NCBI GenBank assembly: GCA_963782155.1 | Contig: CAWAIZ010000001.1 | Coordinates: 31,878 to 95,877, forward strand | Length of the DNA stretch: 64,000 nt | Direction of reading: 5' to 3' | Source: an uncultured Actinomycetota bacterium | Lineage (GTDB): Bacteria; Actinomycetota; Actinomycetes; Propionibacteriales; Nocardioidaceae | Shown: positions 1 to 64,000 of the stretch, piece by piece | Layout: every line of letters starts with the position of its first letter | Numbering within the stretch: position 1 is the first letter of the stretch | Made by a program: the position numbers and the translations under genes | The notes under the pieces: generated by a model | Database searches by the model: none | Told to the model about the DNA's origin: nothing | What the model saw: only the letters and a program-made list of their open reading frames with translations

Positions 1-837
1 CTCGTCGAGCCAGCGGCCCTGGTGGAGGAACAGGTATCCGAACCGCGCCATGTCCTCGCAGGTCGTCTGCACGCCGAAGAACGTGTTGGTGTTGCCCGCC
101 GGGTCGGTGGTCATCTCGGTGTGGGACATGCCGATCGGCGCGAACAGCCGCTCGGCGGCGTACTCGTGCGTCGGCGTGCCCGTGGCCCGCGAGACCACCC
201 GGTCGAGGGTCTGGATCGCGGCGTTGTTGTAGGCCCACACCTCGCCCGGCGGGTACTGCTGCTTCAAGTCGATCGCGAGCTGGGTCCGGTTCTCTGCCTG
301 CGGCAGCTCGCCGTAGTCGGTGGCCGGGTCCCAGAACCGTCCGCTGTCGTTGCTGAGGAGGTTGCGGATCGTCACGCCACGCGACTTCGTGCCGCGCCAC
401 TCCTCGACGTACCTCTTCGCCGGCTGGTCGATGTCCAGGTCGCCGTCCGCCTGCGCCATCCCGACGAGCGTGCTCGTGACGGACTTGGTCATCGAGAAGA
501 CCTCGCGCGGGGTGTCGGCCGCGACGTTGCGCCAGTTCCACTCCCCGACGACCTTGCCCTTGCGCGCGACCAGCAGGCACGTGGTCCCCGTGGCCTTGGC
601 GTCCCGCGCGATCCGCTTCATCGCCCGCGGGTCGAAGCCCAGCCGGGCCGGGTCGGCGTGCAGCCAGCTGTCACCGGGGTACGTCGTGCCGTCCTTGGCC
701 TGGGTACGTGCGGGGCTTGCGGACACCTCGGCTTTCGAGGCGGCCGGCGCGTCGTCGGACGTCCCGCCGCCCGAGCACGCGGCCGTCGCCAGGGCACCCA
801 GCAGCGCCACGGCAACCGACGAGGTGCGGCGGATCAT
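1..837 (-). CDS. Serine hydrolase, beta-lactamase (class C/AmpC-like) family lipoprotein; 3' end runs off the window
   Basis: Manually translated from ATG at 837 (absent from the ORF track because it has no stop in the window): MIRRTSSVAVALLGALATAAC lipobox-like signal, SMTK (SxxK) and WAYNN (YxN) motifs; TAGCCT -10-like box 8 nt upstream. Confidence 0.85.
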   Translation of the reverse strand, partial: MIRRTSSVAVALLGALATAACSGGGTSDDAPAASKAEVSASPARTQAKDGTTYPGDSWLHADPARLGFDPRAMKRIARDAKATGTTCLLVARKGKVVGEWNWRNVAADTPREVFSMTKSVTSTLVGMAQADGDLDIDQPAKRYVEEWRGTKSRGVTIRNLLSNDSGRFWDPATDYGELPQAENRTQLAIDLKQQYPPGEVWAYNNAAIQTLDRVVSRATGTPTHEYAAERLFAPIGMSHTEMTTDPAGNTNTFFGVQTTCEDMARFGYLFLHQGRWLDE

Positions 838-884
838 CGCTCGCGAGGCTATCCGGGCGACGGTGACGGCTCCGCGGTTCCGAT

Positions 885-1217
885 CTAGGAGACGCTGCCA
901 CCCGCCTTGAGCGCCTTGGACTTCACCTTGTCCGCCGCCGTGTACTTGACGGTGGGGAACAGGCCCACGGTCCACTCCCCGCACGGGCGGTACCACGCTC
1001 GGCGGAACTCATCGGTCTGGTAAGGAGCCTGGCCACCGAGAACCTGCTTGACCTTGGACTTGGACATGCCCGGCTTGACGGCCTTGTACTCGGCCTGGCT
1101 GACGCACATGGCCTGCGCCTGCCGGTCGGTGGGAGTGGCCTGGGCCGAGGCCCCGGTCATCAGGGTGCCGCCAGTCAAGGCGGTCATGGTGGCAAGCGCC
1201 ACCATCATTCTCTTCAT
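885..1217 (-). CDS. Small secreted protein with BLIP/DUF3862/SmpA-like motif
   Basis: MKRMMVALATMTALTGG signal peptide; CVSQAEYKAVKPGMSKSKVKQVLG resembles the 'xEFxxIKxGMTxxEVxxILG' motif. Confidence 0.55.
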   Translation of the reverse strand: MKRMMVALATMTALTGGTLMTGASAQATPTDRQAQAMCVSQAEYKAVKPGMSKSKVKQVLGGQAPYQTDEFRRAWYRPCGEWTVGLFPTVKYTAADKVKSKALKAGGSVS

Positions 1218-1399
1218 CTTGATGCCCCCCGGCTCTCGGTTGGGTGCGGGGCCGTGACAACCCCGGTCTGCCGTGCGACACGGTGGTGGGTCGACCCCGG
1301 CCGCGTCCCGAGGGGGCAAAGGTATCGCTGCCTGTGGCCAGCGGGGAGACCCCTGGATGGGCTCGCGGACAGCGGCGGCCCCGGCGCTAGCCTCGGGTC

Positions 1400-1891
1400 G
1401 TGCCGAGCCTGCTGGTGGTCCACCACTCCCCCACGCCGGGCGTGCAGGCGCTCACCGACCGCGTCGTCGAGGGCGCGCACGATGACGCGATCGAGGGTGT
1501 CGAGGTTCTCGTGCGGCCTGCCCTGGAGGCGCGAGCCGCCGACGTGCTGGCCGCGGACGGGTTCCTGCTGGGGACGACCGCGAACTTCGGCTACATGAGC
1601 GGGGCCCTCAAGCACTTCTTCGACACCATCTTCCTCGAGGCCGGCGGCGCCCTCGGCGACGACGGCTCGGCCGCACGTGGAGGCGGCGGCGGGAAGAGGC
1701 CCTGGGGGCTGTTCGTGCACGGGCGGTACGACACGACCGGCGCCGTCCGCTCGGTCGAGTCGATCGTCCAGGCGCTGCCCTGGCGGCAGGCCGCCCCGGT
1801 GCTCCAGGTGCTGGGCGACCCCACCCAGGAGCAGCTCGCCGCGGCGTACGAGCTCGGCGGCACCCTGGCTGCGCTCGTCGCCGAAGGGTGA
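1400..1891 (+). CDS. Flavodoxin family protein (NADPH-dependent FMN reductase-like)
   Basis: LLVVHHSPT, GTTANFGYMSGALKHFFD, HGRYDTTGA motifs; TAGCCT 6 nt before GTG. Confidence 0.85.
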   Translation: MPSLLVVHHSPTPGVQALTDRVVEGAHDDAIEGVEVLVRPALEARAADVLAADGFLLGTTANFGYMSGALKHFFDTIFLEAGGALGDDGSAARGGGGGKRPWGLFVHGRYDTTGAVRSVESIVQALPWRQAAPVLQVLGDPTQEQLAAAYELGGTLAALVAEG

Positions 1892-1924
1892 GCGCGGAGG
1901 TACCCCTCAGTAGGATCGCCCCCC

Positions 1925-2731
1925 GTGACCCGTCCCGCCCACCGCGCCGCCGCCGTCCTGGTGGCCGCGGTGACCGCGCTGGTGCTGACGGGCTGCAAGC
2001 AGGACCTGCCGCCGAACGCCGACCCGGACCAGGTCGACGCCGTCGAGGCCCCTGACCTGGGTGCGTGCCGGCTGCTGACCACCGACGACGTCGCACAGCC
2101 GAGCAACGCGACCGTGACGGTCGACTGCGGCGAGAAGCACACGGCCCAGACGTACGCCGTCGGGTCGCTGCCGGAGTCCCTGCAGGACGTCGAGTACGAC
2201 GCGAAGGAGCTCGACGCGTTCGCCTTCGCGAAGTGCTCCGGCCGCTTCAGGAAGTACGTCGGCGCAGACGAGAGCACGGCGATGCGCACCATCCTCACCT
2301 GGGCCTGGTTCCGGCCGTCGCCGGAGGCCTGGGACCAGGGCGCCCGGTGGTACCGGTGCGACGTCGTCGGCGGCGGTGACCAGACCAAGGACCTGGTCGA
2401 CCTGCCCGCCGACGTGCAGGGGCTGCTCGTGCAGGCCGACGACGACTGGCTCGTGTGTGCTGCGGGCCCGACCGTCGACGGCTCGGTCAAGGTGCCGTGC
2501 TCGGCCGCCCACGACTGGCGGGCGGTGTCGACGATCAAGCTCGGCGAGCCCGACGACGAGTACCCCGGCGACGAGGCGTCGGCGAAGACCACCCGCGACT
2601 ACTGCTCCAAGTCGGTCGGCGCCTGGCTCGGGTACCCCGTCGACTACGACTTCGGCTACACCTGGTTCCACGAGGCGGAGTGGGTGGCCGGCAACCGCCG
2701 GTCGGTCTGCTGGGCGCAGACGAGCCAATGA
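1925..2731 (+). CDS. Septum formation family (Cys-rich) lipoprotein, paralog 1
   Basis: LTGC lipobox; VDCGEKHTAQTY, WYRCDVV, VPCSAAHDW and SVCW pattern. Confidence 0.75.
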   Translation: MTRPAHRAAAVLVAAVTALVLTGCKQDLPPNADPDQVDAVEAPDLGACRLLTTDDVAQPSNATVTVDCGEKHTAQTYAVGSLPESLQDVEYDAKELDAFAFAKCSGRFRKYVGADESTAMRTILTWAWFRPSPEAWDQGARWYRCDVVGGGDQTKDLVDLPADVQGLLVQADDDWLVCAAGPTVDGSVKVPCSAAHDWRAVSTIKLGEPDDEYPGDEASAKTTRDYCSKSVGAWLGYPVDYDFGYTWFHEAEWVAGNRRSVCWAQTSQ

Positions 2732-3576
2732 GACGCGCCGTCGTCCTCGCCGCCGCCGCGCTCCTCCTCGCCGGGTGTACGTCGGACGGCAGCAACCCCG
2801 ACGCAGGCCCGACCCCGTCGAGCCCGAGCGCGAGCGAGTCGGCAACCGACTCGTCCCCCTCCGCCACCCCGACCTTGGCGAAGGCCGTGCCACCGCCGCC
2901 CGATCGAGCCTGCTACGCCTACGAGTACCGCTCCGCTGTGGCTCCGGTTGCCCACGGCGACCCCGTCCCGTGCGACCGTCCGCACACGGCGATCACGTTC
3001 CGGGTCGGCGACCTCGACACCGTGGTCGACGGCCACCTGGTCTCGGTGGACTCCCAGCGCGTTCAGGACCAGGTGGCCCGGGACTGCCCGGCCGCCTTCG
3101 ACGCCTTCGTGGGCGGCACCGACGAGGTACGCCGCCTGACCATGCTCCGCCCGGTGTGGTTCACGCCGAGCCTCCACGAGTCGGACCGAGGCGCGAACTG
3201 GTACCGCTGTGACGCCGTCGCGATCGCCTCCGACGACGAGCTCGCGCCGCTGGTCGGCCGGCTCCAGGGCGTGCTGGGCCGGCCCCTGGCCCGCCAGCGG
3301 TACGCCATCTGCGGCACCGCCGCTCCGGGCACCCCGGGCTTCGAGCGGGTGATCTGCGCCCAGGAGCACGCCTGGAAGGCCATCGGAACCGTCGAGGTGC
3401 CCGGCACGACGTACCCCGGCGTAGAGAAGTCCCGTGCCGCCGGCCAGCAGCCCTGCCAGGACGCCGCCAACGCCGTCGCCGACGACCCGCTCAACTACCA
3501 GTGGGGCTATGAGTGGCCCACCGCCGCCCAGTGGAAGGCCGGCCAGCACTACGGCTTGTGCTGGGCGCCCGACTGA
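2728..3576 (+). CDS. Septum formation family (Cys-rich) lipoprotein, paralog 2
   Basis: ATGA overlap with upstream paralog; LAGC lipobox; VPCDRPHT, WYRCDAV, VICAQEHAW, GLCW. Confidence 0.75.
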   Translation: MRRAVVLAAAALLLAGCTSDGSNPDAGPTPSSPSASESATDSSPSATPTLAKAVPPPPDRACYAYEYRSAVAPVAHGDPVPCDRPHTAITFRVGDLDTVVDGHLVSVDSQRVQDQVARDCPAAFDAFVGGTDEVRRLTMLRPVWFTPSLHESDRGANWYRCDAVAIASDDELAPLVGRLQGVLGRPLARQRYAICGTAAPGTPGFERVICAQEHAWKAIGTVEVPGTTYPGVEKSRAAGQQPCQDAANAVADDPLNYQWGYEWPTAAQWKAGQHYGLCWAPD

Positions 3577-3624
3577 GACGAACAGCGGCGAGTGAGGAAC
3601 GAGCTCGTCGCGTGGGTTCGGCCA

Positions 3625-3751
3625 GGTCGAGCAAGCCCCGCGACCGAGGAAAGAGGTTGCGCCGGGCGCGTCGAGACCCGGTGAGCGGTCCGCCAACCTG
3701 TTGCGAGATCTCGACACGGGCTCGCCGGCGCTCGTCCCTCCTCAACCAGCG
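3625..3751. repeat. Pair of inverted REP-like elements between convergent genes
   Basis: GGTCGAG...GTCGAGACCC followed by GATCTCGAC...CCTCCTCAACCAGCG, matching the reverse complement of the 44651 element. Confidence 0.65.
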
Positions 3752-3764
3752 GTAGGTGTTCGGC

Positions 3765-4697
3765 TCAGAACCCCAGCTTGCGCAGCTGCTTCGGGTCGCG
3801 CTGCCAGTCCTTGGCGATCTTGACGTGCAGGTCGAGGTACACCGGCGTGCCGAGGAGCGCCTCGATCTGGTGGCGTGCGCGGGTGCCGACGTCGCGCAGA
3901 CGCGCGCCGTGGTGGCCGATGACGATGCCCTTCTGGGAGGACCGCTCGACATACAGGTTGGCGTGGATGTCGAGGAGCGGCCTGCCCTCGGGGCGGTCCT
4001 CGCGCAGGCCCATCTCCTCGACGACGACGGCGATGGAGTGCGGCAGCTCGTCGCGAACGCCGTCCAGCGCAGCCTCGCGGATCAGCTCGGCCACCAGGAT
4101 CTGCTCGGGCGCGTCGGTGAGGTCGCCGTCGGGGTAGAGCTGCGGGCCCTCGGGCAGCAGGCCGACCAGCAGGTCGGCCAGCAGGTCGGTCTGGCTGCCG
4201 GAGACCGCCGAGACCGGCACGACCTCCTGCCAGGTGGTCCCGGTCGACTCACCCAGCGCGGCGATGTCCAGCAGGTGCCGGCCGATCTGGTCGGGGGTCG
4301 CGAGGTCGGTCTTGGTGGCGACCGCGACCTTGAGCGTGCGACGTACCTTGCCCATCTCCTGCACGATGAACCGGTCTCCAGGCCCGATCTTCTCGTTCGC
4401 CGGGAAGCACACCGCGACCACGTCGACCTCGCCCAGCGTGGTCCTCACCAGGTCGTTGAGCCGCTCACCCAGCAACGTGCGGGGCCGGTGCAGCCCGGGG
4501 GTGTCGACCAGGATCAGCTGGGCGTCGGGCCGGTTCACGATCCCGCGCACCACCGTCCGGGTGGTCTGCGGCTTGTCGCTGGTGATCACCACCTTCTGGC
4601 CGACGAGGGCGTTGGTCAGCGTCGACTTGCCGGCGTTCGGCCGGCCGACGAACGAGACGAACCCGCTGCGGAACCCGTCGGTCACCGGCGACGTCAT
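3765..4697 (-). CDS. era: GTPase Era
   Basis: GRPNAGKST, TSDKPQTTR, DTPG, TKTD motifs; C-terminal KH domain VERSSQKGIVIG. Confidence 0.97.
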   Translation of the reverse strand: MTSPVTDGFRSGFVSFVGRPNAGKSTLTNALVGQKVVITSDKPQTTRTVVRGIVNRPDAQLILVDTPGLHRPRTLLGERLNDLVRTTLGEVDVVAVCFPANEKIGPGDRFIVQEMGKVRRTLKVAVATKTDLATPDQIGRHLLDIAALGESTGTTWQEVVPVSAVSGSQTDLLADLLVGLLPEGPQLYPDGDLTDAPEQILVAELIREAALDGVRDELPHSIAVVVEEMGLREDRPEGRPLLDIHANLYVERSSQKGIVIGHHGARLRDVGTRARHQIEALLGTPVYLDLHVKIAKDWQRDPKQLRKLGF

Positions 4698-5482
4698 CGG
4701 GCGACCTCCGCGTCGTACGCCGCCCAGATCTCCTCGTCGGACTTGCCCGCCGCCTTGCCCTCGCGCCAGATCGGCCCGGGGTCGACGGCGCGCGGCTGCC
4801 GCCTGCCGCCGCCGCGCCAGTAGCCCATCACGTCGTAGGCCGTGCTCGGCAGCCGTACCTCCCGCATCAGGTGCTTGCGGATCGCCCGCATCTGCGCGGA
4901 CTCGCCCGCCATCCAGAAGTACCCCTCGCCCTCGGGCCAGTCGATCCCCTCCACGACGGATGCGAGCGCGGACTCCCCCGGCCCGGGCGGCGCCAGCCAG
5001 GTGACATCGGCCCCCTCGGGGAGGTAAGCGGACAGGTCGTCGGGTACCTCGGCCCAGACCGCCACTCGCTGATCGAGCTTGTCGAGATCGACCGTCTCCA
5101 GGATCCGCGCCATCGCCGGCATCGCGGTCAGGTCCCCCACCAGCAGCAACCACGCGGCCGACGACGGCATCGCGAAGGAGCCCTTGGCCTCCAGGACCGT
5201 GACGACCTCGCCCACGCAGTCCCGCGAAGCCCATTCGGTGACCAGGCCCTCGTCGTGGATGACCACGTCGACCACCAGCTCGGTGCCGTTCCACGAGCGG
5301 ACCGTGTAATAGCGCGACTGGAACTGGCCGGGCACCACCAGCCCCACCCACTCGTCCGGGATCCCGGTCGAGTTGAAGCCCTCGGGCCCGTCGAGGCCGC
5401 CGAGCACCAGGCGGACGAGGTGTGGCGAGAGCGGCTCGCGACGCAGCACCGTCGCGGCGTACTCCCTCGCCTTCACGCTCAT
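4694..5482 (-). CDS. Siderophore-interacting protein (FAD-binding + SIP domain)
   Basis: SRYYTVR, DVVIHDEGLVTEWA, GDLTAMPA, WMAGES, MGYW; ATGA overlap with era. Confidence 0.88.
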   Translation of the reverse strand: MSVKAREYAATVLRREPLSPHLVRLVLGGLDGPEGFNSTGIPDEWVGLVVPGQFQSRYYTVRSWNGTELVVDVVIHDEGLVTEWASRDCVGEVVTVLEAKGSFAMPSSAAWLLLVGDLTAMPAMARILETVDLDKLDQRVAVWAEVPDDLSAYLPEGADVTWLAPPGPGESALASVVEGIDWPEGEGYFWMAGESAQMRAIRKHLMREVRLPSTAYDVMGYWRGGGRRQPRAVDPGPIWREGKAAGKSDEEIWAAYDAEVAR

Positions 5483-5536
5483 CCGCCCAGGCTAGTGGGC
5501 CCCGCTCGTGGGCCAGCTAGTCTGCTTCGGGTGACG

Positions 5537-6265
5537 GTGAGCCCGGAGCCCGAGGGGCCGGCCGGTTACAGCTACGGCGCCGTGATCGCCCGGACAGATG
5601 CGCGTGATCCGGTGCTCGCCCGGCTGCGGGACATCGCCTTCAGCGGCTGGGTCGCGCCGCCGGAGGACGGCTGGCTGGTCGTGCTGCCGGAGTCGGCGGA
5701 GGACGCGGTCGCCTCGGACCGCCGCGGCGTGGTCGGGGTCGGCGAGGCGCTGGCCGGTACGGCGTCCACCGTGCTCGCGGTCCGGGTGCTGCACGACCGG
5801 CAGCTTGCCCTGGTCGCGTGGGCCGACGGCCAGGAGGTCGCCAGGTACGTCAGCGACCCGTCGCGCGAGCCCGGTGCCGGCGCCGACGTGCACGACGACG
5901 CGGTGGGCGTCGAGGGTGCCGAGGCCCTCGCCGCGGCGTGCGGCCGCCCCGAGGCCGGCGAGGAGCTCGCCGAGCTGCTGGACGAAGGGCTCGACCCCGA
6001 CGAGGAGATCGAGTCGGAGCGGCTGAGCCGGGTGCTGGGCGTGCTGGGCCTGCCCGCCTGGCTGGTCAGCGCGTGGGTGCTGCCCAGACGGATGCCGATC
6101 GGCCCCTCGCCACGGGAGCTGACCCGCCTTGGCGCCGGCCGTCCCGGCCTGGGCGGGTGGGTAGCCGGCCGCGCGAGTCGCGCCGTGCGTCGGCGTCGAC
6201 CGGCGCCGGTGCTCGCCGACCCGCCGCGCGGAGGCGCCGGACCCGACGACCTCATGTGGCTGTGA
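5537..6265 (+). CDS. Hypothetical protein
   Basis: Coding-like 3' part of track ORF 4871..6265; GTGA overlap with downstream gene; start codon uncertain (5531 or 5537). Confidence 0.6.
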   Translation: MSPEPEGPAGYSYGAVIARTDARDPVLARLRDIAFSGWVAPPEDGWLVVLPESAEDAVASDRRGVVGVGEALAGTASTVLAVRVLHDRQLALVAWADGQEVARYVSDPSREPGAGADVHDDAVGVEGAEALAAACGRPEAGEELAELLDEGLDPDEEIESERLSRVLGVLGLPAWLVSAWVLPRRMPIGPSPRELTRLGAGRPGLGGWVAGRASRAVRRRRPAPVLADPPRGGAGPDDLMWL

Positions 6266-7320
6266 GCTCGGCAGCAGAGCCGGCCGCCGACCAGGCGTGG
6301 CGGCAGCGCCGCCGCTGGGCGTACGCCGCGTTCGTGGTCGGTCTGGCGCTCTTCGTCGCCCGGTTCGGCATCCCCACCGACCGGATCGGTCTCGCCGCGC
6401 TGGCGACGGGCTTCTTGTCGGTCGGCCTGCTGGGAAAGGGCTGGCGGGCCTGGGGCCGGATGCTGCTGGACTGGCTGCCCTTCCAGGCGGTCCTGCTGGC
6501 CTACGACTACAGCCGCGGCTTCGCCTCGCCGTACTCCGACGAGCAGATGGCTGCCCACGACTACCCCACTCAGGGCGTCCACAACGACCTCGGCCTGCCG
6601 CTGCAGGTGCACGCGCCGATCGACTTCGACCAATGGGTGATGAGGATCCTCGGCGGCGACCTCACACCCACCCAGTGGCTCCAGGAGCACCTGCACCCCG
6701 GACCGGTGGACGGCACGGCCATCCCGTGGTTCGCCATCGTGGTCAGCGCCGTCTACTCCTCGCACTACCTGGTCACCCCCGTCACCGCCGTCGTGCTGTG
6801 GATGCGCGACCGGCTGGAGTTCCGTCGCTGGATGACCTACGTCGTCACCCTCGCCGTCGCCGGCCTGACGACCTACGTCCTGCTGCCGACCGCCCCGCCC
6901 TGGTTGGCGTCGTCACAGGGCGACCTCGACGGGCCGCACGTGCTGCGGCTGACCTCCGAGGGGTTCGACCAGGTCGGCCTGCGGATGGTCGGGTCGGCCC
7001 TCACCCTCGGCCAGCACCTCGTCAACCCGGTGGCCGCGATGCCGTCCCTGCACGTCGCCTTCGCGACCCTCGCGGCCGGCTTCTGGTGGTCACGCGTGCA
7101 CGCGGCGTACCGGCCCCTGCTTCTGCTCTACCCGGCCCTGATGTGCTTCAGCCTGGCCTACGCCGGCGAGCACTACGTCCTCGACGAGGTCGCCGGAGCG
7201 GCGTACGCCGTGGTGATCCTGCTCGTGGCCCGGGCGCTGCGCCGGCGGCGTCAGGCCCAGGTGGAGCGGAGCGGGAACCCGACGGCGCCGTCGACACCGG
7301 TCTTCACCGCGAGCACGTGA
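6262..7320 (+). CDS. PAP2 superfamily membrane protein (Aur1/IPC-synthase-like, PAP2_3)
   Basis: Multiple TM segments; PTAPPW, NPVAAMPSLH and GEHYVLD motifs. Confidence 0.85.
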   Translation: MSSAAEPAADQAWRQRRRWAYAAFVVGLALFVARFGIPTDRIGLAALATGFLSVGLLGKGWRAWGRMLLDWLPFQAVLLAYDYSRGFASPYSDEQMAAHDYPTQGVHNDLGLPLQVHAPIDFDQWVMRILGGDLTPTQWLQEHLHPGPVDGTAIPWFAIVVSAVYSSHYLVTPVTAVVLWMRDRLEFRRWMTYVVTLAVAGLTTYVLLPTAPPWLASSQGDLDGPHVLRLTSEGFDQVGLRMVGSALTLGQHLVNPVAAMPSLHVAFATLAAGFWWSRVHAAYRPLLLLYPALMCFSLAYAGEHYVLDEVAGAAYAVVILLVARALRRRRQAQVERSGNPTAPSTPVFTAST

Positions 7321-8537
7321 TCGAGCTGGATCTCGTTCATCTCGAAGCCCATCCGCGACCCGGCCATGTAGAGACCCCACACGCGCGCGGTGCCCTCGCC
7401 GACCTCGGCCACGCACTCGTCCCAGTTGTCGACGAGGTTCTGGCACCAGGCGGCACAGGTCCGCATGTAGTGCAGGCGGAAGTTCTCGGCGTGCATCACC
7501 TCGAGGCCGGCGTCCTGCACCTCGGTGACGATCCGGCCGACGCCGGTCAGCTCACCGTCGGGGAAGACGTAGCGGTCGATGAACGCGCCGGTCTCCTGGC
7601 GCCGGTTGTGCGGCCGGGTGATGCAGTGGTTCAGCAGCCGGCCCTGGTCGCGGAGCTTGCTCTTCATGAACCCGAAGTAGTGGGGGTACTGCCGCACGCC
7701 GACGTGCTCGGTCAGGCCGATCGAGCTGATCGCGTCGAAGTCGCCCTCGAGCACGTCGCGGTAGTCGGAGTGGCGCACCTCGGCGAGGTTGGCCAGGCCC
7801 TCGCGGTCGATGGCCGCCTTGGCCCAGGACGCCTGCTCGGCCGAGAGCGTGGCGCCGAGCGCCTTGACGCCGTACTCGCGGGCGGCGAAGCGCACCATGC
7901 CGCCCCAGCCGCAACCCACGTCGAGCAGCCGCATGCCGGGCTTCAGGTCGAGCTTGCGGGCGATCAGGTCGTACTTGTAGTCCTGCGCCTCCTCGAGGGT
8001 CGCGTCGTCGTTCGGGTAGACGGCGCAGGTGTAGGTCATCGAGGGACCGAGGACCATCTCGTAGAAGCGGTTGGAGACGTCGTAGTGGTGGTGGATCGCC
8101 TCGGCGTCGCGGCCCATCGAGTGGCGCAGCCCCTCGACGGCCCGACGCCAGCGCGGGAGCGTCTCCTGCGCCGGGACCGGCGGCGGCTTGAGGTTCGCCC
8201 AGCCCAGGCCGCGCACGATCTGGAGGGCCTCGGCCGGCGTCGGCGGGCGGAACTTCAGGTGCCGGTAGAGCAGCACCAGCGCGTCGTAGGGGTCTCCCGG
8301 GTGCACGCCGATGATGTCGAGGTCGCCCATGACGTAGGCCCGCGCGAGGCCCAGGTCGCCCGGCGCCGTGAGGAGGTAGGCCAGGCCGCGCCGGTTCTTG
8401 AGGTGGAGGGTGATGTCCACCTCACCGGTGCCGACCGAGCTGCCGTCGTAGGCAGTGAAGAGCCCGGGCAGCTCCTCCTTCAGGAGCATCCCGAGCGCGT
8501 CGCCGATCCGAAGCTGTTGTTTCATGGGCGTGCTCAT
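7251..8537 (-). CDS. cfa: Cyclopropane/methylene fatty-acyl-phospholipid synthase (SAM methyltransferase; BfaB/TmsB/Cfa-like)
   Basis: HHYDVSNRFY, MTYTCA, LLDVGCGWGG, SIGLTEHVG, FIDRYVFPDGEL. Confidence 0.9.
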   Translation of the reverse strand: MSTPMKQQLRIGDALGMLLKEELPGLFTAYDGSSVGTGEVDITLHLKNRRGLAYLLTAPGDLGLARAYVMGDLDIIGVHPGDPYDALVLLYRHLKFRPPTPAEALQIVRGLGWANLKPPPVPAQETLPRWRRAVEGLRHSMGRDAEAIHHHYDVSNRFYEMVLGPSMTYTCAVYPNDDATLEEAQDYKYDLIARKLDLKPGMRLLDVGCGWGGMVRFAAREYGVKALGATLSAEQASWAKAAIDREGLANLAEVRHSDYRDVLEGDFDAISSIGLTEHVGVRQYPHYFGFMKSKLRDQGRLLNHCITRPHNRRQETGAFIDRYVFPDGELTGVGRIVTEVQDAGLEVMHAENFRLHYMRTCAAWCQNLVDNWDECVAEVGEGTARVWGLYMAGSRMGFEMNEIQLDHVLAVKTGVDGAVGFPLRSTWA

Positions 8538-9904
8538 CGCCGTCGCACCGCCTTGTCGTAGAGGGTTGTGAGTCTGTCGTCGGGGTCGTACTTCTGCTTG
8601 ACGGCGGCCAGGTGCTCCCCGTCGTAGAGGCGGTCGAAGGTCGCCCGGTCGTAGAACGCCTCGGAGTACAGCGACTTGTGTCCGCCGAGGTCGTGCACCT
8701 TGGCCTCGATGGCGCGGTTCTTCGGCGCGTTGTCGCGCTCGGGACCGACGTGGACGGTGCCCCAGAAGCCGACGTTGACGTAGGTCGTGCCGAGCTCGAG
8801 AGGGTACGTCGGCCACTCGCGCCGCCGGAGCTTCAACGGGCACAGCCAGACCGGCCGCATGCCGACCTCGGCGTCGAACCACTCGAGGAACTCGGGCAGC
8901 CGGTCGGCCGGGATCTCGACGTCCTGGATGACCCGCTCGCGCTCCGGGCGTCCGGCGCGCTTGTCGAGACGGTCGGCGATGTGGAACCGGTGGTCCCAGC
9001 CGACCATCTTGTAGTAGACGTCGGAGCGGCGGTACCGCCGCGGCCAGACCTTGCGCAGCCGCGGGTTCTGCGCGCCGAACGCCCCGGAGCACCAGAACCA
9101 GTCGGTGTCCCAGCGCCAGAGGTAGTCGTAGGTCGTGAGCAGGTCGGTCTCGCGCTCCTGGATCGAGCGGTAGTAGATCTGCTGGCCGGTGTAGTCGCTC
9201 GCGGTGGCGCCGCCAGCGGGGTGGTCGCTCCAGCGCGCGAGCGTCAGGTAGTAGTCGCCCGGCTCGAAGGCCACGCCGTCGACGCCGTCGACCCGCTCCC
9301 CACCGTATTCGCCCGCCTCGGTGATCATCGCGATCGTCTTCGTCAGCAGACCGGCGTCGTCAAAGCGGACGTGCCGCAGCGCGACGTGCGAGCGGATCGG
9401 CTCGAGCTCGATCCGCAGCCGGGTGGCGTAGCCGAGCGAGCCGTAGGAGTTGGGGAACGCGTCGAACAGCTCGTCGCCCGGCCGGGTGGTGACCACGTCG
9501 CCGGCACCGGTGAACACGTCCATCTCGATGACCGACTCGTGGGGCAGTCCGCTGCGGAAGCTGGTCGACTCGATGCCCAGGCCGGAGACCGCGCCGCCGA
9601 GGGTGATCGTGCGCAGCTGGGGCACGACGAGCGGCATCAGCCCGTAGGGCAGCGTGGCGTCCACGAGGTGCTCGTAGGTCGTCATGCCGGCCACGTCGGC
9701 GGTCCGCGCCTGCGGGTCGACGAAGATCACCCCGTCGAGGCCGCTGACGTCGAGGCCCGGCGTGTGGGTGGCCTGGCGGGGCCGGAAGAGGTTGGAGGTC
9801 TTCTTCGCCAACCGGACCGGCTGACCCGGCGGGATGGCGGCGTACGACGCGCGCAGCCGGTCTACCGCCTGCGCGTGCTCGTCCCAGGACCCCCCGGCAA
9901 TCAC
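8534..9904 (-). CDS. FAD-binding oxidoreductase (BfaA/TmsA-like, DHCR24-type)
   Basis: LAKKTSNLFR, VVPQLRTITLGGAV, FPNSYGSLGY, GGHKSLYS; ATGA coupling to the methyltransferase. Confidence 0.88.
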   Translation of the reverse strand: MIAGGSWDEHAQAVDRLRASYAAIPPGQPVRLAKKTSNLFRPRQATHTPGLDVSGLDGVIFVDPQARTADVAGMTTYEHLVDATLPYGLMPLVVPQLRTITLGGAVSGLGIESTSFRSGLPHESVIEMDVFTGAGDVVTTRPGDELFDAFPNSYGSLGYATRLRIELEPIRSHVALRHVRFDDAGLLTKTIAMITEAGEYGGERVDGVDGVAFEPGDYYLTLARWSDHPAGGATASDYTGQQIYYRSIQERETDLLTTYDYLWRWDTDWFWCSGAFGAQNPRLRKVWPRRYRRSDVYYKMVGWDHRFHIADRLDKRAGRPERERVIQDVEIPADRLPEFLEWFDAEVGMRPVWLCPLKLRRREWPTYPLELGTTYVNVGFWGTVHVGPERDNAPKNRAIEAKVHDLGGHKSLYSEAFYDRATFDRLYDGEHLAAVKQKYDPDDRLTTLYDKAVRRR

Positions 9905-9922
9905 GGCAAGTAACTTAGCGCG

Positions 9923-11200
9923 TCAGGCCGACATCCCGGCGAGCAGGCTGCTGTCGAGGCGGCTGTCCCGGCGGTCGAGCCGGGCCTGCAGCCGCGCGCT
10001 CGCCTCCGCGAGGCGGCCGGCCCGGATCAGGACGTGGATGAGGGTGTCCTCGAAGACCTCGCGCTGGGCTCGCGAGCCGCCGACCTCCCACAACCGTGAC
10101 TCGAGCGGGAGCAGCGCGTGGGCCGCCTTGCCGTGGTCGCCCTCCACGAACGCCGCGAGCCCCTCGGACAGGCCAGGCAGGAGCTCCGCGGTGCCGGGCG
10201 CCTCGAACGTGCGCGCGTTGTGGCCGAAGCGGCGAAGGCCGTCGGCGTCGCCCGCGGTGGCCAGGGCCAGCGCGACGTGCACGCCGACGAACGCGAACGG
10301 CACGCCGTCCATGAACCCGCGCGCCAGCGTGCTCACCGGCGGTTGGTGCGGGTCGGTGCCGGGAGGTACATGCCCCTGCAGCTGGCAGCGCCAGAGCAGG
10401 GACGGGCCGTCGATGAGCATCCCGCCGGCGTTCGACCCGCCACAGTGCGGGTACCGCTCGAGGGCGCCGTCCGCGTCGCCCACCTCGAGTGCATGCAGGG
10501 CGGAGTGCCAGACCATGTGGCCGTAGAAGGTGGCCTCGCGGTCCGAGCGCGTGAGCCAGTCGTCCAGCCAGGTCAGGCCGTTCGCGTGGTCGCCGGCCTC
10601 GAAGTACACGTGCGACATCGGGTGCCCGCCCGCGAAGCCGGTCGGGTCGAGCTCGAGGGACCGGGTGGCCAGCCGGTGGCAGAGATCGAGGTCGCCGTGG
10701 TCCTGCGCGGACATCGCCTGGAACCCGAGCAGCATCGGGTCCTCGCCCACCACGTCCAGCGACTGCTGGATGCGCCGGTCGGCCTCGGTCTCGCCCGCCG
10801 GGTCAGTGCTCATGATGAGGGCGAACGCCGCCACGGTCAGGCCCATCAGGTCGGCGGGGTACGTGTCGTGGTGGGCCTGCCACTGCGCCTGCGTGCCCCA
10901 CATGCCGTCGTCGACGAGCGCCCGGGTGGCGGCCACGAAGGACCGTTCCCACGGGTGGGTGGCCCGACCGTCCTCGGCGGCCTTCGCCTCGGCCTGCGCG
11001 TCGAGGTCCGCCCCGAACGACCCCCACACCGCCGCCATCGCCCGCCCCACGGCGAATCCTGGGTCCTGCTCGGTCACCTCGCGCAGCCGCTCGACGTCCC
11101 CGGACCGCTGGTCGTGGAAGCGGCGCAGGGCCTCGCCGTACGTCGGGGCCACCTCGGCCGCGCACGACAGCGGCAGCCCCCACGGGTCCGTGACGGTCAT
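9923..11200 (-). CDS. Tetratricopeptide repeat protein (TTC38-like)
   Basis: Helical repeat pattern; GHPMSHVYFE, HMVWHSALHALE, GGSRAQREVFEDTL resemble the TTC38 family. Confidence 0.7.
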   Translation of the reverse strand: MTVTDPWGLPLSCAAEVAPTYGEALRRFHDQRSGDVERLREVTEQDPGFAVGRAMAAVWGSFGADLDAQAEAKAAEDGRATHPWERSFVAATRALVDDGMWGTQAQWQAHHDTYPADLMGLTVAAFALIMSTDPAGETEADRRIQQSLDVVGEDPMLLGFQAMSAQDHGDLDLCHRLATRSLELDPTGFAGGHPMSHVYFEAGDHANGLTWLDDWLTRSDREATFYGHMVWHSALHALEVGDADGALERYPHCGGSNAGGMLIDGPSLLWRCQLQGHVPPGTDPHQPPVSTLARGFMDGVPFAFVGVHVALALATAGDADGLRRFGHNARTFEAPGTAELLPGLSEGLAAFVEGDHGKAAHALLPLESRLWEVGGSRAQREVFEDTLIHVLIRAGRLAEASARLQARLDRRDSRLDSSLLAGMSA

Positions 11201-11224
11201 GTGAACACGGTAGCTACTCGGCTC

Positions 11225-11866
11225 TCACCCCAGACCCGCCTCGCGTGCACGCAACGCGGCGGCGGTCCGATCCGGGACCTGGAGCTTGGCCAGCACTTGA
11301 GAGACGTGGTTGCGGACGGTCTTCTCCGACATGCCCAGACGGCGTGCGATCTCGTGGTTGCGGGCACCGGAGGCGAGCACCTCCAGCACCTCCAGCTCGC
11401 GGGGCGTCAGGTCGGGGAAGGCACGCTCGGCGGACGAGTCGGTGGCACCGGCGTAGAAGCCGACGATGCGGCGCGCGACCGACGCGCCGTACACCGCCTC
11501 CCCGCTGGCCACGGAGTGCACCGCCCGGAGGATCTCCTCGCCGTCTGAGCCCTTCACCAGGTAGCCCATCGCACCGGCTCGCAAGGCGGCGAAGACGTGC
11601 TCGTCGTCCTCGTGCATCGTCAGCACCAGCACGGGGAGGGCGGGGCGCAGCTCGAGGAGTCGGCGGGTGGCCGCCACGCCGTCGAGCGACGGCATCGAGA
11701 GATCCGTGACCACCACGTCGGGCTCGTGCTCCAGCACCGCCGAGAGCAGCGCCTCCCCGTCGCCGACCGAAGCGACGACGTCGACCGACTCGGCCTGGTC
11801 CAGCACCGCGGACAGGCCGTAGCGGTACATCGGGTGGTCGTCGGCCAGCACGAGTCTCAGTGTCAT
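11225..11866 (-). CDS. NarL/LuxR-family response regulator
   Basis: LADDHPMYR, VVVTDLSMP, GYLVKG, LTPRELEVL...SEKTVRNHVS. Confidence 0.95.
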   Translation of the reverse strand: MTLRLVLADDHPMYRYGLSAVLDQAESVDVVASVGDGEALLSAVLEHEPDVVVTDLSMPSLDGVAATRRLLELRPALPVLVLTMHEDDEHVFAALRAGAMGYLVKGSDGEEILRAVHSVASGEAVYGASVARRIVGFYAGATDSSAERAFPDLTPRELEVLEVLASGARNHEIARRLGMSEKTVRNHVSQVLAKLQVPDRTAAALRAREAGLG

Positions 11867-13857
11867 CGCGTCCTCACCGCCGCCCCGGCCAGCGGCAGCA
11901 CGGCGTCGACGGCGGTGCCTCGCGGTGTCGCCGGCCCGATGGTGACGGTGCCGCCCAGGTCCGATGCCCGCCGGCGCATCGATTCCACCCCGTGGCCGGG
12001 GCCGGCGGTCGCGCCCGGCCCGTTCCCGTCGTCGACGACGGCGATCCGCAGGTGGCCGTCCGCGCGGGCGAGCGTGACCGCGCAGTGCCGGGCACCGGCG
12101 TGACGGGCGACATTGGTCAACGACTCCGCGACGATCCGGAACGCCGCCTCTTCCACCGCAGGCGCAAGGTCCGGCAGAGGCTCGGTCCGCAGCTCGAAGG
12201 TCGGTCCGCGGGACGTACCCATCCCCAGCGAGCGAGCGGTGTCCCGCACCGCGCCGGGCAGGTCGTGCAGGTCGAGCGCGCCGGGCCGCAACCCGTCGAG
12301 GACGCGCCGGATCTCGCGCACGGCTGCTTCCGCCTCCTCCCGGGTCCTCTGCAGCAGGGGCGCGACCGCCGAGGGGTCGGCCGCCAGGGCCCCGGAGGCG
12401 GCTTCGAGTCCCAGCGCGATGCCGGACAAGGAGGGACCGAGCCCGTCGTGCAGGTCGCGCCGCAGCCGGTCGCGCTCGCTTGAAGTGGCGGCCGCGACCC
12501 GGGTGCGTTCCTGCGCGAGCTCGCGGGTCAGCGCCTGCGAGCGCAGCACGACCGCCAGGTGTGGCGCCAGCACGCTCGCCATCCGGAGGTCGGCCTCGGC
12601 GACCCGGGACTGCTCCGACCGCGGCCCGATGGTCAGTCTGCCCAGGTCCTCGCCCGCGTGTCGGAGGGGCAGCACGCCGGCTCCCGGCTCCGGCTCTCCC
12701 ACGACGGCGAGCAGGACCCCGTCGGGTCCGCCGACCGCGGCGTACGACGAGCCGGTCGCGGACGCGACCGCCTCCAGCATCGCTGCCACCGGGTCCTCGT
12801 GGGCGACCTCGAGACCCGATCCGACCCGGTCCACCACGCCCAGCGGGTCGGCTGGCCGACCCCGCACGAGTCGGTCGACCAGGATCCGCAGCCTGCTCGC
12901 CACCGGGATCACCAGCACGGCGACGACCGCCGAGGACAGCAGCAGCGGCAGTGGGCCGTCCGGTGTCAGCCGGGCCAGGAGCGTCGTCAAGCCGCCCACG
13001 ACCAGGGCGACGAGCAGCGTGAGCGGGACGTACAAGAGGGTGCGGCGAAGCACCAGCTCGATGCCGAGCAGGCGGTACCGCAGGACGCCCACGGTCACCG
13101 CGACGGGGACCAGCGCATAGACGAGTGCGAACAACGCACGCGGTCCCCCGAAGACCGTGCCGAGCATCGCCACCACCACCGCCAACAGCCACAGCAGCTG
13201 CTGGCGCTCGGGGCGGACCGCCCGGACCACCCGCACGACCGTTCCGATCACGACACTCAGGACGGACGCCACGAGCAGCACGACGACGGGGATCCCCAAC
13301 ACCGGTCCCAGCCAGTGCGGCGGCTCCCACGGCACCTCGGCGTCGCGCACGGTGTCGCTCACGGCTCCGGCCGCGGCTACGACGACCATCGCCAGGGCGA
13401 TGCCCGCGAGCGCCACGCGGACGTGCCAGCGCCAGTACCGCGACGGCGGCGAGCCGGTCGGGTACACCGAGGGCAGCACCAGCGCCGGCAGCAGGAGCGA
13501 CGGGAACCAGGTGAACGACGCGACCCATGCCGCCGCCAGGCCGAGCGGCAGCGAGCCGTCCGGATCCGTCAGGGCACGCGTGCCGTAGGCGTCGGCCGCG
13601 ACGTTGGTGACCTGGAGCAGCCCGGACACCAGCAGCAGCCAGCCGATGGCGTTGGCCGGACGCAGTTGCACGAGCACGGCGCCGCAGAGCACGAACGCCG
13701 GGACCACCACGGCTACGAGCCAGTTGGGTCCCGAGCCGACCACGTCCGGTCGCTGGTAGATGTCCCCGGACACCGAGAACGGCACGCTCACCAGCTCGGC
13801 CAAGGCCAGCCCCGCGAGCGCCCAGCCACCGATGCGCAGCGTGTGCGGGTCAGGCAT
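11863..13857 (-). CDS. Membrane sensor histidine kinase (HisKA_3)
   Basis: N-terminal TM bundle; RRDLHDGLGPSL H-box; ESLTNVARHA, DDGNG, GHGVESM. Confidence 0.93.
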   Translation of the reverse strand: MPDPHTLRIGGWALAGLALAELVSVPFSVSGDIYQRPDVVGSGPNWLVAVVVPAFVLCGAVLVQLRPANAIGWLLLVSGLLQVTNVAADAYGTRALTDPDGSLPLGLAAAWVASFTWFPSLLLPALVLPSVYPTGSPPSRYWRWHVRVALAGIALAMVVVAAAGAVSDTVRDAEVPWEPPHWLGPVLGIPVVVLLVASVLSVVIGTVVRVVRAVRPERQQLLWLLAVVVAMLGTVFGGPRALFALVYALVPVAVTVGVLRYRLLGIELVLRRTLLYVPLTLLVALVVGGLTTLLARLTPDGPLPLLLSSAVVAVLVIPVASRLRILVDRLVRGRPADPLGVVDRVGSGLEVAHEDPVAAMLEAVASATGSSYAAVGGPDGVLLAVVGEPEPGAGVLPLRHAGEDLGRLTIGPRSEQSRVAEADLRMASVLAPHLAVVLRSQALTRELAQERTRVAAATSSERDRLRRDLHDGLGPSLSGIALGLEAASGALAADPSAVAPLLQRTREEAEAAVREIRRVLDGLRPGALDLHDLPGAVRDTARSLGMGTSRGPTFELRTEPLPDLAPAVEEAAFRIVAESLTNVARHAGARHCAVTLARADGHLRIAVVDDGNGPGATAGPGHGVESMRRRASDLGGTVTIGPATPRGTAVDAVLPLAGAAVRTR

Positions 13858-13887
13858 ACCAGCAGTGTGGACCGGTCCGGGCGTGCT

Positions 13888-13948
13888 GTCCCGGGTCCGC
13901 CGTCCCGGGTCGCCCGGGCAGATCTCCGGGCCGACCCGCGATCTCCGG
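13888..13948. promoter_or_regulatory. Candidate response-regulator operator (two pairs of direct repeats) in divergent promoter
   Basis: GTCCCGGGTC at 13888 and 13902; GATCTCCGG at 13921 and 13940. Confidence 0.3.
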
Positions 13949-14015
13949 CCGATGCGGGACCGACCGGCCCCTGGTGCGCTGGGCGTGCCACGTCACCCCG
14001 ACCGAGAGGAACGCC

Positions 14016-14477
14016 ATGACCACCATCTCCCAGACCCGGCCCAGGAGCCGGGAGCTGTCCCAACCGCTGACCGCCGCCGTGACCGGAGCCGCGATCTTCG
14101 CCGCCGCGATGACCGTCGGCGAGGTCTTCGACCTCAACTCCGACTCGGGCGGGTCCTCGTCCACGAGCTGGAGCGACATCGCCGCGTACGCCGGCCTGGT
14201 GCTCGTCGCCGTGGTGCTGGCCACCTGGCTCGGCACGCGCGCCCGGAGGGCGACCCCGGACCGGATGGCGCGCTGGGCGCTCGGCTTGGCCCTGGCATCG
14301 GCTGTCACCTTCGTCGCGTTCTGGAGCGGCTGGCCGCACGTGCTGGGCGCCGTGGCCGTCGTGACCGCGCTCGAGCACCGGCGTCGCGTCGGCGGGTTCG
14401 GCGCGCTGACCGGGACCGCCGCCGGTCTCGGCGCGGTGACCCTGGTCGCGTCCGCCTTCATCTGCGTCGTCGGCTGA
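14016..14477 (+). CDS. Small multi-pass membrane protein
   Basis: GAGAGGAA SD before ATG; four or more hydrophobic segments. Confidence 0.75.
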   Translation: MTTISQTRPRSRELSQPLTAAVTGAAIFAAAMTVGEVFDLNSDSGGSSSTSWSDIAAYAGLVLVAVVLATWLGTRARRATPDRMARWALGLALASAVTFVAFWSGWPHVLGAVAVVTALEHRRRVGGFGALTGTAAGLGAVTLVASAFICVVG

Positions 14478-14478
14478 G

Positions 14479-14997
14479 GTGGCGACGATGCGCACACGCC
14501 GCTTTCTCGCCCTCGCCGGCGCCATCATGTGTGCCGGCCTCGTCTCGTCACCCGCAGACGCGGCCGGGGCCCAGCACCTCACCATCCCTGAGGTGTTCGA
14601 CGGCGCCGAGCACTTCGCGGCCGGCGAGCAGGCGTGCGTCTCCTGGGCCGGAACCTTCCACGAGGTCCGGAACGGGGCCTACGACATCGTGGTTCCGCCC
14701 GGCGGCCGGGTGAGCGGCGAGGCCCACGTCAACGGCGCCGTCGACGGCTTCGTCGAGCTGGTGCCCGACGACCCGGCGCTCCCGACGTACACCGGTCACT
14801 ACCGCGAGAAGGTGAACGGCGTCCTCGTGGGCACCGACACCGACGGCAACGACGTCCTCCGCGTCGCGCACTACGCGTTGTCCAGCACGTTGTCAGGCTC
14901 GGACGGGTCGTCGCTGCGGCTGCGGCTGAGCGGGCACATCGCCGTCGACGCCCGCGGGCGCGTCGTGGTCGCTCGCGACGAGCTGAGCTGCGGGTAG
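14479..14997 (+). CDS. Secreted hypothetical protein
   Basis: RTRRFLALAGAIMCAGLVSSPADA signal peptide; start GTG 14479 or ATG 14488. Confidence 0.7.
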   Translation: MATMRTRRFLALAGAIMCAGLVSSPADAAGAQHLTIPEVFDGAEHFAAGEQACVSWAGTFHEVRNGAYDIVVPPGGRVSGEAHVNGAVDGFVELVPDDPALPTYTGHYREKVNGVLVGTDTDGNDVLRVAHYALSSTLSGSDGSSLRLRLSGHIAVDARGRVVVARDELSCG

Positions 14998-15000
14998 CCC

Positions 15001-15306
15001 TCAGACGAGGTGCACGACGACGCCGTCTCCCGCGAACTCCCGCAGGGCGGCGGCGTCGGCGTCCGTGAGCACACCCTCGCCACCCATCACCACGACGGCC
15101 TCGAGGCCGCGGGAGCCCGAGGAGACGGCCATGGCGATGCAGACGCCCACGGCGGAGACCTGCAGCGAAGGCAGGTCGACCGAGGCGGCGGCGTACGTGC
15201 GGCCGTCGAGGTCGCGGATCGCGGCCGCCTCCGGTGCGCCCGTCCGCGCGCGGGTGGCGCGGGCCAGCGTCACGAGCTTGGCGTCCTCGGGAGACAGCTC
15301 AGTCAT
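15001..15306 (-). CDS. Cytidine deaminase-like protein (Rv2365c-type, no recognisable Zn motifs)
   Basis: AAIRDLDGRTYAAASV...AMAVSSG fold pattern; conserved position after the hemolysin gene; lacks HAE and PCGxC. Confidence 0.8.
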   Translation of the reverse strand: MTELSPEDAKLVTLARATRARTGAPEAAAIRDLDGRTYAAASVDLPSLQVSAVGVCIAMAVSSGSRGLEAVVVMGGEGVLTDADAAALREFAGDGVVVHLV

Positions 15307-16591
15307 CGTCCGCAGCCCCGGTCACGGGGACGGAGCTCACCAGCACCGTCTCGATGCGGTTGCGGCGGCCGGTGGCCTGTTCGGCCTCGAAGCGCAGTCC
15401 GTGGGCCTCGACGGCCGAGCCGGGGATCGGGACCCTGCCGAGGTGCTTGGCCATCAGGCCGAGCACGGAGTCGACGTCGTCGTCCTCGACGTCGATGCCG
15501 AAGAGCTCGTCGAGGTCGTCGATGGGGTACCGCGACGAGACGCGGACTGCGTCGTCCGAGAGCCGCTCGACGTCGACCTGCTCACGGTCGTACTCGTCGG
15601 TGATCTCCCCGACGATCTCTTCCAGGAGGTCCTCGATGGTGACCAGGCCGGCCGTCCCGCCGTACTCGTCCACCACGACGGCGATGTGCTGCCGGTTGGC
15701 CTGCATCTCCGAGAGCAGCGTGTCGACGCGCTTGGAGTCCGGCACGAAGAACGCCGGCCGCATCACCTCGTCGATGCGCTGGGTGAGCTCGACGTCGGGG
15801 GCCTCGAAGTCGCGGCGCACGGTGTCCTTGAGGTAGGCGATGCCGACGACGTCGTCGAGGTTCTCATCGACCACCGGCACGCGGGAGAAGCCGCTGCGCA
15901 GGAACAGCGACATCGTCTGGCGCAGGTTCTTGTACCGCTCGATGTAGACCACGTCGCCGCGCGGCACCATCACCTCGCGGACGATCGTGTCGCCGAACTC
16001 GAAGACCGAGTGGATCAGCTTCCGATCGCCCGACTCGATCACGGCGGACGCCTCGGCGAGGTCCACCAGCTCGCGCAGCTCGGTCTCGGTGGAGAACGGG
16101 CCCTCGCGGAACCCACGGCCCGGCGTGATCGCGTTGCCGATGACGATGAGCAGACGCGGGATGGGGCCGAGCACGGTGGTCACCCACGAGATGGGGCCGG
16201 CCGTGGCGAGCGCGACCCGCTGGGAGTGCTGGCGGCCCAGGGTTCGTGGCGCGACGCCGATGACCACGAACGAGACCAGCGTCATCACGCCGATCGAGGT
16301 GGCGAGGGACGACCAGAACGCGCCGTCGTAGGCATCCCGCACCAGCTGGGTGACGATCACGATCGCCGCGATCTCGCACAGCAGCCTCATCAGCAGGGCG
16401 GTGTTCAGGTACCTCGGGGCGTCGTCGAGCAGCACCAGCAGGCGCCGGGCGCCGGCGCGGCCATCCGCGACCAGCTCCTGGGCGCGGGCGCGGGAGAACG
16501 ACGCGAGGGCGGCGTCCGCGGCCGAGAAGACACCCGCGAGGACGACGAAGGCCGCCGCCGTCACCAGGAGCCAGAAGTCGGCTGAGCTCAC
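15299..16591 (-). CDS. Hemolysin family / CNNM-CBS-CorC domain protein
   Basis: N-terminal TM DUF21; VREVMVPR, GFSRVPV, VVDEYGGTAGLVTIEDLLEEIVGEITDEYD; GTGA overlap with ybeY. Confidence 0.93.
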   Translation of the reverse strand: MSSADFWLLVTAAAFVVLAGVFSAADAALASFSRARAQELVADGRAGARRLLVLLDDAPRYLNTALLMRLLCEIAAIVIVTQLVRDAYDGAFWSSLATSIGVMTLVSFVVIGVAPRTLGRQHSQRVALATAGPISWVTTVLGPIPRLLIVIGNAITPGRGFREGPFSTETELRELVDLAEASAVIESGDRKLIHSVFEFGDTIVREVMVPRGDVVYIERYKNLRQTMSLFLRSGFSRVPVVDENLDDVVGIAYLKDTVRRDFEAPDVELTQRIDEVMRPAFFVPDSKRVDTLLSEMQANRQHIAVVVDEYGGTAGLVTIEDLLEEIVGEITDEYDREQVDVERLSDDAVRVSSRYPIDDLDELFGIDVEDDDVDSVLGLMAKHLGRVPIPGSAVEAHGLRFEAEQATGRRNRIETVLVSSVPVTGAADDD

Positions 16592-17037
16592 CGGGATCGC
16601 CACTGGGCGAGCAGGTCGTCCTGCAGCCCGAACATCACGGTGTGGTCCTCGGGCTCGGCGTGGTCGTACCCGAGCAGGTGCAGGATCCCGTGCACCGTGA
16701 GCAGTTCGATCTCGGCGTCCTTGCCGTGCCCGGCGGTCTCGCCCTGCCGCTCCGCGATGGCCGGGCAGAGGACCAGGTCGCCGAGCACACCCTCCACGGG
16801 GTCCTCGTTGACCAGGCCCGGGCGCAGCTCGTCCATCGGGAAGGCGAGCACGTCGGTCGGGCCTTCCTTCTCCATCCATTGCTGGTTGAGCTCGGCGATG
16901 GTCGCCTCGTCGACGGCCTTGATGCACAGCTCGGCCTGCGGGTGCACGCGCATCACGTCCAGCACGAACCGGCTCAACCGGGCGAGCTCGCGCACGTCGA
17001 GCTCCTGGCCCGACTCGTTGAGCACCTCGATGCTCAT
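16588..17037 (-). CDS. ybeY: rRNA maturation RNase YbeY
   Basis: GPTDVLAFP, LGDLVLC, HGILHLLGYDH. Confidence 0.96.
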   Translation of the reverse strand: MSIEVLNESGQELDVRELARLSRFVLDVMRVHPQAELCIKAVDEATIAELNQQWMEKEGPTDVLAFPMDELRPGLVNEDPVEGVLGDLVLCPAIAERQGETAGHGKDAEIELLTVHGILHLLGYDHAEPEDHTVMFGLQDDLLAQWRSR

Positions 17038-17051
17038 GGGTGCTTCCTCAC

Positions 17052-18110
17052 TCACCGGCGTTCGCGGTGATCGCGTTGGACCGCGACCTCGTTGCGGGCG
17101 TCGAACTCGTCGTACGCCGCCACGATCTTGCCCACGAGCCGGTGCCGCACCACGTCATGCGCGGTCAGCCGCTGGAAGGACACGTCCTCGATCCCGTCGA
17201 GGATCCCCTCCACGACCTTGAGTCCGGACTTCACGCCACCGGGCAGGTCGACCTGCGTCACGTCGCCGGTGACGACGATCCGCGAGCCGAAGCCGAGCCG
17301 GGTGAGGAACATCTTCATCTGCTCCGGCGAGGTGTTCTGCGCCTCGTCGAGCACGATGAAGGAGTCGTTCAGGGTCCGGCCACGCATGTAGGCCAGCGGC
17401 GCGACCTCGATGGTGTTCGCGGCCAGCAGCTTCGGGATCGACTCGGGGTCGATCATGTCGTGCAGCGCGTCGTAGAGCGGGCGCAGGTAGGGGTCGATCT
17501 TCTCGCTGAGCGTGCCGGGAAGGAACCCGAGACGCTCGCCGGCCTCGACCGCGGGCCGGGTCAGGATGATCCGGTTGACCTTCTTGGCCTGCAGCGCCTG
17601 CACGGCCTTGGCCATCGCGAGGTACGTCTTGCCGGTACCGGCCGGGCCGATGCCGAAGGTGATCGTGTGCTTGTCGATCGAGTCGACGTACCGCTTCTGG
17701 TTCAGCGTCTTCGGGCGGATCGAGCGACCACGGTTGCTCAGGATGTTGAGGCTGAGCACGTCGGCCGGGCGCTCGGTCGTCTCGGCGCGCAGCATCGCGA
17801 GCACGCGCTCGACGGTCTCGACCGTGACGCCCTGGCCGGTGCGGATGATGGTGACGAGCTCGTCGAGGAGCCGCTCCGCAAGAGCGATCTCACCGGGCTC
17901 GCCGGTGAGCGTGACCTGGTTGCCCCGCACGTGGACGTCGGCGCTGAACGCCCGCTCCAGCACGGCGAGGTGCTCGTCGCCGGGACCCAGGAGGCTGACC
18001 ATGTTGATGCTGTTCGGGACGACGACCACGTGCTTGGTGCTGGCGGCCGGTTGGGCGGCCTTCTCGACCTGCGGCTGGTTGTCGTCCACGCGCTGGTGGC
18101 TGTCGGTCAT
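17052..18110 (-). CDS. phoH: PhoH family ATPase
   Basis: [48 protein letters not shown]. Confidence 0.96.
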
Positions 18111-18208
18111 GGATGCCCGGGCGGGCGGCCTCTCTCGTCGGTGATGGTGCTGGTGGAACGGCTTTCCATGCTACGGGAGCACACCGCCCGGCCCCACCCG
18201 TTTGGCCG

Positions 18209-18919
18209 TCAGCCGTCCTCGGGCCGGGCGTAGGCCTCGGTCGCGACCCAGGCGCGGAACCGATCCAGCCCGACCGCGGACACCAGGCCCGCGGTCTGCG
18301 ACTCCTGGAGCAGCAGGGCCCGGACCTTTCGGTCGAGCCAGCGCTCGGGCAGCGGGAGCAACAGGTCGATCCGGTCGTCGGGCAGCGTCCGCGGAAGACC
18401 GAGCTCGAAGACGCCGAAGTCGTCGTCGAGAGCAGGGTCGACAGCTTGTTCCCGCCGGACGGCATGCAGCAGCCGGACGCCGGTACCGGTGACAGCAAGG
18501 TCCACCCACCGGCTGACGGCCTGGTGATCAGGGTGACCGGTGAACCCGTCCGGGCCGAAGGTCACCACGGTGTCCGGTCGCACGTCCTCGGCGATCGTCC
18601 GGATCCGGGCAGCCGCCTCGCCTGCGTCGACCGCCGCGCAACCGCCGTCGGGATGGTCGAGCCAGTGGTGCTCGGTGACCCCGAGCACCGCCAGCGCCGC
18701 CTCCAGCTCCGCGCTCCGGATCGAGGCAAGGTCCGGATCCGTGCCGCCCGCCTCGCCCCGCGTCGCGGTCACGCACACCACGCGGTGCCCGGCGTCGCTC
18801 AGCGCCGCGGACAGCCCGCCCACGAGGTAGGTCTCGTCGTCCGGGTGCGCCCAGACGGTCAGGAGGGTGCCCAAACCGTCCAGCAGGCGGCCCAGCAGGT
18901 CGGTGGTCGGCTCCGTCAT
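18209..18919 (-). CDS. PIG-L/LmbE family deacetylase
   Basis: AHPDDE, ATRGEAG, GFTGHPDH motifs. Confidence 0.9.
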   Translation of the reverse strand: MTEPTTDLLGRLLDGLGTLLTVWAHPDDETYLVGGLSAALSDAGHRVVCVTATRGEAGGTDPDLASIRSAELEAALAVLGVTEHHWLDHPDGGCAAVDAGEAAARIRTIAEDVRPDTVVTFGPDGFTGHPDHQAVSRWVDLAVTGTGVRLLHAVRREQAVDPALDDDFGVFELGLPRTLPDDRIDLLLPLPERWLDRKVRALLLQESQTAGLVSAVGLDRFRAWVATEAYARPEDG

Positions 18920-18949
18920 GGAGCCAGCCTGGCGGGTGCGGCGTCCTCA

Positions 18950-19160
18950 GGCACCGTTTCCGGCCTCCAGACGGTGGCAGGCTCACCGCCACCCTGGCTC
19001 GGCCCCGGCAGCGGTGAGCTACCCACCGTTTCCGACCCCAGACGGTGGCTGGCTCACCGCCACCCCGGACCCGCGCACCCCTGACACCCACGAGCGGTGA
19101 GCTACCCACCGTTCCCGACCACCAGACGGTGGCTGGCTCACCGCCACCCCGGACCGCGCA
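18950..19160. repeat. BIME/REPIN-like array of alternating inverted repeats
   Basis: CAGACGGTGGCWGGCTCACCGCCACCC at 18968, 19039, 19123 alternating with its imperfect inverse AGCGGTGAGCTACCCACCGTT at 19010, 19093. Confidence 0.8.
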
Positions 19161-19187
19161 CGGCCCGGCCCGGCCCGGCAGCGAGCC

Positions 19188-20393
19188 TCAGGGGCGGGTG
19201 ACGGTCAGGATCCCCAAGCACATCTCGTCGGTGGTGCCCTCGCCCCATACGACGTACTTGTCCGGGATGCCCTCGAACGAGGGCAGCCGGTCGCGCAGCC
19301 ACTGGACGTGCTTGCAGGTCACCCGGACCACGTCGCCGAAGTCGACGTGGACCGGCTTGATCGGCTTGTTGCCCTGGTTGTCGAAGTCCCAGACCGGGAT
19401 GTCGAGGATCGTCCTCGCCGTGGGCGTGCCCGGGTTCACCTCGATCGTGATCGAGCGGCCGAGCAGGTGCATGTGGCCGGCCACGCCGCGGATGGTGGTG
19501 GGCTCCCCGATCACGCGGTCGCAGCTGGTCACCTGGCTGGCCCTGGGCTTGCCGCCGCACAGGAGGTACAGCGCGTTGTTGGTGTTGCCGACCCCGCCGA
19601 ACCGCTGGATCACGTCGGCGATGGAGGCGTCGCGGTCGCACAGCGGGCCGTCGGCGTACTTCTTGCGGCACGGCATCTCGACCGGCGCCGGCAAGAGCAT
19701 CGTCTCCAGCGGCTCGATGTCGGCCGTGCGCGGCGCGTAGCGCAGCAGGGTGTTCGACTGGTCCGCGCCCGGGCCGGCAAGCAGGTTGTAGTGGACCTGC
19801 ATGACGATCCGGCTGCCGGCCTCGAGCCGCTTGCCGAAGCCGGGCGCGCTCAGCGACTCCTTGCCGCCGGGAGCCCAGGCACCGAGCCATGGCGCACTGT
19901 TGAGGCCGTCGTCGCCGCGCAGCCCGCTGCCGCCGAAGCAGGTCCAGCCCTCGCCGGGGGTCGTCTCGTCGAGCGACTCCGCCTCGCCCACCTGCTTCGG
20001 GGGGACGGTGAACAGGATGACGTGGTGCACCACCGCGGCGTTGCCGGGCTGCACGAACGTCCCGGTGAGGTACACGTCCTTCGCCAGGTGGGGGTCGAGC
20101 AGGAAGCAGCGGTAGTCGTCGGTGCCGGTGCCGTTGGGGGCCGAAGGCGTGTACGCCGTCGGCATCCGCAGCGTCATCCGCTTCTCGCCCGGCCGCAGAG
20201 GCTTCGGCTTGACCGCGTCAACGGCCTGCGCGTGGTCGGCGTCGAGGTCGGTGGCCGCCGTCGTCGGATCGGCCGGCTGAGACGTGCCCGGCGCGGGCGC
20301 CGCCGGGCCGGCCTCGCTCTCACCGCCGTTTCCGCAGGCGGCCAGCACGAGCGCCAGCACCGCGCCGGCAGCCGCCAGCGTCGAGACCCTCAT
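19188..20393 (-). CDS. Copper type II ascorbate-dependent monooxygenase-like (PHM/DBH-like) lipoprotein
   Basis: LAAC lipobox; DDYRCF, VVHHVILF, GHMHLLG and TDEMC copper-ligand motifs. Confidence 0.8.
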   Translation of the reverse strand: MRVSTLAAAGAVLALVLAACGNGGESEAGPAAPAPGTSQPADPTTAATDLDADHAQAVDAVKPKPLRPGEKRMTLRMPTAYTPSAPNGTGTDDYRCFLLDPHLAKDVYLTGTFVQPGNAAVVHHVILFTVPPKQVGEAESLDETTPGEGWTCFGGSGLRGDDGLNSAPWLGAWAPGGKESLSAPGFGKRLEAGSRIVMQVHYNLLAGPGADQSNTLLRYAPRTADIEPLETMLLPAPVEMPCRKKYADGPLCDRDASIADVIQRFGGVGNTNNALYLLCGGKPRASQVTSCDRVIGEPTTIRGVAGHMHLLGRSITIEVNPGTPTARTILDIPVWDFDNQGNKPIKPVHVDFGDVVRVTCKHVQWLRDRLPSFEGIPDKYVVWGEGTTDEMCLGILTVTRP

Positions 20394-20478
20394 CCCGGTG
20401 GCCCCTGTCCCGGTGGCCCCTGTCCCGGTGGCCCCTATCCCGGTGGCCCCTATCCCGGTGGCCCCTATCCAGGTGGCC
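20392..20478. repeat. 15-bp tandem repeat (VNTR), about 5.8 copies
   Basis: RTCCCGGTGGCCCCT units starting at 20392, 20407, 20422, 20437, 20452; degenerate copy at 20467. Confidence 0.95.
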
Positions 20479-20812
20479 ATGTCATCGCCCTCCCGCCGAG
20501 CACGTGCAGGTGGGTGTGGAACACGGTCTGACCCGCCTCGGCGCCGGTGTTGAACACGAGCCGGTACTCGTCCAGACCATCGCCCTTGGCCACGTCGCGC
20601 GCGACCCGGACCAGCTCCGCGACAGCCCCGGGCTCTGCATCCGCGAGGGCGGCGGCGTCGGGGTGGTGGTTCCGGGGCACGACCAGGGCGTGGGTCGGCG
20701 CCTGCGGGTTGAGGTCACGGAAGGCCACCGCCGTGTCTGTCCGCGCCACCACGTCGGCAGCGATCTCGCCCGCGACGATCCTGCAGAACAGGCAGTCGGG
20801 GTCGATGGCCAT
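20465..20812 (-). CDS. HIT family nucleotide hydrolase (HinT-like)
   Basis: DCLFCRIVAGEI, AFRDLNPQAPTHALVVP, GQTVFHTHLHVLGG, WPPG. Confidence 0.95.
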   Translation of the reverse strand: MAIDPDCLFCRIVAGEIAADVVARTDTAVAFRDLNPQAPTHALVVPRNHHPDAAALADAEPGAVAELVRVARDVAKGDGLDEYRLVFNTGAEAGQTVFHTHLHVLGGRAMTWPPG

Positions 20813-20874
20813 GCCCCATCCTCACACGGACATGCCGAGGTAAACCCCGGGCGAGGGTCAGGCGTCGGTCTAGC

Positions 20875-21453
20875 GTGACTGTTCATGCGATGGCGGGTGC
20901 GATGAGCCCGGCCCCCGCCTGGCACGAGACGGACGCAAACGGCGCCGTGGAGCAGCTGTACGCCGCCCACTGGCGGTCCCTGGTCCGGCTCAGCGCCCTG
21001 CTCGTGCGCGACGTCGGCACGGCCGAGGAGGTCGTGCAGGACGCGTTCGTGGCGATCCACCGCCGCTGGGACGGCATCCGCGACCCCGACCGGGCGTTGG
21101 CCTACCTGCGCCGGGCGGTCGTCAACGGCTCGCGGTCTCGGCTGCGCCACCTCAAGGTGGTGCGGACGCACGCGGAGCGCCAGCCGCCACCGACCGCCGT
21201 ACGCGGAGCCGACGAGGCCCTCCTGGAGACCTCCCGGCGGGAGGCGGTCCTGGACGCACTCGCCGCGCTCCCCCGCCGCCAGCGGGAGGTACTCGCCCTG
21301 CGTTACTACGTCGACCTCTCCGAGGCAGACATCGCCGAGACCCTCGGCATCAGCCGCGGGGCGGTGAAGAGCCACGCCTCGCGCGGCGCGGCCGCCCTCC
21401 GCGAGTCCCTGGCCGACCACCTCGCGGACCACCTGGAGGACCCGCATGACTGA
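20875..21453 (+). CDS. ECF RNA polymerase sigma factor (SigE family)
   Basis: AEEVVQDAF region 2; LPRRQREVLALRYYVDLSEADIAETLGISRGAVKSHASRG region 4. Confidence 0.92.
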   Translation: MTVHAMAGAMSPAPAWHETDANGAVEQLYAAHWRSLVRLSALLVRDVGTAEEVVQDAFVAIHRRWDGIRDPDRALAYLRRAVVNGSRSRLRHLKVVRTHAERQPPPTAVRGADEALLETSRREAVLDALAALPRRQREVLALRYYVDLSEADIAETLGISRGAVKSHASRGAAALRESLADHLADHLEDPHD

Positions 21454-22549
21454 CGACCCACGCCTCGACCCCAGGTACGACGCCCGGCTCTCGGAGCTGA
21501 TCTCCCAGGCCGCAGACAGCATCGAGCCCGGCGAGGGCCTGACCGCGATCCGTTCCCGCACCCGCAAGGAGAACCCCATGAGCAGCAACCCACGCAACTG
21601 GCTGTACGCCGTCACCGGCGCGGTCGCCGGCACCGCCGCCGTCATCGTGGCCATCGCCGTCGTGTCCCAGCTCAACAACGGGGACTCCTCCACTCCGGCC
21701 GCCGGGCAGGCCCAGACCTCGGCGCCCGACGCGACCAAGGACCCGTCGGCGAGCCAGTCACCCACGGACACCCCGACCACCGCAGACACCTCGCCGTCGG
21801 GCCTGCCCGTCGAGTCGGCCGTCCCGGTGTACTTCGCCGGCGACGGGCCGCGCGGCACCGTCCTCTTCCGCGAGTTCCAGCCCGGCATCGGCGCGGACCC
21901 GGTCGCCCAGGCTGCCCAGGCTGCCGTGGCGGGCCCGTCGCGCGATCCCGACTACCGCTCGCTCTGGCCGGCCGGCACGCAGGCCACCGCCTCATACGAC
22001 GGCGACGTGATCACCGTCGACCTCACCGGCCCGGACGGCTCGGCCCTCCACGACCGGCCGGCCGGGGTGTCGAAGCGCGACGCGAACCTCGCGGTCCAGC
22101 AGGTCATCTACAGCGTCCAGGGCGCGGCCCAGACCCGCGCCGGGGTTCAGCTCCTGATCGACGGCCAGCGCACCGACCAGGTCCTCGGCCAGCCGGCCTC
22201 CGAGCCGCTGAGCAACGCCCCAGGCTCCGACGTGCTGTCCCAGATGAGCATCACCTCACCCGAGGAGGGCCAGCAGGTCAGTGGCTCGTTCACCGCGTCG
22301 GGCGTCAACAACGCCTTCGAGGCGACCTTCACCTGGGAGCTGCGTGACGACAGCGGCCAGGTCGTGGCCAACGACTTCGGCACCGCCGAGGGCTGCTGCG
22401 AGGTCGACAAGCTCTTCTCGTGGACGGCCGACGTCGACCTCACGGGCGTCGTCCCAGGCACCTACACGTTCGTGGCGATGAACGACGACCCGTCCGGCGG
22501 CGAGGGCAAGGGCCCGGACGTCGACACGCGCACCGTCGTCGTCGAGTAG
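21446..22549 (+). CDS. Membrane-anchored GerMN + Gmad2 Ig-like domain protein (putative anti-sigma factor)
   Basis: Single TM; VPVYFAGD...LFREF, ITVDL, QQVIYSVQ; ITSPEEG...NNAFEATFTWE; overlaps the sigma gene stop. Confidence 0.75.
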   Translation: MTDDPRLDPRYDARLSELISQAADSIEPGEGLTAIRSRTRKENPMSSNPRNWLYAVTGAVAGTAAVIVAIAVVSQLNNGDSSTPAAGQAQTSAPDATKDPSASQSPTDTPTTADTSPSGLPVESAVPVYFAGDGPRGTVLFREFQPGIGADPVAQAAQAAVAGPSRDPDYRSLWPAGTQATASYDGDVITVDLTGPDGSALHDRPAGVSKRDANLAVQQVIYSVQGAAQTRAGVQLLIDGQRTDQVLGQPASEPLSNAPGSDVLSQMSITSPEEGQQVSGSFTASGVNNAFEATFTWELRDDSGQVVANDFGTAEGCCEVDKLFSWTADVDLTGVVPGTYTFVAMNDDPSGGEGKGPDVDTRTVVVE

Positions 22550-22565
22550 CCCCTACGCTCGCGGC

Positions 22566-23717
22566 GTGGAGCTCTCGGCCCGGACGCTGAACCGCACCCT
22601 GCTCGCGCGCCAGTACCTGCTCGAGCGCGCCACCTCGACCGTCCCCGCGATGGTCGAGCACCTCGTCGGGATGCAGGCGCAGGACAACCTGCCGCCGTAC
22701 GTCGGCCTCGCCGCCCGCCTGGACACCTTCGACCCGTACGACGTCACCCGCGGGCTCGAGGACCGGTCCCTGGTGCGATTGCTGACGATGCGCAGCACGG
22801 TGCACCTGCTGGTCGCCGACGACGCGGTCACGTTGCGGCAGTTCACCAGGCCCATCCACGAGTACGAGCGACGGGTCAGCCAGAACATCACGGCCGCCCT
22901 GCACCTGGAGGTCGACGAGTTCGTGGTCGCCCTCCGGGCCGTGCTGGCGGACGGGCCGTTGCCCGTGAAGCAGCTCGGCGAGGCGCTGACCGCGACGTAC
23001 CCCGACGTGCCCCCGCACGCGCTCGGGTCCCTGGCCCGCGTCGCCGCTCCGCTGGCCCAGCTCCCGCCACGAGGGTGCTGGAAGCAGTCGGGCGGCGTGG
23101 TGTACGACTTCGTCGACAGCTGGGTCGGCCGGCCGCTCGCCGACCCCGACCCGGCGGCGATCGTGCGGCGGTACCTCGCGGCGTACGGTCCCGCCTCCGC
23201 CGCGGACGTCACCGCCTGGTCCGGGGTCCGCGGCATCCCCGCCGTCATCGCGGACATGGCCGACCTGGTCCGGCACACGGATGCTGCCGGCAAGAAGCTG
23301 GTCGACCTCCCCTCCGGGGAGCTCGTCGCCGAGGACACGCCGGCCCCCGTGCGGCTGCTCGGCGTCTACGACAACGTCTGGCTCTCCCACGCCGGCCGCG
23401 ACCGGGTCACGGACCCCGCCAAGCGCAAGCGCTGGATGGGCGTGAACGGCGGGATGTCCTCGACGGTGTTCGTCGACGGCTGGCTGGAGGGGCTGTGGCG
23501 GGTCGAGGACGGGCGGCCGGTGGTGGTCGAGCTGTTCCGCTCGCTGTCGCGGACCGAGAAGAGCGAGCTGAACGGGGAGCTCGACCGGGTCTCGGCGCTG
23601 CTCACGCATGAGTCGCCCACGACGCCGACTTCTGGCCGTCCTCCTACGGCACGTTCGTCAGGGTTCCGGGCGCCGCGCAGGGTGACGACGAGCCCAGCCA
23701 CAGGTCGCCCGGGTTGA
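22566..23717 (+). CDS. AlkZ-like (HTH_42) winged-helix DNA glycosylase family protein
   Basis: LNRTLLARQYLL, GMQAQD (QxQ), LTMRSTVHL, RRYLAAYGPAS, LLGVYDNV; TACGCT 6 nt before GTG; low-complexity tail overlaps the convergent gene. Confidence 0.85.
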   Translation: MELSARTLNRTLLARQYLLERATSTVPAMVEHLVGMQAQDNLPPYVGLAARLDTFDPYDVTRGLEDRSLVRLLTMRSTVHLLVADDAVTLRQFTRPIHEYERRVSQNITAALHLEVDEFVVALRAVLADGPLPVKQLGEALTATYPDVPPHALGSLARVAAPLAQLPPRGCWKQSGGVVYDFVDSWVGRPLADPDPAAIVRRYLAAYGPASAADVTAWSGVRGIPAVIADMADLVRHTDAAGKKLVDLPSGELVAEDTPAPVRLLGVYDNVWLSHAGRDRVTDPAKRKRWMGVNGGMSSTVFVDGWLEGLWRVEDGRPVVVELFRSLSRTEKSELNGELDRVSALLTHESPTTPTSGRPPTARSSGFRAPRRVTTSPATGRPG

Positions 23718-25203
23718 TCGACACCCGCCACGCGTAGTACGGGCCCGACGCCGGGATCTGGATGGTCGGTGAGTAGAACGTTCCGTTTCCCTGCGGGTGC
23801 GAGAAGGCTGTCGGCCCCCCGGCACTCGTTCCGCACTGGTCCGCCTGCGCTGCGACCTCGCTCGCGTAGGGCCCGAAGAGCGTGACGCTCCCACCGACCG
23901 CATCCGCGAAGGGCAACCCCGACACGGTCACCTGGACCTGCACGTTGTCGCCCACCGTCGCGGTGGGCTGGCTGAGGATCGTCGTCGTCGTGCGTGCCCG
24001 GACCCTGGTGACGGCGCCGCAGGCGGTCACCGGCAGACTGATGGCGGTGCCGTCCACCGTGACCTGCCACGCGTAGAAGCCGCCGGCGGACGGAGCGAGG
24101 GCGGGCAGGCGGTAGCTCCCGACACCTGCCACCGTCATGGTCGTCGTGCCGACCGGCGGGCCGGAGCAGACGGCCGCGGACGCGGACTGGAACGGCCCGA
24201 GCAGGGCAGCCGTCGCCTGACGCGGGCTGCCGTCCCCGGCGACCGTCGCAGTCACGGCGGCCTGACCGCCGACGACCAGGTTGTCGGGAGTGGCCTGCAA
24301 CGACATCGTCTGCGGCCCTCGCACGGCGGTGCGAGCGCTCGCCTGTACCGTCCGCCGGACTCCTCCCTCGGCGGCCGCGGCCTGGCCGCGTCTGACCGGC
24401 TTGCGCAGGTAGAGGCGGTGTTCGGGCACCTGGCCGACGCTGGCCGTGACGTCCTGCCAGCCCTGCTGGGTCGCCGGCAATCGTGACACCGCCCGGCCGT
24501 CGTCACCGCTGACGGCGTGGACCGTCGCGGCGCCGGGCATGGACACCGCGACCGGGAGCCCCGAGGCGGGTCGGTGGTGGCCGGCGGTGACCTTGACCGT
24601 CACCGCGATCGTGCCGCCCACGTCGGCGCTGGTGGCCGTCACCGTCACCCGGTAGACGCCCGCGAACTTGCGGCTCTGTACCAGCATGATCTTGGCGAAC
24701 CTCCGCACCGATGCCGGGTCGCCGCTGTGCTGGATCCGGGCCGTCCCGCGCGGGTGGCCGATCCGCCACCGGCCGCCTGCCAGCAGGTGATACACGACTG
24801 CGTCGACGGCGGCAGCCTGCAGGGCGTCCTTGTAGCCGCCGTACTTGGACAGCACCCATGCCGCCCGCGTGGTCGCCCGACGCGAGGCTCCTCGGGACTT
24901 GTCGAGGTCTGCTTCGGCGCGCGCCGCGTAGTAGCCGCGTCGGTTCGGGTGTCTGGTCGGCGTGACCACGAAGATGGGGGTGTCGCCGATCCTGTAGCCG
25001 CCCATCCAGCCGCCGTCGGCGTGGCCGTTGCGTGGGATGCGGTAGCCGGTCCATCGATGCGCCCGGTGCACGGCGGACGACGCCCCGACCGGTGCGGCGT
25101 CGGCGGAACGTTGGTGCACCGCCGGCAGGCCCGCCGCGACGAGCAGAAGAGCCATGAGCAAGGTCGGCCGCCAGGCGAGCGATATGCGGGCGTTCTCGGG
25201 CAT
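23644..25203 (-). CDS. Secreted adhesin-like protein (degenerate thioester-domain-like N-terminus + two Cys-containing Ig-like repeats)
   Basis: Signal peptide; AWVLSKYG...LQAAAVDAVVYHLL; repeated GP[FY]...C...G[FY]Y[AW]W...C units; GAGGAG SD just after the upstream stop. Confidence 0.6.
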   Translation of the reverse strand: MPENARISLAWRPTLLMALLLVAAGLPAVHQRSADAAPVGASSAVHRAHRWTGYRIPRNGHADGGWMGGYRIGDTPIFVVTPTRHPNRRGYYAARAEADLDKSRGASRRATTRAAWVLSKYGGYKDALQAAAVDAVVYHLLAGGRWRIGHPRGTARIQHSGDPASVRRFAKIMLVQSRKFAGVYRVTVTATSADVGGTIAVTVKVTAGHHRPASGLPVAVSMPGAATVHAVSGDDGRAVSRLPATQQGWQDVTASVGQVPEHRLYLRKPVRRGQAAAAEGGVRRTVQASARTAVRGPQTMSLQATPDNLVVGGQAAVTATVAGDGSPRQATAALLGPFQSASAAVCSGPPVGTTTMTVAGVGSYRLPALAPSAGGFYAWQVTVDGTAISLPVTACGAVTRVRARTTTTILSQPTATVGDNVQVQVTVSGLPFADAVGGSVTLFGPYASEVAAQADQCGTSAGGPTAFSHPQGNGTFYSPTIQIPASGPYYAWRVSINPGDLWLGSSSPCAAPGTLTNVP

Positions 25204-25214
25204 GGTCTGCCTCC

Positions 25215-26879
25215 TCACCCGACCGGAGGCGGTGCCACCGTGCCGGGATCCGTGGGGTTCCCGGTCGGGTGGGGCTGGGAAGTCGGGCTGGGCTGTGCGG
25301 TCGGGCTGGGTTGAGCGGTCGGGCTGGGTTGAGCGGTCGGGCTGGGTTGAGCGGTCGGGCTGGGTTGCGGAGTCGGGCTGGGCTGCGGAGTCGGGCTGGG
25401 CTCAGGAGTCGGAGTTGGCTGCGGAGTCGGGCTGGGTTCAGGAGTCGGAGTTGGCTGGTCCGACGGGCTGGGCCGCGGCGACGGGGTGGGGTCCTCGGTG
25501 GCGGTGGGCGTCGACGTCGCCGTGGGCGAGGTGGGGGGTGGTGGGACCCACACCCGGCCGGACACGGGGTCGACGTCCGGCGACGTGGCCCTCCACGATG
25601 CCCAACCCGCGGGCAGGCCCTCCAGGACGACCCGACGTCCGTCGCGGCTCGTCACCAGCAGGGTCCGGACGATGGGAGCACCTGTGGTGCCCTTGATGGT
25701 GAGCTTGACCGATGCCGGCAGGGAGGCCGCACTCAAGACGAACCTGGCCACGCCGGGCAACGCGCCGGCCGGTTGGACACTGAGCCCTTGCCCCACCCGG
25801 TCCAGGACGTTGCCGCCGTCCCCCGCGCCGCCGAGGCGGCCGGACTGGTCCCTCGATCCCGTCGTCAGGGTGCCGGCCTCCGGTCCACCTTCGCCTCGGT
25901 CAGGGCCGCCGATGGCCACCACGAGGGACACGCCGAGCAGCAGCACCGCCGCTCCGACCAGCCCCACGAGGACACGCGCGCTGCCGCCAGTCGTGGGCAC
26001 CTCTCGAGCCGGACCGGGAGGCGGCGTGGCGACGTCGGGGAGGACGGTCGGTTGCCGGGCCGGTGGTGGTGGAGGGGCAGCAGGTGGAGCCGGGAGGCGT
26101 GCCGGTGGAGGTGCCGGTGGCGGTGCGTGCGGAACGGAGGTGGCGTCCCCGACGCGGTTCGTCCCGACGGCTGATTCGACCAGCTCCAGGATCCGGTCCG
26201 ACGGGGCGACCCCGACGTGTTCCCACGTGGCTTCGCGATAGCGCCGGAACTCCGCCACCACACCGGCGAGGTCTCCTCGTGCCAGGTGCGCGCGCAGAGC
26301 GACCTCGCAAGCCGCCTCCGAATAGGGCTCGATCTCGGTCGCGGACCGGGTTGCGTCGATGGCGAGCTCCAGCTCTCCACGGTCCAGCGCCTGCCGCGAG
26401 ATCCGGTCGAGGGCACGCAGCCGCATCTGCCCGAGGCTCTCGCGCTCGGCCAGGACCCAGTCGTCGTACCAGCCGGGCAGCAGCTCCGGACCGCTGAGCA
26501 GTGAGAGCAGGCGGGACTGCTCGTCGTCGGACTCGGGAAGCTCGGAGACCTCCGCGGCGCGACAGACCTCCGCCACGTCGACGTCGATGTCCGGGTCCAG
26601 GCCGACGAAGGCGCGCCCGGCGTGCAACAGGCCAGGCCGAGCGTGTTGGGTCTGCATCACCGCCCGGCGCAGGCTCCCGAGCGCTCGCTCGTCGGTGCTC
26701 TCGGGCCACAGCAGGCCGGCCACGTGCGGCCGGGCCCGCTCACCGCTCAGTCCCAGGAGCGCGACCAGCCGCTGCTCGCGATGGCTGAGCCGCAGCTCGG
26801 CCCCGTTGTCGACGAGCAGCCAACCCCCGAGCAGGCGCAGGCTGGTGCGGCGCCGATATGCACTCTCCCCCTCTGGCAT
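25215..26879 (-). CDS. SARP/BTAD transcriptional regulator fused to TM helix, extracellular domain and Pro/Thr repeat tail
   Basis: LRLLGGW, LLWPES, SLRRAV, LLPGWYDDWVLAERE, EPYSEAA (wHTH-BTAD); VLVGLVGAAVLLLGVSLVVAIGG TM; (P[ST]PT[AP][QE])n. Confidence 0.85.
   Translation of the reverse strand: MPEGESAYRRRTSLRLLGGWLLVDNGAELRLSHREQRLVALLGLSGERARPHVAGLLWPESTDERALGSLRRAVMQTQHARPGLLHAGRAFVGLDPDIDVDVAEVCRAAEVSELPESDDEQSRLLSLLSGPELLPGWYDDWVLAERESLGQMRLRALDRISRQALDRGELELAIDATRSATEIEPYSEAACEVALRAHLARGDLAGVVAEFRRYREATWEHVGVAPSDRILELVESAVGTNRVGDATSVPHAPPPAPPPARLPAPPAAPPPPPARQPTVLPDVATPPPGPAREVPTTGGSARVLVGLVGAAVLLLGVSLVVAIGGPDRGEGGPEAGTLTTGSRDQSGRLGGAGDGGNVLDRVGQGLSVQPAGALPGVARFVLSAASLPASVKLTIKGTTGAPIVRTLLVTSRDGRRVVLEGLPAGWASWRATSPDVDPVSGRVWVPPPPTSPTATSTPTATEDPTPSPRPSPSDQPTPTPEPSPTPQPTPTPEPSPTPQPSPTPQPSPTAQPSPTAQPSPTAQPSPTAQPSPTSQPHPTGNPTDPGTVAPPPVG
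25275..25470. repeat. 18-bp coding tandem repeat (QPSPTA/EPSPTP) in regulator tail
   Basis: GGTCGGGCTGGGYTGWGC-type units repeated about ten times. Confidence 0.85.
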
Positions 26880-27054
26880 GGCCAGCCTCCCGGAAGCGCT
26901 TCCCCTCCCGGAGTACAGACCGCACGCCATGGACCGCTAGCACGCCGGGCGAGTTGAGGCTCTGCAGCCGGCAGGGGGTTAACCCCCCATCATCGCCACA
27001 CGCCGCGTGACCGGGCGAGGGTGGTCTAGACCGGGAGCGTGATCGGACGGGGTT

Positions 27055-27072
27055 GTCACGCTGCCGTCACGC
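27055..27072 (+). promoter_or_regulatory. Candidate SARP binding site (heptamer direct repeat, 11-bp period)
   Basis: GTCACGC at 27055 and 27066; SARP operators are typically heptamers repeated one helical turn apart. Confidence 0.35.
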
Positions 27073-27141
27073 CCCGGGTGGGTCCAATTCCTCTCGCGCA
27101 CCACGTCCGCGCGCACCACTTCATGGGGGGAGGTGAACACC

Positions 27142-27336
27142 ATGCGGGAACTCAACTTCACTGAACTCGAGGCCGAGCACATCGAGCTGCTTCCGACCCG
27201 GGAGACCATGAACGTCTTCGGCAGCAACTGGGCCGGGATCGTTGCGACCAACTCGTCGCTGGCACTCAACGCCGCGTCGCTGGGATCGCTGGCCAACAGC
27301 GCAGCCGTCCAGACGATCGTCGTCACCCAGAGCTGA
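27142..27336 (+). CDS. Leader-core precursor peptide 1 (64 aa; LPTRETM leader end)
   Basis: GGAGGTG SD 6 nt before ATG; acidic leader MRELNFTELEAEHIELLPTRETM; uncharged N/A/S/V-rich core. Confidence 0.85.
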   Translation: MRELNFTELEAEHIELLPTRETMNVFGSNWAGIVATNSSLALNAASLGSLANSAAVQTIVVTQS

Positions 27337-27344
27337 TCCGTCGC

Positions 27345-27371
27345 GCGTGGCCCCCTTCGCGGGGGCCACGC
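27345..27371 (+). terminator. GC-rich stem-loop between the two peptide genes (attenuator/mRNA stabiliser)
   Basis: GCGTGGCCCCC-TTCGC-GGGGGCCACGC, 11-bp perfect stem, no U-tract. Confidence 0.7.
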
Positions 27372-27409
27372 CTCGACACCCGAGCTCTCGGAGGAAGGGG
27401 TGAACGGAA

Positions 27410-27613
27410 ATGATCCGACCTGAGGTTTCTACCGCTGACCTCGACGCCCAGATGGCAATGGCACTGCCTCGCCGCGAGACGTTGACGTGCTATTTCGCCT
27501 GCGTGAACGTCGTCGCAGGCGTCAACCTCGCCATCGCCGTCAACGCCGCCACCATCAACTCGCAGGCCAACGCGGTCGCGATGCAGTACCTCGCCGGGGT
27601 CCAGATGCCCTGA
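27410..27613 (+). CDS. Leader-core precursor peptide 2 (67 aa; LPRRETL leader end)
   Basis: GGAGGAAGG SD; leader MIRPEVSTADLDAQMAMALPRRETL; core TCYFACVNVVAGVNLAIAVNAATINSQANAVAMQYLAGVQMP homologous to peptide 1. Confidence 0.85.
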   Translation: MIRPEVSTADLDAQMAMALPRRETLTCYFACVNVVAGVNLAIAVNAATINSQANAVAMQYLAGVQMP

Positions 27614-27687
27614 TCGAGACAGGCGGCGGGTGTGTTGCTCTGGCGCGCCCGCCGTCCTCGCTCCTACACCCAGAGCACACCAGAGCG

Positions 27688-29994
27688 ATGAACCTCACGA
27701 CTGCAGACCACCGCGCCACCCCATCGCGGGCCGACGAGGCCCGATGGCGGCAGGCCGCCGGCCTGCAGCTCCTGGGGCAGGTACAGGGCTCGGGGATGCG
27801 CGACCCGACGTACCTGGTCCGGCGCGCTGACGACCAAGTGGTCCAGCTCTCCGAGCTGCTCCACCTGGTCGTCGTCCACGCCGACCCGTCTCGTCCCGCC
27901 GCCGACGTCGCCACGGCCGTCAGTGAGAGGTACGGCCGGACGCTCACGACCGAGGGTCTCCACCACCTCGTCACGACCCGTCTCGAGCCGCTCGGCCTGC
28001 TGCTGGCGGGCGACGCGGAGGAACCGACCAGCCCGACGAAGGCCAGGCCCCTCCTGGCCCTGACTCTCAAGGCCACCCTTCTCACGGCGCACCGCACGCA
28101 CGTGGTGGCCGGCATGTTGCGACCGATGTTCTGGCCGCCAGTCGTCGTTGCTGCCCTGGTGGCCCTGGTCGTCGCCGATGTTGCCCTCGTCGTGGGAGGT
28201 GACTTCTGGCAAGCCCTGACCCAGGTACTCGCCACTCCGACGACGGCCCTGCTCATCTACGGCCTGCTCGTCGCGTCAGCCGTGGTCCACGAGCTCGGCC
28301 ACGCGGGCGCCTGCCGCTACGGGGGCGCCCATCCAGGAGAGATCGGCGTCGGTGTCTACATCGTCTTCCCGGCTTTCTACACCGACGTCACCGACTCCTA
28401 CCGACTCGGGCGCGCGGGCCGGGTGCGCACCGATCTCGGCGGCCTCTACTTCAACGTGCTGACCGTCTTGGCGTTCGCACTCCTGTACGTCGCCACCGGG
28501 AGCGGTCTGTGGCTGCTGACCGCGCTGGGGCTGCAGCTGCAAATGCTGCAGCAGCTCATCCCGGTCGTGCGGTTCGACGGCTACTACATCCTCTCGGACC
28601 TGGCCGGTGTACCCGACCTGTTCGCCAGGGTCGGACCGGTGCTGCGCTCCCTCCGGCCGGGGCAACCTCCCGATCCGCGCGTCACCGAGCTGAGGCCCCA
28701 GGCACGCCGGTTCGTGACCGGCTGGGTGCTGGTCGTCGTGCCGCTGCTGACGGCTGCGCTGGTGTGGACCATCTGGCACCTGCCGGACCTCGTCGCCGCC
28801 GGCCGGGAAGGCATCCGGCTGCAACAGCTGGTCTTCGACGTGGCCTGGGAGCGCCGCGACTGGGCGGCCATGGCCCTGGCCGTCGTGTCGATCGCACTGA
28901 TCCTGGTCCCGCTGGCGGGGATGACGGTCGTGCTGTGGCGAACCACCGACACCCTCGTCACGCTCGTGCGCGGGCAGGCCGCGGCCAAGGCCCGCGGGAA
29001 GGAGCACAGCATGAGTACCGAGCTCACGGACACCCAGCGGCTCGCGGCCGTGCCACCGGCCGTCCTGTCCGCGGCGGACTTCACCGACGCGATCATGTAC
29101 GCCGCGCCGGTTCCGACACCCCACAGGGGCTGGCGTCGCGCTGTCTACGAGAGCAGCGCCCACGTGGTCAACCCGGGTCCGAGCGCGGCCGAGCAGCAGC
29201 GCGCGGAGCTCGAGCGACGGTTGCGCACCCCGATCTCGGGATCGCGTCGCGTCGTGGTGATGAGCCGCAAGGGCGGCGTCGGCAAGACCACCATCTCGCT
29301 GGCGCTGGGCAGCACCTTCGCAATGCTCCGCGGCGACCGTGTCATCGCCGTCGACGCGAACCCCGATGCGGGCAACCTCGCCCACCGGGTGGCACCTCCG
29401 CACGGCCGGAACATCACCGACGTGCTGCGCGACCTGGACCAGATCACCAGCTATGCCGCGCTGCGTTCCTACACCTCGCAGGCGGCCGAGTCCCGACTGG
29501 AGGTACTCGGTTCCGACGACGACCCGGGCATCGGGATGGCGCTGGACCGGGAGGACTACCACCGGCTGGTCGTGCTGCTCGACCGCTTCTACAACCTGAT
29601 CGTGCTCGACACGGGCACCGGGATCCTCGACAGCGCCAACCAGGGCCTGCTCACCGAGGCGGACCAGGTCGTGCTCGTGGTTCGCTCGGGCCTGGACGGT
29701 GGCCGGGCGGGCGCCCTGACCCTGGACTGGATGGACGCCCATGGGTTCGACGACCTCGTCGCCCGTGCGGTCGTCGTCGTCAACGCCCAGCGCCGCGGTG
29801 CCGCGCCGCCGGACCTGATGCGACGTCACTTCGAGAAGCGGTGCCGACACGTGGTGACCGTCCCGTGGGACGACGCCCTCGAGCAAGGAGCCCTGACCGA
29901 CATGTCCTCCCTCCGCCGAGCGACCCGGGACAGCCTCGTGGACGTCGCCGCAGCCGTCGCGGACAACTTCGTCCAGATGGGCGACCCGTCATGA
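27688..29994 (+). CDS. RRE/PqqD-like + M50 (site-2) zinc metalloprotease + MinD/ParA-family ATPase fusion (768 aa)
   Basis: N-terminal YLVRRADDQVVQLSELLHLVV...VATAVS; HELGH and PVVRFDGY M50 motifs; SRKGGVGKTT deviant Walker A, VDANPDAGNL, IVLDTGTG. Confidence 0.85.
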   Translation: MNLTTADHRATPSRADEARWRQAAGLQLLGQVQGSGMRDPTYLVRRADDQVVQLSELLHLVVVHADPSRPAADVATAVSERYGRTLTTEGLHHLVTTRLEPLGLLLAGDAEEPTSPTKARPLLALTLKATLLTAHRTHVVAGMLRPMFWPPVVVAALVALVVADVALVVGGDFWQALTQVLATPTTALLIYGLLVASAVVHELGHAGACRYGGAHPGEIGVGVYIVFPAFYTDVTDSYRLGRAGRVRTDLGGLYFNVLTVLAFALLYVATGSGLWLLTALGLQLQMLQQLIPVVRFDGYYILSDLAGVPDLFARVGPVLRSLRPGQPPDPRVTELRPQARRFVTGWVLVVVPLLTAALVWTIWHLPDLVAAGREGIRLQQLVFDVAWERRDWAAMALAVVSIALILVPLAGMTVVLWRTTDTLVTLVRGQAAAKARGKEHSMSTELTDTQRLAAVPPAVLSAADFTDAIMYAAPVPTPHRGWRRAVYESSAHVVNPGPSAAEQQRAELERRLRTPISGSRRVVVMSRKGGVGKTTISLALGSTFAMLRGDRVIAVDANPDAGNLAHRVAPPHGRNITDVLRDLDQITSYAALRSYTSQAAESRLEVLGSDDDPGIGMALDREDYHRLVVLLDRFYNLIVLDTGTGILDSANQGLLTEADQVVLVVRSGLDGGRAGALTLDWMDAHGFDDLVARAVVVVNAQRRGAAPPDLMRRHFEKRCRHVVTVPWDDALEQGALTDMSSLRRATRDSLVDVAAAVADNFVQMGDPS

Positions 29995-30794
29995 GGGTGC
30001 GTTCCGCCGCGCCGTGCGTCGTCATCGCCGCAGTCCTGCTCGTCGCCGGCATGGACTACGCCTCACCCGGCGCCTACCCGGACCCCGACCCGCGCAACCT
30101 CGACCTCTTGGCGAGTGCCCAGCCGACAACGGCCCAGATGGTCGTCAGCGATGCCGCCTTCGACGAGCTCAAGGTCCGCGACTGGAACGTCAAGGCCGAC
30201 GTCGCGGCGACCACGTCTGCCACCTGCGACGGCTGCGTCGGGGAGAGCACCGCGCTCCAGATCGTCTATGCGTCGCGCGCGAAGCAGGCTCGGTTCGACA
30301 ACTCCGCGGTCGCGTGGACGCAGGCCTGCCAGGGTTGCACCGGTGCGGCGCTCTCCGTCCAGGTGGTCGTGCTGCCCGGCGGGTCCGAGGCGCTTCCAAA
30401 CAACCGGGCCATCGCGGTGACGGCTGCGTGCACCGGCTGCCGGGTTGCTTCGGCGGCCTTCCAGGTCGTCGTGGTCGCCGACCGTACCCGCCGCCTCTCG
30501 CGCGAGTCGCTGGCCGAGCTGAGGAGCTGGTTCGACGAGCAGGCTGCTGCGCTTCGCGCCACGGTGGCGCTCCCGAGGCCCGAGCCGTCGCCCGGTCCCG
30601 ACCCGTCTCCTCACCCGACCGCGCCCACCGACGGCACCAGCGCGCCCATCGGACCCACCGACCCGCAGCGCCGTCCCTATGTCGGACGCCAGGCCAAGCG
30701 CGTCTCGACCGAGGCGCTGGCCGAGCTCGAGGGCCTCGTGACGTCCGGCCTCGACGCCGAGGCGATCCTCGCCGATGTGGACCTCGGCCAGTGA
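29991..30794 (+). CDS. Secreted/membrane-tethered protein with three 34-aa CxxC repeats homologous to the peptide cores (267 aa)
   Basis: ATGA overlap; hydrophobic N-terminus; CDGC, CQGC and CTGC at residues 79, 113, 147; Pro-rich linker near the C-terminus. Confidence 0.8.
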   Translation: MRVRSAAPCVVIAAVLLVAGMDYASPGAYPDPDPRNLDLLASAQPTTAQMVVSDAAFDELKVRDWNVKADVAATTSATCDGCVGESTALQIVYASRAKQARFDNSAVAWTQACQGCTGAALSVQVVVLPGGSEALPNNRAIAVTAACTGCRVASAAFQVVVVADRTRRLSRESLAELRSWFDEQAAALRATVALPRPEPSPGPDPSPHPTAPTDGTSAPIGPTDPQRRPYVGRQAKRVSTEALAELEGLVTSGLDAEAILADVDLGQ

Positions 30795-30812
30795 CCCCAG
30801 ACCGACCCCAAC

Positions 30813-31553
30813 TCACCGCCAGCGCGGCGTCCGCGACAGCAGGGCGGCCACGGCGGCCACCCCCGCAGTCGACGTGCGCAGCACCTCCGAGCCGAGGCGT
30901 ACGGCGTGCGCGCCGGCGCGCTCGAAGGTCGCGACTTCCTGCTCGTTGAGGCCACCCTCGGGCCCGACCACCACCACGATCGTTCCTGCGCCGTGCACGT
31001 CCAGGGACGCGAGCGGGACGGTCGCCTCCTCGTGCAGCACCACGGCCAGGTCGGCGGCGTCGACGAGCGCGGTGATGTCCGCGGTCGTCGCCGGCTCGCC
31101 GACCTCGGCGAACCACGACCGGCGGGCCTGCTTCGAGGCCTCCCGAGCCGTCGCCCGCCAGCGGGCCAGCGACTTCTGGGCCCGTTCGCCCTTCCAGACC
31201 GCGACCGACCGCGACGCGGCCCACGGCACCACGAGCGAGACGCCGACCTCGGTCAGCATCTCCACGGCGAGCTCGCCGCGGTCCCCCTTGGGGATCGCCT
31301 GCACGACCGTGACCGACGGGGCCGGTCTGGCAGAGGTGTCGACCGACGCGACGGTCACCGCGAACGCCCTCTTGCCCGTCGATGCGACCGGACCCGCCAC
31401 CGACCGGCCGCGGCCGTCGGTCAGCACGACGGACTCGCCGGCCCGCAGGCGACGTACGGCGACGGCGTGATGGGCCTCGTCGCCTCCCACCTCTACCACC
31501 GAGCCCACCGCCGCGTCGTCGAGCGACGCGACCCAGTGGACCGGGAGCGACAT
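30813..31553 (-). CDS. rsmE: 16S rRNA m3U1498 methyltransferase RsmE
   Basis: HHAVAVRRL, QAIPKGDRGELAVEMLTEVGV, VVVGPEGG, LGSEVLRTSTAG. Confidence 0.96.
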   Translation of the reverse strand: MSLPVHWVASLDDAAVGSVVEVGGDEAHHAVAVRRLRAGESVVLTDGRGRSVAGPVASTGKRAFAVTVASVDTSARPAPSVTVVQAIPKGDRGELAVEMLTEVGVSLVVPWAASRSVAVWKGERAQKSLARWRATAREASKQARRSWFAEVGEPATTADITALVDAADLAVVLHEEATVPLASLDVHGAGTIVVVVGPEGGLNEQEVATFERAGAHAVRLGSEVLRTSTAGVAAVAALLSRTPRWR

Positions 31554-31561
31554 GGACCGGC

Positions 31562-32752
31562 TCAGAGCCCGTTGAACGCGTTGCGCAGGCGACCGAACAT
31601 CCCGCGCGTCTCAGCGCGCACGTGTCCGGTCGGCTTCTCCTCGTTGCGGATCGCCGCCAGCTCGCGGAGCAGCTCCTCCTGGCGCGGGTCGAGCTTGGTC
31701 GGCGTCTCGACGAGCACCGTCACCACCAGGTCCCCGCGGCCGGCGCGGAGCCCCGGGACACCGCGCCCGCGCATGGTCTGGGTCGATCCGGACTGGCTGC
31801 CCGGACGGATCTCGAGCTCGAAGGACGTCTCCACAGCGGACTCCGTCTCGCCCTCACCCTCGGCAAGGTCGGCCTCGAGGGTGGGCAGGGTCAGCGTCGT
31901 ACCGAGCGCCGCCGCCGTCATGGGTACGGCGACCGTCGTGTGCAGGTCGGTGCCCTCGCGGGTGAACGTCGGGTGCGGTGCGACGTGGATCTCGACGTAC
32001 AGGTCACCGGCGGGGCCGCCGCCCGGGCCCACCTCGCCCTGCTCGGCGAGCTGGACGCGGGTGCCGGTGTCGACGCCGGCGGGGATCTTGATCGTCAAGG
32101 TGCGTCGCGACCGGACCCGCCCGTCGCCGGAGCACTCGCGGCACGGGTCCGGAATGACCGAGCCGTAGCCCCGGCAGGCCGCGCACGGCCGCAGCGTGCG
32201 GATCTCGCCGAGGAACGACCGTTGCACGTGGGCCACCTCGCCGACCCCATGGCACGTCTCGCACATGACCGGCTGCGACCCAGGCGCCGTCCCCTCGCCG
32301 TGGCAGGTCGTGCAGACCACGGCGGTGTCGACCTTCAGCTCCCGGGCGACACCGAACGCCGCCTCGGCGAGCTCGATCTCCAGCCGGATCAGGGCGTCCT
32401 GGCCGCGCCGGGTCCGCGGTCGAGGACCGCGCGCCGCTCCCCCGGGACCGCCGGCCGCAGTGCCGCCGAAGAAGGCGTCCATGATGTCGGTGAAGGAGAA
32501 CCCGGCTCCCTGGCCGAAGCCGGCGCCGCCCATGCCGCCGAAGACGTCACCGCCGCGGTCGTAGACCGCCCGCTTCTGCGGGTCGGACAGGATCTCGTAG
32601 GCCCGACTGATCTCCTTGAACCGCTCCTGGGTCTCCGGGTCGGGGTTCACATCGGGATGCAGCTGCCGCGCCAAGCGGCGGTAGGCCTTCTTGATCGCCT
32701 CGGGGTCCGCGTCGTGCGGGATACCGAGCAGCTCGTAGGGGTCGTGGCTCAA
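31562..32752 (-). CDS. dnaJ: Molecular chaperone DnaJ (DnaJ2 type)
   Basis: J domain with HPD; four CxxCxGxG zinc-finger repeats; G/F region. Confidence 0.97.
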   Translation of the reverse strand: MSHDPYELLGIPHDADPEAIKKAYRRLARQLHPDVNPDPETQERFKEISRAYEILSDPQKRAVYDRGGDVFGGMGGAGFGQGAGFSFTDIMDAFFGGTAAGGPGGAARGPRPRTRRGQDALIRLEIELAEAAFGVARELKVDTAVVCTTCHGEGTAPGSQPVMCETCHGVGEVAHVQRSFLGEIRTLRPCAACRGYGSVIPDPCRECSGDGRVRSRRTLTIKIPAGVDTGTRVQLAEQGEVGPGGGPAGDLYVEIHVAPHPTFTREGTDLHTTVAVPMTAAALGTTLTLPTLEADLAEGEGETESAVETSFELEIRPGSQSGSTQTMRGRGVPGLRAGRGDLVVTVLVETPTKLDPRQEELLRELAAIRNEEKPTGHVRAETRGMFGRLRNAFNGL

Positions 32753-32773
32753 CGGTCGTCCTTCGTGTTCAAC

Positions 32774-33778
32774 TCACGCCTCGTCGAGGATGCGTGAGAC
32801 GTAGCGGGCGACGGCGCGCACGGCGACCATCGTCCCCGGATAGTCCATGCGGGTCGGCCCCACGATGCCCAGGCTGGCCATCGCCTCGTCTCCCGGGCCG
32901 TAGCCGGTCGACACCACGCTCGTCGAGGACAGCTCCTCATAGGGGCCCTCGTGGCCGATGCGCACCAGCACGCCGCCGGAGTGTGCCTCCCCGAGCAGCT
33001 TGAGCAGCACCACGTGCTCCTCGAGGGCCTCGAGCAGGGGGCGTACGTCGAGGTCGAACGAGTCGCCGTACCTCGCGAGGTTCGCGGCGCCACCCACCAC
33101 CACCCGCTCGTCGGAGCGGTGGTCGGACATCGCGTCCACCAAGGTCGCCACCAAGGACGCGGTGGGCGGATCGGCCTGCTCGAGCGCGCGCAGCGCCGTC
33201 AGCGCCTCCGCGATCGTCTGCCCGATCACCGCCCGGTGCACGGTGGACCGGATCGTGGCCAGGTCGTCCTCGGCCATGTCCTGCTCCAGCTCGACCAGGC
33301 GCTGCTCGACCCGGCCGGTCGAGAGGATGAGCACGACCAGCACGCGGGTCGGGACCAGGGCCACCAGCTCGACGTGGCGGACGGTCGAGCGGGAAAGGGT
33401 GGGGTACTGCACGACGGCGACCTGGTGGGTCAGCTGTGAGAGCAGCCGCACCGAGCGGTGCACCACGTCGTCCAGGTCCACCGCACCGTCGAGGAACGAC
33501 GCGATCGCCCTCTTCTCGGCAACGCTCATCGGCTTGAGGGTCGTCAGGCGGTCCACGAACAGGCGGTAGCCCTTGTCGGTGGGGATCCGCCCGGCGCTGG
33601 TGTGGGGCTGGGTGATGAACCCCTCCTCCTCCAGGGCCGCCATGTCGTTGCGCACCGTGGCCGGCGAGACGCCGAGGGAGTGCCGCTCGACCAGCGCCTT
33701 GGAGCCGACCGGCTCCTGGGTGGCGACGTAGTCCTCGACGATCGCCCGGAGGACGGCGAGCTTGCGGTCGTCCTGCAC
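32774..33778 (-). CDS. hrcA: Heat-inducible transcription repressor HrcA
   Basis: [58 protein letters not shown]. Confidence 0.97.
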
Positions 33779-33805
33779 GGCTCACCCTCCTCGCTGCGGT
33801 CGTCT

Positions 33806-33832
33806 CTGGCACTCGTCGGTTGTGAGTGCCAA
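33806..33832 (-). promoter_or_regulatory. CIRCE operator upstream of hrcA
   Basis: Minus strand TTGGCACTC-N9-GAGTGCCAG vs consensus TTAGCACTC-N9-GAGTGCTAA; directly downstream of a TAGGCT -10 box. Confidence 0.92.
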
Positions 33833-33852
33833 GCCTACTAGGCTCGGCCGAC

Positions 33853-34695
33853 GTGACCGGGTTCGAGGAAGTGGCCGACCGGGTGTGGGTCGCCCGCTAC
33901 CCGTGGCTGGACGTCAACGTCTCGGTCGTGGCGGGCGGGGCCGGGCTCCTGGTCCTCGACACGCAAGCCTCCGCCGAGCTGGCCCGTGAGGTGGTCGCCG
34001 ACCTGCGTCGGGTGAGCAGCCTGCCCGTGTTGTTCGCCGTCAACAGCCACGAGCACTGGGACCACACCTTCGGCAACGGGGTGCTGCAGGCCGAGGGCGC
34101 CGAGCTGATCTGCCACGAGACCGCCGCGGAGACGATGCCCGGGCACGCCGCCGACGTACGCGCCGCGGCCGCGCAGGAGGACGACCCGCGGTATGCAGCC
34201 ACCGCCGCCACCGCCATCGTCGTCCCCGAACGCACCTTCTCCTCCGCCATCTCCCTCGACCTCGGCGACAGGCACGTCGACCTGGTGCACCCCGGCCGCG
34301 GCCACACCGCCGGCGACCTCGTCGTCCGCGTGCCGGACGCCGACGTGGTGCTGGCCGGAGACCTGGTGGAGGAGGGCAGCCCGCCCGGCTTCGGCGAGGA
34401 CTGCTTCCCCATGGAGTGGCCGCTCTCCCTGGACACCGTGCTGAGCCTGAGCACGAGGGCCACCGTCGTCGTCCCGGGCCACGGTGCCGTCGTCGACCGC
34501 GAGTACGTCGAGCAGCAGCGCAACGACATCGGCATCGTCGCCGAGACGATCCGCGACCTCGCCACCCGCGGCGTACCCGTCGACGACGCCCTGGCCGACG
34601 CCGAGTGGCCCTTCCCGCGGGAGGCACTGGCCCGCGCCGTCCGCCGGGGGTACGAGCACCTGCCGAGCAGCCAGAAGCGCCTCCCCCTCGTCTGA
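33853..34695 (+). CDS. MBL-fold metallo-hydrolase
   Basis: NSHEHWDHTFGN, GHTAGD, AGDLVE, VPGHG. Confidence 0.92.
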   Translation: MTGFEEVADRVWVARYPWLDVNVSVVAGGAGLLVLDTQASAELAREVVADLRRVSSLPVLFAVNSHEHWDHTFGNGVLQAEGAELICHETAAETMPGHAADVRAAAAQEDDPRYAATAATAIVVPERTFSSAISLDLGDRHVDLVHPGRGHTAGDLVVRVPDADVVLAGDLVEEGSPPGFGEDCFPMEWPLSLDTVLSLSTRATVVVPGHGAVVDREYVEQQRNDIGIVAETIRDLATRGVPVDDALADAEWPFPREALARAVRRGYEHLPSSQKRLPLV

Positions 34696-34704
34696 GACCG
34701 GGGC

Positions 34705-34736
34705 GCAGTGACACCCGGTCGACCGGGTATCACTGC
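34705..34736. repeat. 32-nt near-perfect palindrome (terminator or REP-like)
   Basis: GCAGTGACACCCGGTC|GACCGGGTATCACTGC, one mismatched pair. Confidence 0.7.
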
Positions 34737-34836
34737 GGTTAGTGGGGGTTGCAACCGGCACAAAGCGGCAGGAACGACACCGAAGTTCGACCCGAGGGGT
34801 GTTGCCGGGGCCCTCCCAGCGCTGTAGACCCGAGAC

Positions 34837-35058
34837 ATGAGCGAGACGCCCGACAGCGAGTACGCCGACGTGTCCGTGCCCGACGAGAAGCTCCCCGAGG
34901 ACCTCCAGCCGGGTGACGAGAACCCCCTCGCCGAGGCCACCGACGACCCCGACGCCGAGCGTCAGGACATGGGCGACCCGCACATCGACGGCCTCGATCG
35001 GGACGAGGACGACCAGCCCGTCGCCCCCGACTCAGAGGACGACGACGGCGCGTCCTGA
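34837..35058 (+). CDS. Small highly acidic hypothetical protein (73 aa)
   Basis: GC-biased codons; TAGACC 6 nt before ATG; D/E-rich. Confidence 0.65.
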   Translation: MSETPDSEYADVSVPDEKLPEDLQPGDENPLAEATDDPDAERQDMGDPHIDGLDRDEDDQPVAPDSEDDDGAS

Positions 35059-35093
35059 CCGTCCCGGCACTCGTCGGCTCCTAGCGTTGACGG

Positions 35094-35939
35094 GTGCCTT
35101 CCCCCACGGACCGCTACGGGCAAGACGTCCTGGCCACCGACTGGCGCGCGCCGAAGAACGGTCGCGCCGTCCCGGCCATCGCCGAGCTCGGCGCCGTGGT
35201 CGAGGAGGTGATGACCGACTTCGTGGGCGAGATCGTCGCCGTCGACCGCGACCTCGACACGCTGACCCTGGAGGACCGGCGCGGCAAGCGGCGTACCTTC
35301 CCGCTCGGCCCCGGCTTCCTGCTCGAGGGCCGCCCGGTGATCCTCGGCGCTCCCGTCCGCCAAGGGCCGATGAAGGCGACGCGTACGGCGTCCGGGTCGG
35401 TGGCCGTGCACGGCGCGCACGCCCGCGTCGCCCGGGCCAGCCGGATCTTCGTCGAGGGGCGTCACGACGCCGAGCTGGTCGAGAAGGTGTGGGGCGACGA
35501 CCTCCGGGTGGAGGGCGTCGTGGTCGAGTACCTCGCCGGCGTCGACGACCTCGCCGGCCACCTCCGTGACTTCCGGCCCGGTCCCGAACGCCGCGTCGGC
35601 GTCCTGGTCGACCACCTGGTCGCGGGATCGAAGGAGAGCCGGATCGCCGAGGAGGTGCGCCGCTCATCACTGGGCCAGCACGTGCTCGTCGTGGGACACC
35701 CGTACGTCGACGTCTGGGCCGCCGTGAAACCCGAGCGCCTCGGTCTCGAGAGCTGGCCCGACGTGCCGCGCAGCGAGGAGTGGAAGAAGGGGGTCTGCCG
35801 CCGCCTCGGCTGGCCGCACGAGACCCAGGAGGACACCGCCCGCGCCTGGAAGCACATCCTCGGCCGGGTCTCCTCCTACGCCGACCTCGAGCCCGCCCTC
35901 CTCGGCCGGGTCGAGGAGCTCATCGACTTCGTGACCTGA
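35094..35939 (+). CDS. DUF3097 family protein
   Basis: DRYGQDVL, RTASGSVAV, ASRIFVEGRHDAELVEKVWGDDLR, LGRVEELIDFVT. Confidence 0.85.
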   Translation: MPSPTDRYGQDVLATDWRAPKNGRAVPAIAELGAVVEEVMTDFVGEIVAVDRDLDTLTLEDRRGKRRTFPLGPGFLLEGRPVILGAPVRQGPMKATRTASGSVAVHGAHARVARASRIFVEGRHDAELVEKVWGDDLRVEGVVVEYLAGVDDLAGHLRDFRPGPERRVGVLVDHLVAGSKESRIAEEVRRSSLGQHVLVVGHPYVDVWAAVKPERLGLESWPDVPRSEEWKKGVCRRLGWPHETQEDTARAWKHILGRVSSYADLEPALLGRVEELIDFVT

Positions 35940-35943
35940 ACTT

Positions 35944-35990
35944 TTCGCTGGTCGAGCCAGTGAGCGGTTCGAGACGGCTCGACCAACGAA
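35944..35990. terminator. Stem-loop / REP variant downstream of DUF3097 gene
   Basis: TTCGCTGGTCGAGCC ... GGCTCGACCAACGAA inverted repeat. Confidence 0.65.
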
Positions 35991-36091
35991 GGTCAGGGAC
36001 CTAGGTCAGGGGTACATCAGGGCCTTTACGGATCCCGCTGGAGCGTTCGCGCGTCTAACGTCGTGGGTAACCACTCACGAAGGAAGAAAGC

Positions 36092-36490
36092 ATGATGACC
36101 GAGACCCCCGCCTACTCCTACGCCCACCCGGAGCAGGTCAGCCAGACCGACCGCAACTGGGCGGCCGCCTCGCACTGGGGCACGCTCGTCGCCGCCTGGC
36201 TCGCGATGGGCTTCCTGGCCCCGCTGGCCATCATGTTCACGGTCGGCCAGCAGTCGGCATTCGTCCGCAGGCACGCGGTCGAGTCCCTGAACTTCCAGAT
36301 CTCGATGCTGATCTACGGCGCGGCCGCGATCCTCTTCTCGATCGTCACGATCGGCCTCGGACTCCTCGTGGTCATCCCCGTCGGCCTGGTCTTCCTCGTC
36401 GCGGCGCTGGTCTTCCTGATCCAGGGCTCGATCAAGGCCGTCAACGGCGAGGAGTACCGCTACCCGCTGACCCTGCGCTTCGTCAGCTGA
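36092..36490 (+). CDS. DUF4870 domain membrane protein
   Basis: WAAASHW, FVRRHAVESLNFQI, GEEYRYPLTLRFV. Confidence 0.88.
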   Translation: MMTETPAYSYAHPEQVSQTDRNWAAASHWGTLVAAWLAMGFLAPLAIMFTVGQQSAFVRRHAVESLNFQISMLIYGAAAILFSIVTIGLGLLVVIPVGLVFLVAALVFLIQGSIKAVNGEEYRYPLTLRFVS

Positions 36491-36493
36491 CGA

Positions 36494-37720
36494 TCACGGC
36501 AGCAGGTCGCGCACCACGGCGTCGGCGAGCAGCCGGCCCCGGATGGTGAGCGCCAGTCGCTCGTGACCCACGCGCTCCAGCAGTCCCCGGTCGACCAGGC
36601 CGGGGACTGCTGCACGTCCGGCCCCGTCCAGGGTGTCGAGCGGCAGGCCGTCGACCAGCCGCACCTCGAGCAGGACCCGCTCGACCCGTCGCGTCTCGGC
36701 GTCGAGCACCTCCCGCGCGTGCGCCGGGCTGACCGCGGCGTTGATGCGGTCGGCGTACGCCGCCGGGTGCTTGACGTTCCACCACCGCACGCCACCGACG
36801 TGCGAGTGCGCCCCCGGGCCGACGCCCCACCAGTCGGCGCCGGTCCAGTACCCGACGTTGTGCCGGCAGACGGACCCGTCGCGAGCCCAGTTGGACACCT
36901 CGTACCAGTCCAGCCCGGCCTTGGTGAGTCGCTCGTCGGCCATCAGGTACTTGTCGGCCAGGTCGTCCTCGTCCGGCATCGGCAGCTCGCCACGCGCGAC
37001 CCGGCGGGCCAGCGCGGTGCCCTCCTCGACGATGAGGGAGTACGCCGAGAGGTGCTCGGGCGCGCACGCCAGCGCGGCGTCGAGCGAGCTCTCCCAGTCG
37101 TCCAACGACTCCCCCGGCGTCCCGTAGATCAGGTCCAGGCTGATCTGACGGAAGCCGGCCTGCCGCGCCCAGTTGACGACGGCCGGGACGCGCAGCGGGT
37201 CGTGGGTGCGGTCCAAGGTGGCGAGCACGTGAGGTACGTCGGACTGCATGCCGAACGAGATCCGGTCGAAGCCGACCTGGCGGAGCTCCTCGAGGTCCCA
37301 CAGCGCGAGGCTGTCGGGGTTCGCCTCGGTGGTCACCTCGACACCTGGCGCCAGCCCGAACTCCGCCGCGATCGCCGCGAGGACGGCCCCGAGCTCCCCG
37401 GCCTTCAGCAGCGTCGGCGTACCGCCGCCGAAGAACACCGATGACACCGGTACGTCGACGTCGCCCAGCACCCGGCGGGCGAACCGGACCTCCTCGATGG
37501 CGGCCTCGGCGTACGTCGACCGCGACGCGCCGCGGGTCTCGGCGGTGCGGCCCAGGTCCTCGGCGGTGTAGGTGTTGAAGTCGCAGTAGCCGCAGCGCAC
37601 CGTGCAGAACGGCACGTGCACGTAGAAACCGAACGGCCGGCGGCCGAGCTCGGCCAGCGCGTCCTCGGGGAGGGCGCCGTCGGCCGGGGCGGGGTCGCCC
37701 GGGGGCAGCGCGGACGGCAT
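36494..37720 (-). CDS. hemW: Radical SAM heme chaperone HemW
   Basis: YVHVPFCTVRCGYCDFNTY, FFGGGTPT, EANP, DLIYGTPGE, YEVSNWA. Confidence 0.93.
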   Translation of the reverse strand: MPSALPPGDPAPADGALPEDALAELGRRPFGFYVHVPFCTVRCGYCDFNTYTAEDLGRTAETRGASRSTYAEAAIEEVRFARRVLGDVDVPVSSVFFGGGTPTLLKAGELGAVLAAIAAEFGLAPGVEVTTEANPDSLALWDLEELRQVGFDRISFGMQSDVPHVLATLDRTHDPLRVPAVVNWARQAGFRQISLDLIYGTPGESLDDWESSLDAALACAPEHLSAYSLIVEEGTALARRVARGELPMPDEDDLADKYLMADERLTKAGLDWYEVSNWARDGSVCRHNVGYWTGADWWGVGPGAHSHVGGVRWWNVKHPAAYADRINAAVSPAHAREVLDAETRRVERVLLEVRLVDGLPLDTLDGAGRAAVPGLVDRGLLERVGHERLALTIRGRLLADAVVRDLLP

Positions 37721-37797
37721 GGCTGCATCCAAGCAGCAGAGTTGCGCTGTCGGCGAACGGCCTTCGGATCCCGGTCCCCCGAGCGTTGGATGGGCGC

Positions 37798-38718
37798 GTG
37801 GAACCCCTGGACGCCTACTCGGCGATCGTCGTCGGGGTCGCGGACACCCTGACGCCGCGGGTGGCGTCGCTGCGGATCCGTGGCCGGCGTGGCGAGTCGG
37901 CCGGCTCCGCGGTCGTTCTCAGCGCGGAGGGCCACCTGATCACCAACGCCCACGTGGTCGGGTCCGCCTCGTCCGGCACCGCCGAGTTCGGGGACGGGAC
38001 CGAGGCGAAGTTCGAGGTGGTCGGCTCCGACGCGCTGTCCGACCTGGCCGTCGTACGCACCGACCGCTCGGTGCCGAGTCCCCCTGAGTACGGAGACGCG
38101 GACTCGCTGCGCGTCGGCTCGCTGGTCGTCGCGGTTGGCAACCCGCTCGGGCTCGCCGGGTCTGTGACCGCCGGAGTGGTCTCGGCACTGGGCCGGTCGA
38201 TGCCCGCGCGCGGCCGCACGACCGCTCGGATGATCGAGGACGTCATCCAGACCGACGCCGCCCTCAACCCCGGCAACTCCGGCGGCGCCCTCGCCGACTC
38301 CCTGGGCCGGGTGGTCGGCATCAACACCGCTGTGGCCGGCGTCGGCCTCGGCCTCGCAGTGCCCGTGAACGCGACGACGAACCGGATCATCTACCAGCTG
38401 ATGCACGACGGACGCGTACGCCGCGCGTACCTCGGCCTCGTCTCCAGCCCCGCTCCCCTGCCGCCCGCCTGGGCCTCCCGGAGCGGCCAGCGCACGGCCC
38501 TCCGCGTCGTCGAGGTCGTCGACGGCTCACCCGCCGCCGTCGCCGACCTGCACCGCGGCGACATGGTCCTCGCCGTCAACGGCACTCCCCTCGGCACCGC
38601 CGGCTCCCTGCAGCGTCTGATGCTGGACGACGCCATCGGCTCCCGCATCGAGATCACCGTCCTACGCAACGGCGCCCTCGTCGACGTCGTCGCCGAGCCG
38701 ACCGAGCTGGTCGACTGA
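37798..38718 (+). CDS. HtrA/DegP-like trypsin serine protease with PDZ domain (no TM anchor)
   Basis: ITNAHVV, DLAVV, IQTDAALNPGNSGG, C-terminal PDZ; TTGGAT 6 nt before GTG 37798. Confidence 0.92.
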   Translation: MEPLDAYSAIVVGVADTLTPRVASLRIRGRRGESAGSAVVLSAEGHLITNAHVVGSASSGTAEFGDGTEAKFEVVGSDALSDLAVVRTDRSVPSPPEYGDADSLRVGSLVVAVGNPLGLAGSVTAGVVSALGRSMPARGRTTARMIEDVIQTDAALNPGNSGGALADSLGRVVGINTAVAGVGLGLAVPVNATTNRIIYQLMHDGRVRRAYLGLVSSPAPLPPAWASRSGQRTALRVVEVVDGSPAAVADLHRGDMVLAVNGTPLGTAGSLQRLMLDDAIGSRIEITVLRNGALVDVVAEPTELVD

Positions 38719-38730
38719 TCGGCCGGGGCG

Positions 38731-38760
38731 CAGGTTTCCCCGGTCAGCCGGGGAAACCTG
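38731..38760. terminator. Stem-loop after the protease gene
   Basis: CAGGTTTCCCCGG-TCAG-CCGGGGAAACCTG, perfect 13-bp stem. Confidence 0.75.
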
Positions 38761-38881
38761 AACTTGTCGGCCATCCCTCCACGGCAGTTGGGCCACTTTC
38801 ACGAGGCGCTGAGCGTGGCGTCCTCACGAACTGCCGTAGTTGCGTGCCCTCGGCCCGGCGCGCTCGCGCGACACTGGCGGC

Positions 38882-39601
38882 GTGGACCGTCTCGACCCCC
38901 TCCTTGCCGCGCAGCTTCTGGTCGCGGAGCTCTATCCGGACGCCCTGCAGGCGTGGCTGGCTGGCTCCGTGACGACCGGAACGGCGACGGACACCTCCGA
39001 CCTGGACATCACCGTGCTTCTCGACGACGTGGACGTCCATCGGGAGTCGTTGGTCCACGAAGGCTGGCCCGTGGAACTGTTCGTGCACGTGGAGTCGTCG
39101 ATCCGGCACTTCGTCCAGAAGGACCTGGCCCGCCGCCGGCCGACGATGGCACGGCTGGTGGGCCTCGGCGTGCCGCTCGTCGAGGGCGACGGCGGCGCCG
39201 AGGTCCGCGCGTACTGCGAGCATGTCCTGGCCGAGGGGCCTGGGCCGCTCGAGCCCGAGGCGCTGGCGTTCGCCCGCTACGCGCTCACCGACCTCCGCGA
39301 CGACCTGCGCGGGGGCGGCCCGGCCGAGGTGGTCGGGGCAGTGGCCGTCGAGGTCTGGCGCGAGACCGCCGCGCTGCTGCTGGCGGTCCACGAGCGTTGG
39401 ACGGGCACTGGCAAGTGGCTGGTCCGCGAGCTCGCGGCGCTCGACCTGGCCGAGCACACGTCGTACGCCGCGGACCTGCACGACGCCCTGAGACGGGCCC
39501 TCGACGGCAACAGCGAGCCGCTGGCGGACCTCGCCGACGTGGTGCTGGACCTCGCGGGCGGCCCGCTGTGGGCGGGGTACCGAGCGGACGCGCGGCTCTA
39601 G
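38882..39601 (+). CDS. Nucleotidyltransferase domain protein (pol-beta superfamily)
   Basis: LAGSVTTGTATDTSDLDI, GWPVELFVH, WTGTGKWLVREL. Confidence 0.85.
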   Translation: MDRLDPLLAAQLLVAELYPDALQAWLAGSVTTGTATDTSDLDITVLLDDVDVHRESLVHEGWPVELFVHVESSIRHFVQKDLARRRPTMARLVGLGVPLVEGDGGAEVRAYCEHVLAEGPGPLEPEALAFARYALTDLRDDLRGGGPAEVVGAVAVEVWRETAALLLAVHERWTGTGKWLVRELAALDLAEHTSYAADLHDALRRALDGNSEPLADLADVVLDLAGGPLWAGYRADARL

Positions 39602-40200
39602 ACCGGCACGTTGAGCGTCGCGACGTACCCGGCCTCGACGGAGCCGGTGAGCTTGGCCATCTGCAGGGAGTACCCGTCGGAGAAGGTGCCGTCGCTGTCG
39701 AGGCTGACCTGGGCGAGGTTGCTGACCGACTGCTCGTACCCGTCGGTGGCGTAGACCGTCTCGCAGACGTCCTGCGGGAGCGCGAGCTGGAAGGTGCGTA
39801 GCTTGCCGCTGCCGCTGGTGGCGGCGTCGAGGGACTCGTAGACCTCGAAGTGCATGTGCGGCCAGCGGCCGGCGTAGCAGGCCGGGAAGATCGTCGTGAA
39901 CTCCAGAGTCCCGTCGTCGGCGGCCTCCTGGCCGCCGCGGAGGTAGTTCTCGTCGACGGCGTCCCCGTCGTACATCGGGTAGTTGCCGCCGCGGTCGCAG
40001 GGTCCGTTGGTGCCGTCGCCGGGGTACGGACCTGCCGTCTCCTCCGGGATCTCGCCGTCCGCGACCTGGACGGTGGAGTCGGAGCCGCCTCCCCCTCCAG
40101 CGCGCGGCGCGCCGCCCGGGTCCGCGTTGGCCGCGCTCGTCGAGGAGTCGTCGGCGGCGCACCCGGCCAGCGCGATGACGCCGACGCCGCCGAGCACGGA
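39598..40200 (-). pseudogene. Intradiol ring-cleavage dioxygenase-like gene, apparently 5'-truncated and internally deleted
   Basis: IPEETAGPYPGDG, ENYLRGGQ, TIFPACYAGRWPHMHFEVY present; the segment expected between GTNGP and CDRGG (including the YxWH motif) is missing; the 5' end runs into a REP pair. Confidence 0.6.
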
Positions 40201-40207
40201 CAGCAGG

Positions 40208-40300
40208 CTCGCTGGTCGAGGAAGGCGCGCTAGCGCCTGTCGCAGACCCCATGAGTTGCGAGGTCTCGTGACGGTTGCTGCGAAACCTCCTCGACCGCCG
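40208..40300. repeat. Pair of inverted REP-like elements
   Basis: CGCTGGTCGAGGAAGGCGCGCTAGCGCCTGTCGCAGACCC and GGTCTCGTGACGGTTGCTGCGAAACCTCCTCGACC. Confidence 0.75.
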
Positions 40301-40302
40301 AA

Positions 40303-42120
<1,818 letters not shown>

Positions 42121-42236
42121 GGAAGCTCCCTGAAAGTAACTGCGGTCGGGCGGCAGGGGGCCGCCGCGGGCAACCGATGCAGGGAAACCTAACCCACGTC
42201 GTTACGCGCGGGTAGGTGTTCCACGGCGCGTGGGCC

Positions 42237-42863
42237 TCAGATCGCGGGTAGCTGCAGGTCGTGCCGCTGTCGGCGGGCCTTGGTGGCGAGATACGCCGCA
42301 TTGGTCTCGTTGAGGTGTACGCCGGTCGGCACCCGGGCAGCCACGTCGACGCCCAGAGCCCGGAGCTGCTCGACCTTGTCCGGGTTGTTGGTGAGGAGGA
42401 CGACACGGCGTACGCCGAGCGCGGCGAGCATCTGTGCCGCCACCGTGTAGTCACGCTCGTCGGCTCCGAACCCGAGAGCCAGGTTGGCGTCATAGGTGTC
42501 CAGGCCGTCGTCCTGCAGGGCGTAGGCGTCGAGCTTGGCGTAGAGGCCGATGCCTCGGCCCTCCTGGCGGAGGTACAGCACGACGCCGCCCGCGGTGGCC
42601 ACCCGCTCCACGGACTCGCGCAGCTGCGGTCCGCAGTCGCAGCGGTCGCTGCCGAACACGTCGCCGGTCAGGCACTCGCTGTGCAGGCGGACGAGCGTGG
42701 GGCTGTCGTCGCGCCGGCTGACCAGGCGGCGTTCGCCGAGACGGAAGGCCAGGTGCTCGCCACCGTCCACGAGGCCGTGGAAGGTGAAGGCGCGGGCCCG
42801 GGCGGCGTACCCGTCGCTGAAGCGCAGCGGGATGTCGACCTGGGTGCGGATCGTGGCGGTCAT
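42237..42863 (-). CDS. GTP cyclohydrolase II (RibA-like, stand-alone)
   Basis: VRLHSECLTGDVFGSDRCDCG, YLRQEGRGIGL, LLTNNPDK. Confidence 0.92.
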   Translation of the reverse strand: MTATIRTQVDIPLRFSDGYAARARAFTFHGLVDGGEHLAFRLGERRLVSRRDDSPTLVRLHSECLTGDVFGSDRCDCGPQLRESVERVATAGGVVLYLRQEGRGIGLYAKLDAYALQDDGLDTYDANLALGFGADERDYTVAAQMLAALGVRRVVLLTNNPDKVEQLRALGVDVAARVPTGVHLNETNAAYLATKARRQRHDLQLPAI

Positions 42864-43552
42864 CAGTCCTCGTAACGGTCCGAGAGTGCGTAGCGGAGGA
42901 GCACCACGTCGCCGAGGCGCTGGACGTCGGCGAGGGCGGCGCGCCGGTCCTTGTTCCAGGGGAAACGGCCGTCCTCGACGAACCGCGGCGCCCGGGAGTC
43001 GCCGACGAAGAACGGCGCGACCACGAGGTGCAGCTCGTCGGCCAGCCCGGCGGTCAGGAACTGCGTGTGGATCGTGCCGCCGCCCTCGACCATCAGCCGG
43101 CGGGTACCGCGGGCGTGGAGGTCCTCGACCAGCCCCTGCATCCGCACCTTCGGGCCGCCGTCGACGATGGTGGCGACGTCTGCGAGGCGGCGGCGCGCCT
43201 CGTCGTACGCCGGCCGGGCGCAGTACACGAGCTTGTCCGTGTCCCCGGTGGAGAAGAACCGAGCGGACGGGTCGAGCCGCGCGCCATTGGTGACCGTCAC
43301 CTTGGTCGGGGTCGGCGGTAGCCCACGGGAGGTGCGCTCGTCGCGACAGGCCTGGCTGCGCACGAGCAGCCGCGGGTTGTCCTGCCGCACGGTCTGGGCC
43401 CCGACCAGGATCGCGTCGCTGGCGGCCCGCACGGTGTCGACCCGCTCGAGGTCGGCGTCGTTGGAGAGCAGCAGACGCTGGCTCGACGCGTTGTCGAGGT
43501 ACCCGTCGATCGAGATGCCGCAGCTGAGCAGGATGTACGGACGGTCAGCCAT
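42863..43552 (-). CDS. RibD C-terminal-like reductase (no deaminase domain)
   Basis: SCGISIDGY, DAILVGAQTVRQDNP, LMVEGGG, LADELHLVVAP. Confidence 0.9.
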   Translation of the reverse strand: MADRPYILLSCGISIDGYLDNASSQRLLLSNDADLERVDTVRAASDAILVGAQTVRQDNPRLLVRSQACRDERTSRGLPPTPTKVTVTNGARLDPSARFFSTGDTDKLVYCARPAYDEARRRLADVATIVDGGPKVRMQGLVEDLHARGTRRLMVEGGGTIHTQFLTAGLADELHLVVAPFFVGDSRAPRFVEDGRFPWNKDRRAALADVQRLGDVVLLRYALSDRYED

Positions 43553-44417
43553 GTGCGACCACCACCTCGCGCTGGTGCTGCGCGGCCGTAGCGGGGCGAC
43601 GTACGAGGAGCAGGGCCGCGCCGGGCAGGGCGGCGGCGAAGGCGAGCACGCCGTACGCCGTCGCGACCGACGTCCCGGTGGCGGCCCCGAGCCCCACGAG
43701 GGCGAAGACCCAGGCGGCCGCTCCCTCGCGAGGCCCCCAGCCCGCGATGTTGATGGGGAGGGCGGCCGCGACGAGTACGACGAACGCCAGCGCCGCGAGG
43801 GTGCCTTTGTCCGCCTCGACGCCCACGGCGTGCGCCGCGACGAGGAAGACGCTCGCGTGGCCCGCGGCGGCGAAGGCTGAGAGAGCAAGCACGGCGGGGA
43901 CGGTCTCGGCGTCGAGGTACTTGCGGTCCGTGAGCACGAGCACGAGGCCGGCGAGGAGGACGATGCCGCCGGCCGCGCTCGCGGCGAGTACGGGAGTGGA
44001 GGGGGCGATGTCCGCGGGCCAGGCGACCAGCACGACCAGCAGTCCCACCGCCACCTGCACCGCCTGGCCCATCACCCGCTCGACCACCACGGACCCGACC
44101 GTACGGTGCGCGATCGCCCGATGGACGTCGCCGACGATCCCGCCGGGCAGCACGGAGTTGAGGAACTGGGAGCGGTAGTACGCCGCCACGGCCTCGCGAC
44201 TCGTGATCGTGATGCCCGCCGCGCGAGCGACGAGCCGCCAGCGCTGCGCGGCACACAACGTGCTGCCCGCGACCAGCACCAGCGCGGCCACGACCGACCC
44301 CGGCCCCACCGCGCGCAGACCCGCCACGAAGGGCTGGGTACCCACCCGCCACGCGAGTACCCCAAGCACCGCCGCGCCCGCCGCGACGCGCACCAGCCCC
44401 CACCACCCTCGGTTCAT
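43545..44417 (-). CDS. Lysylphosphatidylglycerol synthase TM-like (UPF0104/flippase-like) membrane protein
   Basis: RWRLVAR, YYRSQFLNSVLPGGIVGDVHRA, LPINIAGWGPRE. Confidence 0.82.
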   Translation of the reverse strand: MNRGWWGLVRVAAGAAVLGVLAWRVGTQPFVAGLRAVGPGSVVAALVLVAGSTLCAAQRWRLVARAAGITITSREAVAAYYRSQFLNSVLPGGIVGDVHRAIAHRTVGSVVVERVMGQAVQVAVGLLVVLVAWPADIAPSTPVLAASAAGGIVLLAGLVLVLTDRKYLDAETVPAVLALSAFAAAGHASVFLVAAHAVGVEADKGTLAALAFVVLVAAALPINIAGWGPREGAAAWVFALVGLGAATGTSVATAYGVLAFAAALPGAALLLVRRPATAAQHQREVVVAHG

Positions 44418-44505
44418 GCCCACCTCGCTCCTTGTCCACCCCTACGGCGGCGAGTACGGGAGGGTTCAAGCGGCCGCCCCACGCCGGTCGAGCAGGCTCT
44501 CGTTG

Positions 44506-44693
44506 CTCGCTGGTTGAGGAGGTTGCGCATCGCTCTCGCTGGTTGAGGAGGTTGCGCATCCCTCTCGCTGGTTGAGGAGGTTGCGCATCCCTCTCGCTGG
44601 TTGAGGAGGTTGCGCATCGCTCTCGCTGGTTGAGGAGGTTGCGCATCGCTCTCGCTGGTTGAGGAGGTTGCGCAGCAACCGTCTCGAAACCCG
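44506..44693 (+). repeat. 29-bp tandem array (5 full copies + a sixth that continues into a complete REP element)
   Basis: CTCGCTGGTTGAGGAGGTTGCGCATCSCT at 44506, 44535, 44564, 44593, 44622; the unit at 44651 extends to ...GCAGCAACCGTCTCGAAACCC. Confidence 0.95.
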
Positions 44694-44722
44694 CCGACCG
44701 ACCCGCCCACCGCCCCCCGTCT

Positions 44723-44802
44723 CGGTGGTCGAGGTGCCAGGAGCCCGCGTCGTCTCGGTGGTTGAGGTGCGAGGAGCGCCAGCGACGAGCCTCGAAACCA
44801 CC
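44723..44802 (+). repeat. Additional REP-like copies upstream of the HNH gene
   Basis: GGTGGTCGAGGTG... and GGTGGTTGAGGTGCGAGGAGCGCCAGCGACGAGCCTCGAAACC. Confidence 0.65.
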
Positions 44803-44894
44803 ACCCAAAGGTACTTCCAACAATCTCTCAGAACCCTTGTGGACAAGGGCTTCTGGCGCCCACCACTGTCGGTGGTCGATGCTTGGATCGTCTC

Positions 44895-46246
44895 ATGAGC
44901 ACGGCACCCGAAGAGCGGTATGAGGTCGGAGACCTCGACCCCGCCGCCGTGCTCGCCCTGGCCGCACGCGTCGAGGTCGAGTCCCGGCGGATCGAGCTAC
45001 GGCGCCTCGAGCTGGCCCACCAATGGGCCGTCCTCCACCCCGCCACCGCCGAGACCGGCGTAGAAACCCCCGACGGCCCCGGTCTCGGCGTCCTGGACGC
45101 CGACGAGACACTAGGAGGCCCCGGCACCCCGGCCGTGGCGGCCTTCGCACCCGAATCCCTCGCCACCGCGATGGGAGTCTCGCCCGGCTCGGCACGGAAC
45201 CTGATCGCCGACACCCTCGACCTGACCCACCGCCACCCGAAACTGTGGAAGCGGGTACGCCGCCTCCAGATCCCCGCCTGGCAAGCCCGCCGCGTCGCCC
45301 AACAGACCCGACGCCTCCCCCACGCCGGTGCCCGCTGGGTCGACGACCAGCTCGCCGACCGCATCGGCTGCGGACCCGTCATCACCGACCGCCTCGTCGC
45401 CCAAGCCGCCGCCCAGTACGACCCCGAAGACCACCAACGCCGCGAAGAACAAGCCCAGTCCTCAGCCGACGTCGACCTGTCCCACCCCCAGCCCGGCCAG
45501 TACGCCGGCACCAGCGACCTCACCGCCCACGGCGACACCCCCACCCTGCAAGCGTTCTACGACCTCCTCTGCGCCATCGCCCACCAGCTCCACCAAGCCG
45601 GCGACACCGCCCCCTCGGAGAACGCAAGATCAAGGCCCTCGCCGTCATCGTCGCCCTCCTCACCGGCCAGCACACCCCCGACCCCAGCGACCTCGCCGGT
45701 TCGCTCGGCGGCCTCGGCGACCTCGCCGACCTCGCTGCTGCCGCCCGCAAGCGGCCGAGCAAGGTCAAGGTCTACCTCCGCGTCGACGCCGACGACATCG
45801 CCGGCGACATCGACACCCACCCCGGCGACGACGCCCTCACCGTCGGGCACGTCGAGAAGCTCGGCGCCGCCACCCTCGCCAAGATCCGGTCCTGGGTCGG
45901 CCACCACCAGGTCGTCATCCAACCCGTCCTCAACATGGCCCGACGTGACGCCGTCGACCACCACGACCCACCACCCTGGATGCGCGACCTCCTCACCCTC
46001 CGCGACGGCCACTGCGTCTTCCCCGGCTGCACCCGCGACGCCCGCTCCTGCGACCTCGACCACATCACCGCCTACCACCCCGACGGCCCACCCGGACAGA
46101 CCCGACCCGACAACCTCGCCCCCCTCTGCCGACGCCACCACCGCGCCAAGACCAGCGGACTCTGGCGCTACACCCGCACGCCCGACGGCACCTACCAATG
46201 GCACGGACCCCACGGCTCGAAGTCCACTACGACGCCGCTGGAGTGA
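44895..46246 (+). pseudogene. DUF222 + HNH endonuclease (REP13E12/Rv1128c-like), split by a 1-bp frameshift near 45610
   Basis: N-half in frame of 44895 (LAHQWAVLHP, FAPESLA, LIADTLDLTHRHP); C-half in frame of 45023 (RKIKALA, RDGHCVFPGC, CDLDH, NLAPLCRRHHRAKT). Confidence 0.85.
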
Positions 46247-46296
46247 GCAAGGTGGGGTTGTCGCCCTGAGTCCCGCCGCTCACCTCGAACATCCCC

Positions 46297-47313
46297 TCAC
46301 CTTCCGACCGCCTCCAGCACCGCAGACAGCTCGGTGGCGGTGCGGTCCCAGCCAGTCAGCGTCGTACGACGGTCGGCGGCGCGGACCTGGAGGCGGGTGC
46401 GCAGCGCCCGGTCGGTGAGCCAGGAACGCAACGCCGAAGAAAGGGCAGACGGATCGTCGGCCGGCACAAGCAACCCCGGCAGCGGTGTACCCAGCGCCTC
46501 ACGTACCCCGCCCACGTCGGAAGCCAGGACCGGGACGCCGCGGGCGAGGGCCTCGGTGGCGACCATCCCGTAGGTCTCGTGGCGCGAGGGCAGCACGACG
46601 AGGTCCGCGGCGGCGTACGCCGCGGAGAGCGCCGGGCCGGTCAACGCGCCCGCCAGCGTGACGCGGTCGTCGAGCTCGGCGTGGTGCAGCGAGGACCACA
46701 GCTCGGTTGCGTGGGCGGCGTCGACGGAGGCACCGACGAGGGTCCAGGCCCATGAGAGATCGGCCAGGGACTCCAGCGCAGAAACCAGCACATCGTGGCC
46801 CTTGACCGGCGTGATCGACCCGACCGACAGCAGCCGGTGCCCGGTCGACGAACCCTCGGCGAGGGTGCCCTTGTCCGTACCCGGCGGGACGACGTGGAGG
46901 CGCTCGTGCGGCAGCGAGTACGTCGACGCCAGCCAGTCGCGCGTCCACCGGCTCGTGCACACCACAGCCGCGGCAGCGGACAGCGCGTCGCGCTCAGTCG
47001 AGAAGAGTGGGTCCGAGTAAGGCTCCGGCACCCCGACCGGCAGGTGCACCAGCACCACCACGCGCAGCCGGTCCCGCGCCTCGACCAGAGCAGCAGGAGC
47101 GACCGAGCCCACCAGTCCGTCGACGACCACGGTCGCGCCCGAAGGGATGTCCGCGAGCACTGACGCCAGAGCCACGGACGTCGTCTCCACCACCGACACC
47201 TCCTGGCCGAGCGCCTGGAGCGCCGCGGCCACGCGGACGTCGTAGACGTTCCCCCCGCTCGGCCGAGCGGGATCGGAGAGGCCGGTCGGGCCGACCAGGT
47301 GCAGGACGCTCAC
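46297..47313 (-). CDS. Glycosyltransferase family 4
   Basis: [45 protein letters not shown]. Confidence 0.92.
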
Positions 47314-47717
47314 GTCGGCGTCAAGGTCCGCTCGAAGCTGGCCCAGGCGACGTGCGACTCGTGCAGGGTCACCACGATCTTCCCGAGCTGCGCGCCCCCC
47401 GGACCCAGATCACCGGACAGCGCACGCGAAGCCAGCCGGTCCGCGACCACCCGGGCCAGCATCTCGGTCGAGGTGTTCTGCCCGGCGAAGTCGTCCTCGT
47501 CGTCGAGATTGCGGTAGTTCAGCCGCTCCAGCACCTCCCCCAGCAGGGTCGAGGCGCGGCCGATGTCGACCAGCACGCCGTCTTCGTCCAGCCGCGGACC
47601 CACGAACGTCGCGTCGACGACGTACGTCGCCCCGTGCAGCCGCTGGGCCGGCCCGAACATCTCTCCGGTGAACGAGTGGGCCACCATCATGTGGTCGCGC
47701 ACGGTGACGGAGAACAT
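47310..47717 (-). CDS. 6-pyruvoyl-tetrahydropterin synthase / QueD-like protein (COG0720; FGPAQ-type variant)
   Basis: [40 protein letters not shown]. Confidence 0.88.
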
Positions 47718-48694
47718 CAACACCCCTCGTAGGTGATCGTGTGGCACAACGCGGGCACCGACCCGTCGGCCAGCTTCGGCATCAGGTCCGGCAGCTCCCC
47801 GAAGCGCGACTCCCCGGTCAGCAGCACGTCGAAGGCCGGATCATCCAGCAGATCGAGGGCCAGTGCCAAGCGTTCGGCGTGAGTACGCCGGCTCCGTCTC
47901 GCCGCGGCGACCTCGCCGACCTGGCTCGCGCGGACGGCCAGCCGCCGCGAGTGGAAGGCGCCGCCGAGCGAGACGGTGACCGCCGCATCGCCGTACCAGC
48001 TCAGCTCCAGCACCTCCCCGTCCGGCGCGAGCAGGTCGATCGAGGTCTGCAGCCCGGCCGACGTGCCGGACGTGTGCACCACCACGTCGAGCTCACCACC
48101 CGCGTCGGCCGGCGAGGAGTACGCCGTCCCCAACGAGGCCGCGACCGCCGACCGCGACGCGTCCACGTCGACCAGCGTCACGGTCACGCCCGGAATCCCC
48201 GCGAGCAGCCTGGCGACGCAGCACCCGACCATCCCCGCACCGACCACCGCGACCCGGTCACCGAGCAGCGGCCGTGCGTCCCAGAGGGCGTTCACCGCCG
48301 TCTCGACCGTGCCCGTGAGCACCGCTCGGGAGGCCGGCACGGAGGTCGGCACCACGGTCACCGCCGAGGCCGGCACGACGTACTCGGTCTGGTGCGGGTA
48401 CAGGCAGAACACCGTCCGGCCCACCAACGAGGACGGGCCCTCCTCGACGACGCCCACGTTCAGGTACCCGTACTTCACCGGGCCGGGGAACTCGCCCTCC
48501 TGGAACGGCGCGCGCATCGCGGCGTACTGGCTCGCGGGCACCCCACCCCGGAACACCAGCGTCTCCGTACCCCGGCTCACGCCCGAACGCACCGTGCGCA
48601 CGAGCACGTCGTCGGGCCTGATGGGCGGCAGCGTCACCGACCGCACCTCGCCGCGACCGGGCTCGGTCACCCAGAAGGCCTCGGCCTGTCCCAC
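47717..48694 (-). CDS. Zinc-binding alcohol dehydrogenase (MDR family)
   Basis: [28 protein letters not shown]; AGGAGG SD before GTG 48694. Confidence 0.88.
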
Positions 48695-48777
48695 GCCCAC
48701 CCTCCTGAACCGTCTCGACACGGGATCCGTAGTCATCGAAGGTATCCGTCCAAGACGCCTGGTGACACGGAGGAGCG

Positions 48778-50934
48778 GTGCGACGCGTTCACGTCGGCCC
48801 CTTCGGGCCCGCTGACCTGGTCACGCTCACCCGCGCCCTGGTCGGCGTCGGCGTCGCGGTGCTGGTCGTCCGCTCGTTCGGGCACCACGTGCCCACCGCG
48901 CTCCTCGTCACGCTCGCCGCCGTCGCGCTCGTCCTCGACGCCGTGGACGGCTGGGTGGCCCGCCGTACCGGCACCGTCTCCCTCTTCGGCGCCCGCTTCG
49001 ACATGGAGACCGACGCCGCCCTGCTGCTGGTCCTCAGCACGTACGTCGCCGGCGACCTCGGCCTCTGGGTGCTCGCCATCGGCCTGGCGAGGTACGTGTT
49101 CCTGGCCGCCAGGCTGCCGCTGCCCTGGCTGCGGGGCCAGGCGCCGCCCCGCCCCTGGTGCAAGACCGTGGCGGCCCTGCAGGGCATCGTCCTGGTCGTC
49201 GCGGCGAGCGGACTGCTCCCCGACACCGTCGCCACCGCGCTGCTGCTGGTGGCTCTGGCCCTGCTCACCGAGTCGTTCGCCCACGAGGCCTGGGACCTGT
49301 GGCGCGCCCGCCTGCCGCACCAGCCACGCCCGCGGGCTGCGCTCGTCAGCGGCGTGGTCGCCGTGCTCATCGTCTGGGCGGCGCTGGTCGCGCCCGACGA
49401 CATCGCGTCACTGTCCCCCGCCGCATTCTTGCGGATCCCCCTCGAGGGCCTCGTGCTCGTCGGCCTCGTGCTGCTCCTCCGCCCGCGCGTCGCGACGTGG
49501 GTGGGAGGTGTCGCTGGCCTCTTCCTCGGAGTGCTCACCCTGGTCAAGGTGCTCGACATCGGCATCTCGGTCGCGTTCGCGCGGCCCTTCGACCCGCTCG
49601 GCGACCCGGTGTACGCCGGCGCCGGCGTCAGCTTCCTGCGCGACGCCCTCGGGACGCCGAACGCCTACACCGTGTCCGTCCTCGCCGTGCTGGTCATGCT
49701 CGCCGTACTGGTGGTGGTGCCGTACGCCGTGCATCGCGCGGTCCGGTTCGCCCGCGGTCACCGCCCGGTCGCGGCTCGCCTGGTGCTGGCCCTTGCCCTG
49801 GTGTGGGGCGGCTGCGCGGTCGCCGGGGTCCACGTGGGTTCCGGTGAGCCCGTCGCGGCCGCCACCGAGCTGTCCCTGGCCTCGAGCCACGTCGCCGACG
49901 TCCGGCAGAACCTCCGCGAGCGTGCCGAGCTGGCCGAGGCGCTTAAGGACGACCGCTACGCCGACGTACCCGCAGACCGCCTGCTCCGGGCCCTGCGCGG
50001 CAAGGACGTGCTCCTGGTCTTCATCGAGAGCTACGGCAAGGTCGCCCTCGACGGGCTGCCGACCTCGCCCCAGCTCCGCGCCACCGTCGACGAGGACACT
50101 GCCCGGCTCGAGCGGGCAGGGTTCGGCTCCCGCAGCGCTTTCCTGACCTCTCCGACGTTCGGGGCGATGAGCTGGTTCGCGCACTCCACGCTCCAGTCCG
50201 GCCTGTGGATCGACAACCAGGGCACCTACGACCTGCTGCTCCACCACGAGCGGCTGACGTTGAGCAGCGCATTCCTGAAGGCGGGCTGGCGGTCGGTCGG
50301 GATGATCCCCGCCGACACCGAGCCGTGGCCGGAGGGTGAGGACTTCTATCGCTGGCAGCACCTCTACGACCTCACGAACCTGGACTACGAGGGCCCGCGC
50401 TTCGGCTACGGCCGGATGCCCGACCAGTACGCCCTGGAGTCCTTCCGCCGGCTCGAGCTGGACCGGCCGAACCGGGAGGCAGTGATGGCCGAGATCGACC
50501 TCGAGTCCAGCCACAACCCCTGGGTGCCGCTGCCGCGGATGGTCGACCCCGCGGACCTCGGCGACGGTTCCGTGTTCGACGGCATGGAGGACGACGGCCC
50601 GCAGCGCGACGAGGTCTGGACGAGCTCGACGCGGGTGCAGGCGGCGTACGTGAGGTCGCTCCAGTACTCCCTCGACGCGCTCACCTCGTTCATCGAGCAG
50701 AGCAGCGACGACGACCTGGTCGTCATCACCCTCGGCGACCACTGGCCGGTCACCACCGTGTCCGGCACCACCCCGGGCCACGCCGTGCCGATCAGCGTGA
50801 TCGCCCGTGACCCGAAGGTGCTCAGGCACATCGACGACTGGCAGTGGCAGCGCGGCCTCCGACCCGACGACGACGCGCCGGTGTGGCCGATGGATGCCTT
50901 CCGCGACCGGTTCCTGGACGCCTTCAGTCGTTAG
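48778..50934 (+). CDS. CDP-alcohol phosphatidyltransferase fused to a membrane sulfatase/alkaline-phosphatase-like domain
   Basis: DAVDGWVARRTG...GARFDMETD CDP-AP motif; FIESYG, SPTFGAMSWFAHSTL, SSHNPW, LGDH in the C-terminal domain. Confidence 0.85.
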   Translation: MRRVHVGPFGPADLVTLTRALVGVGVAVLVVRSFGHHVPTALLVTLAAVALVLDAVDGWVARRTGTVSLFGARFDMETDAALLLVLSTYVAGDLGLWVLAIGLARYVFLAARLPLPWLRGQAPPRPWCKTVAALQGIVLVVAASGLLPDTVATALLLVALALLTESFAHEAWDLWRARLPHQPRPRAALVSGVVAVLIVWAALVAPDDIASLSPAAFLRIPLEGLVLVGLVLLLRPRVATWVGGVAGLFLGVLTLVKVLDIGISVAFARPFDPLGDPVYAGAGVSFLRDALGTPNAYTVSVLAVLVMLAVLVVVPYAVHRAVRFARGHRPVAARLVLALALVWGGCAVAGVHVGSGEPVAAATELSLASSHVADVRQNLRERAELAEALKDDRYADVPADRLLRALRGKDVLLVFIESYGKVALDGLPTSPQLRATVDEDTARLERAGFGSRSAFLTSPTFGAMSWFAHSTLQSGLWIDNQGTYDLLLHHERLTLSSAFLKAGWRSVGMIPADTEPWPEGEDFYRWQHLYDLTNLDYEGPRFGYGRMPDQYALESFRRLELDRPNREAVMAEIDLESSHNPWVPLPRMVDPADLGDGSVFDGMEDDGPQRDEVWTSSTRVQAAYVRSLQYSLDALTSFIEQSSDDDLVVITLGDHWPVTTVSGTTPGHAVPISVIARDPKVLRHIDDWQWQRGLRPDDDAPVWPMDAFRDRFLDAFSR

Positions 50935-50944
50935 GGTGCCCCGG

Positions 50945-51355
50945 ATGGCACGCGTGGTGATGGTCGGGCTGGTCGACGAGCGCGGCTGGGTCCTGCTGCA
51001 GGAGCGTGACTCCTTCGCGCCGGTCGACCCCGACCGCTGGTCGCTCGTCGGCGGTCGCGTGGAGCCCGGTGAGACCGACGCGGTCGCTGTCCTTCGAGAG
51101 CTCGAGGAGGAGACCGGGCTGCGCCACCCCCTGACCTCTCTCGGCGTGCACGACGTCGCCTGCTCCGTCCACGGCCGGGACACCGTCGCCCTGTTCGCCG
51201 CTCGTACGTCGGCCACCGACGCCGACGTCGTGTGCGGCGAGGGTCGCCAGATCGTGTTCGTCGACCCCGCCGCGTCAGGCTCGCTGGACCTCACCGATCC
51301 CACCCGGGCGCTGCTGCCGGTCGTGCTGGCGGAGGTGCCCGACTCGGAAGACTAG
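50945..51355 (+). CDS. NUDIX hydrolase
   Basis: GGRVEPGETDAVAVLRELEEETG Nudix box. Confidence 0.9.
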   Translation: MARVVMVGLVDERGWVLLQERDSFAPVDPDRWSLVGGRVEPGETDAVAVLRELEEETGLRHPLTSLGVHDVACSVHGRDTVALFAARTSATDADVVCGEGRQIVFVDPAASGSLDLTDPTRALLPVVLAEVPDSED

Positions 51356-52059
51356 AGGTCCAGCCGTAGGAGCGGCTGCCCGTCGTCGGAGCGCACCTCC
51401 ACGCGGTCGATGTCCTCCACCGTGGCGGACGTCGCGCCCGGCATGTGCAGCGTCCGTCCGGGCAGGGACGTCCAGCTGGCGACCTGCTCGGTCCGACCCT
51501 CCTTGGTGTGGATGACCAGCGTGAACCGCAAGCCGTCCGCCGTTCCGTAGTCCTCCACGCCACCCCCCTCCCGGCTGTAGCTGCAGGTCAGGTCGACGCG
51601 AGTGCCCCAGCCGACGCTGGTGAGCGACACGTCGGCCGTGACCCCGTCGTCATGCACGAGGGACATCGGCTGCGCCGGCGAGACCGGCGTCGCCGCGGGA
51701 GCGTGGCCGTCGTCGCGCGAGGCCTGGACGGCCATGGCGCCGGCGACCACCACTGCCACCGCGGCTCCCGCACCCAGCGAGAGGACGACCCGGCGACGGC
51801 GCTGCTCGCGGCGGACTGTCCTCACCAACGAGGGCAACAACGTGTCCGGGAGCGGGACCTCCGGGGTCGGTTCCGCCAAGGACTCGACCGGCACGCGAGC
51901 CAGCAGGCCGGGCATACCGGCCAGCTGGGCCACCGAGCGGCGGCACGCGGCACACGTGGGCAGGTGCCGCTCGAACTCGAGGCGCTCGGCCGGGGACAGC
52001 GAGCCGAGGACGTACGCCGCGTCGGAGTGCGAGAGGTAGCACGAGGACGGCTCGCTCAT
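51352..52059 (-). CDS. Zinc-finger anti-sigma factor (zf-HC2, TM, extracellular domain)
   Basis: AAYVLGSL...FERHLPTCAACR; TM; GWGTRVDLTC. Confidence 0.88.
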   Translation of the reverse strand: MSEPSSCYLSHSDAAYVLGSLSPAERLEFERHLPTCAACRRSVAQLAGMPGLLARVPVESLAEPTPEVPLPDTLLPSLVRTVRREQRRRRVVLSLGAGAAVAVVVAGAMAVQASRDDGHAPAATPVSPAQPMSLVHDDGVTADVSLTSVGWGTRVDLTCSYSREGGGVEDYGTADGLRFTLVIHTKEGRTEQVASWTSLPGRTLHMPGATSATVEDIDRVEVRSDDGQPLLRLDL

Positions 52060-52589
52060 GCGGTCACCCCCATCTCCTCCAGGGCCAGGCGCAGGGCGCG
52101 CAGGGCGTAGTGGGTGCGGGACTTCACGGTTCCTTCGGGGATGTCGAGGGTGCGGGCGGCGTTCGCGACCGACATGCCGCGGTAGTAGCAGCACAGCAGG
52201 ACGGCGCGGTGGTCGTCGCTGAGCTTGGCGAGCGCGTCGGCGACCACCCAGGACAAGAGCAGCTGGTCGGTGTGGTCCCTGGATGCGCTGGCGCCTCCCG
52301 GCTCGGGCGGCTCGGCGACCGCGATCTCGGTGCGCCCGCGCTTGGTGCGCCACTCGTCGATGGCCAGGTTGCGGGCCACCGTGAACAGCCACGACCGGAC
52401 CGAGCCACGGGACTCGTCGAGCAGGCGCGAGCTCCGCCAGGCACGGAGCAATGTCTCTTGCAGCAGGTCCTCTGCGCGGGCGCGGTCGTGGCCGGTCAGG
52501 CGCAGGCAGTAGCCCCAGAGCGCGCCGGCGTGCTCGTCGTGCAGCTGCTGCATCAGCGCCACAGGCCCGCTCGGACCGGTCTCGGCCAT
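52056..52589 (-). CDS. ECF sigma factor (SigL-like)
   Basis: AEDLLQETLLRAW, RSWLFTVARNLAIDEWR, IPEGTVKSRTHYALRAL. Confidence 0.92.
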   Translation of the reverse strand: MAETGPSGPVALMQQLHDEHAGALWGYCLRLTGHDRARAEDLLQETLLRAWRSSRLLDESRGSVRSWLFTVARNLAIDEWRTKRGRTEIAVAEPPEPGGASASRDHTDQLLLSWVVADALAKLSDDHRAVLLCCYYRGMSVANAARTLDIPEGTVKSRTHYALRALRLALEEMGVTA

Positions 52590-52636
52590 CGCACCTCCTC
52601 CTCACCAGCAGGACACGTCGCAGAGACCCGATCGGT

Positions 52637-53536
52637 TCAGTCCTGGACCGCCTTGGCAATGGTGAAGCAGCGGGTCAACCATTCCTCGTCCGGGTCACCG
52701 TCGATGACGTCCCACGAGGCGTTCAGCACCATCCGGACGACCACCCAGTCGCGCGCGCGGTCCTCATCGAGCCCGGCGACATCGACGATGGTGTGGAAGC
52801 GGCGCCGCAGGTTCTCCCGCACGTCACCCGCGGCGATGTCGTCCCACCGGTTCCACAGCATCGGCGCAGGTTCGTAGTGCGGATCGCCGCTCATCGGCTT
52901 CGGGTCGATCACCAACCACGGCTCGCGGTCGGCGGCCAGCACGTTGTGGTGGTGCAGGTCGCCGTGGACGATGGCGCCGACCGAGGCCGGGTCGGCCACC
53001 AGGTCCCGGGCCAGGGAGAGGCACTGCTCGCGCATCCGCCGCGGGATCGGAGCGTCGCTCGGCAGGGCGTCGAGGTCGGCGGCCCAGCGCTCGACGTACG
53101 ACGTGATCGTGCGCAGCTGCGGCAGGGCCGGCACGTGGATCCGGCCGTAGAGGCCCGCCACGACCTCGCACGCCTCGAGGTCACCGATCGAGGTCAGGTC
53201 GCGCGTGTGCAGGCGCTCGAGCAGCATCGCCCACCGGCGCGGGTCGGCCCGCAGGAGCAGCACCGTGCCGTTGCCGTGCCAGTGCTGGAGGGCCAGGTGC
53301 TCGAACTCGCTCTCGTCCTCGGCGTCCTCGTGCAGCTTCAGGACGGCGCGGACGCCGTCCCGGGTCAGCACCGGCACGACCAGGGAGCAGAAGCCGTGCA
53401 TCAGGTCGCCGTCGACGGTCAGCTCCCACTCGTCGAGCAGGTCGCGGACCAGTACGGGGAGCCGGTCGACCCAGGCGGCCCAGTCGTCGCCCCGGGCGCG
53501 CATCTCCAGCACGCCGTCGGGCAGCTGCATCGTCAC
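52637..53536 (-). CDS. Aminoglycoside/hydroxyurea phosphotransferase family (APH(6)-like)
   Basis: AVLKL, AMLLERL, VHGDLHHHNVL, WLVIDPKP, GDPHYE. Confidence 0.88.
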   Translation of the reverse strand: MTMQLPDGVLEMRARGDDWAAWVDRLPVLVRDLLDEWELTVDGDLMHGFCSLVVPVLTRDGVRAVLKLHEDAEDESEFEHLALQHWHGNGTVLLLRADPRRWAMLLERLHTRDLTSIGDLEACEVVAGLYGRIHVPALPQLRTITSYVERWAADLDALPSDAPIPRRMREQCLSLARDLVADPASVGAIVHGDLHHHNVLAADREPWLVIDPKPMSGDPHYEPAPMLWNRWDDIAAGDVRENLRRRFHTIVDVAGLDEDRARDWVVVRMVLNASWDVIDGDPDEEWLTRCFTIAKAVQD

Positions 53537-54441
53537 GGGCGCACGGTCCCGGTGAGCCAGACATCCGGCGGAAGGTACGGCTTGTTCGGTACCCCGCGGC
53601 GCTCCTCGGTGGTGCCGGTCAGTACTTCGGCGCCGAGCCGTCGCCAGAACCTCGCTGCCTTGGGGTTGTCCTCCTGGAAGGCGATCTCCCAGGATCCCGG
53701 ATGGGCGCGGACGACGTGCTCGGCCAAGGCCCTGGCGTGACCCGACCCGCGGGCCGCGCGGACCACGAAGAACTCCCCCATCACGCGAGTGCCGCCCGCG
53801 AGCCCGCGCACAAGTGCGAAGCCGACGGGGCGGTCGCCGAGGCGCGCGACGTAGGCGACGTCGTCCGGGTCGTCGGGCCGGTACGACGCGAGGTGACCGG
53901 CTCGGTAGCTGCCGCTCGCGTCAGGAGTGGTGCCCCGGAACTCCGAGAGGTCGTGGGAGTAGGGCTGCCAGAGCCGCCGAACGACGTCCCAGTCGTCCTC
54001 GCCGCCCGCGACGTCGACACGCAACGGCCACAGCCACCCCGTGACGAGCCCGGCGAGCCCCTCGGGCAGCAGGCCCATGAGGTCGAGGTCCTTGGGGCCG
54101 GCCCACATCGGATGGAACTGGTTGCTCTCCTCCTGCTCCTCGGCCTCCCGACCGCCGAGGACCGGATCACCCTCCACTCCCGTGACCCGGTAGTAGAACG
54201 CAGCGCGGCCGCCGTGGTCGCCCTCGAGCAGCAGCCCGGCCACCTGGCCCTCGAGGGTGCACTCCTCGCGGAGCTCCCGCAGGGCCGCGTCGGCCGGCCC
54301 CTCGCCGTCCTCGATCCCGCCGCCCGGCAGCACGGCGTAGTCGCGGCCGTCGAGGTGCCGACGGATCACGAGGACCTTGCCGTCACGTTCGACGACCGCG
54401 ACGGCTCGTGGTCGGGGGTCGGACAGTGGCTCGCGAGGCAC
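53533..54441 (-). CDS. NUDIX-GNAT fusion protein
   Basis: LPGGGIEDGEGPADAALRELREE Nudix box; then YSHDLSEF, PVGFALV, EFFVVRAARGSGHAR, WEIAFQEDN (GNAT). Confidence 0.85.
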   Translation of the reverse strand: MPREPLSDPRPRAVAVVERDGKVLVIRRHLDGRDYAVLPGGGIEDGEGPADAALRELREECTLEGQVAGLLLEGDHGGRAAFYYRVTGVEGDPVLGGREAEEQEESNQFHPMWAGPKDLDLMGLLPEGLAGLVTGWLWPLRVDVAGGEDDWDVVRRLWQPYSHDLSEFRGTTPDASGSYRAGHLASYRPDDPDDVAYVARLGDRPVGFALVRGLAGGTRVMGEFFVVRAARGSGHARALAEHVVRAHPGSWEIAFQEDNPKAARFWRRLGAEVLTGTTEERRGVPNKPYLPPDVWLTGTVRP

Positions 54442-54462
54442 CCGCGCGATGTTACGTGCAGG

Positions 54463-56349
<1,887 letters not shown>

Positions 56350-56498
56350 GGGCCATTCTCCCAGACCGTCCCGAGACGGACGAAACGGTGGGAACCCCAC
56401 CCCCTGGGGTCCCCACCGCTTAGTCGCTCACCGGGGTCCCGACGCTCTGTGCCCCTGGGTCCCCGCCGCTCTGTCGCTCGCCGGGTTTCGAGACGCGC

Positions 56499-56897
56499 TC
56501 AGAACTGGTTGCCCTGGTTGTCGGCGTCGCGCGGCGGCTGCACCCCGAAGCTGCGGAGGTGGCCCTCGACGTCGTCCTCGTCGCCGAGCTCGATGTCGCT
56601 GCGCTTCTGGTCGGCGCGCTTCTGGTGACCCTCGACGTCGTCCTCGACGCCGTCCAGCTGCGAAAGCCGGTGACCCTCCAGGTCCTCCTCGAGCTCGATG
56701 TCGCTGCGCTTCTGGTCGGCGCGCTTCTGGTGACCCTCGACGTCGTCCTCCTCGAGCTCGATGTCGCTGCGCTTCTGGTCGGCGCGCTTCTGGTGACCCT
56801 CGGTGTCGAGGTCGGACCCGGGGTGAGCCGAAATCCGGTGAGCCTCCACGTCGTCGGTCTCGAAGCTGTTGCCCTGCTCGTCGAACTGCTCGCTCAT
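56499..56897 (-). CDS. Multi-core repeat peptide (132 aa) with six D-x-E-[GA]-H motifs
   Basis: GAAGGAG SD; three identical 48-nt blocks (56586, 56691, 56754) encoding EGHQKRADQKRSDIEL; GC-biased codons. Confidence 0.85.
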   Translation of the reverse strand: MSEQFDEQGNSFETDDVEAHRISAHPGSDLDTEGHQKRADQKRSDIELEEDDVEGHQKRADQKRSDIELEEDLEGHRLSQLDGVEDDVEGHQKRADQKRSDIELGDEDDVEGHLRSFGVQPPRDADNQGNQF

Positions 56898-56998
56898 GGT
56901 TCCTTCTCCTTCTGATTCCGGTTGCCACTGGTTGATGTCCTGAACTGTGCACCCAGTACCCCTGCGGGTTCTGTCTCCCACCCGACACAAAGGGAAAG

Positions 56999-57814
56999 TC
57001 ACCCCCGCACGCTGTTGTCGCTCGCCGCGTGCAGCACCGCCTTGACCTGGAACGGCGTGAGCCACGGGTGCTTGCTGCGCATCAGCGCCACCATCCCCGT
57101 GACGTGAGGAGCGGCGAAGCTGTTGCCCGTGGCGGTGATCGAGCCGTGGTTGGTCCAGGCGACGTCCAGGTCGATCCCCCGCGCGCCGAACTCGACGGGC
57201 GGGTGCGCGTTGTAGGCCAGCGCCAGGTCCTGGGCGCCGGGCCGGGCGGCCACCGAGACGACGGAGGAGTACTGGGAGGGGTAGGTCGGCCCGGGCAGGT
57301 TGTTGGCCGCGCAGACCAGGACGGTGCCGGAGAAGTAGGCCTGGTCGGCGACCTCGTGGAGCGGAGCGAACATCGCCTCGGCCTTGCTCGAGAGCGACAG
57401 GTTGGCGACGTGCATGCCCTGCTCGACGCTCCACTCGATGCCGGCGTGCAGCAGGGCACCGCGGCCCTTGAGGTTCTCGCCCAGCACCCGGACGCTGTAG
57501 ATCTCGGCCTCGGGGGCGATCGACCTGATGATCGCGGCGCAGGCAGTGCCGTGCCCGACCAGGTCCTCGTGCGGCCCCTCCACCTCGACGTACCCGAGCT
57601 CGGCCGCCGCGTCGAGCACGAACGCGACGCCGCCCTGTACGCCGTGCACGCGCGGGTGGTCGCCGTCCACGCCGCTGTCCACGACCGCGACCCGCACCCC
57701 CGCGCCCGTACTGCCTTCGAAGGCCCAGCGACGTACCTCCTCGAACGGCAGCGCGACGACCGACTGGAGGCTGCCGCGGTCGAAGGCCCCCGCCCACGCC
57801 GGCGTGCTGGTCAT
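56999..57814 (-). CDS. S8 subtilisin-like serine peptidase (271 aa; no signal or pro-domain)
   Basis: VAVVDSG (D), HGTACA (H), GNSFAAP (S), CAANN oxyanion Asn; ATGA overlap with the GAF gene. Confidence 0.92.
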   Translation of the reverse strand: MTSTPAWAGAFDRGSLQSVVALPFEEVRRWAFEGSTGAGVRVAVVDSGVDGDHPRVHGVQGGVAFVLDAAAELGYVEVEGPHEDLVGHGTACAAIIRSIAPEAEIYSVRVLGENLKGRGALLHAGIEWSVEQGMHVANLSLSSKAEAMFAPLHEVADQAYFSGTVLVCAANNLPGPTYPSQYSSVVSVAARPGAQDLALAYNAHPPVEFGARGIDLDVAWTNHGSITATGNSFAAPHVTGMVALMRSKHPWLTPFQVKAVLHAASDNSVRG

Positions 57815-58374
57815 CCAGCCTCGCCCGGCGTCGAGGAGCCGGCCTGGTGATCCGCCTCCCACTTCCGGACGACGCGGAGGACGTCGCGGCCGAGGTCGCC
57901 GAGCCCCGCTTCGGCCGGCGTGGCCGGCAGCGCGTCACGCGCCCCGGTCACGAGCATCGCCATGTGGCTCGCCAGGGTGCCGAGCACATACAGGGTCCAG
58001 TCGCTGGCCTCGTCGACGGACGCATCGAGCACGGACGTGACGCCGATGACCTCGCCCTCGGGGGTCACCAGGGGCGCCGCGAGGATCGCCGACGGCACGT
58101 AGTTGGTCGACTCCGCCACGTCGCGAGCGAACCGGGCGTCGCTCTGCACGTCCCTCACGGCGATGGGCTGGCCGGACATCGCGGCCCACCCGCCGATGCC
58201 GCGTCCGACCGGGATCGTGACGCCAACGATCTCCTGCGCGCCCGCGCCATCGGCCACGACGTAGGTCAGCGTGTCGCCTTCCTCGTCCACCAACGCGACC
58301 GAGCAGGCGGCTGCGGCGAACAACGCACGCGTCGCCTGCACTGACCGACCCAGTACGTCCTCGAGTGTCGCCAC
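57811..58374 (-). CDS. Stand-alone GAF domain protein (187 aa)
   Basis: CSVALVD, GRGIGGWAAMSGQP, DARFARD, ILAAPL..GEVIGV.SVLD; GGAG SD before GTG. Confidence 0.85.
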   Translation of the reverse strand: MATLEDVLGRSVQATRALFAAAACSVALVDEEGDTLTYVVADGAGAQEIVGVTIPVGRGIGGWAAMSGQPIAVRDVQSDARFARDVAESTNYVPSAILAAPLVTPEGEVIGVTSVLDASVDEASDWTLYVLGTLASHMAMLVTGARDALPATPAEAGLGDLGRDVLRVVRKWEADHQAGSSTPGEAG

Positions 58375-58430
58375 GGCTCCCCGTTCCCCGTACGTCGACG
58401 GCCCGACCACCGTTGGCCCGACCGTCGCGC

Positions 58431-58448
58431 ACACGGTACTCGCCGTGT
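58431..58448. promoter_or_regulatory. Palindrome in the GAF/Crp divergent promoter (candidate operator)
   Basis: ACACGG-N6-CCGTGT. Confidence 0.3.
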
Positions 58449-58488
58449 CGACCGCCCGCCGATGATCCTGGAGTGTTTGACTGCGAGC

Positions 58489-59148
58489 GTGGAGATGCCC
58501 GGACTCCTGCGCGCGCTGCCCGACGACGACGCCCGCAGGTTGCTCAAGGCCAGCCGGGTGAACACCTACCAGCGCCGCGAGACGTTGATCAACGAGGGCG
58601 ACGCCTCCGACAGCTTCCACATCGTGCTCGAGGGCCACGTCGCCGTCCGGCTGACCAAGCCGTCCGGCGACACGGCGATCGTCAACATCCTCGGCCCCGA
58701 CTCCCACTTCGGCGAGGTCTCGCTGCTCAACCGCCACGCGGACAAGCGCACGGCCACGGTCGTGGCGCTCGAGGCCGTGCGCACCCTGAGCATCCCCGCC
58801 GACGTCTTCCACGAGCTGCGCGACCGCAACCCGCGGATGGAGCAGCTGGTCACCCAGATCTTGGTCCAGCGCGTCGACGAGCTCTCCGCGTTGCTCGTCG
58901 AGGCGATGTACGACTCGCTCGAGATCCGGGTCATCCGCCGCCTGGTCCGGCTGGCCCGCACCTACGAGGCGCGCTCCGGGCAGATCACCATCCCCCTCAC
59001 GCAGGACGAGCTCGCCGAGCTCGTCGGAGGAACCCGGCCCTCGGTCAACCAGGTGCTTCGACGGCTGGTCGACCAGGACCAGCTCGAGGTCGGCCGCGGC
59101 CGGATCGCCGTCACCGATCTCGAGGCCTTGCGCCAACAGGTGCCTTAG
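58489..59148 (+). CDS. Crp/Fnr family transcriptional regulator
   Basis: cNMP-binding domain (EGD, GPDSHFGEVSL, RTATVVA); HTH LTQDELAELVGGTRPSVNQVL; start at 58462 or 58489. Confidence 0.92.
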   Translation: MEMPGLLRALPDDDARRLLKASRVNTYQRRETLINEGDASDSFHIVLEGHVAVRLTKPSGDTAIVNILGPDSHFGEVSLLNRHADKRTATVVALEAVRTLSIPADVFHELRDRNPRMEQLVTQILVQRVDELSALLVEAMYDSLEIRVIRRLVRLARTYEARSGQITIPLTQDELAELVGGTRPSVNQVLRRLVDQDQLEVGRGRIAVTDLEALRQQVP

Positions 59149-59260
59149 GGCCGGCCTGGCCTTCTGGTCGCCAACCCTGCTAGGAAGAAGACGGCCGTCC
59201 GGCCGACCCTTTCTCGGGGTTCCCCTATCCAGCCGTCGTGCTGGAGCAAGGAATGGATCG

Positions 59261-59776
59261 ATGACGCACGTGCCCAACTCTCGTTCTCGCGCGCCGTTCG
59301 CGGTGCTGCTGGCCGTCGTGGCCGCCTTGGCGGCCACCCTGCTCGGCCCCGCCTCACCCGCCTCCGCGGTCACCAAGCTGACCGACTCCCAAGCGGCGTC
59401 CCAGCTGTCGGCGGTCGGCATCACCCGTACGTCGAGCGGCGGCTGCACCAACCGCGCCGTCAGCAGCTGCACGTCGTACGAGCAGATCAACCAGTCGACC
59501 GTGTCCGGCATCAAGACCTACAAGTCGGTGAGCGGCTGCGCCGTGAACATCACCGGCGGCACGGAGGTCGGGCACGCGTCCGGCACCTACAGCCACTACA
59601 ACGGCTACAAGGTCGACATCTCGCGTTCGACGTGCAACGACAACTACATCACCTCGCACTACGCCTACATCGGGCTGCGCGGTGACGGCTACCCGCAGTA
59701 CCAAGCGGCCTCCGGCAACGTCTACGTCAACGAGGGCAACCACTGGGACATCACCTACTACACCTGTGGGTGTTGA
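59261..59776 (+). CDS. Secreted Cys-containing protein with M15/Hedgehog-like (LAS) zinc peptidase motifs
   Basis: Signal peptide ending PASA; GGTEVGH, SHYNGYKVD (HxxGxxxD), EGNHWD (ExxH). Confidence 0.65.
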   Translation: MTHVPNSRSRAPFAVLLAVVAALAATLLGPASPASAVTKLTDSQAASQLSAVGITRTSSGGCTNRAVSSCTSYEQINQSTVSGIKTYKSVSGCAVNITGGTEVGHASGTYSHYNGYKVDISRSTCNDNYITSHYAYIGLRGDGYPQYQAASGNVYVNEGNHWDITYYTCGC

Positions 59777-59780
59777 GCCC

Positions 59781-59855
59781 CTCGTTGGTTGAGGAGCCGG
59801 CGAGAGAACCCCTCGTCGGTTGAGGAGGTCGCCCAGCGACCGTCTCGAAACCCGG
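59781..59855 (+). repeat. REP-like elements
   Basis: GGTTGAGGAGCCGG... and GGTTGAGGAGGTCGCCCAGCGACCGTCTCGAAACCC. Confidence 0.75.
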
Positions 59856-59892
59856 TGAGAGATCCGCCCTCCTATGAGCGAGGATCGTCCGC

Positions 59893-60828
59893 GTGATCCC
59901 GACGACGATCCCGCACGGCCGGACTGCGCAGCGGCTGACCTGGCCGCACCTCCCCCCGCACGTCCGAACCCTCATCGAGCGGCGCTGCGGCTCCCCCGTA
60001 GTCGACGCGGCCTCGCAGGGTGGCGGCTTCACGCCGGGCTTCGCGTCGGTGCTCACGTGCGCCGACGGCACGAAGCACTTCGTCAAGGCAGCCTCGGCCA
60101 AGGCCCAGCGGATGTTCGCGGACTCTTACCGCGAGGAGGCGCGCAAGCTCCAGGCACTGCCCGTCGGCGTCCCCGCACCCCGGCTGCTGTGGGTCGAGGA
60201 CGGCGACTGGGTGGTGCTCGAGACCGAGTACGTCGAGGGGCACGCGCCGCGGCGACCGTGGCGGCAGTCCGAGCTGGATGCCGCCCTCGACGCGCTGGAG
60301 GTCGTGGCCCGCGAGCTGACCCCGGCGCCCGAGAAGCTCCGTCTGGACACCGTCGCCGACGAGCTGGCCGACTGGCCGGTGTACTGGGAGCACGTGGCCG
60401 CCACCCGGCCCGATCTTCCGCATCTGTCCGAGGCGGCCTCGATGGCCGCCGGTTTCGCGCACGTCGCGGGTGGGGACACGGTGGTCCACATCGACGTGCG
60501 CGACGACAACACCCTGATCCGGCCCGACGGCACGGCGGTGTTCTGCGACTGGAACTGGCCGGTCACAGGTGCCGCGTGGCTCGACTCGCTGTTCTTGCTG
60601 ATCGGCCCGAGGGGCGACGGCCTGGACGTGGACGCCGTGCTGGCGACCCGGCCGCTGACCCGGGACGTGCCGGCCGACCACGTCGATGCCGTGCTCGCCC
60701 TCATCATCGGGTACTTCCTCAAGTCCGGCGACGACCCCGTGCCGCCGACCTCGCCGTACGTCCGCGACCACCAGCGGTGGCAGGGCGAGGTCTTGTGGCA
60801 GTGGCTCTGCGAGAGGCGCGGCTGGTGA
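59893..60828 (+). CDS. APH/choline-kinase-like phosphotransferase, paralog 1
   Basis: GGGFTPG, HFVKA, VVHIDVRDDNTL, FCDWNW. Confidence 0.85.
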   Translation: MIPTTIPHGRTAQRLTWPHLPPHVRTLIERRCGSPVVDAASQGGGFTPGFASVLTCADGTKHFVKAASAKAQRMFADSYREEARKLQALPVGVPAPRLLWVEDGDWVVLETEYVEGHAPRRPWRQSELDAALDALEVVARELTPAPEKLRLDTVADELADWPVYWEHVAATRPDLPHLSEAASMAAGFAHVAGGDTVVHIDVRDDNTLIRPDGTAVFCDWNWPVTGAAWLDSLFLLIGPRGDGLDVDAVLATRPLTRDVPADHVDAVLALIIGYFLKSGDDPVPPTSPYVRDHQRWQGEVLWQWLCERRGW

Positions 60829-61781
60829 GCCCACGCGCGATCGGCGTCCGGGCGCCGTGGACGGACATGCCCGAGTCCGTGCGGGCGTGGGTAGCCGACG
60901 AGCTCGGCTCGGAGGTCAAGGAGGCCTACGAGCAGATCGGCGGCATGTCACCGGGGTGCGCCACCCGCCTCGTGTGCGAGGACGGCACGCGCGCGTTCGT
61001 CAAGGCAGTCGGGTTCGACCTCAACCCGGTGACGCCCCTCCTCTTCCGCCGGGAGATCACCGCGCTGACCCTGATCGGGTCGCACGAGCTGTGGGCGGAC
61101 CTGCTCGCGTCCTACGACGACGGGGACTGGGTCGCCGTCCTGCTGGAGGACGTCGAGGGCGAGCACCCGGACCTCGACGACGACGCCACCATGGACCTGC
61201 TGCTCCGGGAGACCGAGCGGTTCTCGGCGGTACTGGCCGAGCGAGTGCCCGACCCGCCCGCGCCCGACCCGGACAACGGCGGTCTCAACGACCTGCGAGC
61301 GCAGTTCCACGCCTGGGCCGATGCCGTGGCCCGGGCTGCCGAGATCCCGCCGGACCTGCTCCCCGCCTGGATCCGGCAGGACACCGACACCTGGGAGGCC
61401 CTGGTGCGCTCCCTCGCTCTCCAGGACGTGGGCCTGGTGAACTTCGACATCCGAGACGACAACCTGCTGCTGCGGCCCACGGGCGAGCTGGTCTTCCTCG
61501 ACTGGGGTGGGACGTCCGTCGGCCCGCTGTGGATGGACCCGCTGCTCGCCCGGCTGGAGCGGGTGGAGAAGCCGTGGTTCGACACCTCGCTCGCCTCGTC
61601 GCCGGCCCTGGTGGCCGCGGGCGACACAGCTGTCGACGCGTGGCTCGTCGGGTTCGCCACGTTCCTCGCCTGGCGGGCCCACACCGCCGACGACGTGAAC
61701 CTGCCGACCCTCAACGACTTCCGGATCGCGGTGAGCCGGAGCCTGCTCGTGGGAGCCGAACGCCGGTTGGGCATACTCTGA
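60825..61781 (+). CDS. APH/choline-kinase-like phosphotransferase, paralog 2
   Basis: GTGA overlap; [27 protein letters not shown]. Confidence 0.85.
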
Positions 61782-61911
61782 CCTGCGGCGATGCCCGATT
61801 TGGGCGGGTCCGGCCCCTTCGGTAAGGTTGCTCCTCGCGTGCGCGCCATGCCGTGGCGCCCGCCCACAGACACTCATCCCTGTCCAGTCACGACCGAACG
61901 AGGCTCATTCA

Positions 61912-62172
61912 GTGGCGAACATCAAGTCCCAGATCAAGCGGATCAAGCAGAACGAGAAGCGTCACCAGCGCAACAAGGGCGTCAAGTCGGGCCTGAAGAC
62001 CGCGGTGCGCAAGTTCCGTGAGGCTGCCGACGCCGGCGAGAAGGACCAGGCCATCGAGCTCGGCCGCGACGCCACCAAGAAGCTGGACAAGGCCGCCTCC
62101 AAGGGCGTCATCCACAAGAACCAGGCCGCGAACCGCAAGTCGGCGATCAACAAGCGGGCCTCCTCGCTCTGA
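61912..62172 (+). CDS. rpsT: 30S ribosomal protein S20
   Basis: [35 protein letters not shown]. Confidence 0.98.
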
Positions 62173-62183
62173 TCCCGCGCCTC

Positions 62184-62215
62184 ACCCGACCCGTCCGAGA
62201 ACCTCGGGCGGGTCT
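62184..62215. terminator. Probable bidirectional terminator between rpsT and holA
   Basis: ACCCGACCCGTCCGAG-AAC-CTCGGGCGGGT imperfect hairpin between convergent stops. Confidence 0.5.
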
Positions 62216-62231
62216 CGTGCATGTGTGGGCT

Positions 62232-63239
62232 CTAGTCCCCGGAGGCCGGGTCGCGCAGCCCGGTGACGGTCAGCACCATCCGCTCGAGGGTGTACGACGC
62301 GTCGCTGGCCTTGCCCTTGATGTCGGCGTCGGCCGCCGCGATCACCCGGATCGCCCGCGCGATCGCGGGGTCGGTCCAGCCGCGGGACTGGTCGCGGATG
62401 GTGCGCAGCTTCCAGGGCGGAACACCCACCTCACGAGCCAGGTCGGCCTCGCGCATCCCGCGCGGCGCTGACTTGTAGCGAGCCACCCCCCGTGCCGAGC
62501 CGGCGAAAGCGGAGGTCACCAGGACGGGGGCGGTGCCGCCGTCGATCGCCCAGCGCAGCTCCTCGAGCGCGACCCGGCGACGCCCCCAGAACGCCGCGTC
62601 CGCGACGGCGAAGGACTTGGCCTCGGCGCGGCCACCGAAGTACTTCCGGACCTTCTCGACGGTCAGCGGCTCACCGGGGAAGTCGTTGGTCAGCTGGTCC
62701 GCGGCTGCAGCGAGGGACCGCAGGTCCTGGCCCACGGCCGAGACCAGGAACGACGCAGCGTCCTGGTCGATGCTGGCGCCGTGGTGGCGCACCTCGTCGG
62801 CGACGAAGCCCGGGTAGTCGGAGGCTCGCAGCTCCTCGGACTTCAGCTCCGTGACCGGCCCGAGCTTGCGCAGCTTGGTGAGCACTCCCGAGCCCTTCGG
62901 GCCGCCACCGTGGACCAGCACCAACGCGACGTCCTCCGCCGGCTGGGCGGCGTACCCCAGCAAGCCCTCCACCGACTCGTCCGGGAGGTTCTCCAGACCG
63001 CGCACGACCACGCACCGGGTGCTGGAGAACAACGACGGCGCCGACATCTCCCCGAGCTCCGCGAGCGTGAGGCCGCCCGCGTGGGTCTCGGACAGCTCGG
63101 CCTCGGCGTCGTGGCGCCGGACGGCCTCGCGGACCGCGACGATCGTGCGCTCGTTGAGGAACTCCTCCTTGCCGGTGACCAGGGTGACCAGGCCCAGCAC
63201 GTCCTCGGGCTTCGGGCCCCGCGTCGCACGTCCGTTCAT
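62232..63239 (-). CDS. holA: DNA polymerase III delta subunit
   Basis: LVTGKEEFL, SAPSLF, VGQDLRSLAAAADQL, FAVADAA, GVPPWK, ADADIKG; position next to rpsT. Confidence 0.93.
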   Translation of the reverse strand: MNGRATRGPKPEDVLGLVTLVTGKEEFLNERTIVAVREAVRRHDAEAELSETHAGGLTLAELGEMSAPSLFSSTRCVVVRGLENLPDESVEGLLGYAAQPAEDVALVLVHGGGPKGSGVLTKLRKLGPVTELKSEELRASDYPGFVADEVRHHGASIDQDAASFLVSAVGQDLRSLAAAADQLTNDFPGEPLTVEKVRKYFGGRAEAKSFAVADAAFWGRRRVALEELRWAIDGGTAPVLVTSAFAGSARGVARYKSAPRGMREADLAREVGVPPWKLRTIRDQSRGWTDPAIARAIRVIAAADADIKGKASDASYTLERMVLTVTGLRDPASGD

Positions 63240-63355
63240 CTCGGACAGGAGCCTGCCACAACGCGGCGACACCATGCTGTGGCCCCGGGCGGGGGTGTGG
63301 TGCCATACTCCCGGGCACCGGCATGGGGGTGCCGGGGAATCACGGGGGTGAGGTC

Positions 63356-64000
63356 TTGAAGGCTGTCCGGTCACTGCTGCTCGCCGCTATCGGCGGCGCT
63401 CTCGTCGTTTCGCTGGCGGGGTTCTCGCCGGGCATCGCCGCTACCGGTCGGGCCGCGAGCCCGACGGTAGGGGCCGCGACGCAGACGTGGCTGGACCGCG
63501 TCAACGAGGTCCGCGTCGCGTCGGGCCTGCCGGCCGTGACCGAGAACCCGACCTGGACCGACGGCATCCGCAAGCACCTGGTCTACCTGGAGAACACGCC
63601 CGCCTCGCTGATGACCGGCCCCTACGCCAGCGCGCACACCGAGAACCCGGCCAGCCCGTACTACACCGCGGAGGGCGCGGCCGAGGCCGGCCGCAGCAAC
63701 CTCGGCGGCGGCCTCACCGACGTCGACGCCATCGACGGATGGCTCGTGGCGCCCTTCCACGCCATCGGCATCCTGCGCCGCGGGCTGACGCAGGTGGCCT
63801 TCGCACGCAGCGACAGAGGCACCGCCGGCCTCGACGTGCTCGGGGGCGTCACGTCCACGCCCTCACCCACCACGCCCGTCCTGTTCCCGGGTGCGGGGTC
63901 GACCACCAACCTGTCCCGCTTCGACGTGCGGGAGAATCCTGACCCCACCGAGACGTGCTCCATCACCAAGGGGCTCACAGGCTGGGGCGGCCTGCCGCTC
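63356..64000 (+). CDS. Secreted CAP/SCP-domain protein; 3' end runs off the window
   Basis: Manual translation from TTG 63356: signal peptide, WLDRVNEVRVASGLPAV, HTENP, AIDGWLVAPFHAIGIL. Confidence 0.75.
   Translation, partial: MKAVRSLLLAAIGGALVVSLAGFSPGIAATGRAASPTVGAATQTWLDRVNEVRVASGLPAVTENPTWTDGIRKHLVYLENTPASLMTGPYASAHTENPASPYYTAEGAAEAGRSNLGGGLTDVDAIDGWLVAPFHAIGILRRGLTQVAFARSDRGTAGLDVLGGVTSTPSPTTPVLFPGAGSTTNLSRFDVRENPDPTETCSITKGLTGWGGLPL

What the first reader, a model, noticed from the sequence alone, without database searches (positions are those of the whole stretch)
30198..30476. Secreted partner carries three disulfide-stapled copies of the peptide core at an exact 34-residue period
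Repeats start at residues 70, 104 and 138: DVAATTSATCDGCVGESTALQIVYA, NSAVAWTQACQGCTGAALSVQVVVL, NRAIAVTAACTGCRVASAAFQVVVV. Repeat 3 aligns without gaps to peptide 1 core NSSLALNAASLGSLANSAAVQTIVV (11 of 25 identical, N1 and Q21 fixed) and to peptide 2 NLAIAVNAATINSQANAVAMQ (9 of 21). The CxxC pairs occupy the positions of the peptides' S-L-G-S / T-I-N-S turn. Inference: a pre-folded beta-solenoid template that nucleates or anchors peptide polymerisation, analogous to the role of CsgB for CsgA in curli.
Basis: partly seen in the sequence, partly recalled or inferred. Interest (0 to 1): 0.85.

Follow-up and report, generated by a model that had tools for sequence, protein, structure and literature searches.

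The report
Solenoid partner that mimics operon peptides
A secreted or membrane-tethered Nocardioides protein is predicted to fold as a cysteine-braced beta-solenoid whose last coil resembles two small uncharged peptides from the same operon, which suggests an undescribed peptide-docking or fibre-seeding system, though its function is untested.

Summary
The 267-aa protein at 29991-30794 (+) has three 34-residue CxxC repeats starting at residues 70, 104 and 138. The six cysteines are invariant across 109 homologues.

AlphaFold2 gives a very confident model (domain pLDDT 96.8) of four strand-arc-strand coils. Its best PDB matches are nearly all beta-solenoids (FapC, SufD, ice-binding proteins, CsgA), but none is significant.

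The peptide resemblance is weak but real, and it applies to repeat 3 only:
- hhalign P is 2-4e-4, with 0 of 300 column shuffles reaching the real score.
- Reversed and parity-preserving controls fail.
- Plain HMMER does not detect the similarity, and 11/25 identity is not significant genome-wide.

The operon (two LPxRET-leader peptides, a daptide-MpaP-like HExxH intramembrane protease fused to a ParA/MinD ATPase, and this protein) recurs in about 41 Nocardioides-type loci. In sister systems the same domain is fused to the outward-facing end of the protease. That places it where cleaved peptides should emerge.

My best reading, at about 0.4, is a docking or templating seed for single-coil peptides. 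Capping, chaperone or protease-ectodomain roles remain open. No Pfam, NCBIfam or PDB family covers it. I rate it a new variant of the nucleator-plus-subunit amyloid idea, with no functional evidence yet.

The parts
29991..30794 (+). Gene for the 267-aa CxxC-repeat protein (P0001). Its ATG overlaps the stop of the upstream protease-ATPase gene (ATGA at 29991-29994).
   Evidence: 191 homologues, all annotated as hypothetical. 984 clusters at 50% identity with E<=1e-3. No Pfam or NCBIfam family.
29991..30071 (+). N-terminal signal peptide or signal anchor (MRVR, then a hydrophobic stretch of about 16 residues, then SPGA). It places the rest of the protein outside the cytoplasm.
   Evidence: A single hydropathy peak at residues 3-21. 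Arg residues lie on the N-terminal side. The model shows a helix at 7-21. Whether it is cleaved was not tested.
30093..30197 (+). Coil 0: a first strand-arc-strand coil without cysteines (residues 35-69).
   Evidence: AF2 strands E36-43 and E51-62, equal to E3-11 and E19-30 in the domain model.
30198..30299 (+). Repeat 1 (residues 70-103), with CDGC at 79-82.
30300..30401 (+). Repeat 2 (residues 104-137), with CQGC at 113-116.
   Evidence: Found in register by an HMM built from repeat 3 only (i-E 0.0026).
30402..30503 (+). Repeat 3 (residues 138-171), with CTGC at 147-150. This is the coil that resembles the peptide cores.
   Evidence: hhalign aligns peptide 1 W30-T62 to residues 131-163. It aligns peptide 2 N-Q to residues 138-158.
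30501..30566 (+). Conserved helix after the solenoid (residues 171-192, including invariant W180 and Q184).
30567..30662 (+). Pro/Thr-rich disordered linker of variable length.
   Evidence: pLDDT about 50. Length varies across the alignment.
30663..30791 (+). C-terminal helix (225-254) and terminal beta-strand (257-266). Both are modelled confidently, pack on the domain, and may cap one end.
   Evidence: pLDDT 88-98. The C-terminus is conserved.
27142..27336 (+). Peptide 1 precursor (64 aa). It has a leader ending LLPTRETM and an uncharged N/S/A/Q-rich core.
   Evidence: 182 homologues, all annotated as hypothetical.
27410..27613 (+). Peptide 2 precursor (67 aa). It has a leader ending ALPRRETL and a core carrying a conserved CxxxC pair. 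It is a paralogue of peptide 1.
   Evidence: hhalign peptide 1 vs peptide 2 gives P 2.7e-5. tblastn gives E 1.4e-5.
27345..27371 (+). Perfect GC-rich hairpin (11 bp stem, 5 nt loop) directly after the peptide 1 stop codon.
   Evidence: 86-nt context: -44.2 kcal/mol, z -3.1..
27622..27656 (+). Hairpin of about 15 bp directly after the peptide 2 stop codon.
   Evidence: z -1.8 only.
27688..29994 (+). A single ORF encoding an HExxH intramembrane metalloprotease (HELGH, RFDGY) fused to a ParA/MinD-type ATPase (KGGVGKTT).
   Evidence: NF041824 daptide_HExxH at 2.8e-29, but 102 bits against a 300-bit cut-off. CbiA and AAA_31 hits. The fusion is present in 42 of 43 related loci.
25215..26930 (-). Divergent BTAD/SARP-type regulator with a TM helix and a Pro/Thr-rich tail. 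It belongs to the conserved module.
   Evidence: Pfam BTAD at 3e-7. Present in 33 of 43 loci.
23644..25218 (-). Secreted 524-aa protein with a weak Ig-like hit. It overlaps the regulator gene by 4 bases and belongs to the conserved module.
   Evidence: 29 of 43 loci; Big_1 hit is below the cut-off.

Best explanation
The protein is an extracytoplasmic, four-coil, two-sheet beta-solenoid. Each 34-residue coil is strand-arc-strand. In three coils the arc carries a CxxC pair that most likely forms an intra-arc disulfide.

It is the outside partner of a leader-guided maturation machine. The two precursors are recognised through their LPxRET leaders and cut by the MpaP-like intramembrane HExxH protease. 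Their uncharged cores of about 35-40 residues each have the length and residue pattern of one coil. They share N1, the A-x-A-x-N/T-A-A pattern, Ser/Thr where the protein has Cys, and A-x-Q-x-V.

The released cores then dock onto the solenoid by in-register stacking on, or in place of, the peptide-like last coil. The protein would therefore act as a pre-folded seed or anchor for peptide assembly.

Shown: the repeats, their conservation, the operon, the domain-protease fusion in sister systems, and the non-random similarity. Model-level: the solenoid fold. Inferred: disulfides, export route, docking and polymerisation.
For: - Repeats and invariant Cys, Asn and Gln.
- AF2 domain model with pLDDT 96.8 and pTM 0.88, showing eight long strands in four coils.
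- The top Foldseek hits are beta-solenoids, led by the FapC amyloid.
- Six of the top 60 covarying pairs lie at separation 34 +/- 1, against 2.1 expected.
- The peptide-to-repeat-3 profile match spans 33 ungapped columns, close to one full coil. It beats column shuffles (0/300), reversed controls and parity-preserving controls.
- The repeat-3 HMM ranks the peptide 1 ORF about 9th of 47,788.
- The mature cores carry no charged residue.
- The four-gene operon is conserved in about 41 loci, with an ATGA start-stop overlap.
- A homologous domain (hhalign probability 98.7%, E 2.6e-16) is fused after one extra TM helix to the C-terminus of the same protease type in other Nocardioidaceae. In those proteins one coil has T-D-G-S in place of CxxC.
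- Stable hairpins follow both peptide genes, consistent with peptide excess over the enzymes.
- MpaP is an RRE-dependent intramembrane leader peptidase (10.1101/2023.03.08.531785).
Against: - There is no experimental or multimer-model evidence that the peptides bind or polymerise.
- Standard HMMER profiles do not connect the peptides and the repeats.
- Raw 11/25 identity is matched by 11 unrelated windows genome-wide.
- Peptide and repeat similarity does not co-evolve across loci.
- Only one of the three repeats is peptide-like.
- The helix that follows repeat 3, and the confidently packed C-terminal helix and strand, may occlude the ends of the solenoid.
- The module has no transporter, so the export route is unknown.
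- In the sister systems the precursors are 220-340 aa, and their similarity to their own fused domain is not significant (P 0.05).
- I could not inspect model coordinates, so the parallel topology is inferred indirectly.
Confidence: 0.4

Rival explanations
1. Capping, chaperone or immunity factor. The solenoid binds freshly released peptide cores by the same coil mimicry, but the effect is to block or delay their self-assembly at the producer's membrane. This would be comparable in logic to CsgC/CsgH or to bacteriocin immunity proteins. It would not seed a fibre.
For: - The same similarity and operon evidence applies.
- The capped-looking architecture, with helices and a terminal strand packed on the domain.
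- The gene is translationally coupled to the protease and so made at enzyme-like levels, while hairpins after the peptide genes suggest peptide excess.
- No co-evolution is needed for a generic binder.
Against: - A stoichiometric inhibitor made at low levels would be swamped by an excess of peptide.
- Tethering the domain to the protease in sister systems fits a receiving or assembly site at least as well.
- The peptides are uncharged and unlike typical membrane-active bacteriocins.
Confidence: 0.2
2. An ectodomain of the protease complex with no templating role. The domain is a structural or gating module of the intramembrane protease, handling substrate release, stability or cell-wall contact. 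The peptides act as soluble secreted signals or antimicrobials. The resemblance to the peptides reflects shared ancestry only.
For: - The domain is fused to the protease in sister systems.
- The divergent BTAD regulator with a TM segment could sense a secreted peptide.
- No co-evolution was found.
Against: - It does not explain why the invariant positions of the peptides and of coil 3 coincide.
- It does not explain why the peptide cores are exactly coil-sized, charge-free and N/Q/A-rich.
Confidence: 0.15
3. Chance or compositional resemblance. The repeats are real, but their likeness to the peptides comes from Ala/Val/Asn-rich beta-strand composition in a high-GC genome.
For: HMMER finds nothing. 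Eleven other genomic 25-mers also reach 11/25. hhalign probability is only 36-47% for peptide 1 and 6% for peptide 2.
Against: - Column shuffles, parity-preserving shuffles and reversed profiles all score far lower.
- Both peptide families hit the same coil in the same register.
- The invariant columns coincide.
- The genes lie in one conserved operon, so the search space is a few hundred comparisons rather than millions.
Confidence: 0.08
4. Redox or metal function. The stacked CxxC arcs act as a thiol-disulfide exchange or metal-binding site. One possibility is oxidising the conserved CxxxC pair of peptide 2.
For: Six invariant Cys in three CxxC motifs. Peptide 2 carries a conserved Cys pair.
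Against: - There is no thioredoxin-like fold or family hit.
- One coil of the homologous fused domain lacks the Cys pair.
- Peptide 1 and the sister precursors have no Cys.
Confidence: 0.07

Closest known systems
Curli CsgB (nucleator) and CsgA (subunit), E. coli
   Same: A cell-associated protein made of repeated strand-turn-strand coils with Asn/Gln at fixed positions resembles the polymerising subunit encoded in the same locus. The solenoid fold class matches, and the CsgA fibril 8enq appears among the top Foldseek hits.
   Different: - No curlin-repeat match and no sequence relation.
- Coils are 34 residues with disulfide-capable arcs, against about 22 in curli.
- The subunits here would be single-coil peptides released from leader-bearing precursors by an intramembrane protease. 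Curli subunits are five-repeat Sec substrates exported through CsgG.
- The organism is Gram-positive.
Fap functional amyloid (FapB/FapC), Pseudomonas
   Same: The best structural neighbour is FapC, 9u4u_A (E 3e-3). Fap also has three imperfect repeats, a nucleator-plus-major-subunit logic, and a protease in the operon. The last three points are from my own knowledge.
   Different: The match is not significant (TM 0.16). There is no sequence relation. The protease type and the export route differ.
Daptide maturation (precursors MpaA, RRE-dependent intramembrane peptidase MpaP)
   Same: The protease is the nearest annotated relative (NF041824, 2.8e-29). Both systems use leader-bearing small precursors cut by a membrane-embedded HExxH peptidase (10.1101/2023.03.08.531785).
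   Different: - The score is far below the family cut-off (102 vs 300 bits).
- The precursors have no C-terminal Thr.
- The module has no decarboxylase, aminotransferase or methyltransferase.
- Daptide clusters have neither a solenoid partner nor a ParA fusion.
Amyloid signalling motif pairs (HET-s/NWD2 in fungi; BASS motifs in Actinobacteria)
   Same: A short amyloid-type motif shared by the products of adjacent genes, sometimes as pseudorepeats in one partner and a single copy in the other. This is read as templating (10.1101/2020.01.06.895854).
   Different: Those systems are cytoplasmic pairs of an NLR and a Bell-domain effector. Here there is no NLR or Bell domain, the location is extracytoplasmic, and the precursors are processed at a leader.
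Chaplins of Streptomyces
   Same: Small hydrophobic secreted actinobacterial amyloid peptides, some with a conserved Cys pair (my own knowledge).
   Different: No chaplin-domain hit. Chaplins use Sec signal peptides and have no dedicated protease or solenoid partner.

Membership tests
Curli (CsgA/CsgB) | Curlin repeat (Pfam PF07012) in subunit and nucleator | tested here: not met
   The Pfam scan of P0001 and both peptides at E<=0.1 gave no curlin hit. The PDB sequence search found no CsgA.
Curli (CsgA/CsgB) | CsgG/E/F outer-membrane secretion apparatus in the locus | tested here: not met
   The conserved module holds only a regulator, an Ig-like protein, two peptides, the protease-ATPase and P0001.
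Fap amyloid (FapB/FapC) | Sequence or structural homology to FapC repeats | tested here: inconclusive
   FapC is the best Foldseek hit, but E is 3e-3 with TM 0.16. There is no sequence hit.
Chaplins | Chaplin domain in the peptides | tested here: not met
   No Pfam hit for either peptide.
Daptide RiPP pathway | MpaP-type RRE-fused HExxH intramembrane peptidase (NF041824 above cut-off) | tested here: inconclusive
   The protein is clearly homologous (2.8e-29), but scores 102 bits against a 300-bit cut-off. No PqqD/RRE Pfam hit.
Daptide RiPP pathway | Precursor ends in Thr; oxidative decarboxylase, aminotransferase and methyltransferase genes present | tested here: not met
   The peptides end in ...TQS and ...QMP. 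No such enzymes occur in the conserved module.
Beta-solenoid fold class | Successive repeats stack in register as parallel coils | tested here: met
   This is met at model level only:
- AF2 pLDDT 96.8.
- Solenoid-dominated Foldseek neighbours.
- Isolated bridge residues at 114 and 148, 34 apart.
- Covariation enriched at d=34.
I could not inspect the coordinates.
NLR-associated amyloid signalling pairs (BASS/HRAM) | Motif shared between an NLR N-terminus and the C-terminus of a Bell/HeLo-type effector | tested here: not met
   A motif is shared between adjacent genes, but no NB-ARC/NACHT or Bell domain is present.

The most novel reading that the evidence does not exclude
A widespread actinobacterial pathway in which leader-guided intramembrane proteolysis feeds charge-free peptides of about 35-40 residues onto a disulfide-braced solenoid seed. 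Each peptide would add one coil. This would build a surface cross-beta fibre or layer without a dedicated transporter, with templated folding on the seed helping to pull the peptide out of the membrane. It would be a Gram-positive counterpart of curli nucleation, built on RiPP-style leader logic. The acidic-repeat sister systems, where the domain is fused to the protease, would be a second branch.
Probability: 0.3. Interest if true: 0.85.

Novelty: new variant of a known kind. Interest (0 to 1): 0.7.

Why it matters
If the templating reading is right, this would be a new way to assemble functional amyloid. The subunits would be single-coil peptides matured like RiPP precursors, and the seed would be a pre-folded solenoid that mimics them. 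In sister systems that seed sits directly on the protease.

The family is not marginal. The domain has 984 clusters at 50% identity. The sister precursor family has at least 3,409 members across Nocardioides, Kribbella, Pseudonocardia and Arthrobacter. Neither has a Pfam or NCBIfam model.

Even if the function proves different, three things stand as concrete leads:
- the confident, unmatched fold;
- the fusion between protease and domain in sister systems;
- the first non-daptide context for MpaP-like peptidases.

The idea is directly testable with synthetic peptides and a small recombinant domain.

Tried and rejected
- HMMER profiles of the pooled repeats against all 47,788 six-frame ORFs, and of the peptide core against the same set, gave no cross-detection. 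The link rests on profile-profile and restricted-space statistics.
- Co-evolution test of cognate versus non-cognate peptide/repeat identity across about 30 loci: no signal for peptide 1 (p 0.24), borderline for peptide 2 (p 0.045).
- Sister-system precursor against its own fused domain: P 0.05, not significant.
- Foldseek against the PDB with the full-length and domain-only models: no hit with E<1e-3 and all TM scores low.
- PDB sequence searches with both family profiles returned only spurious hits.
- PADLOC returned nothing relevant.
- The promoter and terminator consensus scan was uninformative in this high-GC DNA.
- No paralogues of the peptides or of P0001 exist elsewhere in the genome.
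- Literature searches found no description of this module.
- Daptide, curli, Fap, chaplin and BASS membership were each considered and rejected on defining features.

Full report
**What is there.** The finding lies in a 267-aa ORF at 29991-30794 (+). Its ATG overlaps the stop codon of the upstream gene (ATGA at 29991-29994).
- Repeats start at residues 70, 104 and 138.
- CxxC motifs lie at 79-82, 113-116 and 147-150, with a period of exactly 34.
- Repeat 3 shares 11/25 residues with the peptide 1 core and 9/21 with peptide 2, without gaps.

The N-terminus (MRVR, then about 16 hydrophobic residues) is a signal peptide or signal anchor with its positive charges on the N-terminal side. The repeats are therefore extracytoplasmic. 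Whether the signal is cleaved was not tested.

**The repeats are real and conserved.**
- The protein has 191 close homologues, all named 'hypothetical' and largely from Nocardioides.
- An exhaustive profile search finds 984 clusters at 50% identity with E<=1e-3, of which 118 have E<=1e-30.
- In 109 aligned homologues all six Cys, N104, N138, Q124, Q158, W109, A156 and others are invariant.
- An HMM built from repeat 3 alone finds repeat 2 in register (i-E 0.0026 against 47,788 six-frame ORFs of this genome). HMMs of repeats 1 and 2 find repeat 3 in register more weakly.
- No Pfam, NCBIfam, PADLOC or PDB-sequence family covers the protein.

**Fold.** AlphaFold2 with the family alignment gives pLDDT 84 for the full length, with about 98 in the core. 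For residues 33-166 alone it gives pLDDT 96.8 and pTM 0.88.

The domain has eight strands of 9-13 residues arranged as four strand-arc-strand units. There is one Cys-free coil (residues 35-69), followed by the three CxxC repeats with the CxxC in the arc. A helix (171-192), a Pro/Thr-rich linker, and a confidently placed C-terminal helix and strand (225-266) follow.

I could not read the coordinates. Three indirect lines indicate parallel in-register stacking, that is a solenoid, and argue against an antiparallel meander:
- In both Foldseek searches nearly every top hit is a beta-helix or amyloid solenoid. These include FapC 9u4u (best, E 3e-3), SufD/SufB, ice-binding proteins, the CAP C-terminal domain, UreD, the CsgA fibril and pectate lyases. 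None is significant and all TM scores are low.
- DSSP marks one isolated bridge residue inside the arc of repeat 2 (residue 114) and of repeat 3 (residue 148), exactly 34 apart. This is what stacked arcs give.
- In an MI-APC covariation analysis (Neff 166), 6 of the top 60 pairs lie at separation 34 +/- 1, against 2.1 expected.

The cross-section, with two long strands per 34-residue coil, has no close solved relative.

**Is the peptide likeness more than chance?** It is weak, but yes.
- Profile-profile comparison of the peptide 1 family (44 sequences) with the protein family aligns 33 ungapped columns, W30-T62 to residues 131-163. P is 3.8e-4.
- With the peptide 1 core alone, P is 1.9e-4 and the score is 26.8. 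Three hundred column shuffles give 10.8 +/- 2.3 with a maximum of 19.7.
- Reversed profiles score 10-13. Shuffles that keep the odd/even strand pattern reach at most 18.8.
- Peptide 2 hits the same coil in the same register (score 20.5, P 0.006; 1 of 200 shuffles reaches it).
- Residue shuffles reach the observed identity 0 times in 200,000 for peptide 1 and 51 times in 200,000 for peptide 2.
- The repeat-3 HMM ranks the peptide 1 ORF about ninth of 47,788 ORFs.
- The invariant columns coincide: N1, A-x-A, A-A, A-x-Q and V. The two Cys positions are Ser/Ser in peptide 1 and Thr/Ser in peptide 2.

Several results limit this:
- HMMER with pooled-repeat or peptide profiles finds nothing.
- Eleven unrelated 25-mers among 6.26 million in the genome also reach 11/25. 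The identity count is convincing only because the search space is one operon.
- Only repeat 3 is peptide-like across the family: 35-39% identity, against 16-18% for repeat 1 and 21-31% for repeat 2.
- Cognate pairs are no more alike than non-cognate pairs, so there is no co-evolution signal.

**Context.** The upstream genes on the same strand are:
- Peptide 1 (27142-27336) and peptide 2 (27410-27613). They are paralogues (P 2.7e-5). Each has an acidic leader ending LPxRET[LM] and a core with no charged residue. Each gene is followed by a strong GC hairpin.
- One ORF (27688-29994) that joins an HExxH intramembrane metalloprotease to a ParA/MinD-type ATPase. Its nearest named relative is the daptide leader peptidase (NF041824, 2.8e-29), but the score is well below the cut-off. 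MpaP is described as an RRE-dependent intramembrane leader peptidase (10.1101/2023.03.08.531785).

Divergently transcribed are a BTAD regulator with a TM segment and a secreted protein with a weak Ig-like hit.

All six genes recur together in Nocardioides-type loci:
- The protease-ATPase is present in 42 of 43 loci, the regulator in 33 and the Ig-like protein in 29.
- The peptides are present in nearly all of the 41 loci found in the genome-collection scan.
- The flanking housekeeping genes (rsmE, dnaJ, hrcA) are not conserved with the module.
- Distribution is patchy. The domain is found in 19 of 151 genomes of the family and in none of six congeners sampled.

There are no modifying enzymes and no transporter in the module.

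**A fusion in sister systems.** In 14 of the 16 loci fetched from other Nocardioidaceae genera, a homologous domain is fused to the C-terminus of the same protease type (hhalign probability 98.7%, E 2.6e-16). The fused domain has two CxxC coils plus one coil with T-D-G-S at the arc.

Hydropathy shows one extra TM helix before the fused domain, relative to the point where the ATPase begins in this window's protein. That fits a cytoplasmic ATPase and a solenoid on the outside.

Those loci have no ParA domain. They encode, just upstream, acidic repeat proteins of 220-340 aa with a related leader (ALPDKEVVS). The end of their core also resembles peptide 1 (P 5.6e-4). That precursor family has at least 3,409 members. 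Some are named 'peptidoglycan-binding protein' by NCBI, in Kribbella, Pseudonocardia and Arthrobacter.

An earlier agent's note on another genome describes the same sister module. I reached it independently from the loci.

**Most likely mechanism (confidence about 0.4).**
1. The leader is recognised on the cytoplasmic side, and the intramembrane protease cuts after the LPxRET region.
2. The uncharged, coil-sized core is released at the outer face.
3. There the solenoid offers a pre-folded, probably disulfide-braced template, either as a separate anchored or secreted protein or fused to the protease. Its last coil matches the peptide pattern.
4. The peptides dock by in-register stacking and may extend it.

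Shown here: the repeats, their conservation, the operon, the fusion, and the non-random similarity. Model-level: the solenoid. Inferred: disulfides, export, docking and polymerisation.

The C-terminal helices and strand may cap an end. A capping, chaperone or immunity role (0.2), or a plain protease ectodomain with soluble peptide products (0.15), therefore remains open. A redox or metal role (0.07) and pure chance (0.08) are less likely.

**Comparison with known systems.** The logic is closest to CsgB/CsgA and FapB/FapC (nucleator plus related subunit), and to amyloid signalling motif pairs shared by adjacent genes (10.1101/2020.01.06.895854). The protease is closest to daptide MpaP.

Membership fails in every case:
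- No curlin or chaplin domain.
- No sequence link to FapC.
- No daptide tailoring enzymes and no C-terminal Thr.
- No NLR or Bell domain.

I file it as a new variant of the nucleator-plus-subunit idea, with function unproven.

**Limits.**
- Complexes could not be predicted.
- Coordinates could not be inspected.

Noticed in passing
L024-L037 (e.g. L024:6360-8678 and the roughly 860-base gene just upstream of it): Sister module in other Nocardioidaceae. Acidic repeat proteins of 220-340 aa (leader ALPDKEVVS; ANANVAAPIDAAV-type repeats; core ending QQDAxINQ...DQxSDIxQ) sit directly upstream of an HExxH protease. That protease carries the homologous two-CxxC solenoid domain at its C-terminus. The precursor family has at least 3,409 members, some named 'peptidoglycan-binding protein' by NCBI.
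   Followed up: partly
window 27345-27371 and 27622-27656: Strong GC-rich hairpins lie immediately after the stop codons of both peptide genes. They may be attenuators or stabilisers that give peptide transcripts in excess over the downstream enzyme genes.
   Followed up: partly
window 27688-29994: The intramembrane protease and a ParA/MinD-type ATPase form a single ORF in 42 of 43 related loci. The sister systems lack the ATPase altogether. The role of the ATPase is unknown.
   Followed up: partly
window 25215-26930 (-) and 23644-25218 (-): A BTAD/SARP regulator with a TM helix and a long (PT/PS)-rich tail overlaps by 4 bases a secreted 524-aa protein with a weak Ig-like hit. Both travel with the peptide operon in most related loci.
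   Followed up: partly
window 27410-27613: Peptide 2 carries a conserved Cys pair (C-x-F-A-C, CQFAC in most homologues) at the start of its core. Peptide 1 has none.
   Followed up: no
window 30093-30130 vs sister precursors: The invariant LDL-x-A-S-A start of coil 0 in this protein resembles the ILDLNAD start of the sister precursors' cores. This was seen by eye only.
   Followed up: no
window 21446-22549 (+): A protein with Germane and Gmad2 (spore-germination-type) domains lies just outside the conserved module.
   Followed up: no

Follow-up and report, generated by a model that had tools for sequence, protein, structure and literature searches.

A PTPS-IV gene cluster of a Nocardioidaceae bacterium that may divert an early GTP-derived riboflavin precursor into a lipid-linked glycoside

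Organisation of the cluster

The window, a 64,000-nucleotide stretch of DNA from an uncultured Nocardioidaceae bacterium (assembly GCA_963782155.1, contig CAWAIZ010000001.1), carries seven genes for enzymes and membrane proteins between positions 42237 and 50934. Pfam searches recovered all seven proteins named in a preliminary description of this DNA, in the orientations given there, and GC3 frame analysis favours their reading frames. Six genes are co-oriented on the minus strand, in the order dehydrogenase (ADH), PTPS-IV, glycosyltransferase (GT4), flippase-like membrane protein (LPG_TM), reductase (RibD_C) and GTP cyclohydrolase II (GCH II). A CDP-alcohol phosphatidyltransferase (CDP-AP) fusion is divergent, on the plus strand, and shares an intergenic region of 41 nt with ADH. 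The genes are translationally coupled by overlapping start and stop positions, the overlaps being 1 nt for ADH/PTPS, 4 nt for PTPS/GT4, 8 nt for LPG_TM/RibD_C and 1 nt for RibD_C/GCH II.

The co-oriented run is interrupted, however, by a 1.9-kb insertion between the GT4 and LPG_TM genes (44424–46296, plus strand), which the preliminary description had omitted. Repeat and paralogue comparison resolved it into a 29-nt tandem array (44506–44680), REP-like palindromic repeats and a frameshifted DUF222/HNH gene (44883–46246) whose frame changes near 45610–45625. Repeat units of ~50 nt recur genome-wide in dozens of identical copies, and two DUF222/HNH paralogues with intact ORFs of 473 and 463 aa are present in the genome. 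The GT4 and LPG_TM genes of related Nocardioides loci lie ~40 nt apart. Since the insertion splits the operon, the downstream genes may be poorly expressed. The cluster could even be decaying in this genome and its product no longer made, mobile or repeat DNA having parted ADH-PTPS-GT4 from LPG_TM-RibD_C-GCH II, and loss of the module among congeners (below) is in line with this. Against such decay, none of the seven ORFs is disrupted, their motifs are conserved and their GC3 is normal, and the insertion sits between genes and inside none; we consider it improbable.

The PTPS-IV, dehydrogenase and GT4 core

The PTPS-IV protein (135 aa; 47310–47717, minus strand) is a T-fold protein that scores 81 bits against PF01242. 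An FGPAQ/LHGA sequence replaces the CxxxHGH motif; more generally, FGPAQ, which defines the PTPS-IV signature (PMC5445326), stands in place of the CxxxHGH, CxxxxxHGH and ExxHGH motifs and is conserved in an alignment of 31 diverse members. In this alignment PTPS-IV lacks the Cys and one His of catalytic PTPS. The protein is ~70% identical over its full length to Streptomyces coelicolor SCO6650 (E = 4.8e-54 over residues 1–132), whose structure, PDB 3D7J, is labelled “Uncharacterized protein”. Judged by sequence, it is an orthologue of SCO6650. Assignment to PTPS-IV thus rests on the FGPAQ motif, on the PF00925 and PF01872 neighbours and on the similarity to SCO6650, and the protein is the sole PTPS of the genome. 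The preliminary description had stated that this COG0720 subgroup clusters with ribA-like genes and that its product is unassigned, and the literature agrees: PTPS-IV neighbours PF00925 and PF01872 genes, with no product assigned (PMC5445326; PMC5041015). The PTPS-IV/GCH II/RibD_C neighbourhood has already been published (SCO6650, PDB 3D7J; AGeNNT 2017), and our literature search found no report that identifies the product of the cluster. The family is large: it comprises 709 clusters at 50% identity (E ≤ 1e-10), its motif is matched in at least 591 species, and it has members in Streptomyces and in abundant marine bacteria. The literature reports no function for it. Its distribution is patchy: PTPS-IV occurs in 13 of 24 congeners, with frequent loss of the module in the genus, and in 15 of 301 genomes of a phylum-wide sample.

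The ADH gene encodes a 339-aa protein (47717–48736, minus strand) described earlier as a Zn-dehydrogenase. Its sequence matches known families only in the Rossmann half, with a weak ADH_zinc_N match and no ADH_N match in Pfam. Invariant GxSRGTE and KYGYL segments stand in for the Cys and His zinc ligands (equivalents of Cys46, His67 and Cys174), and a zinc-dependent alcohol dehydrogenase was accordingly rejected on sequence. GxGxxG and D190 are conserved. The AF2 model (pLDDT 90) displays the two-domain MDR fold with the Rossmann GxGxxG, and Foldseek aligned it to polyol and secondary-alcohol dehydrogenases (TM ~0.75), with scores of 0.73–0.78 for threonine, idonate, xylitol and sorbitol dehydrogenases. 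On this model, the protein is an atypical NAD-type MDR oxidoreductase with a polyol-dehydrogenase-like fold.

GT4 (338 aa; 46297–47313, minus strand) is a GT-B glycosyltransferase with a 101-bit match to Glycos_transf_1 (PF00534) and a further match to PF13692. Its nearest solved relatives, sucrose-phosphate synthase, MshA, BshA and PimA, act on small sugar or polyol phosphates.

GTP cyclohydrolase II, the reductase and the genomic background

GCH II (208 aa; 42237–42863, minus strand) is a stand-alone RibA-type enzyme, matching GTP_cyclohydro2 (PF00925) with 194 bits and the NCBIfam RibA subfamily with 258 bits. Its zinc Cys triad and KLDAYALQD motif line up with E. coli RibA and with RibBA of the same genome, and a Tyr occupies the position equivalent to E. 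coli RibA Tyr105. Domain score, Cys triad and Tyr together place it in the RibA family. The residue at the Tyr105 position reportedly decides the product of GCH II, as Spoonamore et al. are said to have found in 2006, the alternatives being 2,5-diamino-6-ribosylamino-4(3H)-pyrimidinone 5'-phosphate (DARoPP) and its formyl form.

RibD_C (229 aa; 42863–43552, minus strand) scores 132 bits against PF01872, well over the Pfam cut-off, and lacks a deaminase domain. It is thus the reductase-only RibD protein announced earlier, but with a corrected start. Of the NCBIfam models, TIGR01508 for the archaeal-type DARoPP reductase fits it best, although the 134.6 bits fall below the equivalog cut-off of 186.45, leaving the protein outside the ArfC/Rib7 equivalog. 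In the actinobacterial sample RibD_C accompanies every Tyr-type GCH II (17/17), while the Met/His/Leu type is paired with a creatininase-family gene in 46 of 46 loci. A creatininase-family enzyme from a bacterium removes the formyl group of the precursor to give DARoPP (PMC9478397), which explains the latter pairing. The third RibA paralogue of S. coelicolor has a new function (PMC13151069).

Canonical RibD, RibBA and RibH are encoded together on contig 16, apart from the cluster, so that the window GCH II is a second copy beside RibBA; folE lies elsewhere and queC was not found in the whole assembly. No ribE/ribH, queC/queE or Fo-synthase gene is present in the cluster, and a riboflavin or queuosine operon was rejected because neither ribE/ribH nor queC/queE is adjacent. 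The preliminary description had likewise excluded both pathways on these missing genes, a conclusion now reinforced by the separate ribD-ribBA-ribH and folE genes and by the genome-wide absence of QueC. Together with the presence of four other CDP-AP paralogues, for the window CDP-AP is one of five in the genome, this indicates that the gene set is extra and dedicated, standing apart from the riboflavin, folate and queuosine pathways.

The cluster might nevertheless provide an alternative or back-up supply of riboflavin, F420/Fo or folate/pterin precursors in which PTPS-IV fills a missing step, on the model of the archaeal ArfA/B/C steps or the Sinorhizobium BrbF branch. GCH II, the archaeal-like reductase and, at other loci, the creatininase-family deformylase do mirror archaeal riboflavin/F420 steps, and a review citing unpublished work ties PTPS-IV to archaeal F420 synthesis (PMC5041015). 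Such a supply would, however, duplicate the ribD-ribBA-ribH and folE genes already present, and it accords poorly with the patchy distribution of PTPS-IV and with the missing ribH/ribE and Fo-synthase genes. No cofactor route needs the invariant GT4 and MDR proteins or the usual membrane transferases. We assign this explanation a low probability.

Membrane proteins of the cluster

LPG_TM (292 aa; 43545–44423, minus strand) matches LPG_synthase_TM (PF03706) with 89.8 bits and, weakly, the TIGR00374 flippase-like domain. It consists of the transmembrane domain only, and MprF proper was rejected because the C-terminal aminoacyl-PG synthase domain is missing.

The divergent gene (48778–50934, plus strand) encodes a 718-aa fusion. 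Residues 1–180 form a six-helix CDP-AP module (CDP-OH_P_transf, PF01066; 46 bits against a cut-off of 22) whose family signature, D54xxDGxxARx8Gx3Dx3D, is intact from residue 54. Five further TM helices connect it to a domain comprising residues 354–718, which the positive-inside rule predicts to lie outside the membrane. In the AF2 model (pLDDT 82), Foldseek related this domain to LtaP, LtaS, GacH and MCR-1 (E 1e-7 to 1e-5), with sulfatases ranking lower in the same search (E 5e-4 or worse). By its modelled fold, the five preceding TM helices and the predicted outside location, the domain is an LtaS/EptA-type phospho-head-group transferase. The earlier label of sulfatase holds at superfamily level but not for a sulfatase proper: the match to PF00884 (14.7 bits) falls short of the 25-bit cut-off, the C/S-x-P-x-R formylglycine motif is missing, and the candidate nucleophile region reads SPTFG, with the Thr invariant. 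All 40 sequences compared share E417, T460, D654 and H655, which are candidate catalytic residues. The domain has no sequence-level match in the PDB. Stand-alone homologues of the module, of ~550 aa, have the same layout.

Conservation of the gene neighbourhood

Co-occurrence was counted within 10 kb of PTPS-IV in 83 actinobacterial loci. ADH and GT4 were each found in all 83, GT4 always just downstream of PTPS-IV, followed by LPG_TM (79/83), CDP-AP (78/83), GCH II (63/83) and RibD_C (39/83), while an LtaS-like domain is nearby in only 25. CDP-AP is usually divergent from the core, with a short shared intergenic region. Across these 83 loci, the grouping is not due to chance. De novo clustering of the neighbourhoods revealed no further conserved gene and no dedicated cytidylyltransferase, the latter pointing to a common donor such as CDP-diacylglycerol.

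The closest described loci are those of Streptomyces, including the S. coelicolor SCO6650–SCO6655 region, where SCO6655 is the third RibA paralogue and the FGPAQ PTPS is the ~70% identical SCO6650. They share with the window the synteny of ADH-PTPS-GT4, LPG_TM and divergent CDP-AP, and the GCH II and RibD_C neighbours of the window match the published PTPS-IV neighbourhood (PMC5445326). Streptomyces loci, however, carry a Met-type GCH II and a creatininase-family gene, whereas the window has a Tyr-type GCH II and RibD_C. The window also differs in lacking a methyltransferase, in the fusion of CDP-AP to a 5-TM LtaS/EptA-like module and in its insertion-split operon.

Outside the actinobacteria, a core of RibD_C, ADH, PTPS-IV and GT4, sometimes accompanied by a methyltransferase, is kept in marine, Myxococcota and other loci. 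CDP-AP or LPG_TM adjoined the core in none of the five sampled, suggesting that the lipid part is an extension specific to the lineage and that the core itself may yield a soluble product, with a secondary lipid step. The product would in that case be a soluble pterin or aminopyrimidine carrying a sugar (and elsewhere also a methyl group), the actinobacterial membrane genes serving another or loosely coupled purpose such as export. It could act as a redox, UV-protective or signalling metabolite, like the cyanobacterial and Chlorobium pterin glycosides. Pterin glycosides with dedicated glycosyltransferases are described (PMC5683033; PMC3546692), and the GT4 is nearest to enzymes that act on small soluble phosphorylated acceptors. 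Yet CDP-AP and LPG_TM stand beside nearly all the actinobacterial cores, CDP-AP usually divergent and here at 41 nt, and this CDP-AP is an extra paralogue. A membrane GT2 occupies the same position in two Gram-negative loci, again suggesting a membrane step. A purely soluble product is, on this evidence, unlikely.

A proposed pathway to a lipid-linked glycoside

The cluster is widely conserved and is probably an accessory module that branches from the first riboflavin steps and diverts an early GTP-made precursor to a sugar-bearing compound. In this lineage the compound apparently becomes coupled to a membrane phospholipid and is handled on the cell surface. GCH II would convert GTP to DARoPP, which the deaminase-less RibD_C would reduce to the ribitylamino form with the 2-amino group kept. 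The polyol-type MDR protein and PTPS-IV would then remodel the ribityl-phosphate side chain, one option being 2'-oxidation and subsequent cyclisation to a pterin akin to dihydroneopterin, and GT4 would attach a sugar. DARoPP can be converted to dihydroneopterin phosphate (PMC4161248). At the inner membrane face the dedicated CDP-AP would link the product to a phosphatidyl group through a phosphodiester, most likely from CDP-diacylglycerol. The MprF-like flippase-domain protein would turn the lipid outward, and the LtaS/EptA-like domain may hand the phospho-head group on to an acceptor in the envelope. What we observed are the identities of the domains, their catalytic motifs and folds, and the coupling and co-occurrence of the genes; all substrates, the order of steps from side-chain remodelling to head-group transfer and the final acceptor are inferred from these. 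In our estimate there is an even chance that the product is a GTP-derived pterin or 2-aminopyrimidine glycoside which is bound to a lipid through a phosphodiester, flipped and perhaps delivered to an acceptor of the envelope.

Several observations count against this lipid-linked product: the scarcity of the LtaS-like domain among the loci, the sub-threshold score of RibD_C, the split operon and the unpublished remark on archaeal F420. A pterin would also be reached by a detour if the side chain were first reduced and then reoxidised. The preliminary description had proposed a GTP derivative that is glycosylated and linked to a lipid of the membrane or to a surface polymer, and its interpretation is supported in part: it fits the CDP-AP signature, the flippase-like protein and the LtaS/EptA-like domain of the window, but the membrane part does not extend to the five non-actinobacterial loci.

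The proposed route resembles known systems in parts. The early archaeal and fungal riboflavin/F420 steps, GCH and then ArfC/Rib7 before deamination, likewise place a deaminase-less reductase after the cyclohydrolase, although in the window the reductase is below the equivalog cut-off and no deaminase, lumazine synthase or riboflavin synthase follows. Cyanobacterial and Chlorobium pterin glycoside pathways also have a PTPS-family protein adjoining a glycosyltransferase and a GTP-derived heterocycle, but their first enzymes are GTP cyclohydrolase I and a catalytic PTPS that has Zn and Cys, whereas the route proposed here begins with GCH II and a reductase and has a PTPS-IV devoid of that Cys and one His. 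PI/PIM synthesis (PgsA1 and PimA) and mycothiol MshA share the combination of CDP-AP and a polyol-phosphate-type GT4. In contrast, the alcohol here is predicted to be GTP-derived rather than inositol, there is no Ino1-type synthase, and flippase-like and LtaS-like parts are added.

LtaS, GacH and EptA use a phospholipid at the outer face as the source of the glycerol-phosphate or phosphoethanolamine that they transfer. The module of the fusion resembles these enzymes and MCR-1 in fold and in five TM helices with an outside domain, and its conserved E, T and DH are candidate counterparts of their catalytic residues, but it has no detectable sequence similarity to them and is fused to a putative donor-lipid synthase. 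Because a lipid head-group synthase and an LtaS/EptA-like transferase are joined in one protein, a cycle of making, flipping and transfer is predicted. By analogy, the fusion might make, on the inside, an undescribed class of phospholipid with a glycosylated GTP-derived 2-aminopyrimidine or pterin polyol head group and, once the MprF-like protein has flipped it, use it as donor at the outer face; this would be a new envelope decoration, comparable to the way LtaS/GacH transfer glycerol-phosphate or EptA transfers phosphoethanolamine. We consider this fuller reading rather unlikely. If the lipid-linked glycoside is correct, a branch point at the first riboflavin intermediate would feed an undescribed glycoconjugate and, in actinobacteria, also an undescribed membrane or envelope component. 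The split between Tyr-type GCH II with RibD_C and Met-type GCH II with creatininase hints at which early intermediate is relevant.

Organization of the gene cluster

The window has a GC content of ~72%, and its closest protein matches come from Nocardioides. Gene calls by GC3 frame analysis and ORF listing resolve the cluster into six minus-strand genes, which encode GTP cyclohydrolase II (GCH II; 42237-42863), a reductase-only RibD_C protein (42863-43552, start corrected), an MprF flippase-like LPG_synthase_TM membrane protein (LPG_TM; 43545-44423), a GT4 (46297-47313), a PTPS-family protein (47310-47717) and an MDR dehydrogenase-like protein (47717-48736), and a divergent plus-strand gene (48778-50934) for a 718-residue fusion that contains a CDP-alcohol phosphatidyltransferase (CDP-AP). 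Every domain is borne out by Pfam and NCBIfam, and start/stop overlaps of 1 to 8 nt are found inside each operon half. ORFs, GC3 frames and the Pfam and NCBIfam matches all agree with the coordinates and gene list of the preliminary description, whose observation is thereby confirmed, while its interpretation is borne out in part, two of its enzyme labels having failed.

A 1.9-kb insertion, absent from that description, separates the flippase-like gene from the GT4 gene, which lie ~40 nt apart in related Nocardioides loci. At 44506-44803 it carries ~6 tandem copies of a 29-nt unit, spacer-less and variable at a single G/C position, and after them REP-like palindromes. It also contains a plus-strand DUF222/HNH (REP13E12-like) gene (44883-46246) that is frameshifted, with the change of frame near 45610-45625. 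The ~50-nt REP-like unit has dozens of 100%-identical copies genome-wide, often as short arrays, and paralogues of the DUF222/HNH gene on contigs 3 and 8 (81% and 72% DNA identity) retain uninterrupted reading frames, which encode 473 and 463 residues.

Directly downstream of the GCH II gene lies a minus-strand gene for a 605-residue AMP-binding (acyl-CoA synthetase-like) protein (40303-42120), a family not found among those conserved around the module by de novo clustering of ORFs. On the other side, a plus-strand NUDIX hydrolase gene (50945-51355) starts 11 nt after the stop codon of the CDP-AP fusion gene and is therefore probably co-transcribed with it; in NCBIfam its product weakly resembles dihydroneopterin triphosphate diphosphatase. 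An Rfam search at E ≤ 0.1 over 41.5-52 kb revealed no riboswitch, and thus no riboswitch-based pointer to a ligand. A role of the cluster in defence was rejected, since a PADLOC scan returned only trivial Rossmann and NUDIX similarities, despite a GT4-conflict Pfam match.

Relation to known pathways

The genes ribD, ribBA and ribH lie together on another contig of the genome and folE is present elsewhere, while no queC was found in the genome. The module thus comes on top of the riboflavin and folate pathways and has no connection with queuosine, in line with the earlier proposal that it makes neither riboflavin nor queuosine. The genome also contains four other CDP-AP paralogues and no second PTPS. 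GTP cyclohydrolase I is encoded at two loci on contig 17 (213015-213546 and 217687-218217), one of which was found as two adjoining pieces in different frames and may be frameshifted or fused.

The PTPS-family protein of the window is the orthologue of SCO6650, which we take to lack the zinc site. The structure of SCO6650 (PDB code 3D7J) was deposited as that of an uncharacterised protein. The protein belongs to the FGPAQ subgroup of COG0720, termed PTPS-IV, whose association with PF00925 and PF01872 has been in the literature since 2017 (PMC5445326), so that the mention in the preliminary description of a subgroup clustering with ribA-like genes, product unassigned, is matched in print. A link of PTPS-IV to archaeal F420 appears only as an unpublished remark in a 2016 review (PMC5041015). 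A full-text literature search, 2026 riboflavin and pterin reviews included, found no report that names what the module makes, and the cluster accordingly counts as a known orphan.

A conserved core and a membrane extension

Homologues within 10 kb of PTPS-IV were counted at 83 loci, comprising 80 actinobacterial loci collected by the pattern FGPAQxxHGA, which at least 591 species match, two further loci and the window. The ADH-like (MDR) and GT4 genes are present in 83/83, and the order and strand of ADH-like, PTPS-IV and GT4 are constant in all. They are accompanied by LPG_TM (79/83), CDP-AP (78/83), a methyltransferase (69/83), GCH II (63/83), a creatininase-family gene (46/83), RibD_C (39/83) and the LtaS-like module of the fusion (25/83). 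NUDIX occurs beside the module in 1/83, the window only, and was rejected as a module member. When all plausible ORFs at the loci were clustered de novo, no further widely conserved gene emerged; no cytidylyltransferase, phosphatase or acyltransferase was among the genes conserved around the module.

The five non-actinobacterial loci inspected retain RibD_C, ADH-like and PTPS-IV, usually GT4 and often the methyltransferase, while CDP-AP and LPG_TM are absent within 8-9 kb in all five. Two of them, L104 and L105, encode a large membrane GT2 (PF13632, 560-575 residues; L104:6170-7894 and L105:6038-7717), divergent from the ADH-PTPS-GT4 core and at the position of the actinobacterial CDP-AP. Because the core occurs without CDP-AP and LPG_TM in 5/5 loci, the simplest reading is that the universal product is a glycosylated GTP-derived heterocycle and that the phospholipid step is a lineage-specific extension.

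Two types of GTP cyclohydrolase II

Among the 63 loci of the actinobacterial sample with GCH II, the residue equivalent to Tyr105 of E. coli RibA separates the loci cleanly. Tyr-type enzymes (17 loci, window included) are always accompanied by RibD_C and never by the creatininase-family gene, whereas Met/His/Leu-type enzymes (46 loci) always have the creatininase-family gene and RibD_C in only 7; the rule holds in 63/63. It was rejected as universal, since a marine locus has a Tyr-type GCH II (373 residues) adjoining a creatininase-family gene. The assembly contains thirteen RibD_C-domain matches, so that a missing local RibD_C in other genomes is no proof of an absent reductase step.

The Met-type S. 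coelicolor paralogue, reportedly studied by Spoonamore et al. in 2006, is said to halt at the formylamino intermediate. A 2026 review (PMC13151069) goes no further than ascribing a new function to this paralogue. BrbF, a bacterial creatininase-family enzyme, deformylates the formylamino intermediate to 2,5-diamino-6-ribosylamino-4(3H)-pyrimidinone 5'-phosphate (DARoPP; PMC9478397). With these two activities, both flavours of the early steps would converge on DARoPP.

Structural features of the MDR and CDP-AP fusion proteins

The MDR protein has no ADH_N match, and its catalytic Cys and His ligand positions are taken by the invariant motifs GxSRGTE and KYGYL; the label "Zn-dehydrogenase" was accordingly abandoned. 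Its predicted structure (pLDDT 90) displays a complete MDR fold, with polyol and secondary-alcohol dehydrogenases as the nearest folds (threonine, idonate, xylitol, sorbitol and galactitol-1-P dehydrogenases and TarJ).

The CDP-alcohol phosphatidyltransferase signature is intact in the N-terminal half of the fusion. The C-terminal half, previously termed a sulfatase, scores below the Pfam sulfatase cut-off, and in an AF2 model (pLDDT 82) it most resembles LtaP/LtaS, GacH and MCR-1/EptA, with true sulfatases ranking lower, which argues against the former label. Across 40 homologues, residues E417, T460, D654 and H655 do not vary. Six plus five transmembrane helices, together with the positive-inside rule, predict that the LtaS/EptA-like domain lies outside the membrane.

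To our knowledge, the LtaS/EptA-type fusion with its predicted outside location, an MDR protein devoid of zinc ligands, the split between Tyr/RibD_C and non-Tyr/creatininase loci, and the position of the membrane genes outside the universal core are new observations.

Proposed mechanism

In the route proposed for the window, strong homology supports the first two steps, in which GCH II would make DARoPP and RibD_C would reduce it without deamination. The anchoring Glu of the T-fold is kept in PTPS-IV (LHES motif), which would fit a substrate retaining the 2-amino-4-oxo ring. We infer that the polyol-type MDR and PTPS-IV could then rework the ribityl-phosphate side chain. If C2' were oxidised, the product would be the keto-amine that GTP cyclohydrolase I also forms, and this keto-amine could close to a dihydroneopterin phosphate. 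In Chlamydia, that keto-amine is produced by RibA plus TrpF (PMC4161248). GT4, which among solved structures is closest to enzymes that glycosylate small sugar or polyol phosphates, would add a sugar, CDP-AP would attach a phosphatidyl group and the flippase-like protein would move the lipid outward, where the fused LtaS/EptA-like domain may hand the phospho-head group on to an acceptor in the envelope.

Distribution of PTPS-IV

PTPS-IV is patchy: among 24 other genomes of the genus, 13 contain it, and an even sampling of the phylum (301 genomes) gave 15 with PTPS-IV. It comprises 709 representative clusters at E ≤ 1e-10, with members in Myxococcota, Chloroflexota and a large marine cluster. 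Ten long PTPS-IV-containing proteins showed PTPS repeats only, with no other domain fusion. Four representative proteins of 375-855 residues (P0121, P0123, P0128 and P0133) carry PTPS-IV domains in tandem, two or three per protein, without any further Pfam domain, and may represent T-folds linked covalently into pseudo-trimers.
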